Origin: Dehalococcoidia bacterium
Lineage (GTDB): Bacteria > Chloroflexota > Dehalococcoidia > Lucifugimonadales > UBA3495
Direction: 5' to 3'
DNA length: 64,000 nucleotides
Assembly: GCA_030740155.1 (NCBI GenBank)
Contig: JASLXV010000085.1
Location: 1 to 64,000, forward strand
Shown: one piece after another, positions 1-64,000 of the stretch
How positions within the stretch are numbered: position 1 is the first letter of the stretch
How the letters are laid out: each line of letters opens with the position of its first letter
Translations under genes and position numbers: made by a program
Notes under the pieces: generated by a model
The model's database searches: none
What the model was told of the DNA's origin: nothing
What the model saw: only the letters and a program-made list of their open reading frames with translations

Positions 1-669
1 GGCGCGGCCGGCGCCGGCCGCGACGGAGTGGCCCCTTCCATTGGCGTTCTCCAGGTTGCTTTCCACGTCCAGGGCTTCGTGGATCAAGAGCCGGGCGCCC
101 CGGGATGCCTCCACCAGCTCCGTGCTGAAGCGGGTGTCGCCCGAGAAGACGATCGATACTCCACCCGCCTCCACCCGCCAGCCCACCGATCCGGATAGGT
201 GGTCCACGGGAAAGGATGAAGCCCACGTGGTCGCGCCCAGATCAACCCGTTGACCTGCCTCGGTTGGGCGCCACCGGAACACCGAATGACCGTTGCGGGT
301 CGTTGCGCCGTCCTGGTCGATGTCGATTGCCCGGAGCCGGGTGGCCTTGCAATACAGGCGTACCGCTTCCAAAGCCTCCTCGGAACTGTGGACCTGAAGT
401 GGCGGGCCCTCCGGTTTGGTCAGGCTGCGCTGGCCCTGGATGTAGGGTAACCCGCCCATGTGGTCGCCGTGGTGGTGGGTGAGAAGCACCTGCTCGAATT
501 CCTGCGCCATCATCCCCACTGCTGCCGCCTGGCGCATGACGGAATTTCCGGAGGCGGTGTCCAGTAGCAAGCGTGTGCCGTCGGGGCAATCCAGCACGAT
601 GGCGGTATGGTTTCGGTACACGCACATGCCGGCGCCGGTGCCAAGGAAGGTGATGTCAACGTTGGGCAT
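1..669 (-). CDS. MBL-fold hydrolase, RNase Z/BN-like (3' end outside window)
   Basis: Manual translation from ATG 669: MPNVDITFLGTGAG...LLLDTASG...LLTHHHGDHMGG...VDH...VFSGDT...LLIHEA...GHS. Not in the ORF track because its stop lies off-window. Confidence 0.85.
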   Translation of the reverse strand, partial: MPNVDITFLGTGAGMCVYRNHTAIVLDCPDGTRLLLDTASGNSVMRQAAAVGMMAQEFEQVLLTHHHGDHMGGLPYIQGQRSLTKPEGPPLQVHSSEEALEAVRLYCKATRLRAIDIDQDGATTRNGHSVFRWRPTEAGQRVDLGATTWASSFPVDHLSGSVGWRVEAGGVSIVFSGDTRFSTELVEASRGARLLIHEALDVESNLENANGRGHSVAAGAGRA

Positions 670-871
670 CGATGAACCCCCGTTCAAGACTGGAACTCGG
701 ACAGATCGTCGCACCTCACCGGTATTTCGTCAAGAACCCGCTGGTTGGAAGCCTGCTTCCTCTCAATCAAGGGCAGGCTTTCGGCCTAGGCCATTCTAGT
801 TGCGGGTGATGAGGGAGTCAACGCAGGCGAGTCAGTTGATTCCATTGGTGTAGGTCGCCGCGGGACATCCT

Positions 872-1399
872 TCATTCTATCTTTCGTCTATTGTTTCCGA
901 AGACTTGTTCTAAAAGGCGTTTCAGCGTGAGGGCCAAGGTTGTGAAAATCCCCATGCACATTCGCATCATTTGGAACGGAGGGAACATCATCCCGTCGTC
1001 GACCTCCGGTGTTCTGGGAGGAAAATGGGAGGCAGGAGGTGCCTCGACAGGCGGGGAGGACGCTGCGGGCGGGGAACCGGCGCCAGACGGCACACCCTCG
1101 GGCCAAACAAGCACCTGCCGGTCCTGAAGGTTGCCGGTGAGGTCGAAGATGAACTCCTCCTCGCCGGTCTGCTCCTCCCTCAAGCCTCGGCTGGCATGCC
1201 GGAACCGCAGCACCACGCGATACGAGTCTTCTCTTTGTTCGGAACTGCTATCCGTCCAAACGATTTGGTCCCATCCGAGGCGCTCGAGGTAGCTCTCCTC
1301 GTCTTGTCTTGCCAGGCGCCGCGCATCCAGTCCCGCCTGGTCCAGAGAGATGTACCCTTGAGTTTCACCTGAGGAGTCGAACTCGTCTCGTTTTTTCAT
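872..1399 (-). CDS. hypothetical protein (globular N-terminal ~100 aa, Pro-rich linker, short C-terminal helix)
   Basis: 175-aa ORF co-oriented with neighbours; no family recognised with certainty. Confidence 0.7.
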   Translation of the reverse strand: MKKRDEFDSSGETQGYISLDQAGLDARRLARQDEESYLERLGWDQIVWTDSSSEQREDSYRVVLRFRHASRGLREEQTGEEEFIFDLTGNLQDRQVLVWPEGVPSGAGSPPAASSPPVEAPPASHFPPRTPEVDDGMMFPPFQMMRMCMGIFTTLALTLKRLLEQVFGNNRRKIE

Positions 1400-1441
1400 G
1401 GTTACTCTCGCACATTTGTAGGCTTACAGAGAGCGGATCAC

Positions 1442-2095
1442 TCAGACACCGCCGGGTCCCCGGTTTTCCCATTCGGCCAGCCGGACCTCCAATTTGTGCT
1501 GTCGCAGTGCCATGGTCAAATCGCCCCGGGTGCGCTCCAGTACCCCCCGCATTTGATCGGTTCTACTGCGCAGTCCCCCGGTAACCGCTTCCGGAAAGTC
1601 CACCGTGACCAGAATGCTGTTGATCTCGTCCATGAGTTCCATGTGCTCCTGACAGCGCTCGAACGAGTCCCGGCGTAAGGAATCCAGGATGTAGCGGCGC
1701 AACTCACCGATGACCTCGGCCATGCCGTTGAGGAATGCCGCTGGGTCCACGCCCAGGTCTTGGGGCCGCGGCAAGGCTTCTCCGGAGATCATCGCAAGAG
1801 TGACATTCGCCTCACAGAACTCCTTACGGGCATCGGCAAGGAACCCGGCAAAGTATATCTCCGGGTTCCCCAGGCGCATGGGCTCGGTCTCGTCCAGTCG
1901 AAGTCTCGCCAGCTCGATTACCTTGCGGGCCTCGTCGAACTCTCCCCGATGTACCGCCCGGATGGCGTTGGCCGAACGCCGGATTACCTCTCTGGATATG
2001 GTGAGGGCTTGCTCCCTGGCCCGGTTGCGGATGGTCAGCTGCTCGATGGCTTGGACCCCGATCCCGGCAAGGTCGTCGCTGTACCGGGACGGCAC
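1442..2095 (-). CDS. translin/TRAX (C3PO) family protein
   Basis: RE..L.ISREVIRRSANAIRAVHRG, KEFCEA, FLNGMAEVIGELRR, LRSRTDQMRGVLE motifs. Confidence 0.88.
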   Translation of the reverse strand: MPSRYSDDLAGIGVQAIEQLTIRNRAREQALTISREVIRRSANAIRAVHRGEFDEARKVIELARLRLDETEPMRLGNPEIYFAGFLADARKEFCEANVTLAMISGEALPRPQDLGVDPAAFLNGMAEVIGELRRYILDSLRRDSFERCQEHMELMDEINSILVTVDFPEAVTGGLRSRTDQMRGVLERTRGDLTMALRQHKLEVRLAEWENRGPGGV

Positions 2096-3081
2096 TAGAC
2101 CCGTCCTCCCGCCGCCCGGATGGCCTCCACCAGTTGCGCGGCGGCGGATTCCGGGTCGGGCGCCAAGCCGACGGCTGCGGTGACGCAGATGGCGTCGGCG
2201 CCTGTTTCCACCACGGGGGCCACGTTCCCGGCGTTGATCCCGCCAATGGCTACCAGGGGCAATGTGGTAGCCTGCCTGGCCTCACGCAGCCGGTCGACTC
2301 CCTGGGGTGGACGGCCCACGCCCTTGGTTACGGTTTGGAAGATGGCGCCGAAGGCCACGTGGTCGGCGCCCATCTCGTAGGACTCGGCCAGCTCGTGAAG
2401 CTCGTGGTTGGACCGACCCAGGACTTGGCAGGGCGAGAGCACTTTGCGGGCCTGGGCCACTGGCAGGTCGGTCTGACCCACGTGGATTCCGGCGGAACCC
2501 ACCGCGGCCGCCAAGTCCACGTGATCATTGATGATCAGGTCTGCGTCGTGGGCCTGGCAGAGTTGCTGAAGCGCCGAAGCCAGAGGCAATATTTCCCCTT
2601 TGTCCCGGAGCTTGTCCCGCAGTTGCAACATCCGGGCGCCGCCCTGCAACGATGCGGTAGCTATCTCCAAGGGGTCTCTGCCGTCGGTTACTTGAGGGTC
2701 GATGATGACGTACAGGCCCCGCACCCGATCGGCGCGCTTCTGCCGCAGGGTCTCTCCCAGCCGGTCCGATATACCGGCCAGGGTTTCGGTAAGGGCCACG
2801 TGCATTTCCCCGCTGACGCGGCTACTGCCACCGGCCTCGCTGAGGGTCGCCAGCACTTCTTGGGACGTGGAGGCCAGAGCCATGGCGCCGGCAAGGGTCA
2901 GCTTGGGGGCCGGCCCGGCGGGCGGAGCTTCCGGCGCGGCGGATAGCACCAGGACAAGGTTGCGCAACCGGTGCAAGGGAGGGGAGTTCGACGGTAGGTC
3001 CGGGCAGTCCGTGGCAATGTCAGTCAGACACCGCACCAGAATGGCATAGCAAGCGTCTCCAAGAGTGGTCTGGCCGGTCAT
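2095..3081 (-). CDS. thiE: thiamine-phosphate synthase with ~115-aa N-terminal extension
   Basis: GLYVI, LQLRDK, IINDHVDLA, GIHVGQTD, TVTK, LVAIGGIN motifs. Confidence 0.92.
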   Translation of the reverse strand: MTGQTTLGDACYAILVRCLTDIATDCPDLPSNSPPLHRLRNLVLVLSAAPEAPPAGPAPKLTLAGAMALASTSQEVLATLSEAGGSSRVSGEMHVALTETLAGISDRLGETLRQKRADRVRGLYVIIDPQVTDGRDPLEIATASLQGGARMLQLRDKLRDKGEILPLASALQQLCQAHDADLIINDHVDLAAAVGSAGIHVGQTDLPVAQARKVLSPCQVLGRSNHELHELAESYEMGADHVAFGAIFQTVTKGVGRPPQGVDRLREARQATTLPLVAIGGINAGNVAPVVETGADAICVTAAVGLAPDPESAAAQLVEAIRAAGGRV

Positions 3082-3419
3082 GTATCCAGTCCTTTCGGCA
3101 TTTCCCCCTGCCGGGCGGCGTCGATTGATTCCCGCACCGAATTGGGCATCTCCACGCCGAACCGGCTGAAGCTTTCCTCAACGTTGCGGCCGATGTTGCG
3201 GGGATCGCTGTAGAAGTCCGGCGACGAAGGTCCGGACCCCATCGGGTGTTGCTCGTGAACTGACTGGAGGGTCTTGCCCATGGCAAAAGAGGACATGCGC
3301 CGGACCATCTCGCGGCTCTGGCAGTGGCCGCACACCGGCTCCAGCGCGGAGTTGATCGACCGGGTGAAAAAAGACGACAATTTCCCGCAGGGACGACACC
3401 GGTATTCGTAGATTGGCAT
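3078..3419 (-). CDS. FmdB-family zinc-ribbon protein
   Basis: MPIYEYRCxxC...CxHCxS...RRMSSF. Confidence 0.9.
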   Translation of the reverse strand: MPIYEYRCRPCGKLSSFFTRSINSALEPVCGHCQSREMVRRMSSFAMGKTLQSVHEQHPMGSGPSSPDFYSDPRNIGRNVEESFSRFGVEMPNSVRESIDAARQGEMPKGLDT

Positions 3420-3613
3420 TTACCGTACTCCCACTAAACGCCCGCGGCGCCGAAGCGCCTCGCTCCCTTTGGGCCGCTATCGCGATGCGAAGTCTCAAAC
3501 GCGCTTCCCGGAGTCTTCTTCGCCGGCGGGTGCTGTTCCAACGAGCCCCGCCCGCCAGCCAGGAGGGGAAATTCCACCCATCCGGGCGCCACGCTGTGCC
3601 CCTGTGGCCCGGA

Positions 3614-3931
3614 CTAGGGCTCGGCGGACGTCTCACGCCGTAGACTCTCGAAGTCCGGCGAAACCTGGCCCCCCATCTCATCCTTGATCTGGCCCATGAA
3701 CTGGTCCAGGATTTGAGGGTCGTCTTCGTCCCCGCCGCCCAGCGTCTCTCCGCTGGGCACCCAGTTCAAGCTTTCACCCCAGGACCGGTGAAAGGCGAAA
3801 CGAGACACCAGCTTGGTCATGTTGAAGCGGCCGCAATTCCGGCAGGCAATGGTGCTGGCGTTGGACCAGCTAAACGTCAGTGCCGTGCTGACCCGGCCGC
3901 AATCGCCGCAACGGTATTCGTAAAGGGGCAT
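3614..3931 (-). CDS. FmdB-family zinc-ribbon protein
   Basis: MPLYEYRCxxC...CxxCG...KLVSRF. Confidence 0.9.
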   Translation of the reverse strand: MPLYEYRCGDCGRVSTALTFSWSNASTIACRNCGRFNMTKLVSRFAFHRSWGESLNWVPSGETLGGGDEDDPQILDQFMGQIKDEMGGQVSPDFESLRRETSAEP

Positions 3932-3961
3932 GGTGTCGCAGTCCCCCCTTGAACTGCCCCC

Positions 3962-3970
3962 ATTGTAGCA
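3962..3970 (-). promoter_or_regulatory. putative extended -10 promoter (TGCTACAAT)
   Basis: TGn-TACAAT about 30 nt upstream of the FmdB start at 3931. Confidence 0.5.
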
Positions 3971-4021
3971 TGGAGGCCTTTGGCACGCGACCGAAGCTCG
4001 CTAAGCTTCCACCGGGGGTTT

Positions 4022-4155
4022 GCCACAGAGACACAGAGACACAGAGACAGACGAGCGGTTGCCTCGGCCCTTCCGGCCTCCGGATGGTGTCCACAGAGCC
4101 AAAGAAGCACGAAGACCAACAACGATATCCTCTGTGTTCTCTGTGTCTCTGTGGC
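4022..4155. repeat. palindromic repeat family A (GCCACAGAG-RCACAGAG arms), copy 1
   Basis: gccacagagacacagagacacagag ... ctctgtgttctctgtgtctctgtggc inverted arms. Confidence 0.85.
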
Positions 4156-4266
4156 TGACACCCGGTGAACCTCCGGCCCCTGTGTCCGCTCAATCCGCTG
4201 GTGTATAATGCAGAAACCGTGTTCACCGGCTGCCCCGGCCGGCGGCCCGGAAGCCAAGGGGGCGCC

Positions 4267-7044
4267 ATGGCCTCAGGAATCCGAAACAAGACTCTCCCTC
4301 TCTTCGACCGTTTGGGAGCCCCGCTGCTGCTGCTGATGGACGGGCACGCCATGGTGCACCGCTCCTTTCGCGCTATCTCGGTGCAGGGCCACCTTTCCGT
4401 TTCGTCGACTGGCGAAGTTATCACCGGGGTCTTCGGATTTGCCAACGTCTTCCTGCGGGCCATTCAGGAGTGGAACCCCACCTACTGCGCCATCGCTTTC
4501 GACATGCCGGCACCCACTTTCCGGCACCAGCGGTTCGAGCAGTACAAGGCTCAACGGGCGGAACCGCCTCCCGAGTTGCTCGCCCAGTTCCCGCGGGTCA
4601 AGCAATTGATGCAGGCCTTTGGGGTCCCCATCTTCGAGTTGGAAGGGTGGGAGGCCGACGACGCTATCGGCAGCATCTGCCGCCAAGCCGAAGACCAGGG
4701 CGTCGACACAGTGATCCTGACTGGAGACCGGGATACCTTCCAGCTGATTTCTCCGAGGGTGCGGGTGGACATGTTCCACAGCATCCAAGGCCGTAAGGTG
4801 TACGACGAAGCGGAATTGGAGGCCCGTTACTTCGGGCTTACCGCGGCCCAGCAGCCGGACTTCAAAGCCCTGATGGGTGATGCCTCGGACAACATACCCG
4901 GGGTTCCTCGCGTCGGTGAAAAGCGGGCCATCGGCCTGCTCACGGAGTTCCATGATCTCGAAGGCATCTTCGAGCACCTGGAAGACGTGAAGCCGCCCAG
5001 CGTCAAGGAATCACTGGCCCAGAACCGGGAACGCGCTTTCGATAACCGGATACTCACCACCATAGACCGGGAAGCCCCCGTGGAGTTGAGCCTGGAGAAT
5101 TGCCGGTGGGGCGAGTTTGATCGCCAAGTGGTGGTCGACCTGCTGACCGAGCTTGAGTTCTACAGCGTCATCCAGCGCATACCGGCCCCCCGGTCGGCGG
5201 GTCCCCTATTCGAACCGGGTGTCCCGGAGGTGGTCTCGCCAGCGCCGTCCGATGCCGACTATCAGGCGGTTCAGACCGGCGACCAGTTGGAGGCAATGCT
5301 GGAGGCCCTCCAAAAAACGGGCAGCTTCGCTTTCGACACCGAGACCACCTGCTTGGACCCGATGCAGGCGGACCTGGTAGGCCTCAGCTTCGCCACGGCG
5401 CCGGGCAAGTCTTGGTATGTGCCCGTGGGTCACCGGGAGGGAGTCCAGCTACCCTTGGAAACGGTGCTGGCCCGTGTCAGACCCCTGTTCGAGTCGCCCA
5501 GCCTGGGCAAATGCGCCCACAACGCAAATTTCGATTTGATGGTCCTCGCCAACCACGGCATCCACTGCCGCGGCGTCGACTTCGACACCATGATCGCCGC
5601 CCACCTTCTGTGTAAGGGTTCGCTGGGACTGAAAAACCTGGCCCTGGACGTGCTGGGCCGGGAGATGACACCCATAACCAAACTTCTCGGCACCGGGCGC
5701 AAACAGATCACCTTCGACCAGGTCCCCATCGAATCGGCGCTGAATTATGCGGCCGCCGATGCGGACATGACCTGGCGGCTCCGCGAAGCCCTTGAGGGTC
5801 CACTGGCCGACCTTGGCCTGACCCATTTGATGACCGACCTTGAGCTGCCCCTGGTGCCGGTGCTGGTCACCATGCAGCGCCACGGCATCAAACTGGATGC
5901 CGGAATCCTCCACGAGATGTCCCGGGACCTGAATCAGCATCTGCAGCAGACCGAGGTGGAGCTGTACCAGAGCGTGGGCCACACGGTCAACATCAACTCC
6001 CCCCTTCAGCTAAGCGACCTGCTGTTCAAAGAGTTGGGCCTGCCCCGGACCCGGCGCACCAAGACCGGCTACTCGACCGACGCCAGCTCCCTTGAGACCC
6101 TCAAAGGGTTTCACCCGGTGGTGGACCAGATACTGGAGTACCGGCAGGTCTCCAAGCTCAAGTCCACCTACGTGGACGCGTTGCCGGAGATGATAAACCC
6201 CAACACTGGGCGGGTCCACACCAGCTACAACCAGACGGGCTCCGCCACGGGGCGCATGTCCAGCAGCGACCCCAACCTGCAAAACATCCCCATCCGCACC
6301 GAGCTGGGACGCCAGGTCCGAAAGGCTTTCGTTGCCGATGGTGCGCCCAATTGGCTCCTCTTCTCCGCCGACTACTCCCAGATCGAGTTGCGGGTACTGG
6401 CTCATCTGTCCCAAGACGCGGGGCTGCTCGACGCCTTTCGCCGGGGCGAGGACATCCACTCCTCCACCGCGTCCCTGATGTTCGACGCGCCCATCGGCGA
6501 GGTGACGCCGGACCAGCGGCGCATCGCCAAGATACTGAATTTCGGCGTGATCTACGGCATCTCCCCCCACGGAATAGCCCAGCAGACGGAGTTCAGCCGG
6601 GAAGATGGCGCCCGGTTCATCGAGAGCTACTTCGCCAAATACCCTGGAATCAACGAGTACATGGAGGGCGTAAAAGCCGGCGCTCGGAAGACCCAGTACG
6701 TGGAGACCATGATGGGCCGCCGGCGCTTTGTCCCGGAGGTCACTTCCTCCAACTTCAACGTCCGCAACGGCGCGGAGCGGGCGGCGATCAACATGCCCGT
6801 CCAGGGCACCGCCGCCGACATCATGAAACTGGCCATGATACGGGTCCAGGACCGTTTGGACCGGGAAGCCCTGCGGTCCAAAATGCTGCTGCAAGTCCAC
6901 GACGAGTTGGTCTTCGAGGTTCCCAAGGACGAGTTGGAGGCCATCAAGGAGTTGGTCTTCGACGAAATGCCTGCCGCCATGGAACTCGACGTAACCCTCA
7001 AGGTGGACGCCAAGTGGGGCCCCACCTGGGGCGATATGGAGTAG
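4267..7044 (+). CDS. polA: DNA polymerase I
   Basis: 5'-3' exonuclease (EADD, GDASDNIPGV), 3'-5' exonuclease (FDTETT), polymerase motifs DYSQIELR, NFGVIYG, QVHDEL; TATAAT at 4204 supports the 4267 start. Confidence 0.98.
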   Translation: MASGIRNKTLPLFDRLGAPLLLLMDGHAMVHRSFRAISVQGHLSVSSTGEVITGVFGFANVFLRAIQEWNPTYCAIAFDMPAPTFRHQRFEQYKAQRAEPPPELLAQFPRVKQLMQAFGVPIFELEGWEADDAIGSICRQAEDQGVDTVILTGDRDTFQLISPRVRVDMFHSIQGRKVYDEAELEARYFGLTAAQQPDFKALMGDASDNIPGVPRVGEKRAIGLLTEFHDLEGIFEHLEDVKPPSVKESLAQNRERAFDNRILTTIDREAPVELSLENCRWGEFDRQVVVDLLTELEFYSVIQRIPAPRSAGPLFEPGVPEVVSPAPSDADYQAVQTGDQLEAMLEALQKTGSFAFDTETTCLDPMQADLVGLSFATAPGKSWYVPVGHREGVQLPLETVLARVRPLFESPSLGKCAHNANFDLMVLANHGIHCRGVDFDTMIAAHLLCKGSLGLKNLALDVLGREMTPITKLLGTGRKQITFDQVPIESALNYAAADADMTWRLREALEGPLADLGLTHLMTDLELPLVPVLVTMQRHGIKLDAGILHEMSRDLNQHLQQTEVELYQSVGHTVNINSPLQLSDLLFKELGLPRTRRTKTGYSTDASSLETLKGFHPVVDQILEYRQVSKLKSTYVDALPEMINPNTGRVHTSYNQTGSATGRMSSSDPNLQNIPIRTELGRQVRKAFVADGAPNWLLFSADYSQIELRVLAHLSQDAGLLDAFRRGEDIHSSTASLMFDAPIGEVTPDQRRIAKILNFGVIYGISPHGIAQQTEFSREDGARFIESYFAKYPGINEYMEGVKAGARKTQYVETMMGRRRFVPEVTSSNFNVRNGAERAAINMPVQGTAADIMKLAMIRVQDRLDREALRSKMLLQVHDELVFEVPKDELEAIKELVFDEMPAAMELDVTLKVDAKWGPTWGDME

Positions 7045-7196
7045 AATCGAACGCGTCTCCCGTTAACCGGGTGCACCGACAACCGCGGAGAGCGGCTGGT
7101 AATCCCCCACCCCCTTATCAGAAAAAGGCGAAAGGGGGATTTGTTGCGGCAGGTCAGACCGGGAGAACTACTAGAGAAACACCAAGGGGTGAACCA

Positions 7197-8078
7197 TTGG
7201 AACTTATTCGCAGCGTGATCTTCGTGCCTGGCAACCAGACCAAGATGCTGGAGCGGGCGCTGGCCTTCAACGCCGACGTCATTCTGGTGGACCTGGAGGA
7301 CTCGGTCCCCCCGTCTGAGAAGGTAAACGCCCGGGAGATGGCCCGGGATTGGGTGCCCCGGCTGCAGCGTGAGGGCCGCCGGGTGATGGTAAGGGTAAAC
7401 GCACTGGACACCGGGTTGACCCGGGACGAGGTGGCCGCCGTCATGGGGCCGGACCTGAACGGCGTCAGTGTCGGCAAGATCGAATCGCCCTGGGACGTTC
7501 GAGAGGCGGACCGGATCATTACCGCGTTGGAGTCATCTGCGGGGCTGGAGCCGGGTCACATCAAGCTCATCCCCTGGATCGAGACCGCCCGGGCCGTCAT
7601 GGCCGTGCAGCAAATCGCGCTCGCCTCGCCTCGCATTATAGCCCTCGCCTTCGGGGCCGAGGACTACACCAACGATATGGGCATCCAGCGCTCCGATGCC
7701 AGCGAGGAGACCTATTTCGCCCGGTCTCTGGTCCCCATCGCCGCCCGGGCGGCCGGGGTGTCCTCCCTGGACTCCCCCTTCGTTCAGTTCCGGGACCCGG
7801 AAGCGCTCCGCCGGGATCTGCAGGTGGTGCGGCAGATGGGCTACTCCGGCAAGTTTGCCATCCATCCCAATCAACTTGACATAATCAACGAGATGCTCGG
7901 CCCCCAGCCGGAAGAGGTGGAGTACGCCCGCCGGGTTATGGATGCCTGGGACCGGGCCGAAGCCGCGGGGCGTGGATCGATAGACCTGGACGGACGAATG
8001 GTCGACGTGCCGGTCGTCAAGCGGGCTCAAAACCTGCTGGCCTTTGCTGAGGCGATAGCCCGGCAGGGCCTCTCCTGA
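7197..8078 (+). CDS. CitE-like CoA-ester lyase (HpcH/HpaI aldolase/citrate lyase family)
   Basis: RSVIFVPGN, DLEDSVP, MVRVN, IETA, FGAEDY, GKFAIHPNQ, GRMVDVPV; TTG start after a purine-rich RBS. Confidence 0.92.
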   Translation: MELIRSVIFVPGNQTKMLERALAFNADVILVDLEDSVPPSEKVNAREMARDWVPRLQREGRRVMVRVNALDTGLTRDEVAAVMGPDLNGVSVGKIESPWDVREADRIITALESSAGLEPGHIKLIPWIETARAVMAVQQIALASPRIIALAFGAEDYTNDMGIQRSDASEETYFARSLVPIAARAAGVSSLDSPFVQFRDPEALRRDLQVVRQMGYSGKFAIHPNQLDIINEMLGPQPEEVEYARRVMDAWDRAEAAGRGSIDLDGRMVDVPVVKRAQNLLAFAEAIARQGLS

Positions 8079-8196
8079 GTGCATAGCCCAATGTTTCCCG
8101 CCAAGCGGAAAGTGCAGAGGGGAGGAAAGCAAGACCAGTTCCTTGGCGGACTTTCCGGTTTCCGGGGGTTTAGACAATGGCTAAATTGGAGGCAGC

Positions 8197-8514
8197 ATGA
8201 TAGTAGTTAACACTCCAAGCGTGGAAGGGAAACGCACGCTTGAGGTCACCGGTCTGGTACAGGGGAACACGGTGCGAACCCGGCATGTTGGCCGGGATTT
8301 CTTGGCCGGGCTGCGCAACCTGGTGGGTGGTGAGGTGGGCCAGTATTCCCGCTTGCTGGCCGATGCCAGGGAAGAGGCCCTCCAGCGGATGCTTCGACAC
8401 GCGGATGGAATGGGGGCCAACGCCGTGGTGAACCTGCGCTTCACCACATCTTCGATAATGCACGGCGCCTCGGAAATGCTGACCTACGGCACGGCCGTGG
8501 TTGTGGAGGATTAA
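8197..8514 (+). CDS. YbjQ/UPF0145 family protein
   Basis: GRDFLAGLRNLVGGE..Y..LL.DAREEA, GANAVV, YGTAV. Confidence 0.92.
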   Translation: MIVVNTPSVEGKRTLEVTGLVQGNTVRTRHVGRDFLAGLRNLVGGEVGQYSRLLADAREEALQRMLRHADGMGANAVVNLRFTTSSIMHGASEMLTYGTAVVVED

Positions 8515-8567
8515 ATAGTGAAGGCCGTGACCCCCTATCAGGGTAGCCCGCTCGGCGGGGGCAGGGC

Positions 8568-8936
8568 TTGACCACCGACCGCATAATCTTGGAAGGGATG
8601 CAGTTTTACGGCTTTCACGGCGCCAATCCGGAGGAGCGGGCCCTTGGCCAGTCCTACGTGGTGGATCTGGCGGTGGAACTGGACTTGCACGGGGCGGGGG
8701 AGTCGGACCAGCTAGAGCACACCGTCAGCTACCCCCGGCTGTACCGGGCGGTCAAGACGGTGATGGAGGGCGAGTCCCGGAACCTGCTCGAAGCCACCGC
8801 CCACGCCATCGCCAACAAGGTGCTGGCCGAGTTCCCAGTGGCGGCGGTGCGTGTCCTGGTGAAGAAACCCCGTCCGCCGGTCCGAGGGTCCGTTATCGAC
8901 CACGCCGCCGTGGAGATCTACCGGGTTAGGGAGTGA
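8568..8936 (+). CDS. folB: dihydroneopterin aldolase
   Basis: FYGFHG...EER.LGQ, TVSY, NLLE, VKKP.PP. Confidence 0.95.
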   Translation: MTTDRIILEGMQFYGFHGANPEERALGQSYVVDLAVELDLHGAGESDQLEHTVSYPRLYRAVKTVMEGESRNLLEATAHAIANKVLAEFPVAAVRVLVKKPRPPVRGSVIDHAAVEIYRVRE

Positions 8937-9156
8937 GCCCTGTCGAAAGGCGGTTGAGGGCCTATCCGCCATCCAAATGGCCGTAGCTCCGAGATCGGGT
9001 AATTCTTGTTCGTTCCACCGGTAGTATGGTACTCTGAATAGTCGAATGATTTAATCTTGAAAAGATGGCGTCCGTCTCCGCTGTCTCTTCCTGAACCAGA
9101 TCAGGGGTGGCGATTAGTTGAGGCGAACGTTCTGGGGCTAAGGGGAATAACCAGCC

Positions 9157-9363
9157 ATGAGATGCGAACTCTGCTTGAAATCCGGGATGTCCGGCAACAA
9201 CGTCAGCCACTCCAACCGCCACACCAAGACCCGTTTCTTCGCCAACGTCCACAAGCTGTCCCTTTTCCGGGACGGCAAGCAGGTCAAGGTCAAGATCTGC
9301 ACCCGCTGCCTGCGGTCGTTGCATAAGTCCTCGCGGGTCCGCCAGTCCCTGGCCAGTCTGTGA
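9157..9363 (+). CDS. rpmB: 50S ribosomal protein L28 (Zn-ribbon form)
   Basis: CELC...GNNVSHSNRHTK.RFFANV...ICTRCLRS. Confidence 0.95.
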   Translation: MRCELCLKSGMSGNNVSHSNRHTKTRFFANVHKLSLFRDGKQVKVKICTRCLRSLHKSSRVRQSLASL

Positions 9364-9459
9364 ACACCGGCAGCTAAGTTCGTCGGCACGGCAGATGTGA
9401 CGGGCGCCATCACCCCGAGTGGGGTGCTTCCGGCAGGCCTTGCCGATCCCGGCGGAAAT

Positions 9460-9512
9460 AGAGAGTAAACCAGATTGCCCCACCTAACGTGGGGCAATCT
9501 GGTTTACTCTCT
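9460..9512. repeat. perfect 24-bp inverted repeat with 5-nt loop
   Basis: agagagtaaaccagattgccccac-ctaac-gtggggcaatctggtttactctct between convergent rpmB and rpe. Confidence 0.9.
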
Positions 9513-9612
9513 TCCTCGTCGCTCTGCCCCTCGGAATGACAGGTCGTCGGAACCGGTCAGTCCGTTACCGTCAAGTTGTGGCAGTAGGGGTAAGGGCGCT
9601 CAAAACACCGGG

Positions 9613-10314
9613 TTAAGATTCGGGCCACGCTGGCGTTAGGCCGCGGATGCAGCCTCGCATTCGGCCCATGGCCTGTTTCACGGTTTCTGTCTGGTTGAAG
9701 ATTCCCGTGCCGGATACCAGGATCGTCGCTCCCGCTCGCACCGACTCTTGGGCGGTCCAGTCGGCCTTGACTCCACCGTCCACCTCGATTCGGGTGTTCA
9801 AGCCCTCGCCGTCGATGATCCGGCGCAGCCGTTTCACTTTTTCCAGGGCCTGGCTGATAAACGATTGGCCGCCGAAGCCCGGGTTCACGGTCATCACCAG
9901 CACCGTGTCCAGCAGTGAGAGCACCTCTTCAACGGCTGAGATGGGCGTTCCGGGGTTGATGGCCACGCCCACCCGGTTGCCTTCTCCTTTTATCCGGGTC
10001 ACGGTGCCGTGGAGGTGCCGGCAGGCTTCGGCGTGGACGGTGATCTGGTCGGCAGCCGCCTTCATGAAGCCGGGCAACAGGGTGTCCGGCTGGGCGATCA
10101 TCAGGTGGATGTCCAGAGGGAGGTGGGTGGACCGGCGGATGGCGTCGACTATCGCCTCCCCGAAGGATATGTTGGGGACGAAGTGCCCGTCCATCACGTC
10201 GACGTGAATCTGGTCGGCGCCCGCCTCGGTAACGTCCCGCAGCTGGTGGCCCAGGTTGCTGAAATCGGCCGCCAGCACCGATGGAGCGACTTGCAGGCTC
10301 GCCTCAGAGATCAT
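9613..10314 (-). CDS. rpe: ribulose-phosphate 3-epimerase
   Basis: APSVLAADF, HVDVMDGHFVPN, MTVNPGFGGQ, EVDGGV. Confidence 0.97.
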   Translation of the reverse strand: MISEASLQVAPSVLAADFSNLGHQLRDVTEAGADQIHVDVMDGHFVPNISFGEAIVDAIRRSTHLPLDIHLMIAQPDTLLPGFMKAAADQITVHAEACRHLHGTVTRIKGEGNRVGVAINPGTPISAVEEVLSLLDTVLVMTVNPGFGGQSFISQALEKVKRLRRIIDGEGLNTRIEVDGGVKADWTAQESVRAGATILVSGTGIFNQTETVKQAMGRMRGCIRGLTPAWPES

Positions 10315-11653
10315 CAGCCCCCGCCTCCAACAGTTTCTTGGCCTCGGCCAGCGCTTCCGCGACGCGCCGGGGCGCCGTGCCGCCGGGGAGGTCTCGCGCC
10401 GCCAGCGCGGACCCGGTGGTTATAAGGTACACTCCCTCATCGAAGTGAGGGGAGAACTGGTGATACTCGTCCAGGCTCAGCTTCTGGAGGTCCCTTTTCT
10501 GGGACTCGCAGTGCCGGCACAGCTCCCGGACCACACCGTGGGCCTCCCGGAAGGGCACCCCCTTGCTCACCAGGTAATCGGCCAGGTCGGTGGCCAGCGC
10601 ATAGCTTTCCCCGGCAAGGTCGTTCACCCGCTCCACGTTCAGGGTCAACCCGGACAGCATTCCCTGGAACACGCGCAGGGTTGGCAGCAGCGTGTCCACG
10701 GTGTCGAAGAGTCCCTCCTTGTCTTCCTGGAGGTCCCTATTGTAGGTCAAGGGCAGCCCTTTCAGCACCACCAGCAAGCCCATCAGGTGGCCGTAGACGC
10801 GGCCCGTCTTGCCGCGGGCCAGCTCGGCGAAGTCGGGGTTGCGCTTCTGCGGCATGATGCTGCTGCCGGTGGTGAACTCTTCGGCCAGCCGGATGAACTC
10901 GAACTCCCGGCTGGACCACAACACCATCTCTTCCGCCATGCGGGATAGGTGCATCATGCAGATCGACGCGGCGGCCAGGTACTCGAGGGCGAAGTCACGG
11001 TCGGAAACCGCGTCCATGCTGTTGGCGCTGACCCGGCTGAAACCCAGCTCCCGGGCCAGAAACTCCCGGTCCGAGGGGTACGGGACGCCGGCCAGCGCTC
11101 CGCTGCCCAGGGGGAGCACGTCCGCTCGGCGGGCGCAATCCTGGAAGCGGGCTATATCGCGCTGGAACATCTGAAAGTAGGCCAGCAAGTGGTGGGCGAA
11201 CAACACCGGCTGGGCCCGCTGCAGGTGGGTATATCCGGGCATGACGACGTCTTGGTAGCGCTCGCACAACGCCACTAGGGACTGCTGGACACCCCGGAGG
11301 CCGTCACCCGTCTCCTTGATGACATCCCGGGTGTACAAACGCATGTCCAGGGCGATCTGGTCGTTGCGGGAGCGGCCCGTGTGCAAATGCCCGGCGGCAG
11401 GGCCGATGAGTTGGCGCAACCGGCTTTCGATGTTCATGTGCAGGTCTTCGAGGGAGGTGTCCCAAGGGAAGCTTCCATCCTCGATTTCTTGGCGCACCCG
11501 CTCCAGGCCCTCGATGATAAGGCCCGAGTTCACATCGCTGATGATGCCCTGCTTGGCCAGCATTCGGGCATGGGCAATGGATCCGGTGATGTCCTGGCGG
11601 TAGAGCCGCCGGTCGTAGTGGATTGACGCAGTATATTCGCTGTGATCGGTCAT
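10304..11653 (-). CDS. argH: argininosuccinate lyase
   Basis: [43 protein letters not shown]. Confidence 0.97.
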
Positions 11654-11947
11654 TCGTCGCTCGTGCCTGGTTTCAGGCTTGTCCTTTGCCGTCGTGTACC
11701 CTGTCAGGCGCATGACATCCGGACTCAGACAAGGTTCTTTCGTCAATGAGACTATACTCCTGCTCGATGCTGCTACTCAAGTTCTGACCCATGCTCTCCC
11801 GGTGCTAAGATTGGAGTATCCTGGCCCGAAGTGCTTCCGGCGAAGCTGGGGAGTTCCGGGCAACCGGGTGTTGCCGGGCGCCGGTCCGGGCCGATCTCGT
11901 TTGATGGGGCCGGCTAATTCACCCCACATTCCTCCAGGAGGACCGCC

Positions 11948-12307
11948 GTGACCCGGTTATCGGCAGAAAAGTGCGCTGTGTGCCGCCGTGACTCGCCACC
12001 GGTGACCGAGACAGAGATAGCCCAACTACACCCCGAGGCGCCCGAGTGGCAGATTATTAGCGAGGACGGAGTTAAGAAGCTGCGCCGGGTGTTCCGGTTT
12101 GCCGGTTTCCAGCAGGCCTTGGCTTTCACCAACGCCATAGGAAACCTTGCGGAAGAGGAAGGCCATCACCCACGGCTTGTAACTGAAATACGGCGAGTTG
12201 AAGTTACCTGGTGGACGCACGTGATTCGCGATCTGCATCGGAACGATTTCGTAATGGCGGCTAAGGTCAACCACCTGTACGAAAGCATACCGCCAACTAG
12301 AGGTTGA
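11948..12307 (+). CDS. phhB: pterin-4-alpha-carbinolamine dehydratase
   Basis: AEEEGHHP, WWTH...LHRNDFVMAAK. Confidence 0.92.
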   Translation: MTRLSAEKCAVCRRDSPPVTETEIAQLHPEAPEWQIISEDGVKKLRRVFRFAGFQQALAFTNAIGNLAEEEGHHPRLVTEIRRVEVTWWTHVIRDLHRNDFVMAAKVNHLYESIPPTRG

Positions 12308-12420
12308 TCTGACGCATTGAGGTCTACCGAATATCTGGTTGGCGCGATGCGTTGTCTGCGAAGTGGAATAGTGTATAAAAGTTGTGATAATCCATGAATG
12401 CGTTTGGAGGCAGCCTAAAT

Positions 12421-12831
12421 ATGTGTTACACCAGTTCTGGCTCGTCTGCGTGACCGATACGCGCTGAGTCGACGGCCGCCATCTCGAAACAGAACTCCAG
12501 GTTGACCGGAAGAGCTCGGCGGAGGGCCGTCGCAACCGAGAAATCGCGGGTCCTCGCTTCAAGCGAACACCTGGATGAGGTTTTTGGAGCCTTCGTATTG
12601 GCGGCGAACAAGCTTGTCAGATTTGACCGGGTCACCCTGGCCTGGATAACTGCGAACAGATCGGACATCAGTGCCCTCAAGGCCAGTATCGGCTCCGGCA
12701 AGGATGACGACGCCCCGGCGCACCGCGGCTTCACGGGTATTCATGCCAGGATAGAGAGAACCCCAGGCCCTGTCACCGGCGGGCTGCCGGATTGCCTCAA
12801 AAGCGTTACAATGTGGGGCAATCACCGCTGA
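12421..12831 (+). pseudogene. possible remnant of a GAF-domain sensor gene
   Basis: GGAGG RBS, ATG 12421, in-frame TGA 12451, then VLASSEHLDEVFGAFVLAANKLVRFDRVTLAWI resembling a GAF N-terminus. Confidence 0.4.
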
Positions 12832-12843
12832 TGGAGGGCCGTT

Positions 12844-13872
12844 ATGCGCGTTTTTCACCGTATTGGAACTAAAGACCTTGGCGCGGTGGCCGCCGAGGCC
12901 GCCTGGGCCGAATCGATGGGGTACGATGGTCTCTCGAGCAATGAGACCGCCCACGACCCATTTCTGCCTCTGGCGCTGGCCGCTACCGCCACCTCTCGGA
13001 TTACCCTCGAGACCCGAGTGGCCATCGCCTTCCCTCGCTCCCCCATGGCTGTGGCCTACCTCAGCCGGGACCTGCAGGAACTCTCGAAAGGCCGCTTCCG
13101 GCTGGGCTTGGGCACCCAGGTCAAAGGCCATATCCAGCGCCGCTTCTCCTCCAGTTGGGAGTCGCCGGGCCCCAAGCTGAGGGAGTACGTGCAGTCGCTG
13201 CGTCATATCTGGGACTGCTGGGCCAATGGGACCAAGATGGATTATCAGGGCCGGTTCTACCAATTCACTCTGATGACTCCTTTCTTCAGCCCCGGTCCCA
13301 GCAACTATCCGGACCCTGAAGTTTTCACCGCGGCCGTTAACGCCTATAACTGCCGGGTGGCCGGAGAGGTCAGCGACGGCTTGATGCTGCACAGCCTTAC
13401 ATCGGCCGAGTACGTGCGGCAGGTGGTAAAACCCGGCATGGAGATGGGCGCCGGAAAAGCCGGACGCACCGCCACGGGACTCAAGGTAACCGGTGGCGGT
13501 TTCATCGTCACCGGACCCAATAAGGCCAGCATTCGCGCCGCCGAGGCCGAACTGCGCCGGCGAATCTCCTTCTACGCTTCCACCAGGACCTACCATCCGG
13601 TCCTGGAGTGTCACGGGTTCATCGAGATTGGGAAGCGCCTCCATGAGATGTCCGTCCGCAACGAGTGGGCGGAGATGGCCGAGTTGGTCAGCGACGAAAT
13701 GCTGGACGCCTTCGCCGTAAGGGGTGAATACGACGAAGTCGCCGGGAAGTTCCTCGAACGGTACGGGGGGTTGCTCGACGAGGTGAATTTCACGGTCTAC
13801 ACGGAGTCGCCGCCGGAAGAGGCCGAGATGCGAAAAATCATCCGGCAGTTGCAAGAGGCTTCGAAGAACTGA
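12844..13872 (+). CDS. LLM-class, probably F420-dependent oxidoreductase (TIGR03617-like)
   Basis: ETAHDPFLPL, IAFPRSPM, GRFRLGLGTQVKGHI.RRFS, FTLMTPFF, FYASTRTY. Confidence 0.93.
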   Translation: MRVFHRIGTKDLGAVAAEAAWAESMGYDGLSSNETAHDPFLPLALAATATSRITLETRVAIAFPRSPMAVAYLSRDLQELSKGRFRLGLGTQVKGHIQRRFSSSWESPGPKLREYVQSLRHIWDCWANGTKMDYQGRFYQFTLMTPFFSPGPSNYPDPEVFTAAVNAYNCRVAGEVSDGLMLHSLTSAEYVRQVVKPGMEMGAGKAGRTATGLKVTGGGFIVTGPNKASIRAAEAELRRRISFYASTRTYHPVLECHGFIEIGKRLHEMSVRNEWAEMAELVSDEMLDAFAVRGEYDEVAGKFLERYGGLLDEVNFTVYTESPPEEAEMRKIIRQLQEASKN

Positions 13873-13975
13873 CCCCGCACGCACCCCCGGCAGGCATTCT
13901 GCGAGGCCGGACCCGGCCCACACATGGTGGGTGGGGTAACACCTGAGCAGCAGTGCCCGGCCGCCCGAAACGGCC

Positions 13976-14009
13976 TCCTCTCCCCTTGGGAGAGGACCGA
14001 GGTGAGGGC
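13976..14009. repeat. REP-like palindrome family C (CCTCTCCC...GGGAGAGG..GGTGAGGG)
   Basis: similar copy at about 59637-59674. Confidence 0.7.
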
Positions 14010-14107
14010 AACGCCGGGGTCAGCGGGCAACATGCCCCTGGGCGAATATACTCTTGTTGCCAATAGCATCACATGGGCGAAATTGCGCGACATGTCCTTC
14101 CCTCGAA

Positions 14108-14174
14108 CGTCTTTCCGGCGAACGCCGGAACCCAGGGAAGCGCCTGGAGTGTCCCGGCCCTCGCCGGGATGACA
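14108..14174. repeat. REP-like family B (GTCTTTCCGGCGAA.GCCGGAACCCAG...CCCGGC..TCGCCGGG.TGAC)
   Basis: near-identical copy at 51142-51208 and a degenerate copy near 51272. Confidence 0.8.
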
Positions 14175-14211
14175 AACCGGGTACCGAGCCACGTGCGAGA
14201 CAGTAAGCTAG

Positions 14212-15099
14212 ATGCATGACGATAAGTCCGCGGGCGCTGCCTCTGTCAGAAAGCCCTTCAGGCGCGACAATGAGACGGATCGCACATACTGTCTGAAATG
14301 GGCGGCCTGGGAATGGTTGTATACCGTCGCTCAGTGTCGCTGCATCGGCTTGGAGGTGCGCTTGGAAGGGCTCGGTGGCCGGATCGTGGACCTGGCGGGA
14401 GTGGGCCCCGGCAACACGATCTACGTCGTGGAGGTAAAGTCCAGCCGGTCCGACTTCTCTCGCGACAACCATACGGCGAACGACCTGGCCGCGCTGGCCG
14501 CTCAGGGCCGGATTGTCGCAGGGCGCACCGAGTTGGCCCGCAAAACCCTGGTGCAGGCCACCGTCCACGCCCAGAAGGTACACCCCGGCTCCTGGCGCGA
14601 GGTTCTGGCCTACCGGCAAGCCCTGTCGGACTTCAAGAGGTTGGTTGGGAAAGAGCAGGCCTACCGAACGCGGCTGGCGACCTACAGCATCAAATTCCAC
14701 GATGACCGGTTTCTCAGGATCGCCGATTACCACTACATCATCGCGCCCCGGCAAGCCGTCACCCTCCGGGGGCTGCCTCCCCAATGGAGGCTCCTGGACG
14801 ATACCCCTCGGGTGGTGGTGCCGGCGCCCCGGAAGAGCGTCCGAAAGAATACCGGTATAGTGTCCAATATCCTGAGGGCAATCGCGAGAAGCGACACCAC
14901 GTCCATGATGCGGGCTCAGGGTGTGATGCTTGCCGAAGGTGGCGGCGGGTTCCCCAGAGATGACGTTGAGATCGGCGAGGACGAGTCAATGGACCTGGTG
15001 GCGGACTCGGCCGAGGCCGTCCCGGATGCCCGCTCTAGCCCGGTACCGGAGTTGGGGAATGGCCTGGGTGGCCGGCAGTCGTCGCTCAGGAATTCATGA
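14212..15099 (+). CDS. PD-(D/E)xK nuclease-fold protein, MmcB-like, with helical insertion
   Basis: EVRL...IVDLAGV...VVEVKSSRSDF..D and, after an insertion, K...ADYHYIIAP....LP..W.LL. Confidence 0.7.
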   Translation: MHDDKSAGAASVRKPFRRDNETDRTYCLKWAAWEWLYTVAQCRCIGLEVRLEGLGGRIVDLAGVGPGNTIYVVEVKSSRSDFSRDNHTANDLAALAAQGRIVAGRTELARKTLVQATVHAQKVHPGSWREVLAYRQALSDFKRLVGKEQAYRTRLATYSIKFHDDRFLRIADYHYIIAPRQAVTLRGLPPQWRLLDDTPRVVVPAPRKSVRKNTGIVSNILRAIARSDTTSMMRAQGVMLAEGGGGFPRDDVEIGEDESMDLVADSAEAVPDARSSPVPELGNGLGGRQSSLRNS

Positions 15100-15832
15100 A
15101 CTGGGAGACTAGCGACCCCAGGTCGAACTGTATCCGCCGGAATCCTTCGGTGAAAGGAAGCCCGGAGGCCTCGGCGTGTATCGCCGCCCTTTCGCGCACC
15201 CGTTGGATCCGAGCGGCGAGGTCACGTCCCGACATCTGACTGGCGTGCTTGCCCAAAGATTCCGCCTTCAGTTCCAGGTAGTCCATCACATCCACGAAAA
15301 CGTCGGGGGTCTCGCTGCCCCACAGATAAGCCTCGGCCACCCGGTGCGGCTCCAGTCCTTCGGCATAAATCTGCTCCGGGAAATGCAGGTGGCTCCAGGC
15401 GTAGGTGAAGGCGGCATCCAGGGCCACCTGGCCGCTCATCCGGTGGTCCCGGTGTGTGTGAGTATTACTGCGGTAAGGGTCGATGCACAGAATCAGATCG
15501 GGCTTGTGATGGCGGATTTCCCGGACTATCTGGCTGCGGAACAGCATGGTGTCTTCCAACCCGCCGTCGGGATGAGCCAGAAACACAACCTCTTTCACCC
15601 CCAAGGCATCCGAGGCTTCCTGCTGTTCCCGCTCGCGGATTTCCGCCAGCCGGGCCGGGGGCATCTCACGGTCCGAAGTGCCTTTGTCGCCGTTGGTACA
15701 GAGCACCACGGCCACCTCCGTACCGGCCTCTTTGATCCACTTGCCCAGAGTCCCGCCGCAGCCGCCCTCGCAGTCGTCGGGGTGGGGTGTGACCGCCATC
15801 GCCCGAAGCGGCGGGGTAGTTATTATTTCCAT
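15086..15832 (-). CDS. PIG-L/LmbE family deacetylase
   Basis: PHPDDCE, TNGDKG, R.REQ..A, HRDH, HASQ. Confidence 0.93.
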   Translation of the reverse strand: MEIITTPPLRAMAVTPHPDDCEGGCGGTLGKWIKEAGTEVAVVLCTNGDKGTSDREMPPARLAEIREREQQEASDALGVKEVVFLAHPDGGLEDTMLFRSQIVREIRHHKPDLILCIDPYRSNTHTHRDHRMSGQVALDAAFTYAWSHLHFPEQIYAEGLEPHRVAEAYLWGSETPDVFVDVMDYLELKAESLGKHASQMSGRDLAARIQRVRERAAIHAEASGLPFTEGFRRIQFDLGSLVSQFMNS

Positions 15833-15871
15833 AAGCGGTTGTGTCCTTTCTCCGTTGCGGGTATTTGGCGA

Positions 15872-15917
15872 GGAGCCTGGGGGACCCTTTCTCGCAAGAA
15901 AGGGTCCCCCAGGCTCC
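15872..15917. repeat. perfect 21-bp inverted repeat (REP-like hairpin)
   Basis: ggagcctgggggaccctttct-cgca-agaaagggtcccccaggctcc. Confidence 0.85.
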
Positions 15918-15983
15918 CTCCTAAAGAACCTATTCTGGTCTGGTAAATGATAGGGGTTCTAGCTTCGCTAAGGAAGCCCCGGC

Positions 15984-16649
15984 TCACTCGTCGAGGGTGA
16001 TGGCCCGGCCCAGGGCGGTGGCGGTGTACCGGCCGGTGCGGCCGGGCATTCGCTCCAGCCAGCGGAACTTGTCCCGGGCGGCGTTGCGGAGGGTCTGGGT
16101 GAAGCTATGGGGCTGGCGCCAGTCCGCCAGGTCGAACAGCCGCGCCAGCTCGGTGCCGTCGACGCTCTCCATGCCGAAAAACAGGCGGGCGGCCTCGGTA
16201 GCCACCACTACCCGGCGCATGTCTCCCAGCGGGTTGGCCGAGCGGCAAAACTCGGCAAAAGCCTTTTCAGTCGTGGGAGACCGGGCACTTTGTGGAGTCT
16301 CCGGCTGCTCCGAGTCCGCGGATTTATGCGGCCCTCGACGAGACGGCCGGGTACCGGAACTGGGGGCGCCGGCGGCTGGAGTTCGGCCACGGGCCGTCTC
16401 CCGAGCCGGTGGAGTTGCCAGGGTGTTGGTTTCAGGGGGCTGTGGCGGCGCCGGTGTTTCAGTTACACCGGTACCTTTTTCCAGCGGGGCCAACCGGGTG
16501 TTACCGCCGTTGGCCAACGGGGTGGAGAACATCAACTCCCGGGGGAGGTCTCTCAGTGCCAACACCACGACATCGTGTATCACCTCCGGCTCTTCCGACT
16601 CGAAGGTTATCTGGGCGGAGTTGGGAAGGGTGATAGATACCTTGACCAT
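15984..16649 (-). CDS. hypothetical protein: small N-domain, Pro/Thr linker, C-terminal winged-helix-like domain
   Basis: ATG 16649; C-terminal ELARLFDLA...FTQTLRNAAR..FRWLER...GRYTATALG pattern. Confidence 0.75.
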   Translation of the reverse strand: MVKVSITLPNSAQITFESEEPEVIHDVVVLALRDLPRELMFSTPLANGGNTRLAPLEKGTGVTETPAPPQPPETNTLATPPARETARGRTPAAGAPSSGTRPSRRGPHKSADSEQPETPQSARSPTTEKAFAEFCRSANPLGDMRRVVVATEAARLFFGMESVDGTELARLFDLADWRQPHSFTQTLRNAARDKFRWLERMPGRTGRYTATALGRAITLDE

Positions 16650-16846
16650 ACTTCTCGCGGGAAACTCCGGGCAGGCTGAACGTATGGTACCCCATGGGTA
16701 ACTTGTAATCAACCCGGTTCCGGTACAAGTGTACCAATGGGGTGTAAACACCCGGAGGAATCCCACGTGGTTAATGGAAGCACAATACGAATTGGAGCAA
16801 GTCCGTTGTTTCCCCCCGCCCGCAAACACCCACCGAAAGCCCGGTG

Positions 16847-18727
16847 CTAGATGGTCTGCTTGAGGCGGAGGGCCAGGGAGCGGGTCAGGCCGGGTACGGC
16901 GGCGATGTCATCCACCGATGCCTCTTTGATGCCCTGCAGCGAGCCAAAGCGGCGCAGCAGCATCCGCTTGCGCTTGGGGCCGATGCCCGTGACCATGTCG
17001 ATGGGCGAGCGGAGACTGCTCTTGCTTCGGAGGTTCCGGTGGTAGGTGATGGCGAAACGGTGGGCTTCGTCGCGAATCCGTTGCACCAAGTACATGGCTT
17101 GCGAGTTGCGGGGCAGGACAATGGGCTCCGGCGCATACGGCAGGTACAGCCACTCGTTCTCTTTGGCCAGAGAGGCCAGGGGAATGTCGTCCAGCCCAAG
17201 CTCCAGCAACACCTCCAGGGCCGCCGAGAGCTGCCCTTTGCCGCCGTCGATGAGCAACAGGTCGGGAAGGATGCCCCACGTGTCTAGGGCCGTTTGAGCG
17301 GAGTTTCCTTCATCCCCCTGACCGGCCTTCTGCTCGGCACGCCGGACCTCTCCCAGCCGTTTCAGACGGCGCCGCAGGACCTCTCGGATGCTTTCGTAAT
17401 CGTCCACCCCCGCCACCGACTTGATCTTGAACCGGCGGTAGTGGGCCGGCTTGGGTCTCCCGTTCTCGAAGACGACCATGCTGCCCACGGTGTTGGTCCC
17501 CTGGATGTGGGAAATGTCGTAGCATTCCATCCGGTAGGGGGAAGCCGGCAGGCTGAGTTCCTCCTGGAGTTCGGACATGGCCTGCTGAATGATGTCGGCA
17601 TTGCCCAGCCACTTGATTCGGTGGTGATCCAAACCCTGGACGGCGTTCACGGCGACCACGTCCATCAGCTGTTTGTGCACTCCGCGTTGAGGATGGGAGA
17701 GCTTGATCGTGCCGCCGCGCAGCTCCCGCAGCCAACCGCGGATCAGCTCCTCATCTTCCAACGGATGTTGCAACATGATTTGCGGGGGGACCATGGCCGC
17801 CGATTGATAGAACTGCTTGATGAACTGGCCGAGGATCAAGTTGGGAGGGTCGTCTTCAGTTCCCTCCATGAAGAAGTGTTCCCGTCCGATGAGCTTGCCG
17901 TGGCGAACGGAGAAGACCTCCACCCAGGCCTCATTGCTCCCCTGGGCGAGCGCGACAACGTCCATATCACTAACCGGGTTGGACGCGACCTTGATGCGTT
18001 GTTCCTCGGCAACCCGGTCGACGCTGCGTATCCGGTCCCGTAGTACGGCGGCCCGCTCGAATTCCAGCTTCTCGGAGGCCTCTTGCATGTTCCGGCGCAG
18101 GTCTCCGGTGACGGTTTCGGTATCCCCTTTCATGAACAGGATGACCTGTTCGATCACCTTCGCGTACTCTTCTTGGGTGGCATAACCGGCGCAGGGAGCA
18201 ACGCAGCGGTGGATGTAGTATTCCAGGCAAGGCCGGGGATCGTTACCGGTAATCACCTTGGTGCAGGAACGATAGGGGAACAGCCGCTTGATCAGGTCCA
18301 TGCTCTGGCGGACGCTGCCGGCAGTGGCGAAGGGGCCGAAATACCGGGCCCCGTCATCGGCCACCCGGCGGGTGATGTAGACCCGGGGGTACTCTTCCGC
18401 GAGATCAATCTTCAAGTAGGGATAGGTCTTGTCGTCTTTGAGCCGGGCGTTGTACCGCGGCCGGTACCGCTTGATCAGGGTATTCTCGAGGATCAGCGCC
18501 TCGGATTCGGTGTCGGTGACGATGAACTCGAAGTCGTGGACGTGGCCCATCAGACGGCGAGTCTTGGGGAGTTGGCTGGCCGGGGAGCCGAAGTACGACC
18601 GGACGCGGTTGCGGAGAATGCTGGCTTTGCCCACGTACAGCACGGTGCCGCGGGCGTCTCTCATCATGTAGACGCCCGGCCGCTCTGGGGTAGCCCGCAG
18701 GCGCTGCTCAATGAGGGGTAGTGCCAT
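16847..18727 (-). CDS. uvrC: excinuclease ABC subunit C
   Basis: GIY-YIG (PGVY..YVGKA), ECYDISH, LIDGGKGQL, RIRDEAHRFA, HhH motifs. Confidence 0.98.
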   Translation of the reverse strand: MALPLIEQRLRATPERPGVYMMRDARGTVLYVGKASILRNRVRSYFGSPASQLPKTRRLMGHVHDFEFIVTDTESEALILENTLIKRYRPRYNARLKDDKTYPYLKIDLAEEYPRVYITRRVADDGARYFGPFATAGSVRQSMDLIKRLFPYRSCTKVITGNDPRPCLEYYIHRCVAPCAGYATQEEYAKVIEQVILFMKGDTETVTGDLRRNMQEASEKLEFERAAVLRDRIRSVDRVAEEQRIKVASNPVSDMDVVALAQGSNEAWVEVFSVRHGKLIGREHFFMEGTEDDPPNLILGQFIKQFYQSAAMVPPQIMLQHPLEDEELIRGWLRELRGGTIKLSHPQRGVHKQLMDVVAVNAVQGLDHHRIKWLGNADIIQQAMSELQEELSLPASPYRMECYDISHIQGTNTVGSMVVFENGRPKPAHYRRFKIKSVAGVDDYESIREVLRRRLKRLGEVRRAEQKAGQGDEGNSAQTALDTWGILPDLLLIDGGKGQLSAALEVLLELGLDDIPLASLAKENEWLYLPYAPEPIVLPRNSQAMYLVQRIRDEAHRFAITYHRNLRSKSSLRSPIDMVTGIGPKRKRMLLRRFGSLQGIKEASVDDIAAVPGLTRSLALRLKQTI

Positions 18728-18734
18728 CTTTAGC

Positions 18735-19118
18735 TTACAAGATCGTTCCCAACACTAGAATAACAACCAGCACCGATCCCGCCATTACCAGGATGCGCTT
18801 CAACTCGGCGCCGATGTAGGCTTGGGCCGGTGGGCGCTCGCCCCTCACCCGGGCGAAGGTTGACGAAGAGGGGTGCATCGCCGAACGGGGTAATGCCGGG
18901 CTGCGTACCACAGGTGCGGGGGCAGGAGCGGGCGAAGGCGAGGGGACGGGATCCACTGCATCCGGCGCCTGGAGGCCGGCATCGGTGGACGGCTCGCCGT
19001 CGGCGGTGATGGACCCTGCATCAGGCAAGGAAACCCCGCTGGGTCCCTTTTGCTGCCGTTTTCGTCTCCGGCCGAGTTGCGCCTGGCGTGACGCTACCCG
19101 GCGAGCTTTACCCGCCAT
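18735..19118 (-). CDS. small basic, Pro-rich protein with C-terminal transmembrane helix
   Basis: GGAGG RBS, MAGKARRVASRQAQL...YIGAELKRILVMAGSVLVVILVLGTIL; lies between xerD and uvrC. Confidence 0.75.
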   Translation of the reverse strand: MAGKARRVASRQAQLGRRRKRQQKGPSGVSLPDAGSITADGEPSTDAGLQAPDAVDPVPSPSPAPAPAPVVRSPALPRSAMHPSSSTFARVRGERPPAQAYIGAELKRILVMAGSVLVVILVLGTIL

Positions 19119-19330
19119 GAAGCCTGGCCTCCTGATGAGCGTTGGTGGTTGCCCGGCCGGGTAAAGCGGAGCACCCGGTCTCGTTGGGCTGACAAGCTTA
19201 CTATAGCAGCATTTTGTAGAAATGGGCAGCCCGCGGGAGGGTAGCAGCCACTGGTTTCCGGCCCCTGCCAGACCTCCGGAACTCCTTGGCCCGGCAATCG
19301 GCTTCCAGCGCCGCCCGAGGCCCGCGGGCC

Positions 19331-20269
19331 CTACGCCCGGGGATGCCTCTTTTCGTACTCTCGGTGCAGGTGGGCGCCGGTAAGGTGGGTGTAGACCTGC
19401 GTGGTGGAAATGCTGGAGTGACCCAGGAGTTCCTGCACGTGGCGCAGGGACGCGCCATTCTGGAGGAGGTGGGTAGCGAAGCTGTGCCGCAGCGTGTGGG
19501 GCGTGATGCGGTGGTTGATTCCCGCCTTCTCCCCGAAGGTCTTCATTATAGTCCAGATCCATTGGCGGGTCAGGCGCTCGCCACGGTGGTTCACAAACAG
19601 GGCAGGCTCTCCCTTCCGAGTACCAACCAGGGTGGCCCTGGCATCTTTCAGGTATCGCTTGATCTCACTCAGCGCCTTGGGGTACAGGTAGGCGATCCGC
19701 TCCTTGGAGCCCTTGCCCCAGCACCGGATGTACGACTCTTGCAGATCGATATCCTGCACGTTCAAAGACACCAGTTCGCCCACCCGGAGGCCGGTGGCGT
19801 AGAGCAGTTCCATTATTGTGGCGTCTCGCTGGCCTTCGTTGCCGCCCGCCCGGTAGGCCGTCTCCAAGAGTGAGGTTACCTCATCCTCGGAGAGGTACTT
19901 GGGAAGGGAACGGCCCACCCGCGGCGACCCCAGAGATTCCGTGGGGTCTTCGGTGATGGTGCCGTTCTCGGCGAGGTAGCCGAAAAAGGACCTGATCGCC
20001 GCTACCTTGCGGGCCGTAGTGGTATCCCGGTAGCCTTTGCGGCCCCTCAGGTTGGTGATGTAGTCGTTCAAGAGGTCCAAGCCCACCGATCCCCAGGGAT
20101 ATTCACCGTTGACTGCCCCGTTTGCGGCCCCGTTGGCCGCCCTGCTAGGGCGCTCTTGGAGGAATTCCCAGAACTGGGTCAGGTCGTTCCGGTAGGCTTC
20201 CGAAGTGTTGCGGGAAAAGCCTTTCTCGACGACTAGGTGCTGCAAAAAAGAGCCAATCGCCAGATCCAT
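19331..20269 (-). CDS. xerD: chromosomal tyrosine recombinase, XerD-type
   Basis: ELLYATGLRVGEL, GKGSKER, TPHTLRHSFATHLL, VQELLGH, TTQVYTH. Confidence 0.9.
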   Translation of the reverse strand: MDLAIGSFLQHLVVEKGFSRNTSEAYRNDLTQFWEFLQERPSRAANGAANGAVNGEYPWGSVGLDLLNDYITNLRGRKGYRDTTTARKVAAIRSFFGYLAENGTITEDPTESLGSPRVGRSLPKYLSEDEVTSLLETAYRAGGNEGQRDATIMELLYATGLRVGELVSLNVQDIDLQESYIRCWGKGSKERIAYLYPKALSEIKRYLKDARATLVGTRKGEPALFVNHRGERLTRQWIWTIMKTFGEKAGINHRITPHTLRHSFATHLLQNGASLRHVQELLGHSSISTTQVYTHLTGAHLHREYEKRHPRA

Positions 20270-20637
20270 GTTCTGTATCCTTTCGCATTGTGCGCAATAA
20301 GATGGGATGGTGGAGCAAACCACCATGCCAATACTCGTGATGGGCAAAGTCTAGCACAAGTTCCGGAACGGCCCTTCGACAAACATGAACCAAAAAAAGC
20401 CGATTCTGCGATTTGTGGTACAGAACCGGAACACCGTGGATGTCTCGATCCATAATGCTCAATTTGCGATGAGCATGGGGGTGTTGGGGGGTTGGGGGAC
20501 TCCGGTTTGCGCTCGGTGGGATCCGTGAGGGGGTTGCCCCTCCTCACGTCCGAAGGATTACATGGTGGCGTGTCTCAATTGGGTGAGCAAGGCTCCCCGA
20601 GAACGTTTTCCGGCGTCTTCTTCCGCGGTGAACGCGG

Positions 20638-21813
20638 TCAGCCGGTCGCCAGGACGATTGTTCCGGTGGATGAAAGGGAGCCGCCGGTGCCGTTTACGAT
20701 GCTGATCTTGGCGGGCTGTGTGGGGTCGCCGCGGTGCTTCACCTGACGGTCGCCGCACTCACCACGAAGCTGCCGCACCGCCTCCACCAGCAGGAAGCTG
20801 CCGTACATGCCGGGGTGGGTGTAGGATAGCCCGCCGCCGCTGGTATTCAAGGCGAAGTCTCCCCCCGGAGCGGTGCGTTGGCCTGCCACGAAATCCGGGG
20901 ATTCACCGGGACCGCAAAAGCCCAGGGCTTCCAGCGTCAGCATAACGGTATAGGTGAAGGAGTCGTAGATCATGGCCAGATCGAGGTCGGCGATGGAGAC
21001 GCCTGCCCTTGCCAGCGCCTTGGGGCCGGTCTCTCTGGCGATGAGTGAGGTGAAAGACGGCATCATGCTGATCATGTTGTGGTCGTGGCTCTCGGCGGCG
21101 CTCAGCACCCAGACCGGCTGCTTCCGGCAACTGCGTGCTTTCTCGGCGGTGGTCACAATAATGGCCGCCCCAGAGTCGGTGACCAGGCAGCAATCGGGCA
21201 GGTGGAAAGGCCAGGCTACCCAGCGGGAGTTGTGGTAGTCGTCGAAGCTCATGGGCGTGTCATGCATCACGGCCTTGGGGTTGAGGTTGGCCCATTTGCG
21301 AGTGGACACGGCAATTTCGGCCATGGCCTGCCGGGTCCGGTCTTCGCCATACTCGTGCATGTACCGGGTGCAGGCCAGCGCATAGTTTATGGGCGGCCCG
21401 ATCATCCCGTAGGGCGCTTCGTACTGGGAGACCGGCAAGTTGGGGTCGGCCGGCATCCCGGCCCGGGTGGACCGGCCGGCCTGCCCGTGGGTGATGAGGG
21501 CCACGTCACAATAGCCCGCCCGGATGGCGGCGACGGCGTGGGCCACGTGGATAACAAAGGAGGAGCCGCCCACCGACGTGTTGTCCGTGAACCCTGGCTG
21601 GATGCCCATATACTCGGCGGTGGCAAGGGTAGAGAAGCCGGCGGTGAGCAGCCCGTTTACGTCGCTCTTGGCGAGACCGGCGTCTGCCAGTGCGTTGTGG
21701 GCCGCTTCAGCGTGGTGTTGAAGAGACGACTTGTTGGGGACCGTTCCCATTTCATCGGACTCCGCCACACCGACGATGGCGATGTCCCGCTCCCTGGTGG
21801 CTCTCGACGTCAT
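20638..21813 (-). CDS. thiolase-superfamily protein (SCP-x/Ltp2-like)
   Basis: AIVGVAE, VGGSS, DCCLVTD, IYDSFT, NTSGGGLSYTHPGMYG. Confidence 0.9.
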   Translation of the reverse strand: MTSRATRERDIAIVGVAESDEMGTVPNKSSLQHHAEAAHNALADAGLAKSDVNGLLTAGFSTLATAEYMGIQPGFTDNTSVGGSSFVIHVAHAVAAIRAGYCDVALITHGQAGRSTRAGMPADPNLPVSQYEAPYGMIGPPINYALACTRYMHEYGEDRTRQAMAEIAVSTRKWANLNPKAVMHDTPMSFDDYHNSRWVAWPFHLPDCCLVTDSGAAIIVTTAEKARSCRKQPVWVLSAAESHDHNMISMMPSFTSLIARETGPKALARAGVSIADLDLAMIYDSFTYTVMLTLEALGFCGPGESPDFVAGQRTAPGGDFALNTSGGGLSYTHPGMYGSFLLVEAVRQLRGECGDRQVKHRGDPTQPAKISIVNGTGGSLSSTGTIVLATG

Positions 21814-22041
21814 TTCCGGTTCCTCCCCAGAAGCTAAGCGCCGGCCATTCCGCGGCCCGGTCTGCCGGGCGCAGCCGTCGCCCGCGTTCGGACATCCTTC
21901 GGTTAGGCCAGCAACCGGACTGATGTTACACCAATTTGCCGAATCAGGCCAACCTGAACTTCTGGCCACAATATGATAAAATGATAATGAATATAGCCTT
22001 TGATGGATGCTGATTCTCGACGCGAAGTTTTAGAGGTGCGG

Positions 22042-22602
22042 ATGCCCCGAAATTTTTGGATGATTGTCAGCAACGTGGAGAACTATCGCATCACCCACAA
22101 CCTTGGGTTTACGGTACAAGGACTGAAAGCCCAACACCGGCGCAAGATGCAACGGATTGAATCAGGCGACCGGGTGCTGTTCTACGTTTCCGGCGCCCGC
22201 CACTTCGCGGCCACTGCCACGGCCACCTCCTCCTTTTTCGAGGATGAATCAGCCGTCTGGCAAAACGAGGGTTGCGCCGGTTGGCCCTACCGGATAGAGA
22301 TAAAACCCGAGGTGGTGCTCGATGATGCCCAGTGCATCGACGCCAACATACTGGCGCCGCGGCTGGACTACATCAAGCGGTGGCCCCCGGAGAACTGGTA
22401 CATGGCCTTCCAGGGGAACCTGCACCTGCTGCCCAAGACCGATTTCCTGCTAATCGAAGAGGAAATGCGGAAGCTCAAGTTCGGCCGGGATTACGACCGC
22501 GGCAGGGCGATCCAACCCCATCTGGCGCCCAGGAAAAAGAAGAGGAAGCGGGCCCACGGACCGTCCGCCGCACCCTCGGCGCCGGGCCCTCGGGTAGCCT
22601 AG
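22042..22602 (+). CDS. EVE-domain (PUA-like) protein with basic tail
   Basis: NFWMIV...EN, IESGDRVLFYV, WPYRIEI, DFLLIEEEM; tail RKKKRKR. Confidence 0.85.
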   Translation: MPRNFWMIVSNVENYRITHNLGFTVQGLKAQHRRKMQRIESGDRVLFYVSGARHFAATATATSSFFEDESAVWQNEGCAGWPYRIEIKPEVVLDDAQCIDANILAPRLDYIKRWPPENWYMAFQGNLHLLPKTDFLLIEEEMRKLKFGRDYDRGRAIQPHLAPRKKKRKRAHGPSAAPSAPGPRVA

Positions 22603-22639
22603 GCTACCGAAATCCGGTGCCGGAGGCTATCCGGCAATA

Positions 22640-23830
22640 TCAGCAGTGGTGCCCCGATGAGGGTTCGGCGTGTTCGGGCACTCCACGGGCGCCGGAAATC
22701 TCTTCAAGGACCTGATGGTCCGTCTCCAGAAGCCGCGCTCGGTCGAGGGCTTGCCGCGCCTCGGCGGTGCCGATCCGTCCCAGCGCCCAGGCTGCGTGGC
22801 CCCGCACCAGGGTTTCTCCGTTTACCAGCGCCCGGCATAGGGCGGGGACCGCCGCCGGGTCTCGCCGGTTGCCCAGGGCTACGCAGGCGTTTCGCTGGAG
22901 GCCCGCTCTCTTGGAGCGGAGGAGCGGAGTGCCCTGGAACCGGCGCCGGAACTCCTCCTCGGACATTTCCAGCAGTCCCACGAGGTCCAGGTATTCCAGC
23001 CCGGCCCGCACGAAACCCTCACCTGGCCGGCGATTGGAATCAGACGGGAAAGATTTGCGGTTGACCGGGCAAACATCCTGGCAAATATCACAACCAAAGA
23101 CCCAATCTTGCATCTGGGGCCTCAGCTCCGCCGGTATGGGCCCGCGGTTTTCGATGGTCAGGTAGGAGATGCACCGGGCGTTGTCGATGGTGTACGGGGT
23201 CACGATGGCCCCCGTGAGGCAAGAGTCGATGCACCTGACGCAGGCACCGCAGCTCTTCCGTAGCGGCGGGTCGGCTTCCAACTCCAGGTCGGTGATCACC
23301 TGCCCGAGGAATACCCAGGAGCCGAGGCCGGAGGTGAGGAGGTTGGTATTCTTGCCGGTCCAGCCTAATCCGGCCCGCCGGGCAGCCGCCCGGTCCAGCA
23401 TGGGGCCGTCATCCACGTACCACCGGGCCGCGATCGGTGTATCCAGCCGGGCGCTCAGGCCCTCCATGTAGGCCCGCATCCACTTCTTCATGGGCTTGTG
23501 GTAGTCGGGGCCGCGGGCGTACCGGGCTACCTTGCCCGCCGCGACTTCAGGCGGCGCAGCGGGTCCATCGGGCTGCTGGTAGTTCACCCCCAGGCAGATG
23601 ATCGAGCGCGCGCCGGGGAGCAGTTCTTGAGGGCTGGTACCCCGGCGGACCCGGGCCTCGGTGTACCAAGGCAATCCGTCCATCATCCCGGCCCGCAACC
23701 GGCCCAGGGTAATGCTCCGGTCTTCGGTGAACTCCTCGGCCGAAGCCACCCGGACCAGGTCGAATCCCACCTCTAGGGCATAGCCTACCACGATGGCCTT
23801 GACTTCGGACACGGAGCTTCCCGGCGCCAT
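22640..23830 (-). CDS. queG: epoxyqueuosine reductase
   Basis: VARYARGPDYH, GLGWTGKN, CGACVRCIDSC, CISYLTIE, FGCDICQDVCP, HEAT-like tail. Confidence 0.96.
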   Translation of the reverse strand: MAPGSSVSEVKAIVVGYALEVGFDLVRVASAEEFTEDRSITLGRLRAGMMDGLPWYTEARVRRGTSPQELLPGARSIICLGVNYQQPDGPAAPPEVAAGKVARYARGPDYHKPMKKWMRAYMEGLSARLDTPIAARWYVDDGPMLDRAAARRAGLGWTGKNTNLLTSGLGSWVFLGQVITDLELEADPPLRKSCGACVRCIDSCLTGAIVTPYTIDNARCISYLTIENRGPIPAELRPQMQDWVFGCDICQDVCPVNRKSFPSDSNRRPGEGFVRAGLEYLDLVGLLEMSEEEFRRRFQGTPLLRSKRAGLQRNACVALGNRRDPAAVPALCRALVNGETLVRGHAAWALGRIGTAEARQALDRARLLETDHQVLEEISGARGVPEHAEPSSGHHC

Positions 23831-23890
23831 TTTCAATCTCCTCCTGCGCCCGGCGATGGGTGTTGTTTCAAGAAGTCCCCGGAAATTACC

Positions 23891-23986
23891 TAGCCACAGA
23901 GGTACAGAGGCACGGAGGACCGAAGGACCGGAGGACCCGAGATAAATACGACGTAATAACTCTGCGTCTCTGTGCCTCTGTGGCTA
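23891..23986. repeat. palindromic repeat family A, copy 2
   Basis: tagccacagaggtacagaggcacggag ... ctctgcgtctctgtgcctctgtggcta. Confidence 0.88.
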
Positions 23987-24061
23987 ACCCCTCGTTGCGT
24001 CGCTCCTGGGAGCGGTGGTTCTGATTCAAGACGCCCGGCGACGAAAGCCCTGGGTGCCCCG

Positions 24062-24631
24062 CTAGCGGAGGTTCTCTCCCTGGAACCGGCCTTGATACCC
24101 TTGGCTCACGGCTTGGGGAAGCCGGAAGAAGATTAGTTGGACCAACCGGGCATAGCGTTGCAGCCGGTAACCCAGGGGGTGGTGTACCACCAGTAACGCC
24201 TCGGACCGGCCATGGTATCCCGCATCCCACACCGCGGTATGGACGCTCACGCCGCTGCGCAGCAAGCTGGATCGAGGCCGCCCCAGGGCCATCAAGTCCA
24301 GGGGAAGGGTAACCACCTCGTTGAAGGTTATGCGGTAGGGTCCGGGGGGCAAGGAGAGCCAGCCATCCTGACTGAAGCCCAGGGTTTCCGTGGCCGAAAT
24401 CTCCCGCTGGCCCGAGCCGGCGCCCATGCTGCCCGCCGAAACCAGATTGCCCACTTCCCGCAGAGTGAAATCGAAGCCGTTGGGCTGTAGCTGCTGCTCC
24501 AGGGAGAGGTATTCCTCGATCAAGGGAGGGGACCCCAGGACCAAACCGCCGATGGAGTCCCGGTCCAGCGGGTTGCCGGGCGCCGGCCCATCCTGAGGCC
24601 CGCCCCAGCCCGCCATTGGTAATCCTGCCAT
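24062..24631 (-). CDS. dut: trimeric dUTPase, archaeal type (dCTP deaminase/dUTPase family)
   Basis: LQPNGFDFTL, PRSSLLRSG, AVWDAGYHGRS, GYQGRFQ. Confidence 0.85.
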   Translation of the reverse strand: MAGLPMAGWGGPQDGPAPGNPLDRDSIGGLVLGSPPLIEEYLSLEQQLQPNGFDFTLREVGNLVSAGSMGAGSGQREISATETLGFSQDGWLSLPPGPYRITFNEVVTLPLDLMALGRPRSSLLRSGVSVHTAVWDAGYHGRSEALLVVHHPLGYRLQRYARLVQLIFFRLPQAVSQGYQGRFQGENLR

Positions 24632-24831
24632 TATGTCTCCGGAACAGGCCGTGTCATTCGGTGGCCGTGGTCGAGCGGCGGTGGGGTAAGGACGCCCACG
24701 GGGAGACGTACCGCCGCACGATTTCCCCCGCACCTGAATAACGCCCGCCCGGCGGCGAACACCCGTTCTTTACTCAGGACGAGGGATGCCCGGACCTGGT
24801 CCCCGTCCGGCGAAGGTGCCGGAAACGGGGA

Positions 24832-26457
24832 CTAATCGTGCATGAAATCCTGCACGTCCGCGGGCAGCGGGATCTCTTCCGGTTCTTCCGTGATGACCGC
24901 CTGGGTAGTCAGCAGGACACCGGCGACGCTGCAGGCGTTTTGCAAAGCGGAGCGGGTGACTTTAACCGGATCCACGATGCCCCGTTCGATCAAATTGCAG
25001 AAGTCGCCCTGCTCAGCGTCGAAGCCCCAATCCCCCTCTCCGGTGATGACACCTTCAAGTACCACCTCGCCGCGATGCCCCGCGTTACGAGCGATGAGCA
25101 GCAAGGGCGCGCTCAGAGCATTTTTCACCAGGCGGACTCCCAGGGCCTCATCGCCGGACAGCTGTTTTTCCAGCGCGTCCAGCGGGTGGGCACTCCGGAT
25201 CAAAGCAACGCCGCCGCCGGGGACCACGCCTTCTTCCACCGCCGCCCGGCTGGCCGCCAGGGCGTCGTCGGTCCGGGCCTTCCGCTCTTTGACTTCCGGC
25301 TCGGTGGCCCCGCCGACTTTCACCACGGCCACGCCTCCGGCCAAAGCCGCCTTGCGCTCCTCGAGCTTCTCCCGGTCGTAATCAGAGGTGGTCTCCTCGA
25401 TCTGTGCCCGAAGCTGGTCTACCCGATCTTTGATGCCCTGTTCGGTCCCCCGGCCCTCGACGACGGTCGACTCATCTTTCAGGACTATAGTGCGACGCGC
25501 CGAGCCCAGGTGGCTGATCTCGACACTGTCCAGCTTCAAACCAACGTCGCCGCTGATGACTGTGGCCCCGGTGACTATGGCCATGTCTTCCAGGAGGGCC
25601 TTGCGCCGTTCCCCGAAACCGGGCGCCTTGATCGCCACGCAGGGAAGAGTGCCCCGTAACTTGTTCACGACCAGGGTCGCCAGCGCCTCCCCGTCCACGT
25701 CTTCGGCGACGATAACCAGGGGCCGCCGCCCGGCCTCGATCACCTTCTCCATCACGGGCACGATCTCATTCGCCGCGCTGATTTTCTGGTCGGTGATCAA
25801 GAAGTAGGGGTCGTCCAGGGTCACTTCCATGCGTTGGGCGTCGGTCACGAAATGGGGGGAAAGGTATCCCCGGTCCAGCCGAACCCCTTCCACGACCTCC
25901 AGCTCGTCCGTTAGCGTCTGGGACTCTTCGACAGTGATCACCCCGTCCCGGCCCACTTTGTCCATGGCGTCGGCCAGAAGGCCGGCAATGGCTTCTTCGT
26001 GGGCGGAGAGAGCCGCAACCCGGGCAATCTGGTCGCGGCTTTCCACCGGAGTGGCCATCTTCTTCAGCTCTTCCACCACCAAGGTCACGGCTTTGGCGAT
26101 GCCGGCCTTCATGGAAATGCCATTGGCCCCGGCGGCCACGTTCTGGAAGCCGGAGCGGGCGATCGCTTGGGCCAGCACTACCGATGTGGTGGTGCCATCG
26201 CCCACCTTGTCGTTGGTCTTGGAGGCTGCCTCTTTAACCAGTTGGGCGCCCATATTCTCGTAGGGGTCAGGAAGCTCAACCTCCTTGGCGATGGTCACGC
26301 CGTCGCTGCAGACCAGTGGCAGGCCGAACATCCGGTTCAATAAAACGTTGCGGCCGCTGGGACCCAGTGTCAACCCCACCACGCGGCACAACTGGTCAAC
26401 GCCATGCATCAGGCTGGTACGGGCATCTGCATCGAAGGTTAGCTGCTTGTCCGCCAT
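24832..26457 (-). CDS. groEL: chaperonin GroEL paralog
   Basis: TLGPSGRNV, DGVTIAKE, GDGTTT, KAPGFGERRK, GVVPGGG. Confidence 0.97.
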   Translation of the reverse strand: MADKQLTFDADARTSLMHGVDQLCRVVGLTLGPSGRNVLLNRMFGLPLVCSDGVTIAKEVELPDPYENMGAQLVKEAASKTNDKVGDGTTTSVVLAQAIARSGFQNVAAGANGISMKAGIAKAVTLVVEELKKMATPVESRDQIARVAALSAHEEAIAGLLADAMDKVGRDGVITVEESQTLTDELEVVEGVRLDRGYLSPHFVTDAQRMEVTLDDPYFLITDQKISAANEIVPVMEKVIEAGRRPLVIVAEDVDGEALATLVVNKLRGTLPCVAIKAPGFGERRKALLEDMAIVTGATVISGDVGLKLDSVEISHLGSARRTIVLKDESTVVEGRGTEQGIKDRVDQLRAQIEETTSDYDREKLEERKAALAGGVAVVKVGGATEPEVKERKARTDDALAASRAAVEEGVVPGGGVALIRSAHPLDALEKQLSGDEALGVRLVKNALSAPLLLIARNAGHRGEVVLEGVITGEGDWGFDAEQGDFCNLIERGIVDPVKVTRSALQNACSVAGVLLTTQAVITEEPEEIPLPADVQDFMHD

Positions 26458-26599
26458 AAATGTCTCCTCATTCCGGTGCTACTGCCAACGGCCGGCTCGG
26501 CGACGGTTGGCTGATCCAATATACAAATATGCGATAGTGGAGGCAGGTTGTCAACTGTTCCGGTTTTGCCGGCATCTCCGGAAGATGTGAACCGAGGGC

Positions 26600-27157
26600 T
26601 CAGACAGCTTGAAACGACCCGCTGAGCGGCGGCCCCCAGAGTTCGACCCCTTCACGGCCGTCGGCCTCGGCGGCCAGCTTTGCGATGGTGACCCCCAAGG
26701 CCGGGTGGATTACACCTGGGGCCAGCTCCGCCAGCGGCGCCAGGGCAAACGCCCGCTGGTGGAGACGGGGGTGGGGTATTTGCAACCCCGGCAGGTCGAT
26801 CGCGCTGTCGCCGTACAAAAGAATGTCCACGTCGATCAGACGAGGGCCGTTGCGGAACCCTCGTTGCCGGCCCATCGTCACCTCCAGCCCTTTCACCGAT
26901 TCCAGTAAATGGCTGGGAGACAGAGTCGTCCGTATCTCCAGCACGCAGTTCAAGAAGTTTGGCTGGCAGGTGTATCCCCACGGAGCCGTTTCGTAGACGG
27001 ACGAGGCCCGGAGCAGGGCGACCCCTCCCCCGGCGGCCCTCCGGCCACGGTGTTGACCGGCCCGGTCCCCGCCAAGGCGGGAGACGGCCTCCGCCAGATT
27101 CCGGTCCCTTTGGCCCAGGTTGGAGCCCAGGCCCAAATAGGCGGTTACTGGATCCAA
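26600..27157 (-). CDS. folK: 2-amino-4-hydroxy-6-hydroxymethyldihydropteridine diphosphokinase
   Basis: AYLGLGSNLG, YETAPWG, GPRLIDVDIL, IPHPRLHQRAF; TTG start overlaps the folP end, GGAGG RBS. Confidence 0.95.
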   Translation of the reverse strand: MDPVTAYLGLGSNLGQRDRNLAEAVSRLGGDRAGQHRGRRAAGGGVALLRASSVYETAPWGYTCQPNFLNCVLEIRTTLSPSHLLESVKGLEVTMGRQRGFRNGPRLIDVDILLYGDSAIDLPGLQIPHPRLHQRAFALAPLAELAPGVIHPALGVTIAKLAAEADGREGVELWGPPLSGSFQAV

Positions 27158-28005
27158 CCGGTGGGCCTCCAGCCGCGGACGATGGCGTCGCTCATCTTGC
27201 ACACCCGGGCCATCTCCTTGACATCGTGGACCCGGATAATATCCGCTCCGCCCGCGATGGCCAGCGCCACGGTGGCGGCGGTGCCTTCGATTCGCTGGTC
27301 CGGCGGCAGGTCTAGCACCAGGCCGATGGTGGACTTCCGCGAGGTGCCCACCAGCAGCGGGTAGCCGAGCCCTTTGAACTCGTTTAGCCTGCGGAGCACC
27401 TCCAGGTTCTGGTCCGGCGTCTTGCCGAAGCCAATTCCAGGATCCAAGATGATGTTTCTCTCAGGCACTCCAGCTTCCCTCGCCAGCCGCGCGCCGTGGG
27501 ACAGGCTGGCGAAAATGTCAGGCAGCAGGTCCCGGTAAAGGTGGTCCTTCTGGTTGTGCATTAGAATAAGAAGTGCGCCGGATTCAGCCGCCACCCGGGC
27601 CAGGACGGGGTCTGCCTGAAGTCCCCAAATATCATTTATGACCGTGGCTCCGGCCTCGACGGCCCGGAGGGCAACCTGAGACTTGTAGGTGTCCACGCTG
27701 ATGGGGATGCTCACCCGCGGCGCGATGGCCTCCAGGGCGGGCAACAGCCGCTCCAGCTCCTCGGCCCCGCTCACGGGAACGGACCCGGGGCGGGTGGACT
27801 CGGCGCCCACGTCCAGGAAATCAGCCCCCTCGGCTTCGAACCGGAGCGCCTGCTCGACGATGGCCGGTATATCCGAGCCCAGGCCGTCCCCGGAAAAAGA
27901 ATCGGGGGTAACGTTGATGACCCCCATCACGTAGGTACGGGTCCCCCACGCCAGGGCGTCGCCGTTGGCCACGGTCAGGCCGGTGCGGGCGGTTGATTCA
28001 ATCAT
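27145..28005 (-). CDS. folP: dihydropteroate synthase
   Basis: MGVINVTPDSFS, ESTRPG, DPGIGFGK, GTSRKS, IRVHDV. Confidence 0.97.
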   Translation of the reverse strand: MIESTARTGLTVANGDALAWGTRTYVMGVINVTPDSFSGDGLGSDIPAIVEQALRFEAEGADFLDVGAESTRPGSVPVSGAEELERLLPALEAIAPRVSIPISVDTYKSQVALRAVEAGATVINDIWGLQADPVLARVAAESGALLILMHNQKDHLYRDLLPDIFASLSHGARLAREAGVPERNIILDPGIGFGKTPDQNLEVLRRLNEFKGLGYPLLVGTSRKSTIGLVLDLPPDQRIEGTAATVALAIAGGADIIRVHDVKEMARVCKMSDAIVRGWRPTGWIQ

Positions 28006-28106
28006 TGGGGCACAGCCTCGGGGGCCAGGTAGGCGGCAGGGACCGATTCGGGAAAGTTAACCGGGACCGCGGTTACCGGACCAAGTGCACATTGCTGAGT
28101 CACACT

Positions 28107-28202
28107 GGGGATTGGCCACGAGTGGATGGCCCCCCCCAAATGCAGGGCCGGCATCAAATTGGTCTCAGGGGTGGTGGCGTGGCGCCACTCGAAGCCAACC
28201 CC
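28107..28202 (-). ncRNA. candidate structured leader RNA upstream of folP-folK (unassigned)
   Basis: ends pair as GGGG-UUGGC-UU-CGAGUGG / CCACUCG-UG-GCCAA-U-CCCC; begins just downstream of a TGCTAGAAT promoter. Confidence 0.4.
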
Positions 28203-28211
28203 TCATACACC

Positions 28212-28220
28212 ATTCTAGCA
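28212..28220 (-). promoter_or_regulatory. putative extended -10 promoter (TGCTAGAAT) for the folP leader
   Basis: same 9-mer precedes minus-strand genes at 43425-43433 and 53178-53186. Confidence 0.55.
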
Positions 28221-28350
28221 CCCCCACTTTCACCTTGCATGGGCCAAAGGCCGTCTGCTAGGATGAACCCGAGTTTCATAGGCGAACCGAACCAAGGCTT
28301 GGGCCGGACTCGATCGGCGTAGCCTGGGCTAGACCCCGAGGGGAGGGGTA

Positions 28351-29916
28351 GTGACAGCACGGAGAAAGTTGATCGACGGTAAGCTCGACGTTCTGGCAGC
28401 GATGCGCCAGGAGTCCAGCAAGGGTGGCGGCCAGAGGCGCATCGACCAGCAGCATGACCGGGGAAAGCTAACCGCGCGAGAGCGGCTGGCGCTGCTGATG
28501 GACGAAGGGTCGTTCCAGGAGATGGACGCCTTCGTGACCCACCGGACCACCGATTTCGGCCTCGCCGACCAAAAGTTTCTGGGCGACGCCGTCGTCACGG
28601 GACACGGCAAGGTGGAGGGCCGGCAGGTGTTCGCCTTCGCCCAAGACTTCACCGTTTTCGGCGGCTCCCTCTCCGAAGTGGTGAGCCAAAAGATCTGCAA
28701 GGTGATGGACCTGGCGGCCAAGACTGGGTGCCCGGTTGTCGGCGTCGCCGACTCGGGGGGAGCCCGGATACAGGAAGGAGCCTTAAGCCTGGCCGCCTAC
28801 GGTGATATCTTCCTGCGAAATACTCTGTTCTCCGGTGTGGTGCCCCAGATCTCGGTGATCCTCGGCCCGGCGGCGGGGGGCGCCGTCTATTCCCCGGCAA
28901 TAACCGACTTTATCTTCATGGTGAAGGGCACGGGTCAGATGTACATCACGGGCCCCGATGTGATCAAGGCGGTTACCGGCGAGGAAGTCACCCACGAGGA
29001 ACTCGGTGGGGCGGTCAGCCATGCCACCCGCAGTGGGGTCGCCCACTTCATCTACGAAAGTGAGGAAGAGTGTTTGGCCGAGGTGCGGCGCTTGTTGGGC
29101 TACCTGCCTTCCAACAACCTGGAGGACCCACCGGCGGCGGCCACCGGTGACTCGCCTACCCGTGTCGACCCCGACCTTCGATACATTGTGCCCGACGATT
29201 CAAACCGTGGCTACGACATGCGGGACATTATCTACCGGCTGGTGGATGATGAAGAGTTCATGGAGGTCCACCAGAACTTCGCCCCGAACGTGGTCGTGGG
29301 GTTTGGCCGAATAAACCGCCGGACGGTGGGCTTTGTGGGCAACCAGCCGGCGCACCTGGCCGGAGTGCTGGACATCGACGCCTCGACCAAGGCCGCCCGG
29401 TTCGTCCGGTTCTGCGACTGCTTCAATATTCCCCTGGTTACCCTGGTGGACGTGCCCGGCTTCATGCCTGGGGTGGAGCAGGAGTACGGCGGGATTATCC
29501 GCCACGGGGCCAAGCTGATCTTCGCCTACGCCGAGGCCACCGTTCCCAAGGTCGCGGTCATCACCCGCAAGGCCTACGGCGGGGCCTACATCGTGATGAG
29601 CAGCAAGCACCTGCGGTCCGACATGAACCTGGCCTGGCCCTCGGCGGAACTAGCGGTGATGGGCGCCGATGGCGCGGTTAACATAATCTATCGAGAGCAG
29701 ATCGCCGAAGCTAAGAAACCTCAAAAGGTGAGAGATAACCTGATCGCCGAGTACCAGGAGAAATTCACCAACCCGTACATCGCCGCCAACCGAGGCTTCT
29801 TGGACGACGTCATTGACCCGGCCGATACCCGAGCCCGGATTATCACAGCCCTCCAGATGCTCGAAAACAAGCGGGACAGCCTCCCATCCAAGAAGCACGG
29901 CAACATCCCACTGTAG
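28351..29916 (+). CDS. acyl-CoA (propionyl/methylmalonyl-CoA) carboxyltransferase beta subunit
   Basis: [50 protein letters not shown]. Confidence 0.95.
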
Positions 29917-29980
29917 CGGCCATCGGCCGGCAGCCGGCTTGCTGATCGCTGGATTCGGGAGCGGTCCGGGAAAGGGGCTC

Positions 29981-31336
29981 ATGACTTCATCCCAATCGTT
30001 GTTCGAGCATGAGGGCCGGCGCCGAGTCGAGCAGGAAGCCCCGCTGGCGGACCGGATGCGGCCCCGCACCTTCGAGGAATTCGTCGGCCAGGAGCATATC
30101 GTCGGGCTGGACCGGGTCCTCCGGCGGGCCATCGCCGCCGGGCGGGTGCCCTCCTTCATCCTGTGGGGGCCTCCCGGCAGCGGCAAGACCACCTTGGCCC
30201 GCCTGGTGGCCGGAGTCGCCGACGCCCACTTCGAGTCCGTCAGCGCCGTCACCTCCGGCGTAGCCGATCTTCGCCGAACGGCGGCCGAGGCCAGAGAGCG
30301 CCAGGGCATGTACGGCCGGCGGACCATACTATTCGTCGACGAGATTCACTGGTTCAACAAGTCCCAGCAGGACGTCATTCTGCCCCACGTGGAAGACGGC
30401 ACCGTGACCTTCATTGGCGCCACCACGGAAAACCCCTCGTTCGAAGTCATCGGGCCCCTGCTGTCCCGCTCCAGGGTCTTCACGTTGGAGACCCTGGCCC
30501 CTGAGCATGTCGACACCATCATCCGCCGGGCGCTTCCCGACGAAGAACGCGGGCTGGGGGTGCTGAAGGTGGAGCTGGAGGAGGCAGCCCGGGAGCACTT
30601 GGTTAACATGGCCGGCGGTGATGCCCGGGTGGCCCTGAATGCCCTGGAGACCGCGGCCCACGCCGCTGTGCCCGACGCCGGGGGCCGCCGCCGCATCGAC
30701 CTGGATGCCATCGCCGACGCCTTGCAGCGGCGCTCGCCGATGTACGACAAGGCGGGTGAAGGTCACTACGACACCATCTCGGCCTTTATCAAGTCGGTTC
30801 GCGGCTCGTCGCCCGACGGCGCCCTCTATTGGCTGGCCCGGATGATTCAGGCCGGAGAGGACCCGATGTTCATCGCTCGCCGCCTGGTGGTCCTGGCCGC
30901 GGAGGACATCGGCCTGGCCCGGCCGGCGGCCCTGACCGTGGCGGTGGCGGCCCAACAGGCGGTGCATTTTCTGGGGATGCCCGAGGGACGCATCCCCCTG
31001 GCCGAGGCCACGGTCTACCTGGCCACCGCACCCAAAAGCAACTCGGCCTACGTGGCCATTGACCGGGCGCTCCAAGACGCCAAAGAGCGCGCCAACGAGC
31101 CGGTGCCACTGCACCTGCGTAACGCCGTCACCGGACTGATGCGGCAGTTGGGGTACGGCCAGGACTACAAGTACTCCCACGACTACCCGGGGCACTTCGT
31201 GGAGCAGGAGTTTCTTCCCCCGGCCCTCAAAGACCGCCGGTACTACCGGCCGACCCAGGAAGGTTCGGAAAAGGAGATCGCCGAACGGATGAAAAGATGG
31301 TGGGGGGAAGACCGGGAGCCCGGCCAGAACGGGTAG
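29981..31336 (+). CDS. rarA: replication-associated recombination protein A
   Basis: PLADRMRP, WGPPGSGKTT, FVDEIH, GATTENPSF, HYDTISAFIKSVRGS, VPLHLRNA. Confidence 0.96.
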   Translation: MTSSQSLFEHEGRRRVEQEAPLADRMRPRTFEEFVGQEHIVGLDRVLRRAIAAGRVPSFILWGPPGSGKTTLARLVAGVADAHFESVSAVTSGVADLRRTAAEARERQGMYGRRTILFVDEIHWFNKSQQDVILPHVEDGTVTFIGATTENPSFEVIGPLLSRSRVFTLETLAPEHVDTIIRRALPDEERGLGVLKVELEEAAREHLVNMAGGDARVALNALETAAHAAVPDAGGRRRIDLDAIADALQRRSPMYDKAGEGHYDTISAFIKSVRGSSPDGALYWLARMIQAGEDPMFIARRLVVLAAEDIGLARPAALTVAVAAQQAVHFLGMPEGRIPLAEATVYLATAPKSNSAYVAIDRALQDAKERANEPVPLHLRNAVTGLMRQLGYGQDYKYSHDYPGHFVEQEFLPPALKDRRYYRPTQEGSEKEIAERMKRWWGEDREPGQNG

Positions 31337-31804
31337 GGGCGGCTCGCGGTCCGGCCCCATGAGCCGATCCGGACCTGCCGCAGCTCAAGATGAATCACGG
31401 CGTCGTGTAGACGTCAATCTTCTGTTCCACGTCCAAATCCAGCTGCCCCCGCCGGTCCAGGATCCCCTTGACGCGCCAGACCACCAGGGTATCGTGGATT
31501 TCCGTGCCGGGCCGCAGGTGACGGGCGGCTCTAAACCGCTGAAGCCACGGGAGAAACCCGCCCTCCAGCGCTCAATGCCGGTCTTTCGGGCAGCATAGCA
31601 AAAGGAAGCCGGGATGGGAATCGGCGGCAGGGGGGCCCGAGTACAGGAGGCCAGGACCGGCGTACAAACAGGAGCCGCCTCGACGACTCGCCGAGGCGGC
31701 ATATTGCGAGAACGCCAGCACCAACGCCGGTCCGGCGAGAGCAAGGGACAGGCGAAACCGTCAGGCAGCCAGAAGGTTTCGCCGTAAGACTCGCGGAGTT
31801 TGGG

Positions 31805-32482
31805 TCAGCTGTGCGCCAGTTCCATGGCCGGGCCGGTTTCAACCATCTTCCCGGTGACCAGGAAGATAACCCGTTCGGCGATGTTGGTCGCCCGGTCGGC
31901 GATGCGTTCCAGGTCGTGAGCCACCCAGAGCAGGTAGGTGGCCCGCTGTATGGTCTCTGGGTCTTCCCTCATGAGTATCAGCAAGTCCTGGTGGACCCGA
32001 TCGTACAGTTCATCCACCTGATCGTCGGCCTGGCACACGTGGTGGGCCTTGACGATGTCCCGGTCGAGCAGGGCATCCATGCTGTCGCGCAACATCTGGG
32101 TGGATTTTTCCGCCATGAGCGGAATGTCGATGAGCGGCTTGACCGGTGGGGCGCCCCCCATCAACAGGCTTATCTTGGCGATGCCCTCGGCGTAATCCCC
32201 CATCCGTTCCAGCTCCACCACAATGTGAAGCAAAGAGATTATGGTCCTCAGGTCCCGGGCCATGGGCTGCTGGGTGGCGATCAGGTCGATACACCGGTCT
32301 TCGACCTCGAAGCGTTTCTGGTCGATGTAGTCGTCCTGCTCGACCACCTGCCTTGAAGCGTCCATGTCCCGCCGCTTCAAGGCATCCACCGCCTGGTGAA
32401 TGGCCTTTTCCACGATCCCGGACAGGACGACCACGTCCTGTTGGAGTGAGCTAAGCTGGTGGTCCAAGTCTACCCTGGCCAT
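31805..32482 (-). CDS. phoU: phosphate signalling protein PhoU
   Basis: IATQQPMARDLR, ELERMGDYA, DDQVD, LERIADRATNIAE. Confidence 0.96.
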   Translation of the reverse strand: MARVDLDHQLSSLQQDVVVLSGIVEKAIHQAVDALKRRDMDASRQVVEQDDYIDQKRFEVEDRCIDLIATQQPMARDLRTIISLLHIVVELERMGDYAEGIAKISLLMGGAPPVKPLIDIPLMAEKSTQMLRDSMDALLDRDIVKAHHVCQADDQVDELYDRVHQDLLILMREDPETIQRATYLLWVAHDLERIADRATNIAERVIFLVTGKMVETGPAMELAHS

Positions 32483-33203
32483 AATCCCCCCTTCCTCCCG
32501 AGGAACATTCGCATATATCTCGAGTGTGCTCTGGAGCATTCACCGGCGCGCTTCCACTGGCTGGCTCGGCGCCTCGAATGCACCCCTGGTGTGCGCCGCG
32601 ATGAGATGAGCCGGATTCTACAACGGGGCGGGCCTCGATCCCCCCGCGTTCAGATTTACCGCAACCATCTTGAAATCGGTCTTCGATCGTGGAGTGATCC
32701 GGGAAAGCCCTTCAGTTGCGCTTGGTGGGATGCTTTCGGACACCCGGATCTACTTCTTCGTTTCCGAGGCAGTGATCGGGTGATCTGTTGACTGGCCCAT
32801 ATCTAATATCGGCATTCCCGCCCCGATACAAACCTTTGCCGCCGCGATATCCAGCACCCACCGGCCCGTGGGACGCGCCATTGCAGTTTCTGAGCTGGAT
32901 CCTTAACTGCGGCGCTCGGTCGCCTCGATCGCACCTGTAGGCGTCCTCCGCACCCCGATGTCACCTCGTGCCCCACACTTACCACACCATCAACTCCGCT
33001 GTACAGGCGGACCGGCGCGCAGCGCCTGGTAAAGGCGCAATTATTGCATATATTGGTGAAGATGCCTAAAAGTGCATAACGCAAAGAGCCAGTTGATGCA
33101 GCCAGTTAGGAAGCCCGAGTGGCCCCGCGGCACATAGCCTTTCGGGGCCGGCCGGCCTTTGCCTGATTACCGCCACACCGAGAAGCGAAGCGACGAAGGG
33201 TTC

Positions 33204-33287
33204 GCCACGGAGGCACAGAGGCACAGAGACGCAGATCAATCAAGTCCTATCAATCTCCGGCCCTCCGTACCTCTGTGCCTCTGTGGC
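33204..33287. repeat. palindromic repeat family A, copy 3
   Basis: gccacggaggcacagaggcacagag ... ctccgtacctctgtgcctctgtggc. Confidence 0.88.
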
Positions 33288-33542
33288 TAATTCACTTCCG
33301 GGCAGCTGATTGGGCAGGCGCCGCCAGGAACAGCCTTGCTTCAAATAGGCGTCAACGGTGTGGAGCGCTGACCGGGCTTGCGCAAGACGCTTCGTTCCGC
33401 GCGAAGAGAGAGATCTCCTGGATGCGATTGACAGGCAAGGCGGCCGGGTATAGGGTCTGACACGGGCTTGACCCCGTGGCCAGAGGCCCTCGGGTTGGGC
33501 GCCGGACTGACCAAAATGGAGAGATTCGGAGGGAGCACCCCC

Positions 33543-34403
33543 ATGAAAGCCCAACGGTTTGAAAGCAACCCAATCATCAGTCTTGAATCGGGCGACGACC
33601 TTGGAGGAAACATCAACGGGCCCTCGCTCATCCTGGCCCCCTCTTGGCTGGAGAACCCGCTCGGCAAGTATTACCTCTACTTTGCCCACCACAAGGGCTC
33701 CTACATCCGCCTCGCTTATGCCGACGACCTGAAAGGCCCTTGGCGGGTCCATGAACCGGGAACGCTGCGTCTCGAGGACTCTCACTGTTACAACCATATC
33801 GCCTCTCCCGACGTTCATGTGGACAATGAGAAGCGCGAGATACGCATGTACTACCACGGGTGGGTGGCGGAGCGTGACCAGAAATCCAAGGTTGCCCTCT
33901 CCAAGGACGGCATCGCTTTTACCGCGTTCCCGGAGGTCCTCGGCGAGCCGTATCTCAGGGTCTTCAACTGGGGCGGGTACCACTACGCGCTGGGAATGCC
34001 CGGCGTGTTCTACCGGTCGAAAGACGGGCTAACCGGGTTCGAGGAGGGACCGACTCTCTTCACTGAGGATATGCGGCACGCGGCGTTCCGCTTGGAAGGC
34101 GACACCCTCGAGGTCTATTATTCGAACGCGTTCGATTGTCCCGAGCAGATTCTCCTGGCGACCATTGATCTGACGCCGGACTGGGCGGAGTGGAAGGAAT
34201 CCCCTCCGGTCACCGTACTGGAGCCGGAGACGGAGTACGAGGGCGCCGGGATGCCGTTGGAGCCGTCGGCCCGGGGATTGATCATGGGGAAGGTGCGCCA
34301 GGTCCGGGACCCGGGGATATTCCGTGAAGGGAATGACTCTTACTTGCTGTACTCGGTGGCCGGAGAGTACGGGCTCGCCATCGCGAAGCTGCTCCCTGCC
34401 TAG
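33543..34403 (+). CDS. five-bladed beta-propeller glycoside-hydrolase-like protein
   Basis: NINGPSLI, YYLYFAHHKG.YIRLAYAD, HIASPDV, MRH, RDPGIF, YLLYSVAGE. Confidence 0.8.
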   Translation: MKAQRFESNPIISLESGDDLGGNINGPSLILAPSWLENPLGKYYLYFAHHKGSYIRLAYADDLKGPWRVHEPGTLRLEDSHCYNHIASPDVHVDNEKREIRMYYHGWVAERDQKSKVALSKDGIAFTAFPEVLGEPYLRVFNWGGYHYALGMPGVFYRSKDGLTGFEEGPTLFTEDMRHAAFRLEGDTLEVYYSNAFDCPEQILLATIDLTPDWAEWKESPPVTVLEPETEYEGAGMPLEPSARGLIMGKVRQVRDPGIFREGNDSYLLYSVAGEYGLAIAKLLPA

Positions 34404-34440
34404 CCTGGGCGGCCGTGGATCAGTTCTCGCTCCCCCGGCC

Positions 34441-35523
34441 CTAACCCTCTGCCGCCTTCAGCACCATCTTTTCGTCCAGCTCCACGCCCAGGCCGGGGCC
34501 TGAGGGCACTTCCAAGTAACTGCCCTTGACCTCCAGCGGCGTTTTGAGGATTGGCCACTTGTCGCGAATGGAGATGGGTTCGATGTTGTACTCTTGGGCG
34601 TAGGGGATTTGCGGGTAGGCGGCGCAGACGTGTAGATGCGCCACCGCGCTGATTGTCGGCTGGGTGTTATGGATAGTGATGGGCTTGCCGAAGGACGAAG
34701 CCAACGCCGCGATCCTCTGAAACTCGGTAAAGCCGGGTACCTTGACGATGTCTGGCTGGATGATGTCCACGCGCCCCTGGAGGATCAGGTCCCGGTACTG
34801 CCAGTGGGTGAAGATCATCTCCCCGGATGCGATGGGAATGTCCAGGGCATCGGCGACGGTGGCCAGCCCCTCCAGGTCGTAGAAGGGACGCGGCTCCTCG
34901 AAGTGGAAAACCCCCAGTTGCTCCAGGGCCCGGCCGATGCTGATGGCGTGGTGGGTGGAGAAAGCGCCGTTCACGTCCACCAGGATCTCGATCCCGTCGC
35001 CTACGGCGGCCCGCACCTCCCGCACCGTGTCTATGGTTTGGTCGGCGGGGTCGTCGATGGATCCTGGGACCGCGCTGTGGAGCTTGTACCCGGTATACCC
35101 GGCGTCGACAAAGGAGGCCGCCCGGCGGGCCTCTTCAACGGGGGTCATATCCCGGCGCATGGAGCTGGCATACATTCTTACACTGTCCCGCACCTTGCCG
35201 CCCAGCAGCTGATAAATGGGAAGGCCCAGGGCCTTGCCTTTGAGGTCCCAAATGGCGATGTCCAGCCCGGCAATGGCGCAGAAGATCGCGCCCCCCATCT
35301 CCACCGCCGATCCGGCCCGGACCATATCCCTCCAGCGCAACTCGGTGTCGAGCGGGTCTTTGCCCTGTAACACCGGTTTGAAGATGCGGTCCACCTGCAT
35401 CTTGATGAGATCAGGCTGGCGCCGGAAACACTCCCCGATCCCCACCAGACCCTCGTCGGTGTAGATTCGGACGAGGGGGAATTGCCGGTCCAACACCAGG
35501 CACTCTACATCGGTGATCTTCAT
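34441..35523 (-). CDS. mandelate racemase/muconate lactonizing enzyme family protein
   Basis: GIGE, AGLDIAIWDLKGK, VDVN, FEEP, ASGE, IIQPD, PSGPGLGV. Confidence 0.93.
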   Translation of the reverse strand: MKITDVECLVLDRQFPLVRIYTDEGLVGIGECFRRQPDLIKMQVDRIFKPVLQGKDPLDTELRWRDMVRAGSAVEMGGAIFCAIAGLDIAIWDLKGKALGLPIYQLLGGKVRDSVRMYASSMRRDMTPVEEARRAASFVDAGYTGYKLHSAVPGSIDDPADQTIDTVREVRAAVGDGIEILVDVNGAFSTHHAISIGRALEQLGVFHFEEPRPFYDLEGLATVADALDIPIASGEMIFTHWQYRDLILQGRVDIIQPDIVKVPGFTEFQRIAALASSFGKPITIHNTQPTISAVAHLHVCAAYPQIPYAQEYNIEPISIRDKWPILKTPLEVKGSYLEVPSGPGLGVELDEKMVLKAAEG

Positions 35524-35639
35524 CCTCTTCTTCTCCTCATCTCCGGGGCGCCGGCCTAATGGCGCCGCCTGGCCCGTCGCCGAACCGGCGATCGTGATGG
35601 CAGGCCTCACCGCAGGTTCGAACGCCTCTCCCCGGCTGC

Positions 35640-36677
35640 CTAGGCCGGGTCCCGCCACGGCGACGGTACCTGGCGGTAGGTCCCCGGCATCTGCTCGGCC
35701 ACCAGCAGCCGGAGGGGCTCGTTACCCGGGTTGGCCAGGCTATGGCGGGCCCCGGACGGAACAAAGACCAGGTCTCCGGTTCCCATCTCCAGGGTCGTGT
35801 CTTCAACGGTCTGCAGGCCCGTCCCGTTCAGGCAGTAGCGCACGGACTCGCCATGGCTGTGACTGGTAGAGTCCTGGTAATGCGCCGGTACTACCCGAAT
35901 AGAAACTTGGAGGGTGAAGATGTTGAACCCCAGCTCCGGCGCCACCAGGGGGACCGGCTGAGAGGCGGCGTTCACTTCCCAAGGGATATCACGCCAGTGT
36001 ACGACGTAGCGAGTCTGCTGCCGCCGCCGGTTGAACTCATCGTCCAAGACCCCCAGCTGATGAAGGAAATGCTGTCGGCGTGAGTACAGGGTCGCGGAGT
36101 CCATCGCGGCCGGGTCTTCCTCCGCCGCCGAAGCCAGGAAGCTAGCCAAGCTGCTGCCGCCGAGGTCTGAGGCATGATACTGCCAGGGCGCGGGAACCGG
36201 GAGGTGAGTACCCGGCAACTGGTGGAAGGCGATGAACACCATGGGCTCCTGACCGGTGTTCTCCGTCCCATGCCAGATGTTGGCCGGGATGAAGGCCAGG
36301 TCCCCCGCCTCCACCTGGTACTCCTCTTGCCCGATGATCTCCTTTCCCTTGCCGTGAAGGTAATACTTTACCGCGTCCCCGTGGGTATGATATGCGCCCT
36401 CCACGCCACCACCGCCGATCTCCCGCTGGAAAACCCGAAAGGTGTGGATGTTGAAACCCAGCTTCGGAGAGATGATGCGGGCCAGGCGGTGCCCTTCCTG
36501 CTGAGTCGGGTGTACCGCCGAGGCGGATTCCCACCGGATGTCGGCTGCTCGGGCCAGCAGCCGGTTCTCCCGGCGTCTCCGATCGAACTCCTCTTCGATG
36601 CGGCCAAACCGTTGGAGGATCGAGTCGCGTCTCTGGGCCAATTGGTCCGGACTCAGGGCATCCAATTCATCTGGCAT
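35640..36677 (-). CDS. bicupin protein (internal tandem duplication)
   Basis: two HxH...H cupin units: HTHGDAV...WHGTEN and HSHGESV...RHSLAN. Confidence 0.88.
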   Translation of the reverse strand: MPDELDALSPDQLAQRRDSILQRFGRIEEEFDRRRRENRLLARAADIRWESASAVHPTQQEGHRLARIISPKLGFNIHTFRVFQREIGGGGVEGAYHTHGDAVKYYLHGKGKEIIGQEEYQVEAGDLAFIPANIWHGTENTGQEPMVFIAFHQLPGTHLPVPAPWQYHASDLGGSSLASFLASAAEEDPAAMDSATLYSRRQHFLHQLGVLDDEFNRRRQQTRYVVHWRDIPWEVNAASQPVPLVAPELGFNIFTLQVSIRVVPAHYQDSTSHSHGESVRYCLNGTGLQTVEDTTLEMGTGDLVFVPSGARHSLANPGNEPLRLLVAEQMPGTYRQVPSPWRDPA

Positions 36678-36890
36678 CGGCACACTCCTTGGTCTAGAGT
36701 CAAGGCGTGGTTCGTGAAGACTGTTTCCAAAAAGTAGCACCTAAATTTGAAACTTGGATACGCGATTACCCCCGCTCTCCTTCTCCCAACGTGGCAATAC
36801 CGGAGCGCCGGGGCCGTTGCCGCTACCCGGCGGAATAGGTATACCAGGTACGATTCCCGAAAGCGGCGAGCCGCCCCCGATCCCCTTCAT

Positions 36891-37436
36891 TCAGGAGAGG
36901 GGCGGAAGCACGACGCCCGTCCCCGGCGGCAGGTCCCACGCTTCATCTTGCAGGCCGCGGATGAAGTCGATCTGGCCGTGGTGGTTGTTCTTGTGGGTCA
37001 CGAGATGACGCAGCGCCGAGGCCACCGTGTGCTCCGGCCGCGACGGGTCGGGCGCGATGTCGAGTCCGTCGGCGGTCAGCGTGGCGAGGTAATCCATGGT
37101 TTGCTGGTAAGCGGCCTTGGCGAAGTCCGTCAGGACCGAAAGATTCGGAATCGGCAGGCTTCTCAGTCCCATCCTATCGCCGGGGGCGGGCGCGTCCACC
37201 GGCTGGCCGAACTTCTTGTGCCAGCCCTCTGAAACCCAGAGCGCGGCTGGCCCGCCCCGGAGGGAGGAGGTCCGCCGGTCTTCTCCGCGGGCCACGTGCC
37301 ACAGGATCCACCCGATGTTGTTGGAGGTGGGGCCGGGACGCCAGAGAACCTGTTCTTGGGTCAGGCCCTCGCAGGTGGCGAGCAGGCGCAGTTGGACTTG
37401 CCTCAAGCTTTGGGTGATGAAGTTCACGGCATCCAT
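36891..37436 (-). CDS. DinB/YfiT-family protein
   Basis: NNIGWILWHVARGED, HKNNHHGQI. Confidence 0.9.
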   Translation of the reverse strand: MDAVNFITQSLRQVQLRLLATCEGLTQEQVLWRPGPTSNNIGWILWHVARGEDRRTSSLRGGPAALWVSEGWHKKFGQPVDAPAPGDRMGLRSLPIPNLSVLTDFAKAAYQQTMDYLATLTADGLDIAPDPSRPEHTVASALRHLVTHKNNHHGQIDFIRGLQDEAWDLPPGTGVVLPPLS

Positions 37437-37604
37437 GTCGGCCTCCACGGCGTTTTCTCGGTTCCCCGAGGATTTTCGCCTGCCACCCGAGAGGGCGGGT
37501 TCGGCGTGTTTGGCGCAATTGTAACCCCAAAGCGGCCCCAAGGGTATGCCTGGCGGGCGGGCCCGCCCCCCAGCCGGCTACCTTACTGCGCTCCGAGTCT
37601 GGGA

Positions 37605-38924
37605 TCATTCCCGGGAGAATGGGGCATCGCCGGTCCGGTTTTCGGTAAACCGGGCCGCCCACATGCACCCCACGGCCAGTAAGCCCAGCGAAATGGCCAG
37701 GGGAAAGGCCACCGTGTAGTCGCCCTGGGCGTCGAACAGAACACCTCCGATGACCGGGCCGGCCATGATGCCGATGCCCCGTCCCAGGTGCACCAGGCCC
37801 ATCACCGAACCAAGGGTTCCGGCCGGGAACAGGTCGGCGGCTTTGGCGCTCACCATCAGCCCTCCGATTCCGTCACTGAGCCCCAGCAGTCCGGCGAAAA
37901 GAATAATCGGCCATAAGCTCTGCCCATCTCCCAGCATGTAGATGGTCACCATGGCGAGGACGTGCATTCCTTGCCCGGCGGTGTAGATTGATTCACGGCC
38001 GGCATGGTCGGAGAGGGCTCCGGTGACCGGCCTGCCCACCAGCCCCACGAGTCCGGCGCTGGCTATCGCGGTGGCGGCGGTGAGCGGGCTGTACCCCGCC
38101 GCCAGCAGGAACGCGACCAGGTGGACCCGGATCAACTGGCGGCCCAGTGTGGCCAGTAGGCGAGTCAACACCAGGAACCATAGCGGAGGCCCCAGGAGAA
38201 CGGCTCGCCAGAGAGATGGACCGGAGGCTGGTGCGGGGCCGGCAACTCCGGCCGCGGCGGTGGAGGCGCCGGGAGTGATCACCGGCCCGGGCTCCGCGGT
38301 GGTGTGACTGCCGGGAGGGCGCCTCTGGAATAGGAAATTGGCCGGCGTAACCAACGTGAAAAACAGGATCCCCAGGACCCAAAAGGCGTCCTTCCAGCCG
38401 ATTGCGGAGATGAGCAGCTGGGCCACCGGCAGGAAGACCAGTGAGCCCAACGGGTTGCCCGCGTCGGCCAACCCGAGAATGCGGCCTCGGGCGTTGGGAA
38501 ACCATGGAGCCAGGTTGGCGGTGGTGGTAAACGAAGAGACCATGCTTTCGCCCAGGGTCGCGAGCACGCTGTAGAAGATCAGCAGGTGCCACAGCTCGGT
38601 CCCGAAACTGCTGGAGAGGTAGCCTGCCAGTATGAGGACCCCGCCGGCGGCGAAAAAGTAGCGAGGCCCCAGCCGGTCCAGGAGGGCGCCCAAGGCCGGA
38701 GCGCCAAGGCCGCTGACCAGACCGGCCACGGAAAATATGCTCGAAGTGGTGGTGGCGCTCCATTGGAAGCTGTCCCGCAGGGCCACGTAAATCACGGGTA
38801 CGGTATTCTTGATCCCGCCTTCCACGAAAAGGTTCGAAAAGCTCAGCCCGAATATTGCCCACCCGTAGTGGCGACTAACCGTGGTTGTGTCCGCGCGACT
38901 CTCCAACAGACGAAACCGCCTCAT
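37605..38924 (-). CDS. MFS transporter
   Basis: about 12 hydrophobic segments; GALLDRLGPR and GALSDHAGRE motif A; start uncertain. Confidence 0.9.
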   Translation of the reverse strand: MRRFRLLESRADTTTVSRHYGWAIFGLSFSNLFVEGGIKNTVPVIYVALRDSFQWSATTTSSIFSVAGLVSGLGAPALGALLDRLGPRYFFAAGGVLILAGYLSSSFGTELWHLLIFYSVLATLGESMVSSFTTTANLAPWFPNARGRILGLADAGNPLGSLVFLPVAQLLISAIGWKDAFWVLGILFFTLVTPANFLFQRRPPGSHTTAEPGPVITPGASTAAAGVAGPAPASGPSLWRAVLLGPPLWFLVLTRLLATLGRQLIRVHLVAFLLAAGYSPLTAATAIASAGLVGLVGRPVTGALSDHAGRESIYTAGQGMHVLAMVTIYMLGDGQSLWPIILFAGLLGLSDGIGGLMVSAKAADLFPAGTLGSVMGLVHLGRGIGIMAGPVIGGVLFDAQGDYTVAFPLAISLGLLAVGCMWAARFTENRTGDAPFSRE

Positions 38925-39052
38925 CTCCGGTTATGGGTGTGTTTCAACAGAAGGACTGGCCTTCGCCGGTTCCGGTGTGCCCCCAAGAAGCTCCATCGGC
39001 GCCAATCGGCCAAGGGGTTGGAACTGCCCGCGGCAAGCCTCTGGGGCTGGTG

Positions 39053-39517
39053 CTATGCCTCGACCTCCACCACCATTTCAATCTCCACGGGTATTCCGTA
39101 GGGCAGGCCGGCCATGCCCACGGCCGAGCGGGCGTGACGGCCGGCTTCCCCGTACAAGTTGACCAGCAGGTCGGACGCGCCATTGGCGACCTTGGGCGGA
39201 TCTACGAAGTCGGGAACGCAGTTTATCATGCACAGGAGTTTGACGATCCGCTTGACCTTGTCCAGGTCGCCTATCTCCCCCTTGAGGGAGGTTAGAAGGT
39301 TCAACATGGTCTGCCGGGCGCAGTCGTAGCCCTGTTCGATGGAGACGCCGGAACCCAGCTTTCCTTGGAACAGAAACCCGCCGCCGGGGATACTCGGCCC
39401 TTGTCCCGACAGGAAAATGAGGTTGCCGGTCCGGACCGCCGGGACATAGATTCCGGCCGGTGACGGCGGCGGAGGCAACTCGTATCCCAATTCACGAATC
39501 TTCTTCTCAATCTCCAC
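39053..39517 (-). CDS. Rid (YjgF/YER057c/UK114) family protein
   Basis: PAGIYVPA, LSGQGP, NGASDLL, HARSAVG, VEIE; GTG start. Confidence 0.92.
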   Translation of the reverse strand: MEIEKKIRELGYELPPPPSPAGIYVPAVRTGNLIFLSGQGPSIPGGGFLFQGKLGSGVSIEQGYDCARQTMLNLLTSLKGEIGDLDKVKRIVKLLCMINCVPDFVDPPKVANGASDLLVNLYGEAGRHARSAVGMAGLPYGIPVEIEMVVEVEA

Positions 39518-39907
39518 GTTAGACTCCCTCCATAAGAAAAGTTCGCCCAAACCCGGTCGATCTGATGCACATTGCATTTTGCCGTGGTTGCGATCCAGGA
39601 TCATAGCCGGTCAGGCGCCGATCATTCTCGGCGGATAGCGCCAGACGGATAGCATAGGTGGATCGGGGTCCCCGATCATGTTCGGCCGATCAGAGGAGAG
39701 TCATCGGCGGTTCGGAAGAGAACCGTGAGGTATCCGCTATCCAGGAATTCAATCTGGACGTGCCGGCTGGAGCTACCGCCGATTTCAGGAGGCCGGTTCG
39801 CCCTCGCGAACAAACATCCGGGGAGAGCGAGTGTCGAGGCAACTGCCCGCTCCGCGGGCGGAATTTGGCGCCCCGGTAACCGTTCTCCATGTGGGCCAGG
39901 CCGCCGC

Positions 39908-40498
39908 TCAGGAGCCTCCCAGCGCCCGGATCAGCTCCTCCGACGTGATTACGTCGGCCTGCCGGGGAAGGATACGCTGGGTCAGGAAGTCGTGGACCTC
40001 AGGGTCCGAGTCCCAGCAGCAGTCCTCGACGACGAGGAGACGGTAGTCCAGATCGGCGGCGAATCGCGCGGTGGACAGAACCACGCCGCCGGTGGCGTAG
40101 CCCGTGATGATCAGCGTTTCAATGTCGTTAGCCCGCAGGACCACGTCTAATCCGGTGCCGTACAGCGCGTTGACCCGGTGCTTGCCGACCACTATCTCCC
40201 CTTCCGCGGGTCTCAGCGAGGGGTGAATCAGCTTCAACGGGTCGCCCGCCGCCGGCTGGCCCGAGGTTTTGCGCTGGCGGAAGATCTTGTTCCGGTCGCT
40301 GATTTCCGGGTAGCCGGGCCGGAACACGGTGGCGCTGTAACAAACCAGAATTCCGGCATCCCGGGCCGCCTTCAGCACGGTCTGGGCTTTCTCCAGCACC
40401 TTCCGCTCCACCGCGTGGGAAAGGTTGAGTATCATGTCCTCGTAAAAGTCGCCCATGAGTATGGCGGTCTTACCCAAGTCCAGGGATACTTCAGCCAT
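39908..40498 (-). CDS. isochorismatase-family cysteine hydrolase homolog
   Basis: TAILMGDF, KHRVNA, GYATGGVVLSTAR, VVEDCC. Confidence 0.9.
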   Translation of the reverse strand: MAEVSLDLGKTAILMGDFYEDMILNLSHAVERKVLEKAQTVLKAARDAGILVCYSATVFRPGYPEISDRNKIFRQRKTSGQPAAGDPLKLIHPSLRPAEGEIVVGKHRVNALYGTGLDVVLRANDIETLIITGYATGGVVLSTARFAADLDYRLLVVEDCCWDSDPEVHDFLTQRILPRQADVITSEELIRALGGS

Positions 40499-40558
40499 TG
40501 CGAGCCTCCTAAACAGCCTTCAGCTATCAGCCCTCAGCCAAGCTGACTGCTGAAAAGA

Positions 40559-40870
40559 TCAGATTGGCACATCCACGTCCATCAGGGGCCCGTGCTGCTG
40601 GGCGCCGTAGACGTCGGAGTCTTCGACCGCGCCGGAGCCGTGGAGCCGGGGGATAGTGGCTTTGATGGCGTTGGCCGGCGGGAACTCCACCAGCAGAACG
40701 TCCTTCTCCCCCACGCTGTAAAGCCGGGAGATGAGCCCCTTGTTGATCACCCCGGAGGAGCGCACCTTCTCGAAGGTCTCCTTGTCGGGAAACACCATGT
40801 CCAGGGTAAGCAGAAAGGGGTTGGCGTTTTTGCTGCGGCAGATCACGGCCAGGTCGCGAATCCTAGTCAT
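40559..40870 (-). CDS. DUF4387-family protein
   Basis: RSKNANPF.LTLD, AIKATIPR, DVYGAQQH.PL. Confidence 0.88.
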   Translation of the reverse strand: MTRIRDLAVICRSKNANPFLLTLDMVFPDKETFEKVRSSGVINKGLISRLYSVGEKDVLLVEFPPANAIKATIPRLHGSGAVEDSDVYGAQQHGPLMDVDVPI

Positions 40871-40922
40871 ATCACGCACTCGGGGTTGATTTGGGCAGTC
40901 AGTCCTCGGTTCGGTTGACCGC

Positions 40923-42299
40923 TTATACCGTGACGTATTCTATGGGAAACATCTCGAGGGGGTCGTCCGGTTGCACCGCGTGCAGGATGTTGAACTCGTA
41001 GACCGGGCCCACGGGGATGTCCGAAGGGGAATAGGGGTAGGTCAGGCAGCCCTCATCGCAGAGCTTGCCCTCGTAATGAAGATTCTTGCTTGCCTGGCGG
41101 GCCAGTCCCAGGATCTCGTTGGCCAGGTCTTGGGTCGGGGCTACCGCCTCCATGATGACCCCCAGTTCGTGGGCCAGCACTTCCTTGACTGGCTCCCGCT
41201 CCCCCATCACGGCGTTCTTGCCGATGACGCGGAACACCAACTTGTAGTCGTTGGGGCCGACGCCCATGCCGTCCACCCGGCGGGTGACCAAGGACCGCAC
41301 GTCGGCCAAATAGCTGTCGATGCACTGCACCAGCACCGGGTCGCGGGTATAGGAGATGCAGATGCACCGGTAGCCCACCAGTTCCACCCCTTCCAGCCGG
41401 ATGGTGTACTTTTCTCGAGGGAGGAACCGGGCGCCGGTTATCTTCACCGTCCGGCCGTCCACGGCCTCGCAGTTCAGATCGCTGAGGTCCAGGACCCCCG
41501 ACGGCTCGGTGTGATAGAGGGGTGTCTCATTCTCGTGCAAGAAAAAGGTGGAAACGCTGAGAGGGGTGCACGAAAGACCGGGATGGTTCGGCTCCACCAC
41601 GATGTGGTCCTCCCGCAGGGTGACGGTGATGCCTTCGCTGCCGTACTTCTGCCGGGGGACGGCGCAGGCCGCGCCGCACTCCAGCAGCTTGCCCGCCACC
41701 CAGCCCAGGGCGGGGTCGAACTCCTCTTTGATGGGTAGCGCGGCGAAAATGGCGGCGTCATCGGACCGCCCGCACAGGATCACCTGGGCCCCCTCGCCCA
41801 ATGCCTCGATGTAAGGCTCAACCCCGGCCATGCCGACGATGGTGGAACTCCGGTCGATCACTTCCTGGCGCAGTGGCGGCAGGGGCCACAAGGGCTCCAC
41901 TCGGTCCTGTTCCAGTTTGAGGGCCACGTACTCCCTGGACTGCTCCGAGTGGATGAGGGCCATTCGGAAGTGTAGGTTGTTCTCGTGGGCTATCTCTTCG
42001 ACGATCTCCCGGGTCCATTGCAGGTGGGCGTCCGCGCCGGCGCCGCCGCTGGTGCCGACGACCATCGGTATTCGCCGGTCCACGGCGGCCTGGAGCATCA
42101 AAGCCAGGTCCCGCTTGGCGGCGTCCCGTCCGACGAAAGCCTTGCCCATCCCCAGGTAGTTGGGTCCCGGATCAGTGCTCCCCCCGTCGCAGGCGATCAG
42201 GTGGGGGTCCTTCCGGAGCACCCGCTCCAGGGAGCTTTCCTGGAAGCCGTAGCCCACGATGGCGGTGGGAGCCACTATTCGCAGTTCCTGGTCGGACAT
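40923..42299 (-). CDS. AtuA (DUF1446)-family protein
   Basis: GYGF, DGGSTDPGP.YLG, GTSGGAG, GRSDDAA, GKLLECGA. Confidence 0.88.
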   Translation of the reverse strand: MSDQELRIVAPTAIVGYGFQESSLERVLRKDPHLIACDGGSTDPGPNYLGMGKAFVGRDAAKRDLALMLQAAVDRRIPMVVGTSGGAGADAHLQWTREIVEEIAHENNLHFRMALIHSEQSREYVALKLEQDRVEPLWPLPPLRQEVIDRSSTIVGMAGVEPYIEALGEGAQVILCGRSDDAAIFAALPIKEEFDPALGWVAGKLLECGAACAVPRQKYGSEGITVTLREDHIVVEPNHPGLSCTPLSVSTFFLHENETPLYHTEPSGVLDLSDLNCEAVDGRTVKITGARFLPREKYTIRLEGVELVGYRCICISYTRDPVLVQCIDSYLADVRSLVTRRVDGMGVGPNDYKLVFRVIGKNAVMGEREPVKEVLAHELGVIMEAVAPTQDLANEILGLARQASKNLHYEGKLCDEGCLTYPYSPSDIPVGPVYEFNILHAVQPDDPLEMFPIEYVTV

Positions 42300-42347
42300 G
42301 GAAAGCCTCCTGGGCCCTGTGGCCCCTTGCCGGTCAGCCGTAAATGC

Positions 42348-43394
42348 TCAGCGCAGTTCCTTGACTGCCTTGGAGGTCCGGGCCAGGGCCTCCTCCACGT
42401 CGGCGCCGGAGATATGGCGGTGGGTCACCATCCTGATGGAATGTTTGCCTGGAGAACTCACCTTCACCCCTTCCCGAGCCAGGGCGCCGATAAGCCCCGC
42501 CGCCGGTCCGAGGGCCGGGTTCACATCAAAGATGATGATGTTGGTCTGTATTGCGTCCGGGTCAACGTCGAGCCCATCGATGTTGGCCAGGCCGCCGGCC
42601 AACTGCCGGGCGCGGGCATGGTCTTCGGCCAGCCGCTCGATCATGGTGTCCAACGCCACCAGCCCGGCGGCGGCGAGGACCCCGGCCTGCCGCATCCCGC
42701 CGCCGACCATCTTGCGCCACCGGCGGGCCTGGTCGATGAACTCCTTGGAGCCGCAAATGACCGAACCCACGGGACAGCTCAGGCCCTTGGACAGGCAGAA
42801 GCTGACATCGTCCACGTCCTTGACCAGCTCCGCGGCGGGGACTTCGAGCGCGACAGCCGCATTGAAAATACGGGCGCCATCCATATGCACGCTGGCCCCG
42901 GCGGCGTGAGCCACCTCACAGATCTTGCCGGTGTCCTCGGGGGTCTGCACTCCACCGCCGCACCGGTTGTGAGTGTTCTCCAGGCAAACCAGAGTGGTCG
43001 GTGGAAAGTGGATGTTGCCCGGGGGACGTATGACGGCTTCCAGGTCGGCGGCTTCGATCCGGCCCTGGGGACCGTTGGGTATCAGCCGGAGTTGGGCTCC
43101 GGCGAGGGCCGCCACGCCCGCCGACTCGTTCCAGAATATGTGGGCCTGGTCGCCCATCACCACTTCGTCGCCCCGGTGGCAGTAGGTCAGGCCGGCGATC
43201 AGGTTACTCATGGTGCCGCTGGGCGTGAGCAGCCCGGCTTCTTTGCCCAGCAGCTCCGCGGCCCGCTCCTGCAGCCGGTTGATGGAAGGGTCCTCGGCGA
43301 AAACGTCGTCGCCAACCTCGGCGTCGGCCATCACCCGGCGCATCTCATCGGTGGGGTGAGTAACCGTGTCGCTACGGAGATCAATTACCCTCAT
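42348..43394 (-). CDS. ltaE: low-specificity L-threonine aldolase
   Basis: DLRSDTVT, PSGTMSN, ENTHN, HMDGARIFNA, CLSKGL, GGGMRQAG. Confidence 0.96.
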   Translation of the reverse strand: MRVIDLRSDTVTHPTDEMRRVMADAEVGDDVFAEDPSINRLQERAAELLGKEAGLLTPSGTMSNLIAGLTYCHRGDEVVMGDQAHIFWNESAGVAALAGAQLRLIPNGPQGRIEAADLEAVIRPPGNIHFPPTTLVCLENTHNRCGGGVQTPEDTGKICEVAHAAGASVHMDGARIFNAAVALEVPAAELVKDVDDVSFCLSKGLSCPVGSVICGSKEFIDQARRWRKMVGGGMRQAGVLAAAGLVALDTMIERLAEDHARARQLAGGLANIDGLDVDPDAIQTNIIIFDVNPALGPAAGLIGALAREGVKVSSPGKHSIRMVTHRHISGADVEEALARTSKAVKELR

Positions 43395-43639
43395 TCGGGC
43401 CTCCACTTTCTGGAAATATGGGCTATTCTAGCAGGATTCTCATTTGAACACTACGGCGAACACCGCTTTCCGGAACAAGGCGATCCACCCCCTCCTTCGT
43501 AAATAGGGGATGACGCAGCGGGAACTATTTCGCGGGTCCCTGGCCCGGGGTTGAAAGCTGACTACTGACCGCTGCCTGCTTCCTTGCTAAACACCACCGG
43601 TTCTCCTAATATGGAAATAGCTTCTAGGAGGTCAGAGCG

Positions 43640-44281
43640 GTGCGTCAGAGTGCCGTGACATTCAAGACCAATGGCCTGAATTTCGAGGGCGTGGTCGCCC
43701 AACCCGAGGCCCACGCCGGTCCGATGCCGGGAGTTGTGGTGTGTCATCCTCACCCGCTCTACGGTGGTAACATGGACAGTAACGTGGTGCTGGCGGTGGC
43801 CTTTGCTCTGGCGGAACGAGGGTTTGCGACTCTACGGTTCAACTTCCGTGGCGTGGGCAGCAGCGAAGGACGGCACGGCAAGGGGCAAGTGGAACAACAA
43901 GAAGTGCTGGGGGCGCTGGATCTGATGAAAGCTTGGCCAGGGGTCGACGGGCGGAGGCTGGGAGTGGCTGGCTACTCTTTCGGTGCCTCGGTTGTCTTGG
44001 ATAACCCGGCGTTGCATCGGAAAGCACGGGCCTTTGCCCTGATCTCGCCGCCGTTACGCGCCCTGGAGAGTACGGAACTGGGAACCAACGATCACCCCAT
44101 CCTGGTCGTCGTCGGAGACCAGGACAAGCTGGCCCAGTCGGACCGTTTTCCCTCGGTACTGGAGTCCTTCGACCATCCGCCAACCTGCCATGTCGTTGCA
44201 GGCGCCGATCACTTCTGGTTTGGATACGAGGATCAGCTTGCGCCCCAGGTGGCCGAGTTTTTCTCCGGGACGTTGAAGTAG
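43640..44281 (+). CDS. alpha/beta-fold hydrolase
   Basis: HPHPLYGGNM, RFNFRGVG.S.G, GYSFG, GDQD, GADHF. Confidence 0.92.
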   Translation: MRQSAVTFKTNGLNFEGVVAQPEAHAGPMPGVVVCHPHPLYGGNMDSNVVLAVAFALAERGFATLRFNFRGVGSSEGRHGKGQVEQQEVLGALDLMKAWPGVDGRRLGVAGYSFGASVVLDNPALHRKARAFALISPPLRALESTELGTNDHPILVVVGDQDKLAQSDRFPSVLESFDHPPTCHVVAGADHFWFGYEDQLAPQVAEFFSGTLK

Positions 44282-44284
44282 CCG

Positions 44285-45034
44285 TTGATGATCCGGGATA
44301 GTGAAGCCACCGGGCCCGCTCCCTCGCGGCGCTTTCCAATCTACAAAGACCTGCTCCTGCTCCAGTTAGCGGCACTGGTCTTTTTGACCGACCAGTTCAC
44401 CAAGTTTCTGGTGCGGGAATTCCTCGCGTTCCGGGAATCGTATCCCGTTGAAGGGTTTCTTCGTATCACCCATACCTTCAATACGGGCAGCGCCTTCGGT
44501 TTGTTCCGCGACCAGAACGTCCCGCTCATCCTGGTGTCCGTGGTCGGGATCACCGTGCTAGCGCTGATCTACCGCAGTCAGCGTCGCCATACCGATCTGC
44601 TGCGGCTCAGCCTGGGGTTGCAGGTCGGTGGGGCTACCGGAAACCTGCTGGACCGGCTGCGTTTGGGCCACGTGACCGATTTCATGGACGTTGGGTCCTG
44701 GCCCGTGTTCAACGTGGCCGATGCCTCCATCGTGACCGGCCTGGCGCTGCTGGCGTGGATCCTCATCAAATCGGATCGGGAACGGGAGTTGGAAGGGAAA
44801 GCCGCCCGCCAGGCGGCGCTGCTGGAGGTCTACGACTGGTGCCCGGTGTGTGACGGCGAAATGGTGCCCCTGCCCGTGGGCTGGCGATGCTCCACCTGTG
44901 GCGTGAGGGAAAGAGTCGACGCCGCTGGGGTGGCCGCTGCCGATCCACCACCGGCCCCGAGGTTCGACCCATTGCCCTCGGCCCCCTCCTTTGGTACCGG
45001 GGATGCTGAGGATGGGCCGGTAGCCGCCCCTTGA
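44285..45034 (+). CDS. lspA: lipoprotein signal peptidase II with C-terminal Zn-ribbon-like extension
   Basis: DQFTK, NTGSAFG, GNLLDRL, VTDF, WPVFNVAD. Confidence 0.95.
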   Translation: MMIRDSEATGPAPSRRFPIYKDLLLLQLAALVFLTDQFTKFLVREFLAFRESYPVEGFLRITHTFNTGSAFGLFRDQNVPLILVSVVGITVLALIYRSQRRHTDLLRLSLGLQVGGATGNLLDRLRLGHVTDFMDVGSWPVFNVADASIVTGLALLAWILIKSDRERELEGKAARQAALLEVYDWCPVCDGEMVPLPVGWRCSTCGVRERVDAAGVAAADPPPAPRFDPLPSAPSFGTGDAEDGPVAAP

Positions 45035-45122
45035 AGCCTCAACCCCAACCGGAGTCGGGCTTTGCCGCTGCCCCCGGAATGGATCAAGCCGGGCCCTTCC
45101 CCGGTGGCTGGAGAACGCTGAT

Positions 45123-46049
45123 TTGGCCTCACAGGTTGGGACCACCAGGGAGTTCAAGGTCGAGGCCGGCGGGCCGCGGCTGGACCAGTTCCTGGCCGGC
45201 TGGGAGACCGGGCTGACCCGCAGCCAACTGCACCGGCTGATCGTTGAGGGCTCGGTCCTGCTCAACGGGGCCCGGTCCCGGCCCTCCCAAAGGGTGCAAC
45301 CGGGAGACCGGGTGTCTTTGACTGAGCCACCACCCCGGCGGTTGGACCTGGTCCCCCAGTGGATGCCGCTGACGGTGGTGTACCAGGATTCCGACATAGT
45401 GGTAATCGACAAACCCTCCGGCCTGTCGGTTCACCCCGGTCCGGGGCACCCGGACCACACACTGGTCAACGCCTTGCTGGCCCGATGCCCGGACATCCAG
45501 GGAATCGGGGGAGCCATCCGGCCGGGCATCGTGCACCGGCTGGACAAAGATACCTCCGGGCTGATGATGGTGGCCAAAACCCATCAGGCCCACCAGGCCC
45601 TGTCGGCTCAAATAAAGGACCGGCAAGTGACCAAGGGCTATCTCGCCTTGGCCACCGGGGTGCTCTCGTCCCGCGAGGGCCGAATCGACGCACCGATCGG
45701 CCGGGACCCGCGACACCGCAAGCGCATGGCGGTGGTGCTGGGAGGGCGGCAAGCCGGGACCCGCTACCGCGTTCTGGAGACCTTCTCTGGTCACAGCCTC
45801 CTGGAGCTGTACCTGGAGACGGGCCGTACCCACCAGGTGAGGGTCCATCTGGCCTACTTGGGACACCCCCTTCTGGGTGACGCGGTCTACGGGAGACCCA
45901 GTCCCCTGCTAAGACGCCACTTCCTCCACGCTCACCATCTGGGCTTCAAGCATCCGGTGACGGAAAACCCGGTCGAATTCCGGTCCGAGCTGCCGGCGGA
46001 TCTGGCGTCGGTGGCGGACCTGATTCGAGAGGGCGCGGTTACCCGATGA
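45123..46049 (+). CDS. RluA/RluD-family pseudouridine synthase
   Basis: S4 domain, GIVHRLDKDTSG, TGRTHQVRVH, GDAVYG. Confidence 0.95.
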   Translation: MASQVGTTREFKVEAGGPRLDQFLAGWETGLTRSQLHRLIVEGSVLLNGARSRPSQRVQPGDRVSLTEPPPRRLDLVPQWMPLTVVYQDSDIVVIDKPSGLSVHPGPGHPDHTLVNALLARCPDIQGIGGAIRPGIVHRLDKDTSGLMMVAKTHQAHQALSAQIKDRQVTKGYLALATGVLSSREGRIDAPIGRDPRHRKRMAVVLGGRQAGTRYRVLETFSGHSLLELYLETGRTHQVRVHLAYLGHPLLGDAVYGRPSPLLRRHFLHAHHLGFKHPVTENPVEFRSELPADLASVADLIREGAVTR

Positions 46050-46133
46050 CTCCTCAGAGTTCCCGGCGTCCGGAGGCCATTCAGCCGCGGCATATCATGA
46101 TAAGATTAGGCACAACTATCTAGGAGAATCACC

Positions 46134-47606
46134 TTGGCTGAAGCCGTCCGCGTCAGGTTCGCCCCCAGTCCCACCGGTTTGCCTCACATCGGCAACATCC
46201 GCACGGCCCTGTTCAATTGGCTCTTTGCCCGGCATCACGGCGGCAAGTTCATAGTGCGGGTCGAAGATACCGACCAGGACCGGCTGGTACCCGGGGCGGT
46301 GGATGCCGTACTGGAATCCCTGGAATGGCTGCACCTGGACTGGGACGAGGGCCCACGGGTAGGCGGCCCTTTCGCTCCCTACCGCCAATCCGAGCGCCTG
46401 GACACCTACCGGCGAATGGCCGAGCAAATGATTGAAAAGGGGCGCGCCTACCGCTGCTACTGTAGCGAGGACCGCCTGCTACAGATGCGGGAAGAGCAGC
46501 AACGGCTGAAGCGATCATCCGGATATGACCGCCGTTGTCGCCACCTGGACCCGGAAGAGCGCCGGACTCTGGAGGCAGATGGCGGGCCGTCGGTAATTCG
46601 GTTCGCCATGCGGCTTTCCGGCACTACCAGAGTCCGCGACATTATCCACGGGGACGTGGAGTGGCAGAACGAACTGCTGGACGATTTCGTCCTTTTGAAG
46701 TCCGACGGCTTTCCCACTTACCACCTGGCGGTGGTGGTGGACGACCACTTGATGGAGATCAGCCACGTCCTGCGGGCCGAGGAATGGCTGCCCAGTACGC
46801 CGCGCCACCTGCAAATCTACGAGGCTTTGGGCTTCGACCCGCCCCGGTTCGGCCACCTGCCCATGATCTTGGGCCCGGACCGTTCCAAGCTGTCCAAGCG
46901 CCATGGGGCTACTGCACTTTTGGAATATCGCGACGAAGGGTTCCTGCCCGAGGCCGTGGCCAACTTCTTGCTTCTGCTGGGCTGGTCGCTGGATGACAAG
47001 ACGGAGATCATGGGGCCTGAAGCCGCCATAGAGGGTTTTTCCCTGGAACGGGTGAGCCGGTCCGCGGCAATTTTCGACCACGACAAGTTGACGTGGATGA
47101 ACGGGGTGTACATCCGGCAGCTCTCGGTTGAGGAGCTGGCAGACCGGTTGCTGCCAATTCTTCAACAGGGCTTGCCTGCCGTCCTGCCGCCGGTGAGCCG
47201 GGACCAACTGCTTCGTATCGTCCCTCTGATCCAGCAGCGGACCAAGCTGCTCTCGGAGGCGGTGGACTTGACCTCCTACTTTTTCCAGGCCGAAGTGGAA
47301 TACGATCCTCTCAATCTGGTGCAGAAGGGCATGGACCGGGAGAGCGCCCTGGCGGCGCTGGGGGCTGCCAAGGAAGGATTGGCCAAGGTCGCCCAGTTTG
47401 AGCACGAAGCCATGGAAGAGCTGCTGCGGGCCGAGGCGTCTCGCCTGGGCCTCTCGGCGCGCCAGTTTTTCGGCACGCTCCGGGTGGCCGCCACCGGCCG
47501 GGAGACATCGCCGCCGCTGTTTGAGACAATGGAGGTCCTGGGCCGGCAGCGGGTGCTCGCGCGCGTCGGGTCCGCGATCGAGCGGCTAAATGCTGTCCCG
47601 CATTAG
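46134..47606 (+). CDS. gltX: glutamate--tRNA ligase
   Basis: RFAPSPTG, HIGN, KLSKR. Confidence 0.97.
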   Translation: MAEAVRVRFAPSPTGLPHIGNIRTALFNWLFARHHGGKFIVRVEDTDQDRLVPGAVDAVLESLEWLHLDWDEGPRVGGPFAPYRQSERLDTYRRMAEQMIEKGRAYRCYCSEDRLLQMREEQQRLKRSSGYDRRCRHLDPEERRTLEADGGPSVIRFAMRLSGTTRVRDIIHGDVEWQNELLDDFVLLKSDGFPTYHLAVVVDDHLMEISHVLRAEEWLPSTPRHLQIYEALGFDPPRFGHLPMILGPDRSKLSKRHGATALLEYRDEGFLPEAVANFLLLLGWSLDDKTEIMGPEAAIEGFSLERVSRSAAIFDHDKLTWMNGVYIRQLSVEELADRLLPILQQGLPAVLPPVSRDQLLRIVPLIQQRTKLLSEAVDLTSYFFQAEVEYDPLNLVQKGMDRESALAALGAAKEGLAKVAQFEHEAMEELLRAEASRLGLSARQFFGTLRVAATGRETSPPLFETMEVLGRQRVLARVGSAIERLNAVPH

Positions 47607-47627
47607 AATGGAAAGAGGACACTGAGT

Positions 47628-49328
47628 ATGACCATGCCCGAAACTCACCCTTCCGCCGATTTCGTACGGAGCATCGTGGCGGAGGACCTGAAGAATAACA
47701 AAAACGGCGGCCGCGTCGTGACCCGGTTCCCTCCCGAACCGAACGGCTACCTGCATATCGGCCACGCTAAGTCCGTCTGCCTCAATTTCGGCATCGCCCG
47801 CGAAAACCAGGGTGTCTGCCACCTGCGGTTCGACGACACCAATCCTACCAAGGAAGCGCTGGAATACGTTGAATCCATCCAGGAGGACGTGCGCTGGCTT
47901 GGTTGGGATTGGGATGATCATTTGTACTTTGCTTCAGACTACTTTGAAACTTTGTATGATTATGCGGTGAAGTTAATCAAAGCGGCGAAGGCCTATGTTT
48001 GCTGTTTGAGCCCCCAAGAGATCAGGGATTACCGGGGTACCCTGACCGAGCCGGGGAAGGACAGCCCATACCGGGACCGCCCGATGGAAGAGAACCTGGA
48101 CCTGTTCGGCCGGATGCGGGCCGGGGAGTTTGAAGAGGGCAGCCACGTGCTCCGGGCCAAGATCGACATGGCGTCCCCCAACTTGAACCTGCGCGACCCC
48201 GTCATCTACCGGATTCTCAAGGCTTCACACCATAGAACCGGGGACCAATGGTGCGCCTACCCCACCTACGACTTCACCCACGGCCAGTCGGACTCCATCG
48301 AAGGTATCACCCATTCAATTTGCACGTTGGAATTCGAAGACCATAGGCCCCTGTACGATTGGTTCCTCGATGCATTGGGTATCTTTCATCCCCAGCAGAT
48401 CGAGTTCGCCCGGCTCAACCTAACCTACACGGTGTTGAGCAAGCGGAAGCTGGTGGAGCTGGTGGAGGGAGGGTACGTCACCGGCTGGAACGACCCGCGG
48501 ATGCCCACGGTGTGCGGCCTCCGGAGGCGCGGCTACACCCCGGAGGCGATCCGCAACTTCTGCGAGCGGATTGGTGTGGCCAAGCGGGATAGCGTAGTGG
48601 AAGTCGCGCTGCTGGAGCACCATCTAAGGGAAGACTTGAACCGGCGGTCTCCCCGGGTCATGGCCGTGCTGCGGCCGCTGCGGTTGGTCATCGACAACTA
48701 CCCGGAAGGTCAGGTGGAGGAACTGGAGAGCCAGAACAATCCGGAGGACCCCGGCATGGGGTCGAGAAAGATCCCGTTCTCGCGGGTGGTGTACATCGAG
48801 CAGGAGGATTTTCGCGAGGACCCGCCGAATAAATACTTCCGCTTGGCCCCCGGCCGGGAGATACGCCTGAAGGACGCCTACTACGTTACCTGCGTGGACG
48901 TGGTCAAGGACGACTCGACCGGCGAGGTGCTCGAGGTGCATTGCACCTATGACCCGGAGACGCGGGGAGGGCGTTCCCAAGACGGACGCCGGGTCAGAGG
49001 AACGTCCCATTGGGTCTCCGAGGCCCACTCCGTGGAAGCCGAGGTCCGCCTCTACGACCGCCTTCTCCTGAAGGCGGATCCCAGCGAAGATGATGACGGG
49101 GCGGACTACAAAGACTACTTGAACCCGAACTCGCTGGAGACGCTGACCGGGTGCCGCGTTGAGCCGGGTCTGGCCGGCGCCGCGCCGGGTAGTCTCTTCC
49201 AGTTCCTGCGCCAGGGCTACTTCTGTGTCGATTCTGTCGACTCCACCCCCGGGGCCCTGGTCTTCAACCGAACCGTGCCACTCCGCGACTCCTGGGCCAA
49301 AATGGAAAAGGCCGGCAAGGGAATCTAG
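47628..49328 (+). CDS. glnS: glutamine--tRNA ligase
   Basis: [47 protein letters not shown]. Confidence 0.97.
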
Positions 49329-49764
49329 CACCTCTTTCCAGTACCGCCACAATGTGAATGTGATGGTTGCGGGTTGACCCCCTCTTGGATATCCCCATTC
49401 GCAAAAGGGACAGAACCGTTCCTTCCCCTTCCGCGGAGGAACGCTAGGAAGGGGGGTCTTGGGCAAGCACCAGCCCTACCCGTGAGGGGTGCTGCCTAAC
49501 TCGGCGGGGTGGAAACTTTTTCCGATGCCGCCGATTTGCGGAGGTCCTCCGATCCGGCTGGCAGGCTATCCGCGCCTCCGCCTGGACGGCTTTCCCCCTC
49601 GTCCCTCTTACGGCCCAACTCGGTTGCGGTGGGCAATCTTCCAGGCGCGTTTTGGCTCGGCTGAAGGTTGAGTTAGATACGGAAGTTGAACAATTGCTAG
49701 AAGTGGTTTAAGAGAAATGTTCAAAAAGATTTTAGGAATTGCTAAGAATTCATCGATTTCTGCC

Positions 49765-49794
49765 TTGACAACGGGTATGTCTCTCTCCCATTAT
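49765..49794 (+). promoter_or_regulatory. putative sigma70 promoter
   Basis: TTGACA-N18-CATTAT with AT-rich upstream region. Confidence 0.55.
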
Positions 49795-50135
49795 CGTTGT
49801 TGAACTATAAGGGGGTAATGCCGGGGGCATCCGGTAGACATAATATGCCCCGGCTGGGCCGTCCCTTCGGCCGGCAGAGCGGCGTCGGCCAAAAGGAATC
49901 GGATCAGAGGAGGTGGCCACTGAGCAAAGTACATGGCTTTTTCAAGGACAGGCGCATCGGCTGGAAAGGCTGGTGCTAGGCCCCGTCGGGAAACGTCCCT
50001 CAACATCAATGTTGCCTTCATAACATTTGTAGATACCATACGTCATCATAGATATTAGTCCTTCTTCCTGGAATGGGGATAGCTTCGACGGGTGCGAGAT
50101 TTAAGCAATTTTTGCGAAGGGATTGGGTGAATAAG

Positions 50136-50966
50136 ATGATGTCGACAGCTGTCAAGATCATCAGTGATGGTGTCATCAAGCTAGATGGCGGTTCAATGTT
50201 TGGGCAGGTGCCCAAAATGGCCTGGGAAAACAACGTGGTTACCGACCGAAAGAACCGGATGACACTAGGGCTGAACTGCACGCTGCTTCAAGTTTGTGGA
50301 CGCAACGTGCTGGTGGATGCGGGAGTCGGGTCGAAAGACGCCGACAATGACAAGGAAACCCTGGGACTGGTTCCCAGCCGGCTGCTCAAAGGCCTCAAGG
50401 CGATGGGGCTAACTCCCAAAGATATCCATGCAGTAGTTCTTTCTCACCTTCATTTTGATCATAGCGGCGGTTGCACCCGGCTGGACCGCGCGGGCAACGT
50501 GATGCCCACCTTCCCGAAAGCCACCTACTACGTTCAACAGGCCTGTTGGGACGAGGCCCGTCACCCCAACGAGCGCTGCCACGCGATACACCGGGCGGAT
50601 AACTTCCTGCCCATCGAGGAGCGAGGCCAACTGGAGTTGCTGGATGGGGACACGGAGATATTCCCCGGGCTGAACGTGATCGTGACCGACGGCCACGCCA
50701 AAGGCCATCAAATGGTAATGTTCAATCACGGTGGAGAGAGGGTGGTCTTCTTGGGAGACATTGTCCCCACGCCGCATCACCTGAACCTGCCGGTGATCTC
50801 CGCCTTCGACAGCTCTCCTGAGGTGACCCTGGAGCAGAAGCGCGACCTGCTGAGCCAGGCGGAGCGCCAGGGCTGGCTGTTGGTCTTCTACCACGGGAAT
50901 GACACCAAGGCGGGTTATCTGGAACGGAGGGGTGACGCAAACTATCTGCGGCCCGTCGCGTTGTAA
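50136..50966 (+). CDS. MBL-fold metallo-hydrolase (YtnP/AHL-lactonase-like)
   Basis: LDGGSMFG.VPK..W, SHLHFDHSGG, GHAKGH, GD. Confidence 0.92.
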   Translation: MMSTAVKIISDGVIKLDGGSMFGQVPKMAWENNVVTDRKNRMTLGLNCTLLQVCGRNVLVDAGVGSKDADNDKETLGLVPSRLLKGLKAMGLTPKDIHAVVLSHLHFDHSGGCTRLDRAGNVMPTFPKATYYVQQACWDEARHPNERCHAIHRADNFLPIEERGQLELLDGDTEIFPGLNVIVTDGHAKGHQMVMFNHGGERVVFLGDIVPTPHHLNLPVISAFDSSPEVTLEQKRDLLSQAERQGWLLVFYHGNDTKAGYLERRGDANYLRPVAL

Positions 50967-51141
50967 TCCGCTAGCTTCCTGGTATTCCCCCGGTCGGGGT
51001 ACGGCGGCTGTCTCGCTTTGACTCTCTGAAGCGCAAGACAGCCGCCGCTGCATTTAGGGGCAGGTCGGCCCTGGCCGGCCGATGCTGATGCATTGCTCGG
51101 AGAATAGCCCTGCATCGGCGAATTTGTGCAACACCCCCCCC

Positions 51142-51208
51142 CGTCTTTCCGGCGAAGGCCGGAACCCAGAGAAGCGTGGAGTGGACCCCGGCGTTCGCCG
51201 GGGTGACG
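51142..51208. repeat. REP-like family B, copy 2
   Basis: cgtctttccggcgaaggccggaacccag...ccccggcgttcgccggggtgacg; partial third copy from 51272. Confidence 0.8.
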
Positions 51209-51345
51209 GATTGGATACCGGGCCAGTTACGAGATACTTGCCCTGGCGATCTCCCGCGTCATCCCCACGGCCGTCTTTCCGGTGAAAGATGGAATCCAGA
51301 TCGGCGCCAACTGGACCCGGGTCTTCAATAGGCGGGCGGCCCGGG

Positions 51346-52722
51346 TCACGACGCCAGCGTGGTTACCGAATCTCCGGCAAGGCCGACCAGCCGCGCCGGA
51401 GCGATCGTGTTGCGCAGGTCCCTCCGGTCTTCGGTACTGACCCGGATGTAGTTATCCGTCAGTCCGCTCCATATCGGTACGGCACCGCTTTCCCGCGCCA
51501 CTTCCCACAGCACGGGCCGGGTCTGCCCCAGTTGTTTATGACGAAAGGCCTCGAAACCCCCGGCCGCGACCTCGAGCATTTCCGCGGTCCGGGCCTTCTT
51601 CACGAGGTCCGGGACGTTCACGGCAAGGTAGGCGGCGCTGGTCCCCGGTCTGGAGGAGTAAGGGAAGATGTGCATGTCACTGAACTGCATGGATTGGGCG
51701 AAGCTATGGCTCTCGCGGAACTCGCTATCTCCTTCACCGGGAAACCCCACGATCAGGTCGGTGGTGATTCCGGCGTCGGGGACCTCCTGCCGGACCAACT
51801 CCACGGTGCGGGCGAAGTGCTCCGTATCATAACGACGCCGCATCGCCGCCAATATTCGGTCGCTCCCGCTCTGCAACGGCACGTGGAAGTGGGGGCACAG
51901 ACGGCGGTCCGCCCACAGCTTCAGCAGTTCCGGGGTGATCTCCTGGGCCTGCAGAGAAGAAACCCTGATGCGGGGCACGGCGCTCTCCGCCAGGATGCGC
52001 CGCAATAGATCAATGAGGCTGGCCCCGGCGATGTCGTAGCCGTAGGTCCCCAATTGGGTCCCGGTGAGGACGACCTCCCGGCAACCCTGGTCCACCCGGT
52101 GAATAATCTGCTGAACCACGGTGTCCGGAGGGACGCTGCGCTCGCGTCCCCGCACTTTGGGCACGATGCAATAGGCGCAGACCTGGCCGCACCCCTCTTG
52201 GATCTTGATCATCGCCCGGCTGCGCCCGGAGGCGGACCGAACGGTGTCGGCTTCGAGTTGGTCCCGTTCCTCCCCGGCAGGCCTCGCCTCCGGGGGATCC
52301 TGGGAAGGTTCGCTCCGCGAGCCGCCGCGACAGGCGAGGGTGGCGGTGACGGCCGAGACCAACTGGTCTTTCCGAGTGTTGCCTATCACCAGGATCGCCG
52401 GACCCAACCTCTCGAGGTCGTGGGCGGCCCGTTCGGCATAGCAACCGGTGGCGACGATGAGGGACTTCTGGTTGTCGCGCCGGGCGGCCCGCAAGGCCTG
52501 TCGGGCTTTGGCGTCGGCCGTCGCGGTGACCGTGCAGGTGTTCAGCACCAAGACATCGGCGCCGGCCGGCCATTCGACGATCTGGTATCCGGCTTCAGCG
52601 AAATACCGGGCCAGCGTTTCACTGTCGGCCTGGTTCAATTTGCATCCGTGGGTGTGGATGGCCACCGTGCCGCGATAGCCACCAGCCGCGGATCGCACCG
52701 CCGACGGATTAGTCTGGGTCAT
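51346..52722 (-). CDS. mtaB: tRNA ms2t6A methylthiotransferase (radical SAM)
   Basis: GCKLNQAD, NTCTVT, TGCYA, KIQEGC..VCAYC, PYSSRPGT, GLTDNY. Confidence 0.92.
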   Translation of the reverse strand: MTQTNPSAVRSAAGGYRGTVAIHTHGCKLNQADSETLARYFAEAGYQIVEWPAGADVLVLNTCTVTATADAKARQALRAARRDNQKSLIVATGCYAERAAHDLERLGPAILVIGNTRKDQLVSAVTATLACRGGSRSEPSQDPPEARPAGEERDQLEADTVRSASGRSRAMIKIQEGCGQVCAYCIVPKVRGRERSVPPDTVVQQIIHRVDQGCREVVLTGTQLGTYGYDIAGASLIDLLRRILAESAVPRIRVSSLQAQEITPELLKLWADRRLCPHFHVPLQSGSDRILAAMRRRYDTEHFARTVELVRQEVPDAGITTDLIVGFPGEGDSEFRESHSFAQSMQFSDMHIFPYSSRPGTSAAYLAVNVPDLVKKARTAEMLEVAAGGFEAFRHKQLGQTRPVLWEVARESGAVPIWSGLTDNYIRVSTEDRRDLRNTIAPARLVGLAGDSVTTLAS

Positions 52723-53101
52723 CCTGGGGTACCATCTCCCAAAGCCGCTCCACCGCCGAGCTGATGTCTTCGAGTACCGGAACCAGGCGGTCCACCCGGT
52801 AACGCAGCTCTCGGACCCGCTCGACCCAGTCGGCGAAGGTACTCAAATGGGTGAACGCGTCCCGGATGCGCCGGTCCCGATGTTCCAGGCCCAGTTGGGT
52901 GGCGTACTCCCGCACCGCCTCTTGGCCCTCGATCTGTTCCGCCCGGCTCAGGGCCACCCCTTTCACGGCCAGGGTAAGGCTGCCCCAAAGGAAGTCCTCG
53001 GTGCGCGACCAGCGGCCCCCACGCATCTCGTCGAACGCGCTATCCAGGTATTGGAAGCTCTGTCTGCGGTAGCGGCGGATTCGTTGGCGGTCCACGGCCA
53101 T
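52709..53101 (-). CDS. PaREP1/HEPN-like helical-bundle protein
   Basis: YL..A..E...G.W....D.LWG...LAVK.VA pattern; overlaps the mtaB start. Confidence 0.65.
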   Translation of the reverse strand: MAVDRQRIRRYRRQSFQYLDSAFDEMRGGRWSRTEDFLWGSLTLAVKGVALSRAEQIEGQEAVREYATQLGLEHRDRRIRDAFTHLSTFADWVERVRELRYRVDRLVPVLEDISSAVERLWEMVPQDDPD

Positions 53102-53278
53102 TGCTTTTTCGTCTTCGCGGCGTCGGTGAGAGCCGGCTGCGGTATTTGCCACGCTGGACGTGGTGGCGTGCCAATTTATTCTAGCATGAGTTCACGGCTC
53201 CGGAGGGGAACCACTCGTTTATCTGCGTCCGCGCAACTACGAATCCGGGCCGGGACCAGGCCAAGGAGGGATCGCTCT

Positions 53279-54931
53279 TCATCGGGCCGGATGGCCGGAT
53301 CCCGGAGGCGGAATTTGGAACGGCGGCAACAGGACGGGCAGGGGCACCTCGATGACCACCGGCCGCTGGGCGCGGAGGGCGCTGCGGAGGGCATCTCCCA
53401 GCTCCTGGTGGCCGGAGAGCTTCACCCCCTGTGCACCGTAAACCTCCGCCAGTTGGGAGAAACTGGGGTTGTGGAGCCTGGTCCCGATGGCCCGTCCGCC
53501 GAGGCGGTCCCGCTGCTCGCTGTAGGACGCGCCTAGGGCCCCGTTGTTGAACACCAGGGTGACGGCGTTAATCTCCTCCTGCACCGCGGTGGCCAGCTCG
53601 CTGGAGGCGTACCCGAACCCGCCGTCTCCGCTGGTGGCCACCACCTGCCGGTGAGGGTTGCCCACCTTAGCTCCCAGAGCCGTGGGGAAGGCGTAGCCCA
53701 GGGTGGCGAAGTACCCCGAGGTGATGTAGGAGCGGGGCTTGAGGACCGGGAACGCCAGGTGGCTCCAATACCCGATCTCGGTGGTGCCGCTGATCAGGAT
53801 GGCGTCGTCGTCCAGCTCCCGGCGGATGGTCTCTATGATCTCGACCTGCAAGGGAGCTATCTCCTTGATCTTCTGGTAAGAATCCTGCCGGATCGAGGTC
53901 AGTTCCCCGCCGGTCCACTGGCTGGACCCGGTGGCGCCTCCCAGCTCGTTCAGCAGCGCCTGCAGGGCCAGCCGTCCGTCGGCGGTTATGCCCACGGCCA
54001 GGGGTAGGTTGCGGCCCACCTCCTCGGGGTCGGCGTCGATTTGGATTAGCTTCTGATGGGGCTGAATGCCCCAGGGGAGCTTTGGCGCAAAGTGCATCCG
54101 GCTGCCCACGGCCAGGATCACGTCCGCTTGGGGCAGCACCTGGTGTCCGGGACCGTGGGCGTAATAATAGGCGCCCAGGGACAGGGGGTTGTCTTCTGGA
54201 ATGGCGCCTTTCCCCTGAGCCGTGGTGATTACCGGGGCATTCAGGGCCTGGGCCAGTCCCAAGAGTTCTGCCGAGAGGCCGGCCTCACGGGACCCGCCTC
54301 CGGCCCAGATCAGCGGACGCCGCGCTTCGGCCAGTAGCCGGGCAGCTTCCTTTATGTCCGGCGGCTCCGGGTGCTGCTTGGCAAAGACCTCCCGCTCCGG
54401 CAGCTCCGCCTCGGCGGTCGCCGGTAGGACGTCCCACGGTATCTCGATCTCCACCGGCCGCGGTCTCCCGGTTGACAGGTGCTGCATGGCGGTGTGGACC
54501 AGTCCGGGTATCTCTTCTACCCGGGAGGTGCGGGCACACCACTTGGTGATCTGCCGGAACACCTCCATCTGTTCCCCGATTTCGTGGAGGGCGCCCCGGT
54601 TTTCTCCCAGGTTGTAGCTTTCGATCTGGCCGCAGATCAGGAGCACCGGCGACGAGGTGGCGTAGGCGGTACCCAGTCCGGCGGTGGCGTTGAGGGCCCC
54701 CGGTCCGGGAACGACCAGGCCGACACCTGGCCGGCCGGTGGTGCGGGCGTAGCCGTCGGCCATGTAGGTAACCGATTGCTCGTGGCGCACCAGCACCAAG
54801 CGGATGGCAGGCTCGTCGTACAACGCGTCGAAGGCGTCCATTATCTGAACGCCGGGAAGGGCGAAGACCACGCCGACGCCCTCGCGGGCCAGTGAACGAA
54901 TTAAAGCCTGGGCGCCGCTCATCATCGGCAT
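53279..54931 (-). CDS. thiamine-diphosphate-dependent enzyme (ALS-like)
   Basis: RHEQ, ADGYAR, GPGALN, GDGGF...NN. Confidence 0.93.
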   Translation of the reverse strand: MPMMSGAQALIRSLAREGVGVVFALPGVQIMDAFDALYDEPAIRLVLVRHEQSVTYMADGYARTTGRPGVGLVVPGPGALNATAGLGTAYATSSPVLLICGQIESYNLGENRGALHEIGEQMEVFRQITKWCARTSRVEEIPGLVHTAMQHLSTGRPRPVEIEIPWDVLPATAEAELPEREVFAKQHPEPPDIKEAARLLAEARRPLIWAGGGSREAGLSAELLGLAQALNAPVITTAQGKGAIPEDNPLSLGAYYYAHGPGHQVLPQADVILAVGSRMHFAPKLPWGIQPHQKLIQIDADPEEVGRNLPLAVGITADGRLALQALLNELGGATGSSQWTGGELTSIRQDSYQKIKEIAPLQVEIIETIRRELDDDAILISGTTEIGYWSHLAFPVLKPRSYITSGYFATLGYAFPTALGAKVGNPHRQVVATSGDGGFGYASSELATAVQEEINAVTLVFNNGALGASYSEQRDRLGGRAIGTRLHNPSFSQLAEVYGAQGVKLSGHQELGDALRSALRAQRPVVIEVPLPVLLPPFQIPPPGSGHPAR

Positions 54932-55105
54932 GGCACTCCTCGGCGGGAACTGGTTATCAGGTTCGTTGAATCACCCAGGGAAGCTGCATCTCATGATAGA
55001 CGAACGGCCTCGCCTGTCAACCGGACCCGAAGGCTGGTTGCCAAAAGGACGGGGGAATGGCAACATAAGTGCCAGACCAAGAACGCAACGCGGTGGGAGA
55101 CGACT

Positions 55106-56311
55106 GTGCCAGGTCCGAACAGTTTTCGCATCTCAGGGTACTCGATTCGAGTCCATGCCGGGGACGACGCCATCGCCCGGCTGAGCGATGAGGCGGATCG
55201 AGCCCGGGCCAAGCGGGTTTTCGTGGTGTGCGGCCAGTCGGTGGCTCACCGAACTGATTTGCTGAACCGGGTAAGAGACGTGCTGGGAGGCCGGCTGGCC
55301 GGCGTGTTCGACGGCGCCCAGACCGGCTCGCCCGTTCCCTCGGTGACGAAGGGCGCGGCCATGGCGGCTGAAGCCGGTGCGGACCTCATTGTCGCCGTGG
55401 GCGGAGGCAGCGCCGTCGTCACCGCCCGGGCCATCACCATCCTTCTCGCCGAAGGGGGCACGGCCCGCGACCACGCCACTAAGTACCCGCAAGGCCTGCC
55501 ACCGGTCAGCCCGCGCCTGATGCAGCCAAAAATTCCCAATGTCCTGGTGTTGACCACTCCCACCACGGCGGCAACCCGGGCGGGCACGGCGGTTATCGAC
55601 CCGGAGACGGGACACCGGCTGGAATTGTTTGACCCCAAGACCCGCCCGGCCGCTTTGATATGGGACACGAGGGCTCTGCTGACCGCGCCTCCTTCGCTCT
55701 GCGTGAGCGCCGCGGCCTCCTGCTACAGCGGAGTGGTGGGGGCCTTGCAATCCCGTGAGAGACTGAACCCGCTGGCCGGGGGGGACCTGGTTCAGGCGTT
55801 GCGGCTGCTCCAGGAGAACCTGCCGCTTGTGGCGCTGCGGCCGGACGCCGGGGAGGTGCGGCTCAACCTGTCCGCCGCCGCCTTCCTGTACAATCGTGCC
55901 GGAGACAGTGGCGCGGGCGGGAGCGCGGTTGGAGTGGTGAGCGCCATGGCCCACTCCCTGGATACGCGCTACCCGGAGTGCGACCACGGTGCGGCCTACG
56001 CCATCCTCACGGCGCCGGGGATGCGGTTCAACCGGGATCACAACCTTGCCGGGCAAGCCCGGCTGGCCTCTGTAATGGGTGTGCGGCAGCATTCAATGGA
56101 AAACGATGCTGCCGCCAGAGCGGCCGCGGATGCCGTGGCCCAGACCTTCAACTCTCTCGGGTTGCCGGCTCGGCTAAGCCAGGTGGGAGTAGGCGAGGAA
56201 GGAGTGAAGCTGTTGGCGGAGGACACGATGACCGACTTCGCCTTGCACCGTAACGTCCGGCCGGTCAAAGAGGTCTCCGAGTTGGAGGAGCTGCTGCGGG
56301 AGATTTGGTGA
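55106..56311 (+). CDS. iron-containing alcohol dehydrogenase-family protein (degenerate metal site)
   Basis: AVGGGS, PTT, MAHSL....HG, LGLP.RL..VG, NVRP. Confidence 0.85.
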   Translation: MPGPNSFRISGYSIRVHAGDDAIARLSDEADRARAKRVFVVCGQSVAHRTDLLNRVRDVLGGRLAGVFDGAQTGSPVPSVTKGAAMAAEAGADLIVAVGGGSAVVTARAITILLAEGGTARDHATKYPQGLPPVSPRLMQPKIPNVLVLTTPTTAATRAGTAVIDPETGHRLELFDPKTRPAALIWDTRALLTAPPSLCVSAAASCYSGVVGALQSRERLNPLAGGDLVQALRLLQENLPLVALRPDAGEVRLNLSAAAFLYNRAGDSGAGGSAVGVVSAMAHSLDTRYPECDHGAAYAILTAPGMRFNRDHNLAGQARLASVMGVRQHSMENDAAARAAADAVAQTFNSLGLPARLSQVGVGEEGVKLLAEDTMTDFALHRNVRPVKEVSELEELLREIW

Positions 56312-56346
56312 GGGGCTTCCTTCCAAGAACCCGACCAAGAGGGAAA

Positions 56347-56562
56347 ACGGGAACAGAGCGGGTAACCGTAACCGATGACCGGCCTGGCGGCACGTTGACC
56401 GGGCGGCTTGGAGACCCTGGCCGCGAGCATGTCTGTGAAGAAACCGGGGACGAGGCCATATTGATGTAGGACCGGGACGGACGAGTTATCGGCTTCGAGA
56501 AACCGCAAACTTCGATCCCAAACAGGGAACGATTGGCAGTAACCTTCGAAGCCGTGGGATGA
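56347..56562 (+). pseudogene. DUF2283-family remnant
   Basis: manual translation: ACG start, ...GTLT..LGDP..EHVCEETGDEAILM*DRDGRVIGFEK...LAVTFEAVG; internal TAG 56467-56469. Confidence 0.75.
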
Positions 56563-56626
56563 GGGCCGTTAGATGCCCTTCAGTCGAGCAGATCTTCAGC
56601 AGTCTTGGCAAAAGGACGGTGATTCA

Positions 56627-58051
56627 ATGACAACTGGCGACAACAAGGTCAGAATAGAGCGAGACTCCATGGGACCCATGGAAGTCCCCGCCGGCGCTCT
56701 CTACGGCGCCTCCACCATGCGCGCGGTGCTGAACTTTCCTATCAGCGACCTGCGCTTTCCCCGGTCTTTCATCCGTTCCTTGGGTCTCGTGAAGCTGGCG
56801 GCGGCCAAGACCAACATGGCCCTGGGTCTCCTGGCGGTGAAAGAGGGCAACGCCGTGGTGGCCGCCGCCCAAGAGGTGGCCGACGGAAAACTGGACGAGC
56901 ACTTCGTCCTGGATGTTTTTCAGACCGGCTCCGGCACCTCCACCAATACCAACGCCAATGAGGTCATCGCCAATCGGGCGTCCCAGATACTAGGTGGCGA
57001 CCTCGGGTCCGGCCTGGTCCACCCCAACGACCACGTCAACATGGGTCAGTCGTCCAACGACGTTATTCCCACCTGCATCCACCTGGCGGCGCTGATGGCC
57101 GCCACGGAGGACCTGGTCCCCGCTTTGGAGAAGCTTGAGGGAGCGCTTCGGAAAAAATCCGAGGAATTGTGGCTCGTCATAAAAACCGGCCGCACCCACC
57201 TCCAGGACGCAACCCCGGTGCGGCTGGGCCAGGAGTTTCTGGGCTTCGCCGGCCAGGCTGGATACAGCATTCAACGTCTGGGCAGAATGACGGATGCCCT
57301 GGCCGAGGTGGCACTGGGCGGCACCGCCGTGGGCACCGGGGTCAACACCCACCCGGAGTTTTCCGCCCGCACCTGCCGGCTCCTGTCCGAGATTACCGGA
57401 GTCCAAGTCCGAGAGACGGACAATCACTTCCAGGCTCAGGCAGCCCTGGACGGCGTGGTGGAGGCCAGCGGCATCCTCAAGACCATCGCCATCAGCCTGC
57501 ACAAGATGGCCAACGACATCCGCTTCCTGGCCTGCGGCCCCCGCGCCGGGCTCGGTGAGATACTGGTGCCTGAAGTGCAGCCGGGCAGCTCCATCATGCC
57601 GGGCAAGGTCAACCCGGTGATCTCGGAGTCGGTGATCCAGGTGGTGGCCCAGGTGGTCGGCAACGATGCCACGGTAACCCTGGCCGGCCAAGGTGGCTAC
57701 TTCGAGCTGAACACCATGATGCCGGTGGCCGCCTACAACATACTGCAATCGATCTCCCTGTTGGCGGCGTCCGCCGACAATTTTGCCGAACAGTGCGTCA
57801 AGGGCATCCAGGCCACTGAGACAGGGCCCCAGATGGTGGAAAAGGGACTAATGCTCGGTACCGCGCTGACTCCGGCCATCGGCTACGACGCCGCGGCCAC
57901 CATCGCCAAAGAGGCAGCCGCGACCGGCAGCACGATCCGTGAGATGGCCAAACTCAAGACCAGCCTGTCCGACGCCGAGCTGGACAATCTGCTGAACCCC
58001 GCGGCCATGACCGAGCCGGGCCTGGGGTCCGGCGTTGGTGGCGGGGGCTAG
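56627..58051 (+). CDS. fumC: class II fumarate hydratase
   Basis: FQTGSGTS.N.N.NEV, HPNDHVN, KTGRTHLQDA, GSSIMPGKVNP, GYFELN. Confidence 0.93.
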   Translation: MTTGDNKVRIERDSMGPMEVPAGALYGASTMRAVLNFPISDLRFPRSFIRSLGLVKLAAAKTNMALGLLAVKEGNAVVAAAQEVADGKLDEHFVLDVFQTGSGTSTNTNANEVIANRASQILGGDLGSGLVHPNDHVNMGQSSNDVIPTCIHLAALMAATEDLVPALEKLEGALRKKSEELWLVIKTGRTHLQDATPVRLGQEFLGFAGQAGYSIQRLGRMTDALAEVALGGTAVGTGVNTHPEFSARTCRLLSEITGVQVRETDNHFQAQAALDGVVEASGILKTIAISLHKMANDIRFLACGPRAGLGEILVPEVQPGSSIMPGKVNPVISESVIQVVAQVVGNDATVTLAGQGGYFELNTMMPVAAYNILQSISLLAASADNFAEQCVKGIQATETGPQMVEKGLMLGTALTPAIGYDAAATIAKEAAATGSTIREMAKLKTSLSDAELDNLLNPAAMTEPGLGSGVGGGG

Positions 58052-58214
58052 ACCCTCCTCCGGCCGGACCCGCAGCACGGCCAATCCGATTACCGGAAGG
58101 GCGGCCCTGGCCTCCCGATCCTGGCCCATGCCGGGAAATGTCTGGGACCCTGCCGGGAACTTTCCGGCGACGCCGGGCGTCTTTGATGGAAAGATTAAAG
58201 ACAGAGGTGGCCCC

Positions 58215-59402
58215 ATGATGAAGCTAATCGTTTTTCTCACATTGGCCGTATCGATCTTCCTGATGGCGTGCTCGGCGGGGGACGACCCACAAGCATCTGT
58301 TGGGTCGTTCGGGGAAGACTCCGCCGAGAACAAAGGAGGCGCTCGGGACGCCGACATGGCACTCCTTTCGGTGGCTTCGGCGCCCACGGCAGCGCCCGCG
58401 GCCACGGCGGCGCCCGGCGCTTCATTCGCTGCCCTGGCCGCGGGGGATGGCCGGGTATCCGGCGCCGCCCTGGAAACCGCCCAGAGGATGGTCATCTCGA
58501 CGGCTTCTATTTCCATCGAGGTGGAGATGGTGCAAACCGCCATCGCCGAGGTGCGGGCCATCGCCGAGAGCCTTGGGGGGTTCGTGGAGCATCTGGACAG
58601 CTCCGGAGGGCCGGAGCGCCAGCGGGCCTCCATGACCGTTCGCGTTCCTCAGGCCCAGTTTGAAACCGCGCTGGGGCGCATCGAAGTACTGGGCGAAGTG
58701 CAAAGCCGTAATGAGGGCGCTTAAGACGTATCGGAGCAGTTCATCGACTTGGAAGCTCGCCTGAAAAGCTCGCTGCGGGAGGAGCAGAGCCTGCTGTCTT
58801 TGCTGGGGAGAACTGGGACGGTGGGCGAAATCCTGACCATAGAACGGGAGTTGGCCAGGGTCCGGTCTGAGATCGAGCGATTCCAGGGCCAGCTCAATTT
58901 CCTGGAAAGGCGAGTGGACCTGGCTACCATATCAGTGTCGCTCTTCCCTCCGGATGAGGAAGTCTCCGAGGCTCCCTCGGCTGCCCTGGTGATCCGGGTA
59001 TCGGATGTCGGCGCCGCCGTGGCGGAGGTCAAAGGCCTGATCGGCACCTATGAAGGAGTCGTGGAACGCGTCTTCCTGTCGCAGCGAAATGACCAGGAGG
59101 AGGCGACCCTCTCCCTCAAGGTGTTTGCCGGCGAGTTCCCGCAGGTAATGGACCTACTGGAAGCGCAGGGCGAGGTGAAGAGCAAGGAAGTGCAGGAGGG
59201 CAGAGTCCCGCCGGGCGGGACGCCAGAGCGTGCCAAGAAGCCCGACGCCAGGATAGACCTCTCTCTGGTTGAAAAGGATGAAGACTCGAACGACGCCCTG
59301 ATAGTGATAATCATCGCGGCTATCGGCGGGGTTTGGCTGATAGCAATTCTGGGGGCCCTGGTCTTCTTGGGCAGCCGCGCGGCGCGACGCCGAGGAAACT
59401 GA
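58215..59402 (+). pseudogene. DUF4349-domain lipoprotein interrupted by an in-frame TAA
   Basis: lipobox LMAC; TVRVP; NEGA*DVSEQFIDLEARL with both ORF halves in the same frame; C-terminal TM helix. Confidence 0.82.
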
Positions 59403-59450
59403 TTCCGGGGCACTGTTAAGGCGGTGCCGCTGGGAACCCACGAGAGGTTA

Positions 59451-59518
59451 GCCACGGAGGCACAGAGACACGGAGCTATTACGTCCTATTTATCTCTGTG
59501 CCTCCGTGGCTCTGTGGC
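59451..59518. repeat. palindromic repeat family A, copy 4
   Basis: gccacggaggcacagagacacggag ... ctctgtgcctccgtggctctgtggc. Confidence 0.88.
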
Positions 59519-59636
59519 TTATCTAGTTCCAGGCACAGTTTTCGGCAGGCGCGGGCGGAAAAGGCTTGCCTCAAAACTGTCAATCCGAGTCGTCATGCCC
59601 CGGTGAGACGCCACCGGCAGACGGAAACACCTGATG

Positions 59637-59674
59637 CCCCCCTCTCCCACCGGGAGAGGGGCTGGGGGTGAGGG
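59637..59674. repeat. REP-like palindrome family C, copy 2
   Basis: cccctctcccaccgggagaggggctgggggtgagggg. Confidence 0.7.
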
Positions 59675-59684
59675 GCGAATCCCT

Positions 59685-61385
59685 CTATTGAGGCCCGGTC
59701 CCGTTATGCTGCAGCGGGTTTTCCATGGTATCGCCCAAACCGCCGCCCGGCCGTACCATTGGGTACACGTTGGCCGAGCCGTCGACGACGAATTCGATGA
59801 GGAAGGGGCCTTCGTGGGCTTGGGCCTGGCGGAGGGCAGGGAGGACATCCTCCTGCTCGTTTACGCGCACCGCGGGTACGCCGTAGGCCTCGGCCAGCTT
59901 GACATAATCGGGGCCGGTCAGTTCGGTCGCCTTGATATGCTTTTGAAAGAACAGCTCCTGCCACTGGCGGACCATTCCCAGGGACCCGTTATTGAACAAC
60001 GCGATCTTGATCGGCAGATTCGCCTCGGTCGCCGTCGCCAGCTCTTGCGAGGTCATCTGAAACCCGCCATCGCCGGCGATACTCCAGACCGGCGCGCCGG
60101 GCCGGCCCGCTTGAGCGCCCAGGGCCGCCGGCAACTCGAATCCCATGGTGCCCTGGCCGCCCGAAGAGACGAAGGTGTTGGACTGATTGAAGTAGAGGAA
60201 CTGGGCGGCCCACATCTGATGCTGGCCCACGCCGGTTACCACGACGGTCTCCGGGTTCTCCTGAAGGAGTTCGTTCAAGCTGGCCAGCACCTGCTGGGGT
60301 TGCAGGGTATCGGACTGGGGGATGGCCAGGCATGGATGATGGACCCTCTCGCCGTCGATGAAGTCCATCCACTCCTGCCGCTTGGCGTAGGTCACCAGGG
60401 GCAGCAGCTCCCGAAGCACCCCTTTGGCGTCGCCGACCAGAGGCACCTCCACCGGGACGTTCCGGCCGATTTGAGATGCTTCGATATCCAGGTGAATGAT
60501 CCGGGCGTGGGGCGCGAAGGTGGAGGCCTTGCCGGTGACCCGGTCGTCGAAGCGCATCCCCAGGCCGACGATGAGGTCGGCCCGGTCCACCGCCATATTT
60601 GCCCAGTACATGCCGTGCATCCCCAGCATTCCCAGGCTCAAGGGATGATTTCCCGGGAAGCCGCCGAGGCCGAGAAGGGTGGTGATGACCGGGATGCCCG
60701 TGGTCTCCGCTAGGGCCTTGACCTCTTGGGAGGCGCCGGAAGCCATGACGCCGTGTCCGCTGATGATGAGGGGCCGTTGGGCCTCGTTGATCAGCCGTGC
60801 CGCCCGCTGCACCGCCTCGAAGGTCTCCGGGGACAGGGAAGAAGAAGCCGGCTCGGCGACCTCGGGGAACTCCAACTCGGCTTCTTCAAGTTGAACATCC
60901 CGCGGTACATCGATCAACACGGGCCCCGGCCGTCCCTCCATCGCGGTGGCGAACGCCTCACGGATGGTGGGCGCCAGGTCTTGGGTGGACAGCACCATGT
61001 AGCTCTTCTTGGTGCACGAAGCGGTGATCGAGCAGATGTCGCATTCCTGGAACGCCTCTGATCCCAGCGAAGTCCGGGCCACCTGGCCGGTGATGACCAC
61101 CATGGGTATCGAGTCGGCTTTGGCACTCATGATCCCGGTGACCAGGTTGGTGCCGCCGGGGCCGGAGGTGGCCATGCAAACGCCCACCTTGCCGGTCACG
61201 CGGGAGTAGCCGTCGGCGGCGTGGGCCGCGGCCTGTTCGTGACGAACCAGGATGTGCCGCAGCTGGGGATAACTCCAGAGGGCGTCGTAAAGGGGAAGGA
61301 TAGCCCCTCCGGGATACCCGAAAACGACTTCAACGCCTTCCCGAAGAAGGCTCTCGCAGATGATTTCCGAACCTTTTAGTTTCAA
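59685..61385 (-). CDS. ilvB: acetolactate synthase large subunit
   Basis: FGYPGGAILP, RHEQ, TSGPG, EAFQE.D, GMLGMHG, RFDDRVTG, VGQHQMW, GDGGFQMT, GMVRQWQ. Confidence 0.96.
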   Translation of the reverse strand: MKLKGSEIICESLLREGVEVVFGYPGGAILPLYDALWSYPQLRHILVRHEQAAAHAADGYSRVTGKVGVCMATSGPGGTNLVTGIMSAKADSIPMVVITGQVARTSLGSEAFQECDICSITASCTKKSYMVLSTQDLAPTIREAFATAMEGRPGPVLIDVPRDVQLEEAELEFPEVAEPASSSLSPETFEAVQRAARLINEAQRPLIISGHGVMASGASQEVKALAETTGIPVITTLLGLGGFPGNHPLSLGMLGMHGMYWANMAVDRADLIVGLGMRFDDRVTGKASTFAPHARIIHLDIEASQIGRNVPVEVPLVGDAKGVLRELLPLVTYAKRQEWMDFIDGERVHHPCLAIPQSDTLQPQQVLASLNELLQENPETVVVTGVGQHQMWAAQFLYFNQSNTFVSSGGQGTMGFELPAALGAQAGRPGAPVWSIAGDGGFQMTSQELATATEANLPIKIALFNNGSLGMVRQWQELFFQKHIKATELTGPDYVKLAEAYGVPAVRVNEQEDVLPALRQAQAHEGPFLIEFVVDGSANVYPMVRPGGGLGDTMENPLQHNGTGPQ

Positions 61386-61407
61386 AGCAGCCCCTTCTTA
61401 AAGACAA

Positions 61408-61440
61408 CAAAAAAACCCGCCCCCTATAGGGACGGGATTT
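61408..61440 (-). terminator. intrinsic terminator of the T-box leader
   Basis: CCCGUCCC-loop-GGGGCGGG followed by U7. Confidence 0.85.
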
Positions 61441-61683
61441 CTAAGCTCCCGCGGTACCACCCTATTTGCCCCGACATAGTCGAGACCTCTCAGTGAGGAC
61501 ACTAACATGCCCCGCCATCTCTAACGGGCGGCGACCCCGGCTCAGCTTACCTGCCTTTCCAGTTCAGGAAGGCCTCAGCTGGCGGCTCCGGAGGGATTTT
61601 CGAATAAGCTCGGCACACCTGCTCACACCGCACCAGGCTCGCTTTGCGCCTACCCTTATCTACTCGTCTCCATCACAGCTTCT
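61408..61683 (-). promoter_or_regulatory. T-box riboswitch, probable Ile (AUC) specifier
   Basis: GA motif UGUGAU, AGUA, specifier loop GAA-A-AUC-C (61597-61595), T-box AGGGUGGUACCGCG (61463-61450), terminator. Confidence 0.93.
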
Positions 61684-61691
61684 AACTGCGT

Positions 61692-61721
61692 AAAGTACCA
61701 CAAATAGTGCCTAGCTGTCAA
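61692..61721 (-). promoter_or_regulatory. putative sigma70 promoter for T-box/ilvB
   Basis: TTGACA-N18-TACTTT with TGn extension. Confidence 0.65.
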
Positions 61722-62796
61722 TACGGGCTACTTGCGGGCTCGCCTCAATCCTGCCCCGCGTGTCCCTGCCGGTCAGACGCTCTCGGACGTGCCGGACCGC
61801 ACTGCTATACCCATCCACCAGTGGCGTCCCTGACCCCTGCGGCGACGGCGGAAACCAAGACCGGTAAGGGCCCAAGCCAAAATTTCGTTGGCGCCACGGT
61901 TTTGCCCGGTTCTCATCGCACCATCTGAGATACGCAACGTAGAGGTCTCTAGCGGGCGCAGCCTGATCGGAGGATACGAGGCACGCCTCCGCTACGAACC
62001 GATTCAGCGAATTGGCCTCCGGCGGGCCGGTGACAGGGGTGCCGCCATCCGCATCCTCTGGTGTGTCCTCTCCCAGGCCGGGAGGCGGACCGGAATCCTC
62101 TTCCTCCAGGGGGGTTACCCTGCGCCTGCCTCCCACGGTGGTGCCCCGTTGGCCATCGAAGAGCTTGCGGCCGCGGGCCACGTTGATACCCGGTGAACGG
62201 GTCGCCGGTTCCCGGGCCTGATCCGAAGATTCTTGGGGCGCCTCTTCCCCAGTACGGAGCATCCAGGCGTTCTCGGTAGCCGGGTCGGTTAGCCAGTTCT
62301 TCACCACCCGTTGGAAATTGCCGGGGATCTCAACCCCCAAACTGCTGGCGACGCGGTTCATGAAGTTGAACAAACAGGTAACCAGGACGATGGAAAGGAT
62401 ATCCTGCTCGAGGAAGCCCGCGTCCCGCAGCCCATCAAGGACGCCCTCGGTCATGGAGGCCGGCTCCACGGTTACCTTCAGCGCGAAGTCCAGCATCTTG
62501 AGGTCTGGCGCGGACAGTTCCGCCTGAGTGTAGTCGGAGAGCAATTGGCTGGCCAGGCCCGAGTCGCCGGAGTGGCGGCGCACGAATCCTCCGTGGGTCA
62601 AGGCCCCGTACCGGCACTGGTTGGCTACTGCCACTACGGTGGCGATAGCCTCCTCTTGAACTCGGCTCAAGGTCGAACCGCCGAAGGCGAGGGTCTCGTT
62701 CAGCCCTTTGACCGCCTCCAACGCCTCGGGGTTCAACGACAGCGCCTGGAAAATCGCGGGCAAGTCTGGCAGGTTTGCTTCTTCAATCCATGACAT
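61711..62796 (-). CDS. AhpD/CMD-like domain fused to a winged-helix domain; apparent frameshift near 61871, alternative stop at 61773
   Basis: LSRVQEEAIATVVAVANQCRYGALTH, FALKVT.EP, FNFMNRVA..LG; C-terminal RFVAEAC...ARDLYVAYLRWCDEN...QRNFG. Confidence 0.85.
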   Translation of the reverse strand: MSWIEEANLPDLPAIFQALSLNPEALEAVKGLNETLAFGGSTLSRVQEEAIATVVAVANQCRYGALTHGGFVRRHSGDSGLASQLLSDYTQAELSAPDLKMLDFALKVTVEPASMTEGVLDGLRDAGFLEQDILSIVLVTCLFNFMNRVASSLGVEIPGNFQRVVKNWLTDPATENAWMLRTGEEAPQESSDQAREPATRSPGINVARGRKLFDGQRGTTVGGRRRVTPLEEEDSGPPPGLGEDTPEDADGGTPVTGPPEANSLNRFVAEACLVSSDQAAPARDLYVAYLRWCDENRAKPWRQRNFGLGPYRSWFPPSPQGSGTPLVDGYSSAVRHVRERLTGRDTRGRIEASPQVARIDS

Positions 62797-62927
62797 ATAA
62801 CTGCCTATCGACGAAAACTACCTCTCTAATCCACTCTCCGCCACCGGACTGGAATTTGTCAAGGGTATACGCTGATTCACCCGATTCCCCGATTCGAGTG
62901 TGGTAGTATGGTTCGTGGAGGAAGAAG

Positions 62928-63527
62928 TTGATTGGCGGTTTCCAAGGCCCAAAGAGTCCTGATGTGTACATACGCGACGTGGCGCTACTGCCCGCAGAGA
63001 AGGTAACCCATATCTTCTCCGCCGACCTGGGCCTCGCCGACGAGACCCCGGAGGCCGGGCAGGCTTTGATAACCACCAACCGGCGCATTCTGGCCTTCAC
63101 CAAGCGTGAAGGGCGCGACGTAACCTTCGTGGCCTTCGTTGAAGAGCTGAAGGGCGTGGCCGTGAAGGCCGCGTCCCGAAGGGGCGGATCGCTGCTTCAA
63201 AGCCTGCTGCTGGCGGCAGGAGGAATCCTCCTCTACGTGGCCTTCGCCTACTGGGTGACCGGCCGGATTGGCGGCCCGAACATTCCGATCCTCAACATGG
63301 ACTTTGGGCCTTTCATTTTATTGATCGGGGCGCTGCTCGGCGCGGTATTCATCGGCCGGTACTTCTACAGTCAGGGAGATGGCTCGGTCACTTTCCAGGG
63401 AAGTAGCTGGAACTTTGTTTTCGCCTTCAACGGTAACCTCGCCAGTGAAGATATCTACCGGGTGGTCAACACGCTCTTTGCCACCCGCGACTCCTCCATC
63501 GGCTACTCGCTGCTCTGGAAAGACTGA
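62928..63527 (+). CDS. hypothetical membrane protein (PH-like beta domain interrupted by two TM helices)
   Basis: LLPAEKV, LITTNRRILAF, two hydrophobic segments; start uncertain. Confidence 0.7.
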   Translation: MIGGFQGPKSPDVYIRDVALLPAEKVTHIFSADLGLADETPEAGQALITTNRRILAFTKREGRDVTFVAFVEELKGVAVKAASRRGGSLLQSLLLAAGGILLYVAFAYWVTGRIGGPNIPILNMDFGPFILLIGALLGAVFIGRYFYSQGDGSVTFQGSSWNFVFAFNGNLASEDIYRVVNTLFATRDSSIGYSLLWKD

Positions 63528-63615
63528 GTACGCATCCACGGCAGAACCGGAGAGATCCGGCCCGCCGATAATGGTGCGCGGCATCGGCCCGGCCCGGGCC
63601 CACGGGCCATCGCCT

Positions 63616-64000
63616 CTAGCCCAGGGGCAGGCTGGGGTCGATGTCCAACTCCATGCCGGACTGCTCTCCCCTCTGATTCATGAAATAGGCGCACGCCGCG
63701 ATCATCGCCCCGTTATCGGTACACAAGACCGGAGGAGGAACGATGACCGGCAAGGGGGAGCGGCGGGTTATTTCCTGACGCAGCCTGGAGTTGGCCGCGA
63801 CGCCTCCACCCAGGATGAGGCCACGAGCCCCATACTTTTTGGCCATGTCCAGCAGCTTGGCCGTCATCACTTCTACCAACGACTCCTGGAAGGCGGCGGC
63901 CAACTCTCGGACCAGGCTGGTGGTGCCGGCCTGGTCCAGGGCCCCACCCCCCGGCGGATAAACCCCTTTGGCCTGGGCCAGGTGCAATAGGGCCGTCTTC
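63616..64000 (-). CDS. tsaD: tRNA threonylcarbamoyltransferase (C-terminal part; start outside window)
   Basis: LAAAFQE, GGGVAANSRLR, LCTDNGAMIA. Confidence 0.93.
   Translation of the reverse strand, partial: KTALLHLAQAKGVYPPGGGALDQAGTTSLVRELAAAFQESLVEVMTAKLLDMAKKYGARGLILGGGVAANSRLRQEITRRSPLPVIVPPPVLCTDNGAMIAACAYFMNQRGEQSGMELDIDPSLPLG

Follow-up and report, generated by a model that had tools for sequence, protein, structure and literature searches.

The 64,000-nucleotide stretch of Dehalococcoidia DNA analysed here (hereafter the window) encodes a protein in which an AhpD-like domain with an altered catalytic dyad is joined, through a linker predicted to be disordered, to a predicted RFX/P4-type winged helix (Table 1). 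The fusion is real, conserved and not a product of chance, and it represents a new domain combination with a traceable history. We tentatively read it, at slightly less than even chances, as a one-component DNA-binding regulator whose AhpD-like domain serves as an oligomer or ligand-pocket module and not as a peroxidase.

A preliminary description of the locus had assigned the N-terminal ~180 residues to a peroxidase-related CMD domain, and HMM searches agree: TIGR01926 (peroxidase-related enzyme) matches residues 12 to 155 with 110.9 bits, above the curated cut-off of 81.8, and the domain scores at the Pfam CMD family cut-off. The dyad motif reads C61-R-Y-G64, with GGG as codon 64 (62607-62605), exactly as claimed there, and the acidic, proline-rich linker followed by the RFVAEAC/RNFG tail is likewise present in the ORF. 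The end given for the ORF, 61773, belongs to another reading frame, which terminates there. Linkers across the fusion family span 41 to 237 residues and are rich in E, P, A, G, S and D. Against Pfam Pox_D5 (cut-off 21.4 bits), the tail of the window allele scores 19.5 bits (E 0.0013), that of the intact allele 21.2 and that of the homolog P0034 32.1; TIGR01613 matches the fusion tail at E 5e-4. Pfam RFX_DNA_binding stays below its cut-off of 27 on the fusion tails (12.4-17.3 bits), a point of difference from eukaryotic RFX factors.

Table 1. Features of the fusion gene and its surroundings, in window coordinates
Feature	Coordinates	Strand	Basis or remark
Fusion ORF, window reading, 361 aa (frameshift allele)	61711..62796	-	ORF translation
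Intact allele of the fusion ORF, 340 aa	stop codon at 61775-61773	-	
AhpD-like / TIGR01926 peroxidase-related domain, aa 1-180	62257..62796	-	HMM and model of relative P0005
Active-site helix pair: E49, C61, Y63, G64, H68	62593..62652	-	G64 is Sec in paralogs
Decayed counterpart of the SECIS-like hairpin (codons 68-73 in Sec paralogs)	62578..62595	-	folding of the window gene
Linker, predicted disordered, acidic/Pro/Gly, aa 181-260	62017..62256	-	41-237 aa in homologs
Winged helix, part with helices 1-3, aa 261-308	61873..62016	-	HMM and model of relative
G run carrying an extra base; the resulting frameshift is polymorphic and removes the wing	61871..61873	-	
Arg-rich wing hairpin of the winged helix, +1 frame in window allele	61773..61871	-	
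T-box leader between fusion gene and ilvB	61425..61685	-	99.1 bits, gathering score 93
ilvB, acetolactate synthase large subunit, syntenic neighbour	59685..61385	-	
TTGACA motif, likely the fusion gene's -35 box	62857..62862	-	common to 8/12 upstream regions
Extended -10-like box, conserved; likely belongs to the divergent gene	62900..62909	+	7-mers in 7/12 upstream regions; shuffle maximum also 7
Divergent membrane-type ORF, 199 aa	62928..63527	+	syntenic with CxxG gene
tsaD 3' end, syntenic neighbour	63616..64000	-	

Structurally, the protein was examined through an AlphaFold model of a close intact relative (P0005, 59 sequences), the window allele itself being frameshifted. The model comprises two confident domains and a low-confidence linker. 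Its N-terminal domain matches 2pfx with Z 20.3 and 6k40 with a Foldseek E of 8e-9; 2prr ranks second in the Foldseek search, and the debrominase Bmp8 (Z 15.2) and the Sestrin structure 5cuf (Z 9.3) are also recovered. For a Bmp8-like debrominase activity, the literature gave no paper for comparing active-site residues. TIGR01926 and related AhpD-like enzymes (2pfx, 3c1l, 6k40 = DR1765, 2prr) share the fold, the relay Glu/Tyr/His and the first cysteine with the fusion at 30-37% identity. However, those enzymes possess CxxC, whereas the fusion has Gly as the second residue, a replaceable first cysteine, and the linker and winged helix in addition. Across 91 aligned rows, position 64 is occupied by Gly in 85, Asn in three, and Ser, Glu and Ala in one each, and never by Cys, while E49 and H68 are each found in 90, C61 in 85 and Y63 in 79 (Phe in 12); N144, F145, M146 and R148 are invariant in the domain.

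In mycobacterial AhpD, the second cysteine is the peroxidatic one. The relay Glu, Tyr/His and His are kept around the altered dyad of the fusion with the spacing given in PMC3141380, and positions of the E49, C61, Y63 and H68 type represent four of the five relay residues named there. The same paper (section 9) describes AhpD-like proteins as dimers, trimers or hexamers. Sestrin2, according to PMC4674687, possesses only the first cysteine plus the relay (His113, Cys125, Tyr127, Leu128, His132), and is active and forms a sulfenic acid. E49, C61, Y63, G64 and H68 have the same spacing as this site, so the CxxG site need not be dead, which weakens the earlier premise that loss of the second cysteine disables catalysis. 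Sestrins likewise employ an AhpD-like domain with only the first cysteine and relay residues in signalling, but they contain two such domains and a GATOR2-binding hinge (PMC11429811), where the fusion has one and a predicted DNA-binding domain. The likeness is one of analogy, not of membership.

This analogy suggests a Sestrin-like single-cysteine redox sensor, in which organic peroxides would oxidize Cys61 to a sulfenic acid, stable because no resolving Cys or Sec follows, and would thereby switch oligomer state and DNA binding. The shared residue spacing and the retention of Cys61 in most rows speak for it, as does 2prr, which PMC4674687 names (as YP_296737.1) as the nearest bacterial structure to Sestrin2. 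We nevertheless consider it unlikely. Cys61 has been replaced by Ser or Tyr seven times independently in otherwise intact proteins among 28 rows of the Gly clade (a ratio that is no frequency, as the variants were put into the tree deliberately) and never among 18 Sec rows; it is kept in 77/77 Sec paralogs. These losses weaken a required thiol switch, including the thiol-controlled DNA binding envisaged in the preliminary description, and the conserved gene neighborhood contains no oxidative-stress genes.

The losses of Cys61 count in favor of the regulator reading, in which its oxidation is optional. The ancestry of the domain likely lies in a selenium enzyme, judging from paralogous genes and their trees. 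The suggestion that some homologs carry selenocysteine at the altered position proved apt for the nearest ones: CxxU paralogs, about 48% identical and from the same bacterial family, are the closest relatives. Among 80 genome loci kept, 70 have TGA at position 64, all in stand-alone genes of 182-191 aa, and 10 have Gly. Downstream of the TGA, near-fixed codons form a SECIS-like hairpin that is complete (6/6 pairs) in 41/44 distinct Sec segments and in 0/27 non-Sec ones, by a pattern that missed the window gene, which was folded separately. Unlike these AhpD-like CxxU selenoproteins, which have an in-frame TGA and the hairpin, stand alone and occupy a different gene neighborhood, the fusion gene has GGG, a decayed stem and an extra tail. 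Since the genome itself carries selA, selB and tRNA-Sec, the loss of Sec is gene-specific. The family's CxxU selenoprotein (L041-L110, codons 64-73) is widespread, with a near-invariant hairpin, and standard gene calling cuts it at the TGA; proteins of this type are listed for marine metagenomes in PMC2398784.

In a tree of 55 rows, built with columns 61 and 64 removed and three near-duplicate or long rows dropped beforehand, the Gly clade (99/96) and the family's Sec clade (100/98) are sisters, and other Sec rows fall outside the pair. The fusions group together as a single clade (92/87, not starred) amid stand-alone Gly genes, which occupy the same locus as the fusions and branch first. This topology suggests that the change from Sec to Gly came first and the fusion to the tail later. 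Many stand-alone CxxG genes sit behind a small CMD gene, which the fusions are without; it encodes 101 aa with one Cys directly upstream of the CxxG gene, a possible partner subunit (L007:1141-1446, L039, L040, L146, L153, L155, L159, L160 and L164). Neither a close CxxU paralog nor the small CMD gene was found in the window's own genome (93.7% complete). Two stand-alone members, L252 and L253, have a motif that has decayed further, with Glu at position 64 and Arg at 68, and the winged helix is matched in 0/3 genomes of their genus.

The C-terminal domain models as an RFX/P4-type winged helix, as the preliminary description had proposed from its likeness to P4/D5 primases. In the P0005 model, where it reaches pLDDT 90-97, the best fold matches are RFX5 (Z 9.9; rmsd 2.8 over 77 aligned residues), RFX1-DNA (Z 9.1; 2.1 over 71) and the P4 origin-binding domain (Z 8.2; 2.9 over 75), the next winged helix falling to 6.4; RFX also ranks first in Foldseek (E 0.01). 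The helix-strand-helix-helix-hairpin topology of this intact relative fits RFX and the P4 domain, and the nearest outside relatives by sequence are D5/P4 primase tails. The wing residues R and W/G are invariant (59/59) across proteins merely 42-65% identical and align with the RFX1 wing (E 0.094); a WW-containing Arg wing is present in 45/45 cellular tails tested vs 4/18 primase tails. The P4/D5 primase-helicase winged helix (Pox_D5, 1ka8) and RFX domains (1dp7, 8zjr) have the topology, the QRxFG helix and the basic wing in common with the fusion tail. P4/D5 proteins, however, carry primase and SF3 helicase domains, whereas HMM searches find none in the fusion ORF or its neighborhood, and the fusion is chromosomal and vertically kept. 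The genome's one D5_N primase lies on another contig. According to PMC2777425, RFX contacts DNA mostly through helix 3 and the wing; the winged helix of the pRN1 primase binds DNA weakly (about 2 uM) and cooperatively, with no sequence specificity found. Elsewhere, the winged helix occurs outside primases with an ECF sigma factor, a ClpP-like domain and an HSDR_N + HTH protein (P0260, P0367, P0389).

The allele in the window is itself broken, as the preliminary description did not mention: it is without the basic wing. An extra base in the G run 61873-61871 shifts the frame just past the RNFG motif, which places the Arg-rich wing out of frame and extends the ORF to 61711. This frameshift is a real, natural polymorphism. 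In the 90% cluster of the window protein (13 members), nine have the 361-aa broken end, three are 340 aa long with the wing and one is partial, and the intact hairpin is present in P0112, P0115, P0120 and L142. Contigs of runs X1 and X10 that span the G run carry the extra base, although X1 may be the run from which the window itself was assembled; it is absent from run X13 and from RNA run X16 (one contig, depth 2), while RNA run X15 yielded no contig on 61600-62950. Relative to locus L142 (99.85% identity over 7,225 aligned bases), the extra base is the sole gap. The occurrence of both alleles in independent runs, the cluster counts and this alignment rule out an assembly error behind the frameshift. 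The window allele would thus not bind DNA through the proposed Arg-rich wing. In another species, three loci (L036, L148 and L152, matching at 6001, 5001 and 814) have an in-frame stop in the Pro-rich linker repeat, with the winged helix nearly intact downstream.

The fusion is not confined to one assembly, a doubt raised at the outset. A homolog search limited to proteins of 198-632 aa returned 106 proteins, comprising 12 stand-alone CxxC enzymes and 94 members of the fusion family; 68 of the latter contain both whole domains, in four the tail is partial, in 19 it is absent (contig ends and frameshifts pooled), and three are missing part or all of the N-domain. A tail that failed to model as a winged helix and a fusion unique to this assembly had been named beforehand as refuting the idea; the model and this conservation mean that neither came true. 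Named relatives are Dehalococcoidia, Chloroflexota or SAR202 MAGs, and 14/14 DNA runs containing the window stretch are marine. Among 301 genomes drawn from the phylum, no match exceeds 41% identity, the own genome aside. Within the bacterial family, the gene occurs patchily, in about 18 of 121 genomes: 16 have a full-length, stop-free match and two more have split pieces. The full-length matches correspond to six intact fusions, three broken ones, one cut by a contig end and six stand-alone CxxG genes, so that the tail is broken in 3/10 fusion loci. Together with the frameshift in 9/13 cluster members and the stop in another species, this indicates that the tail is often dispensable. For pairs of 13 fused genes with usable dS (pairs that are non-independent), dN/dS is 0.09-0.30 in the AhpD domain, 0.16-0.59 in the winged helix and 0.34-1.14 in the linker, ratios that place both domains under purifying selection.

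Genomic neighborhood analysis places the CxxG genes, in this single SAR202-type family of Dehalococcoidia, at one fixed chromosomal locus, with tilS, a histidine phosphatase, a CNNM/CBS protein, tsaD and a divergent ORF, then the T-box and ilvB; no phage genes occur in this conserved housekeeping neighborhood. The divergent ORF adjoins 30/42 Gly loci (duplicates and short contigs counted) and 0/24 Sec loci. A branched-chain amino acid link through ilvB and the T-box, prompted by leucine sensing in Sestrin, was considered and dropped because the whole block is syntenic and the T-box leader has its own promoter-like TTGACA; the specifier loop of that leader appears to be AUC (Ile), read off the alignment. 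Short RNA contigs cover the fusion ORF in four runs from three studies, a weak, unstranded signal from runs found with the window stretch. The search for an operator in 12 upstream regions returned, as shared 6-7-mers, promoter-like boxes only, at shuffle level. At its threshold, the promoter scan called no site, not even the TTGACA of Table 1; no operator was found as a genome-wide palindrome, and RFX X-box half-site dyads are at expectation in the genome. Strong spaced palindromes in genome G000 (TTCCG-N8, GTTCG-N12, GTGGT-N11; 67-100 copies vs 4-7 expected) are probably repeat elements. The divergent intergenic region contains three short direct GAATC-led repeats (62873-62895, minus strand), single-copy in the nearest relative L143. 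Further along the block, a DUF4349 lipoprotein gene is split over two frames in the window (58035-59402, plus strand) and in L142, and is whole in L031, L033 and L036-L038. A small HTH protein that resembles excisionases and carries a Cys cluster at its C-terminus (L036:11109-11633, plus strand, and syntenic loci) is conserved downstream of the ilvB/DUF4349 block in nine Gly loci.

The missing operator, the repeated tail breaks and the long, variable linker would also fit a passenger or non-specific tether, where the CxxG domain works alone as an enzyme or structural partner and a weakly selected winged helix, in the course of being lost from several lineages, anchors it to the nucleoid. Stand-alone CxxG genes, early-branching and six of the 16 full-length matches, also speak for it. 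Such a tether seems rather improbable, given that tail dN/dS lies mostly at 0.16-0.5, that the wing residues do not vary across the divergent proteins above, and that a second, near-universal protein of the family retains this wing.

This second protein (G000:C54:25898-26752 = L111:7899-8753; 284 aa, 183 homologs) ends in the same RFX-type winged helix, with an Arg wing nearly identical to that of the fusion. A profile of the winged-helix domain matches 105/121 genomes of the bacterial family, mostly once each; its best 30 loci comprise 22 second proteins and eight AhpD fusions. Across 251 genomes of the class, other matches number only 12; they are far weaker and lie mostly in long frames. 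Often the gene is followed by an MmgE/PrpD gene. Structure comparison of its N-terminal domain gives Z 7.7 to 1jog and 6of2, the sole whole-domain rows, with an atlas lead at 0.88; Foldseek returned no match at E<=0.001, no Pfam family was assigned, and the HEPN catalytic motif R-x4-6-H is found in 4/56 sequences. The domain may be a degenerate HEPN, an assignment weakly suggested by modelled structure, and the protein is possibly a family-wide regulator. PADLOC, applied to four proteins, returned no families. In a tree of tails, the fusion and HEPN-like tails group together, apart from 29/30 primase tails (99/99), and the fusion tails constitute one clade (100/99), values from 73 columns with a bootstrap that had not settled; on whether the fusion tails lie within or beside the HEPN-like ones, the latter as one clade have an AU p of 0.82. 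This grouping points to a single domestication behind both sets of tails.

Shared origin and a near-identical wing would also permit the fusion to act as a modulator, its winged helix competing or pairing with that of the HEPN-like protein and so tuning it. Each of the fusion-bearing genomes G000, G009, G022, G029, G035, G070, G076, G108 and G115 has a second winged-helix match, and, by its title, one study found the P4 origin-binding domain to be regulated through homo- and heterodimerization. The two genes are unlinked (contigs C85 and C54), however, and we regard this as a long shot. That the fusion is an assembly artefact, or the remnant of a prophage primase that happens to be in frame with an AhpD gene, is scarcely credible and largely refuted: for all that D5/P4 primase tails are the nearest non-family relatives and the window allele is frameshifted, whole fusions come from many sources, a remnant is ruled out by the fixed, phage-free locus and purifying selection, and both alleles occur in independent runs with only one indel relative to L142.

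Bacterial one-component regulators combine an input domain and a DNA-binding domain in one chain. The fusion does likewise, by homology and modelling of the intact allele, and has a divergent promoter region adjoining. As a one-component regulator, it may have arisen and may work as follows, the history being reconstructed from the trees. A CxxU selenoprotein gene would have been duplicated, with one copy losing Sec and the SECIS hairpin; this copy would have persisted on its own, encoding a CxxG protein of ~185 aa and often following the small CMD gene. On one occasion it would have acquired a winged helix, drawn from the domesticated, primase-derived stock that also supplied the second protein. 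The AhpD-like domain would self-associate like its solved relatives, so that winged helices of low affinity, contacting DNA via the Arg-rich wing, would gain avidity. DNA binding would be tuned by a ligand in the E49/Y63/H68/N144 pocket, which is retained, and oxidation of Cys61 could serve as an additional, optional signal. Since the two proteins have nearly identical wings, the sites on which the fusion acts would resemble those of the core protein. Counted against the regulator reading are the lack of an operator in the searches above, the absence of sequence specificity in the pRN1 winged helix, the frequent tail breaks, the patchy occurrence and the floppy linker, which at 41-237 disordered residues allows no rigid allosteric coupling.

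No description of an AhpD input or an RFX/D5-type output in one-component regulators was found in the literature searched, nor of an AhpD-winged-helix fusion or a chromosomal RFX-type domain in SAR202; the search was mostly of sources other than subscription journals and supplements, where domain-architecture tables may list it. If the regulator reading is true, bacterial one-component regulation would gain both a new input domain, AhpD, and a new output domain, the RFX/D5 winged helix. The lineage would also offer a datable case in which a selenoenzyme became a pseudoenzyme, going from Sec to Gly, through SECIS decay, to the fusion. It would provide a bacterial counterpart to the Sestrin story and, in parallel to RFX, an instance of host regulation recruiting a replication domain from a mobile element. 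The intact and wing-less alleles, the stand-alone CxxG forms and the C61S variants are ready-made natural controls, and the near-universal second protein may be a more important target than the fusion. More broadly, it is possible, if doubtful, that this SAR202-type family domesticated a primase origin-binding winged helix as a family-wide, sequence-specific transcription-factor domain, driven by a degenerate HEPN in a near-universal regulator and, at the same sites, by a de-selenized, Sestrin-like AhpD domain in an accessory one. If so, these abundant and poorly understood ocean bacteria would hold a bacterial parallel to eukaryotic RFX, in which two dead or repurposed enzymes serve as sensors.
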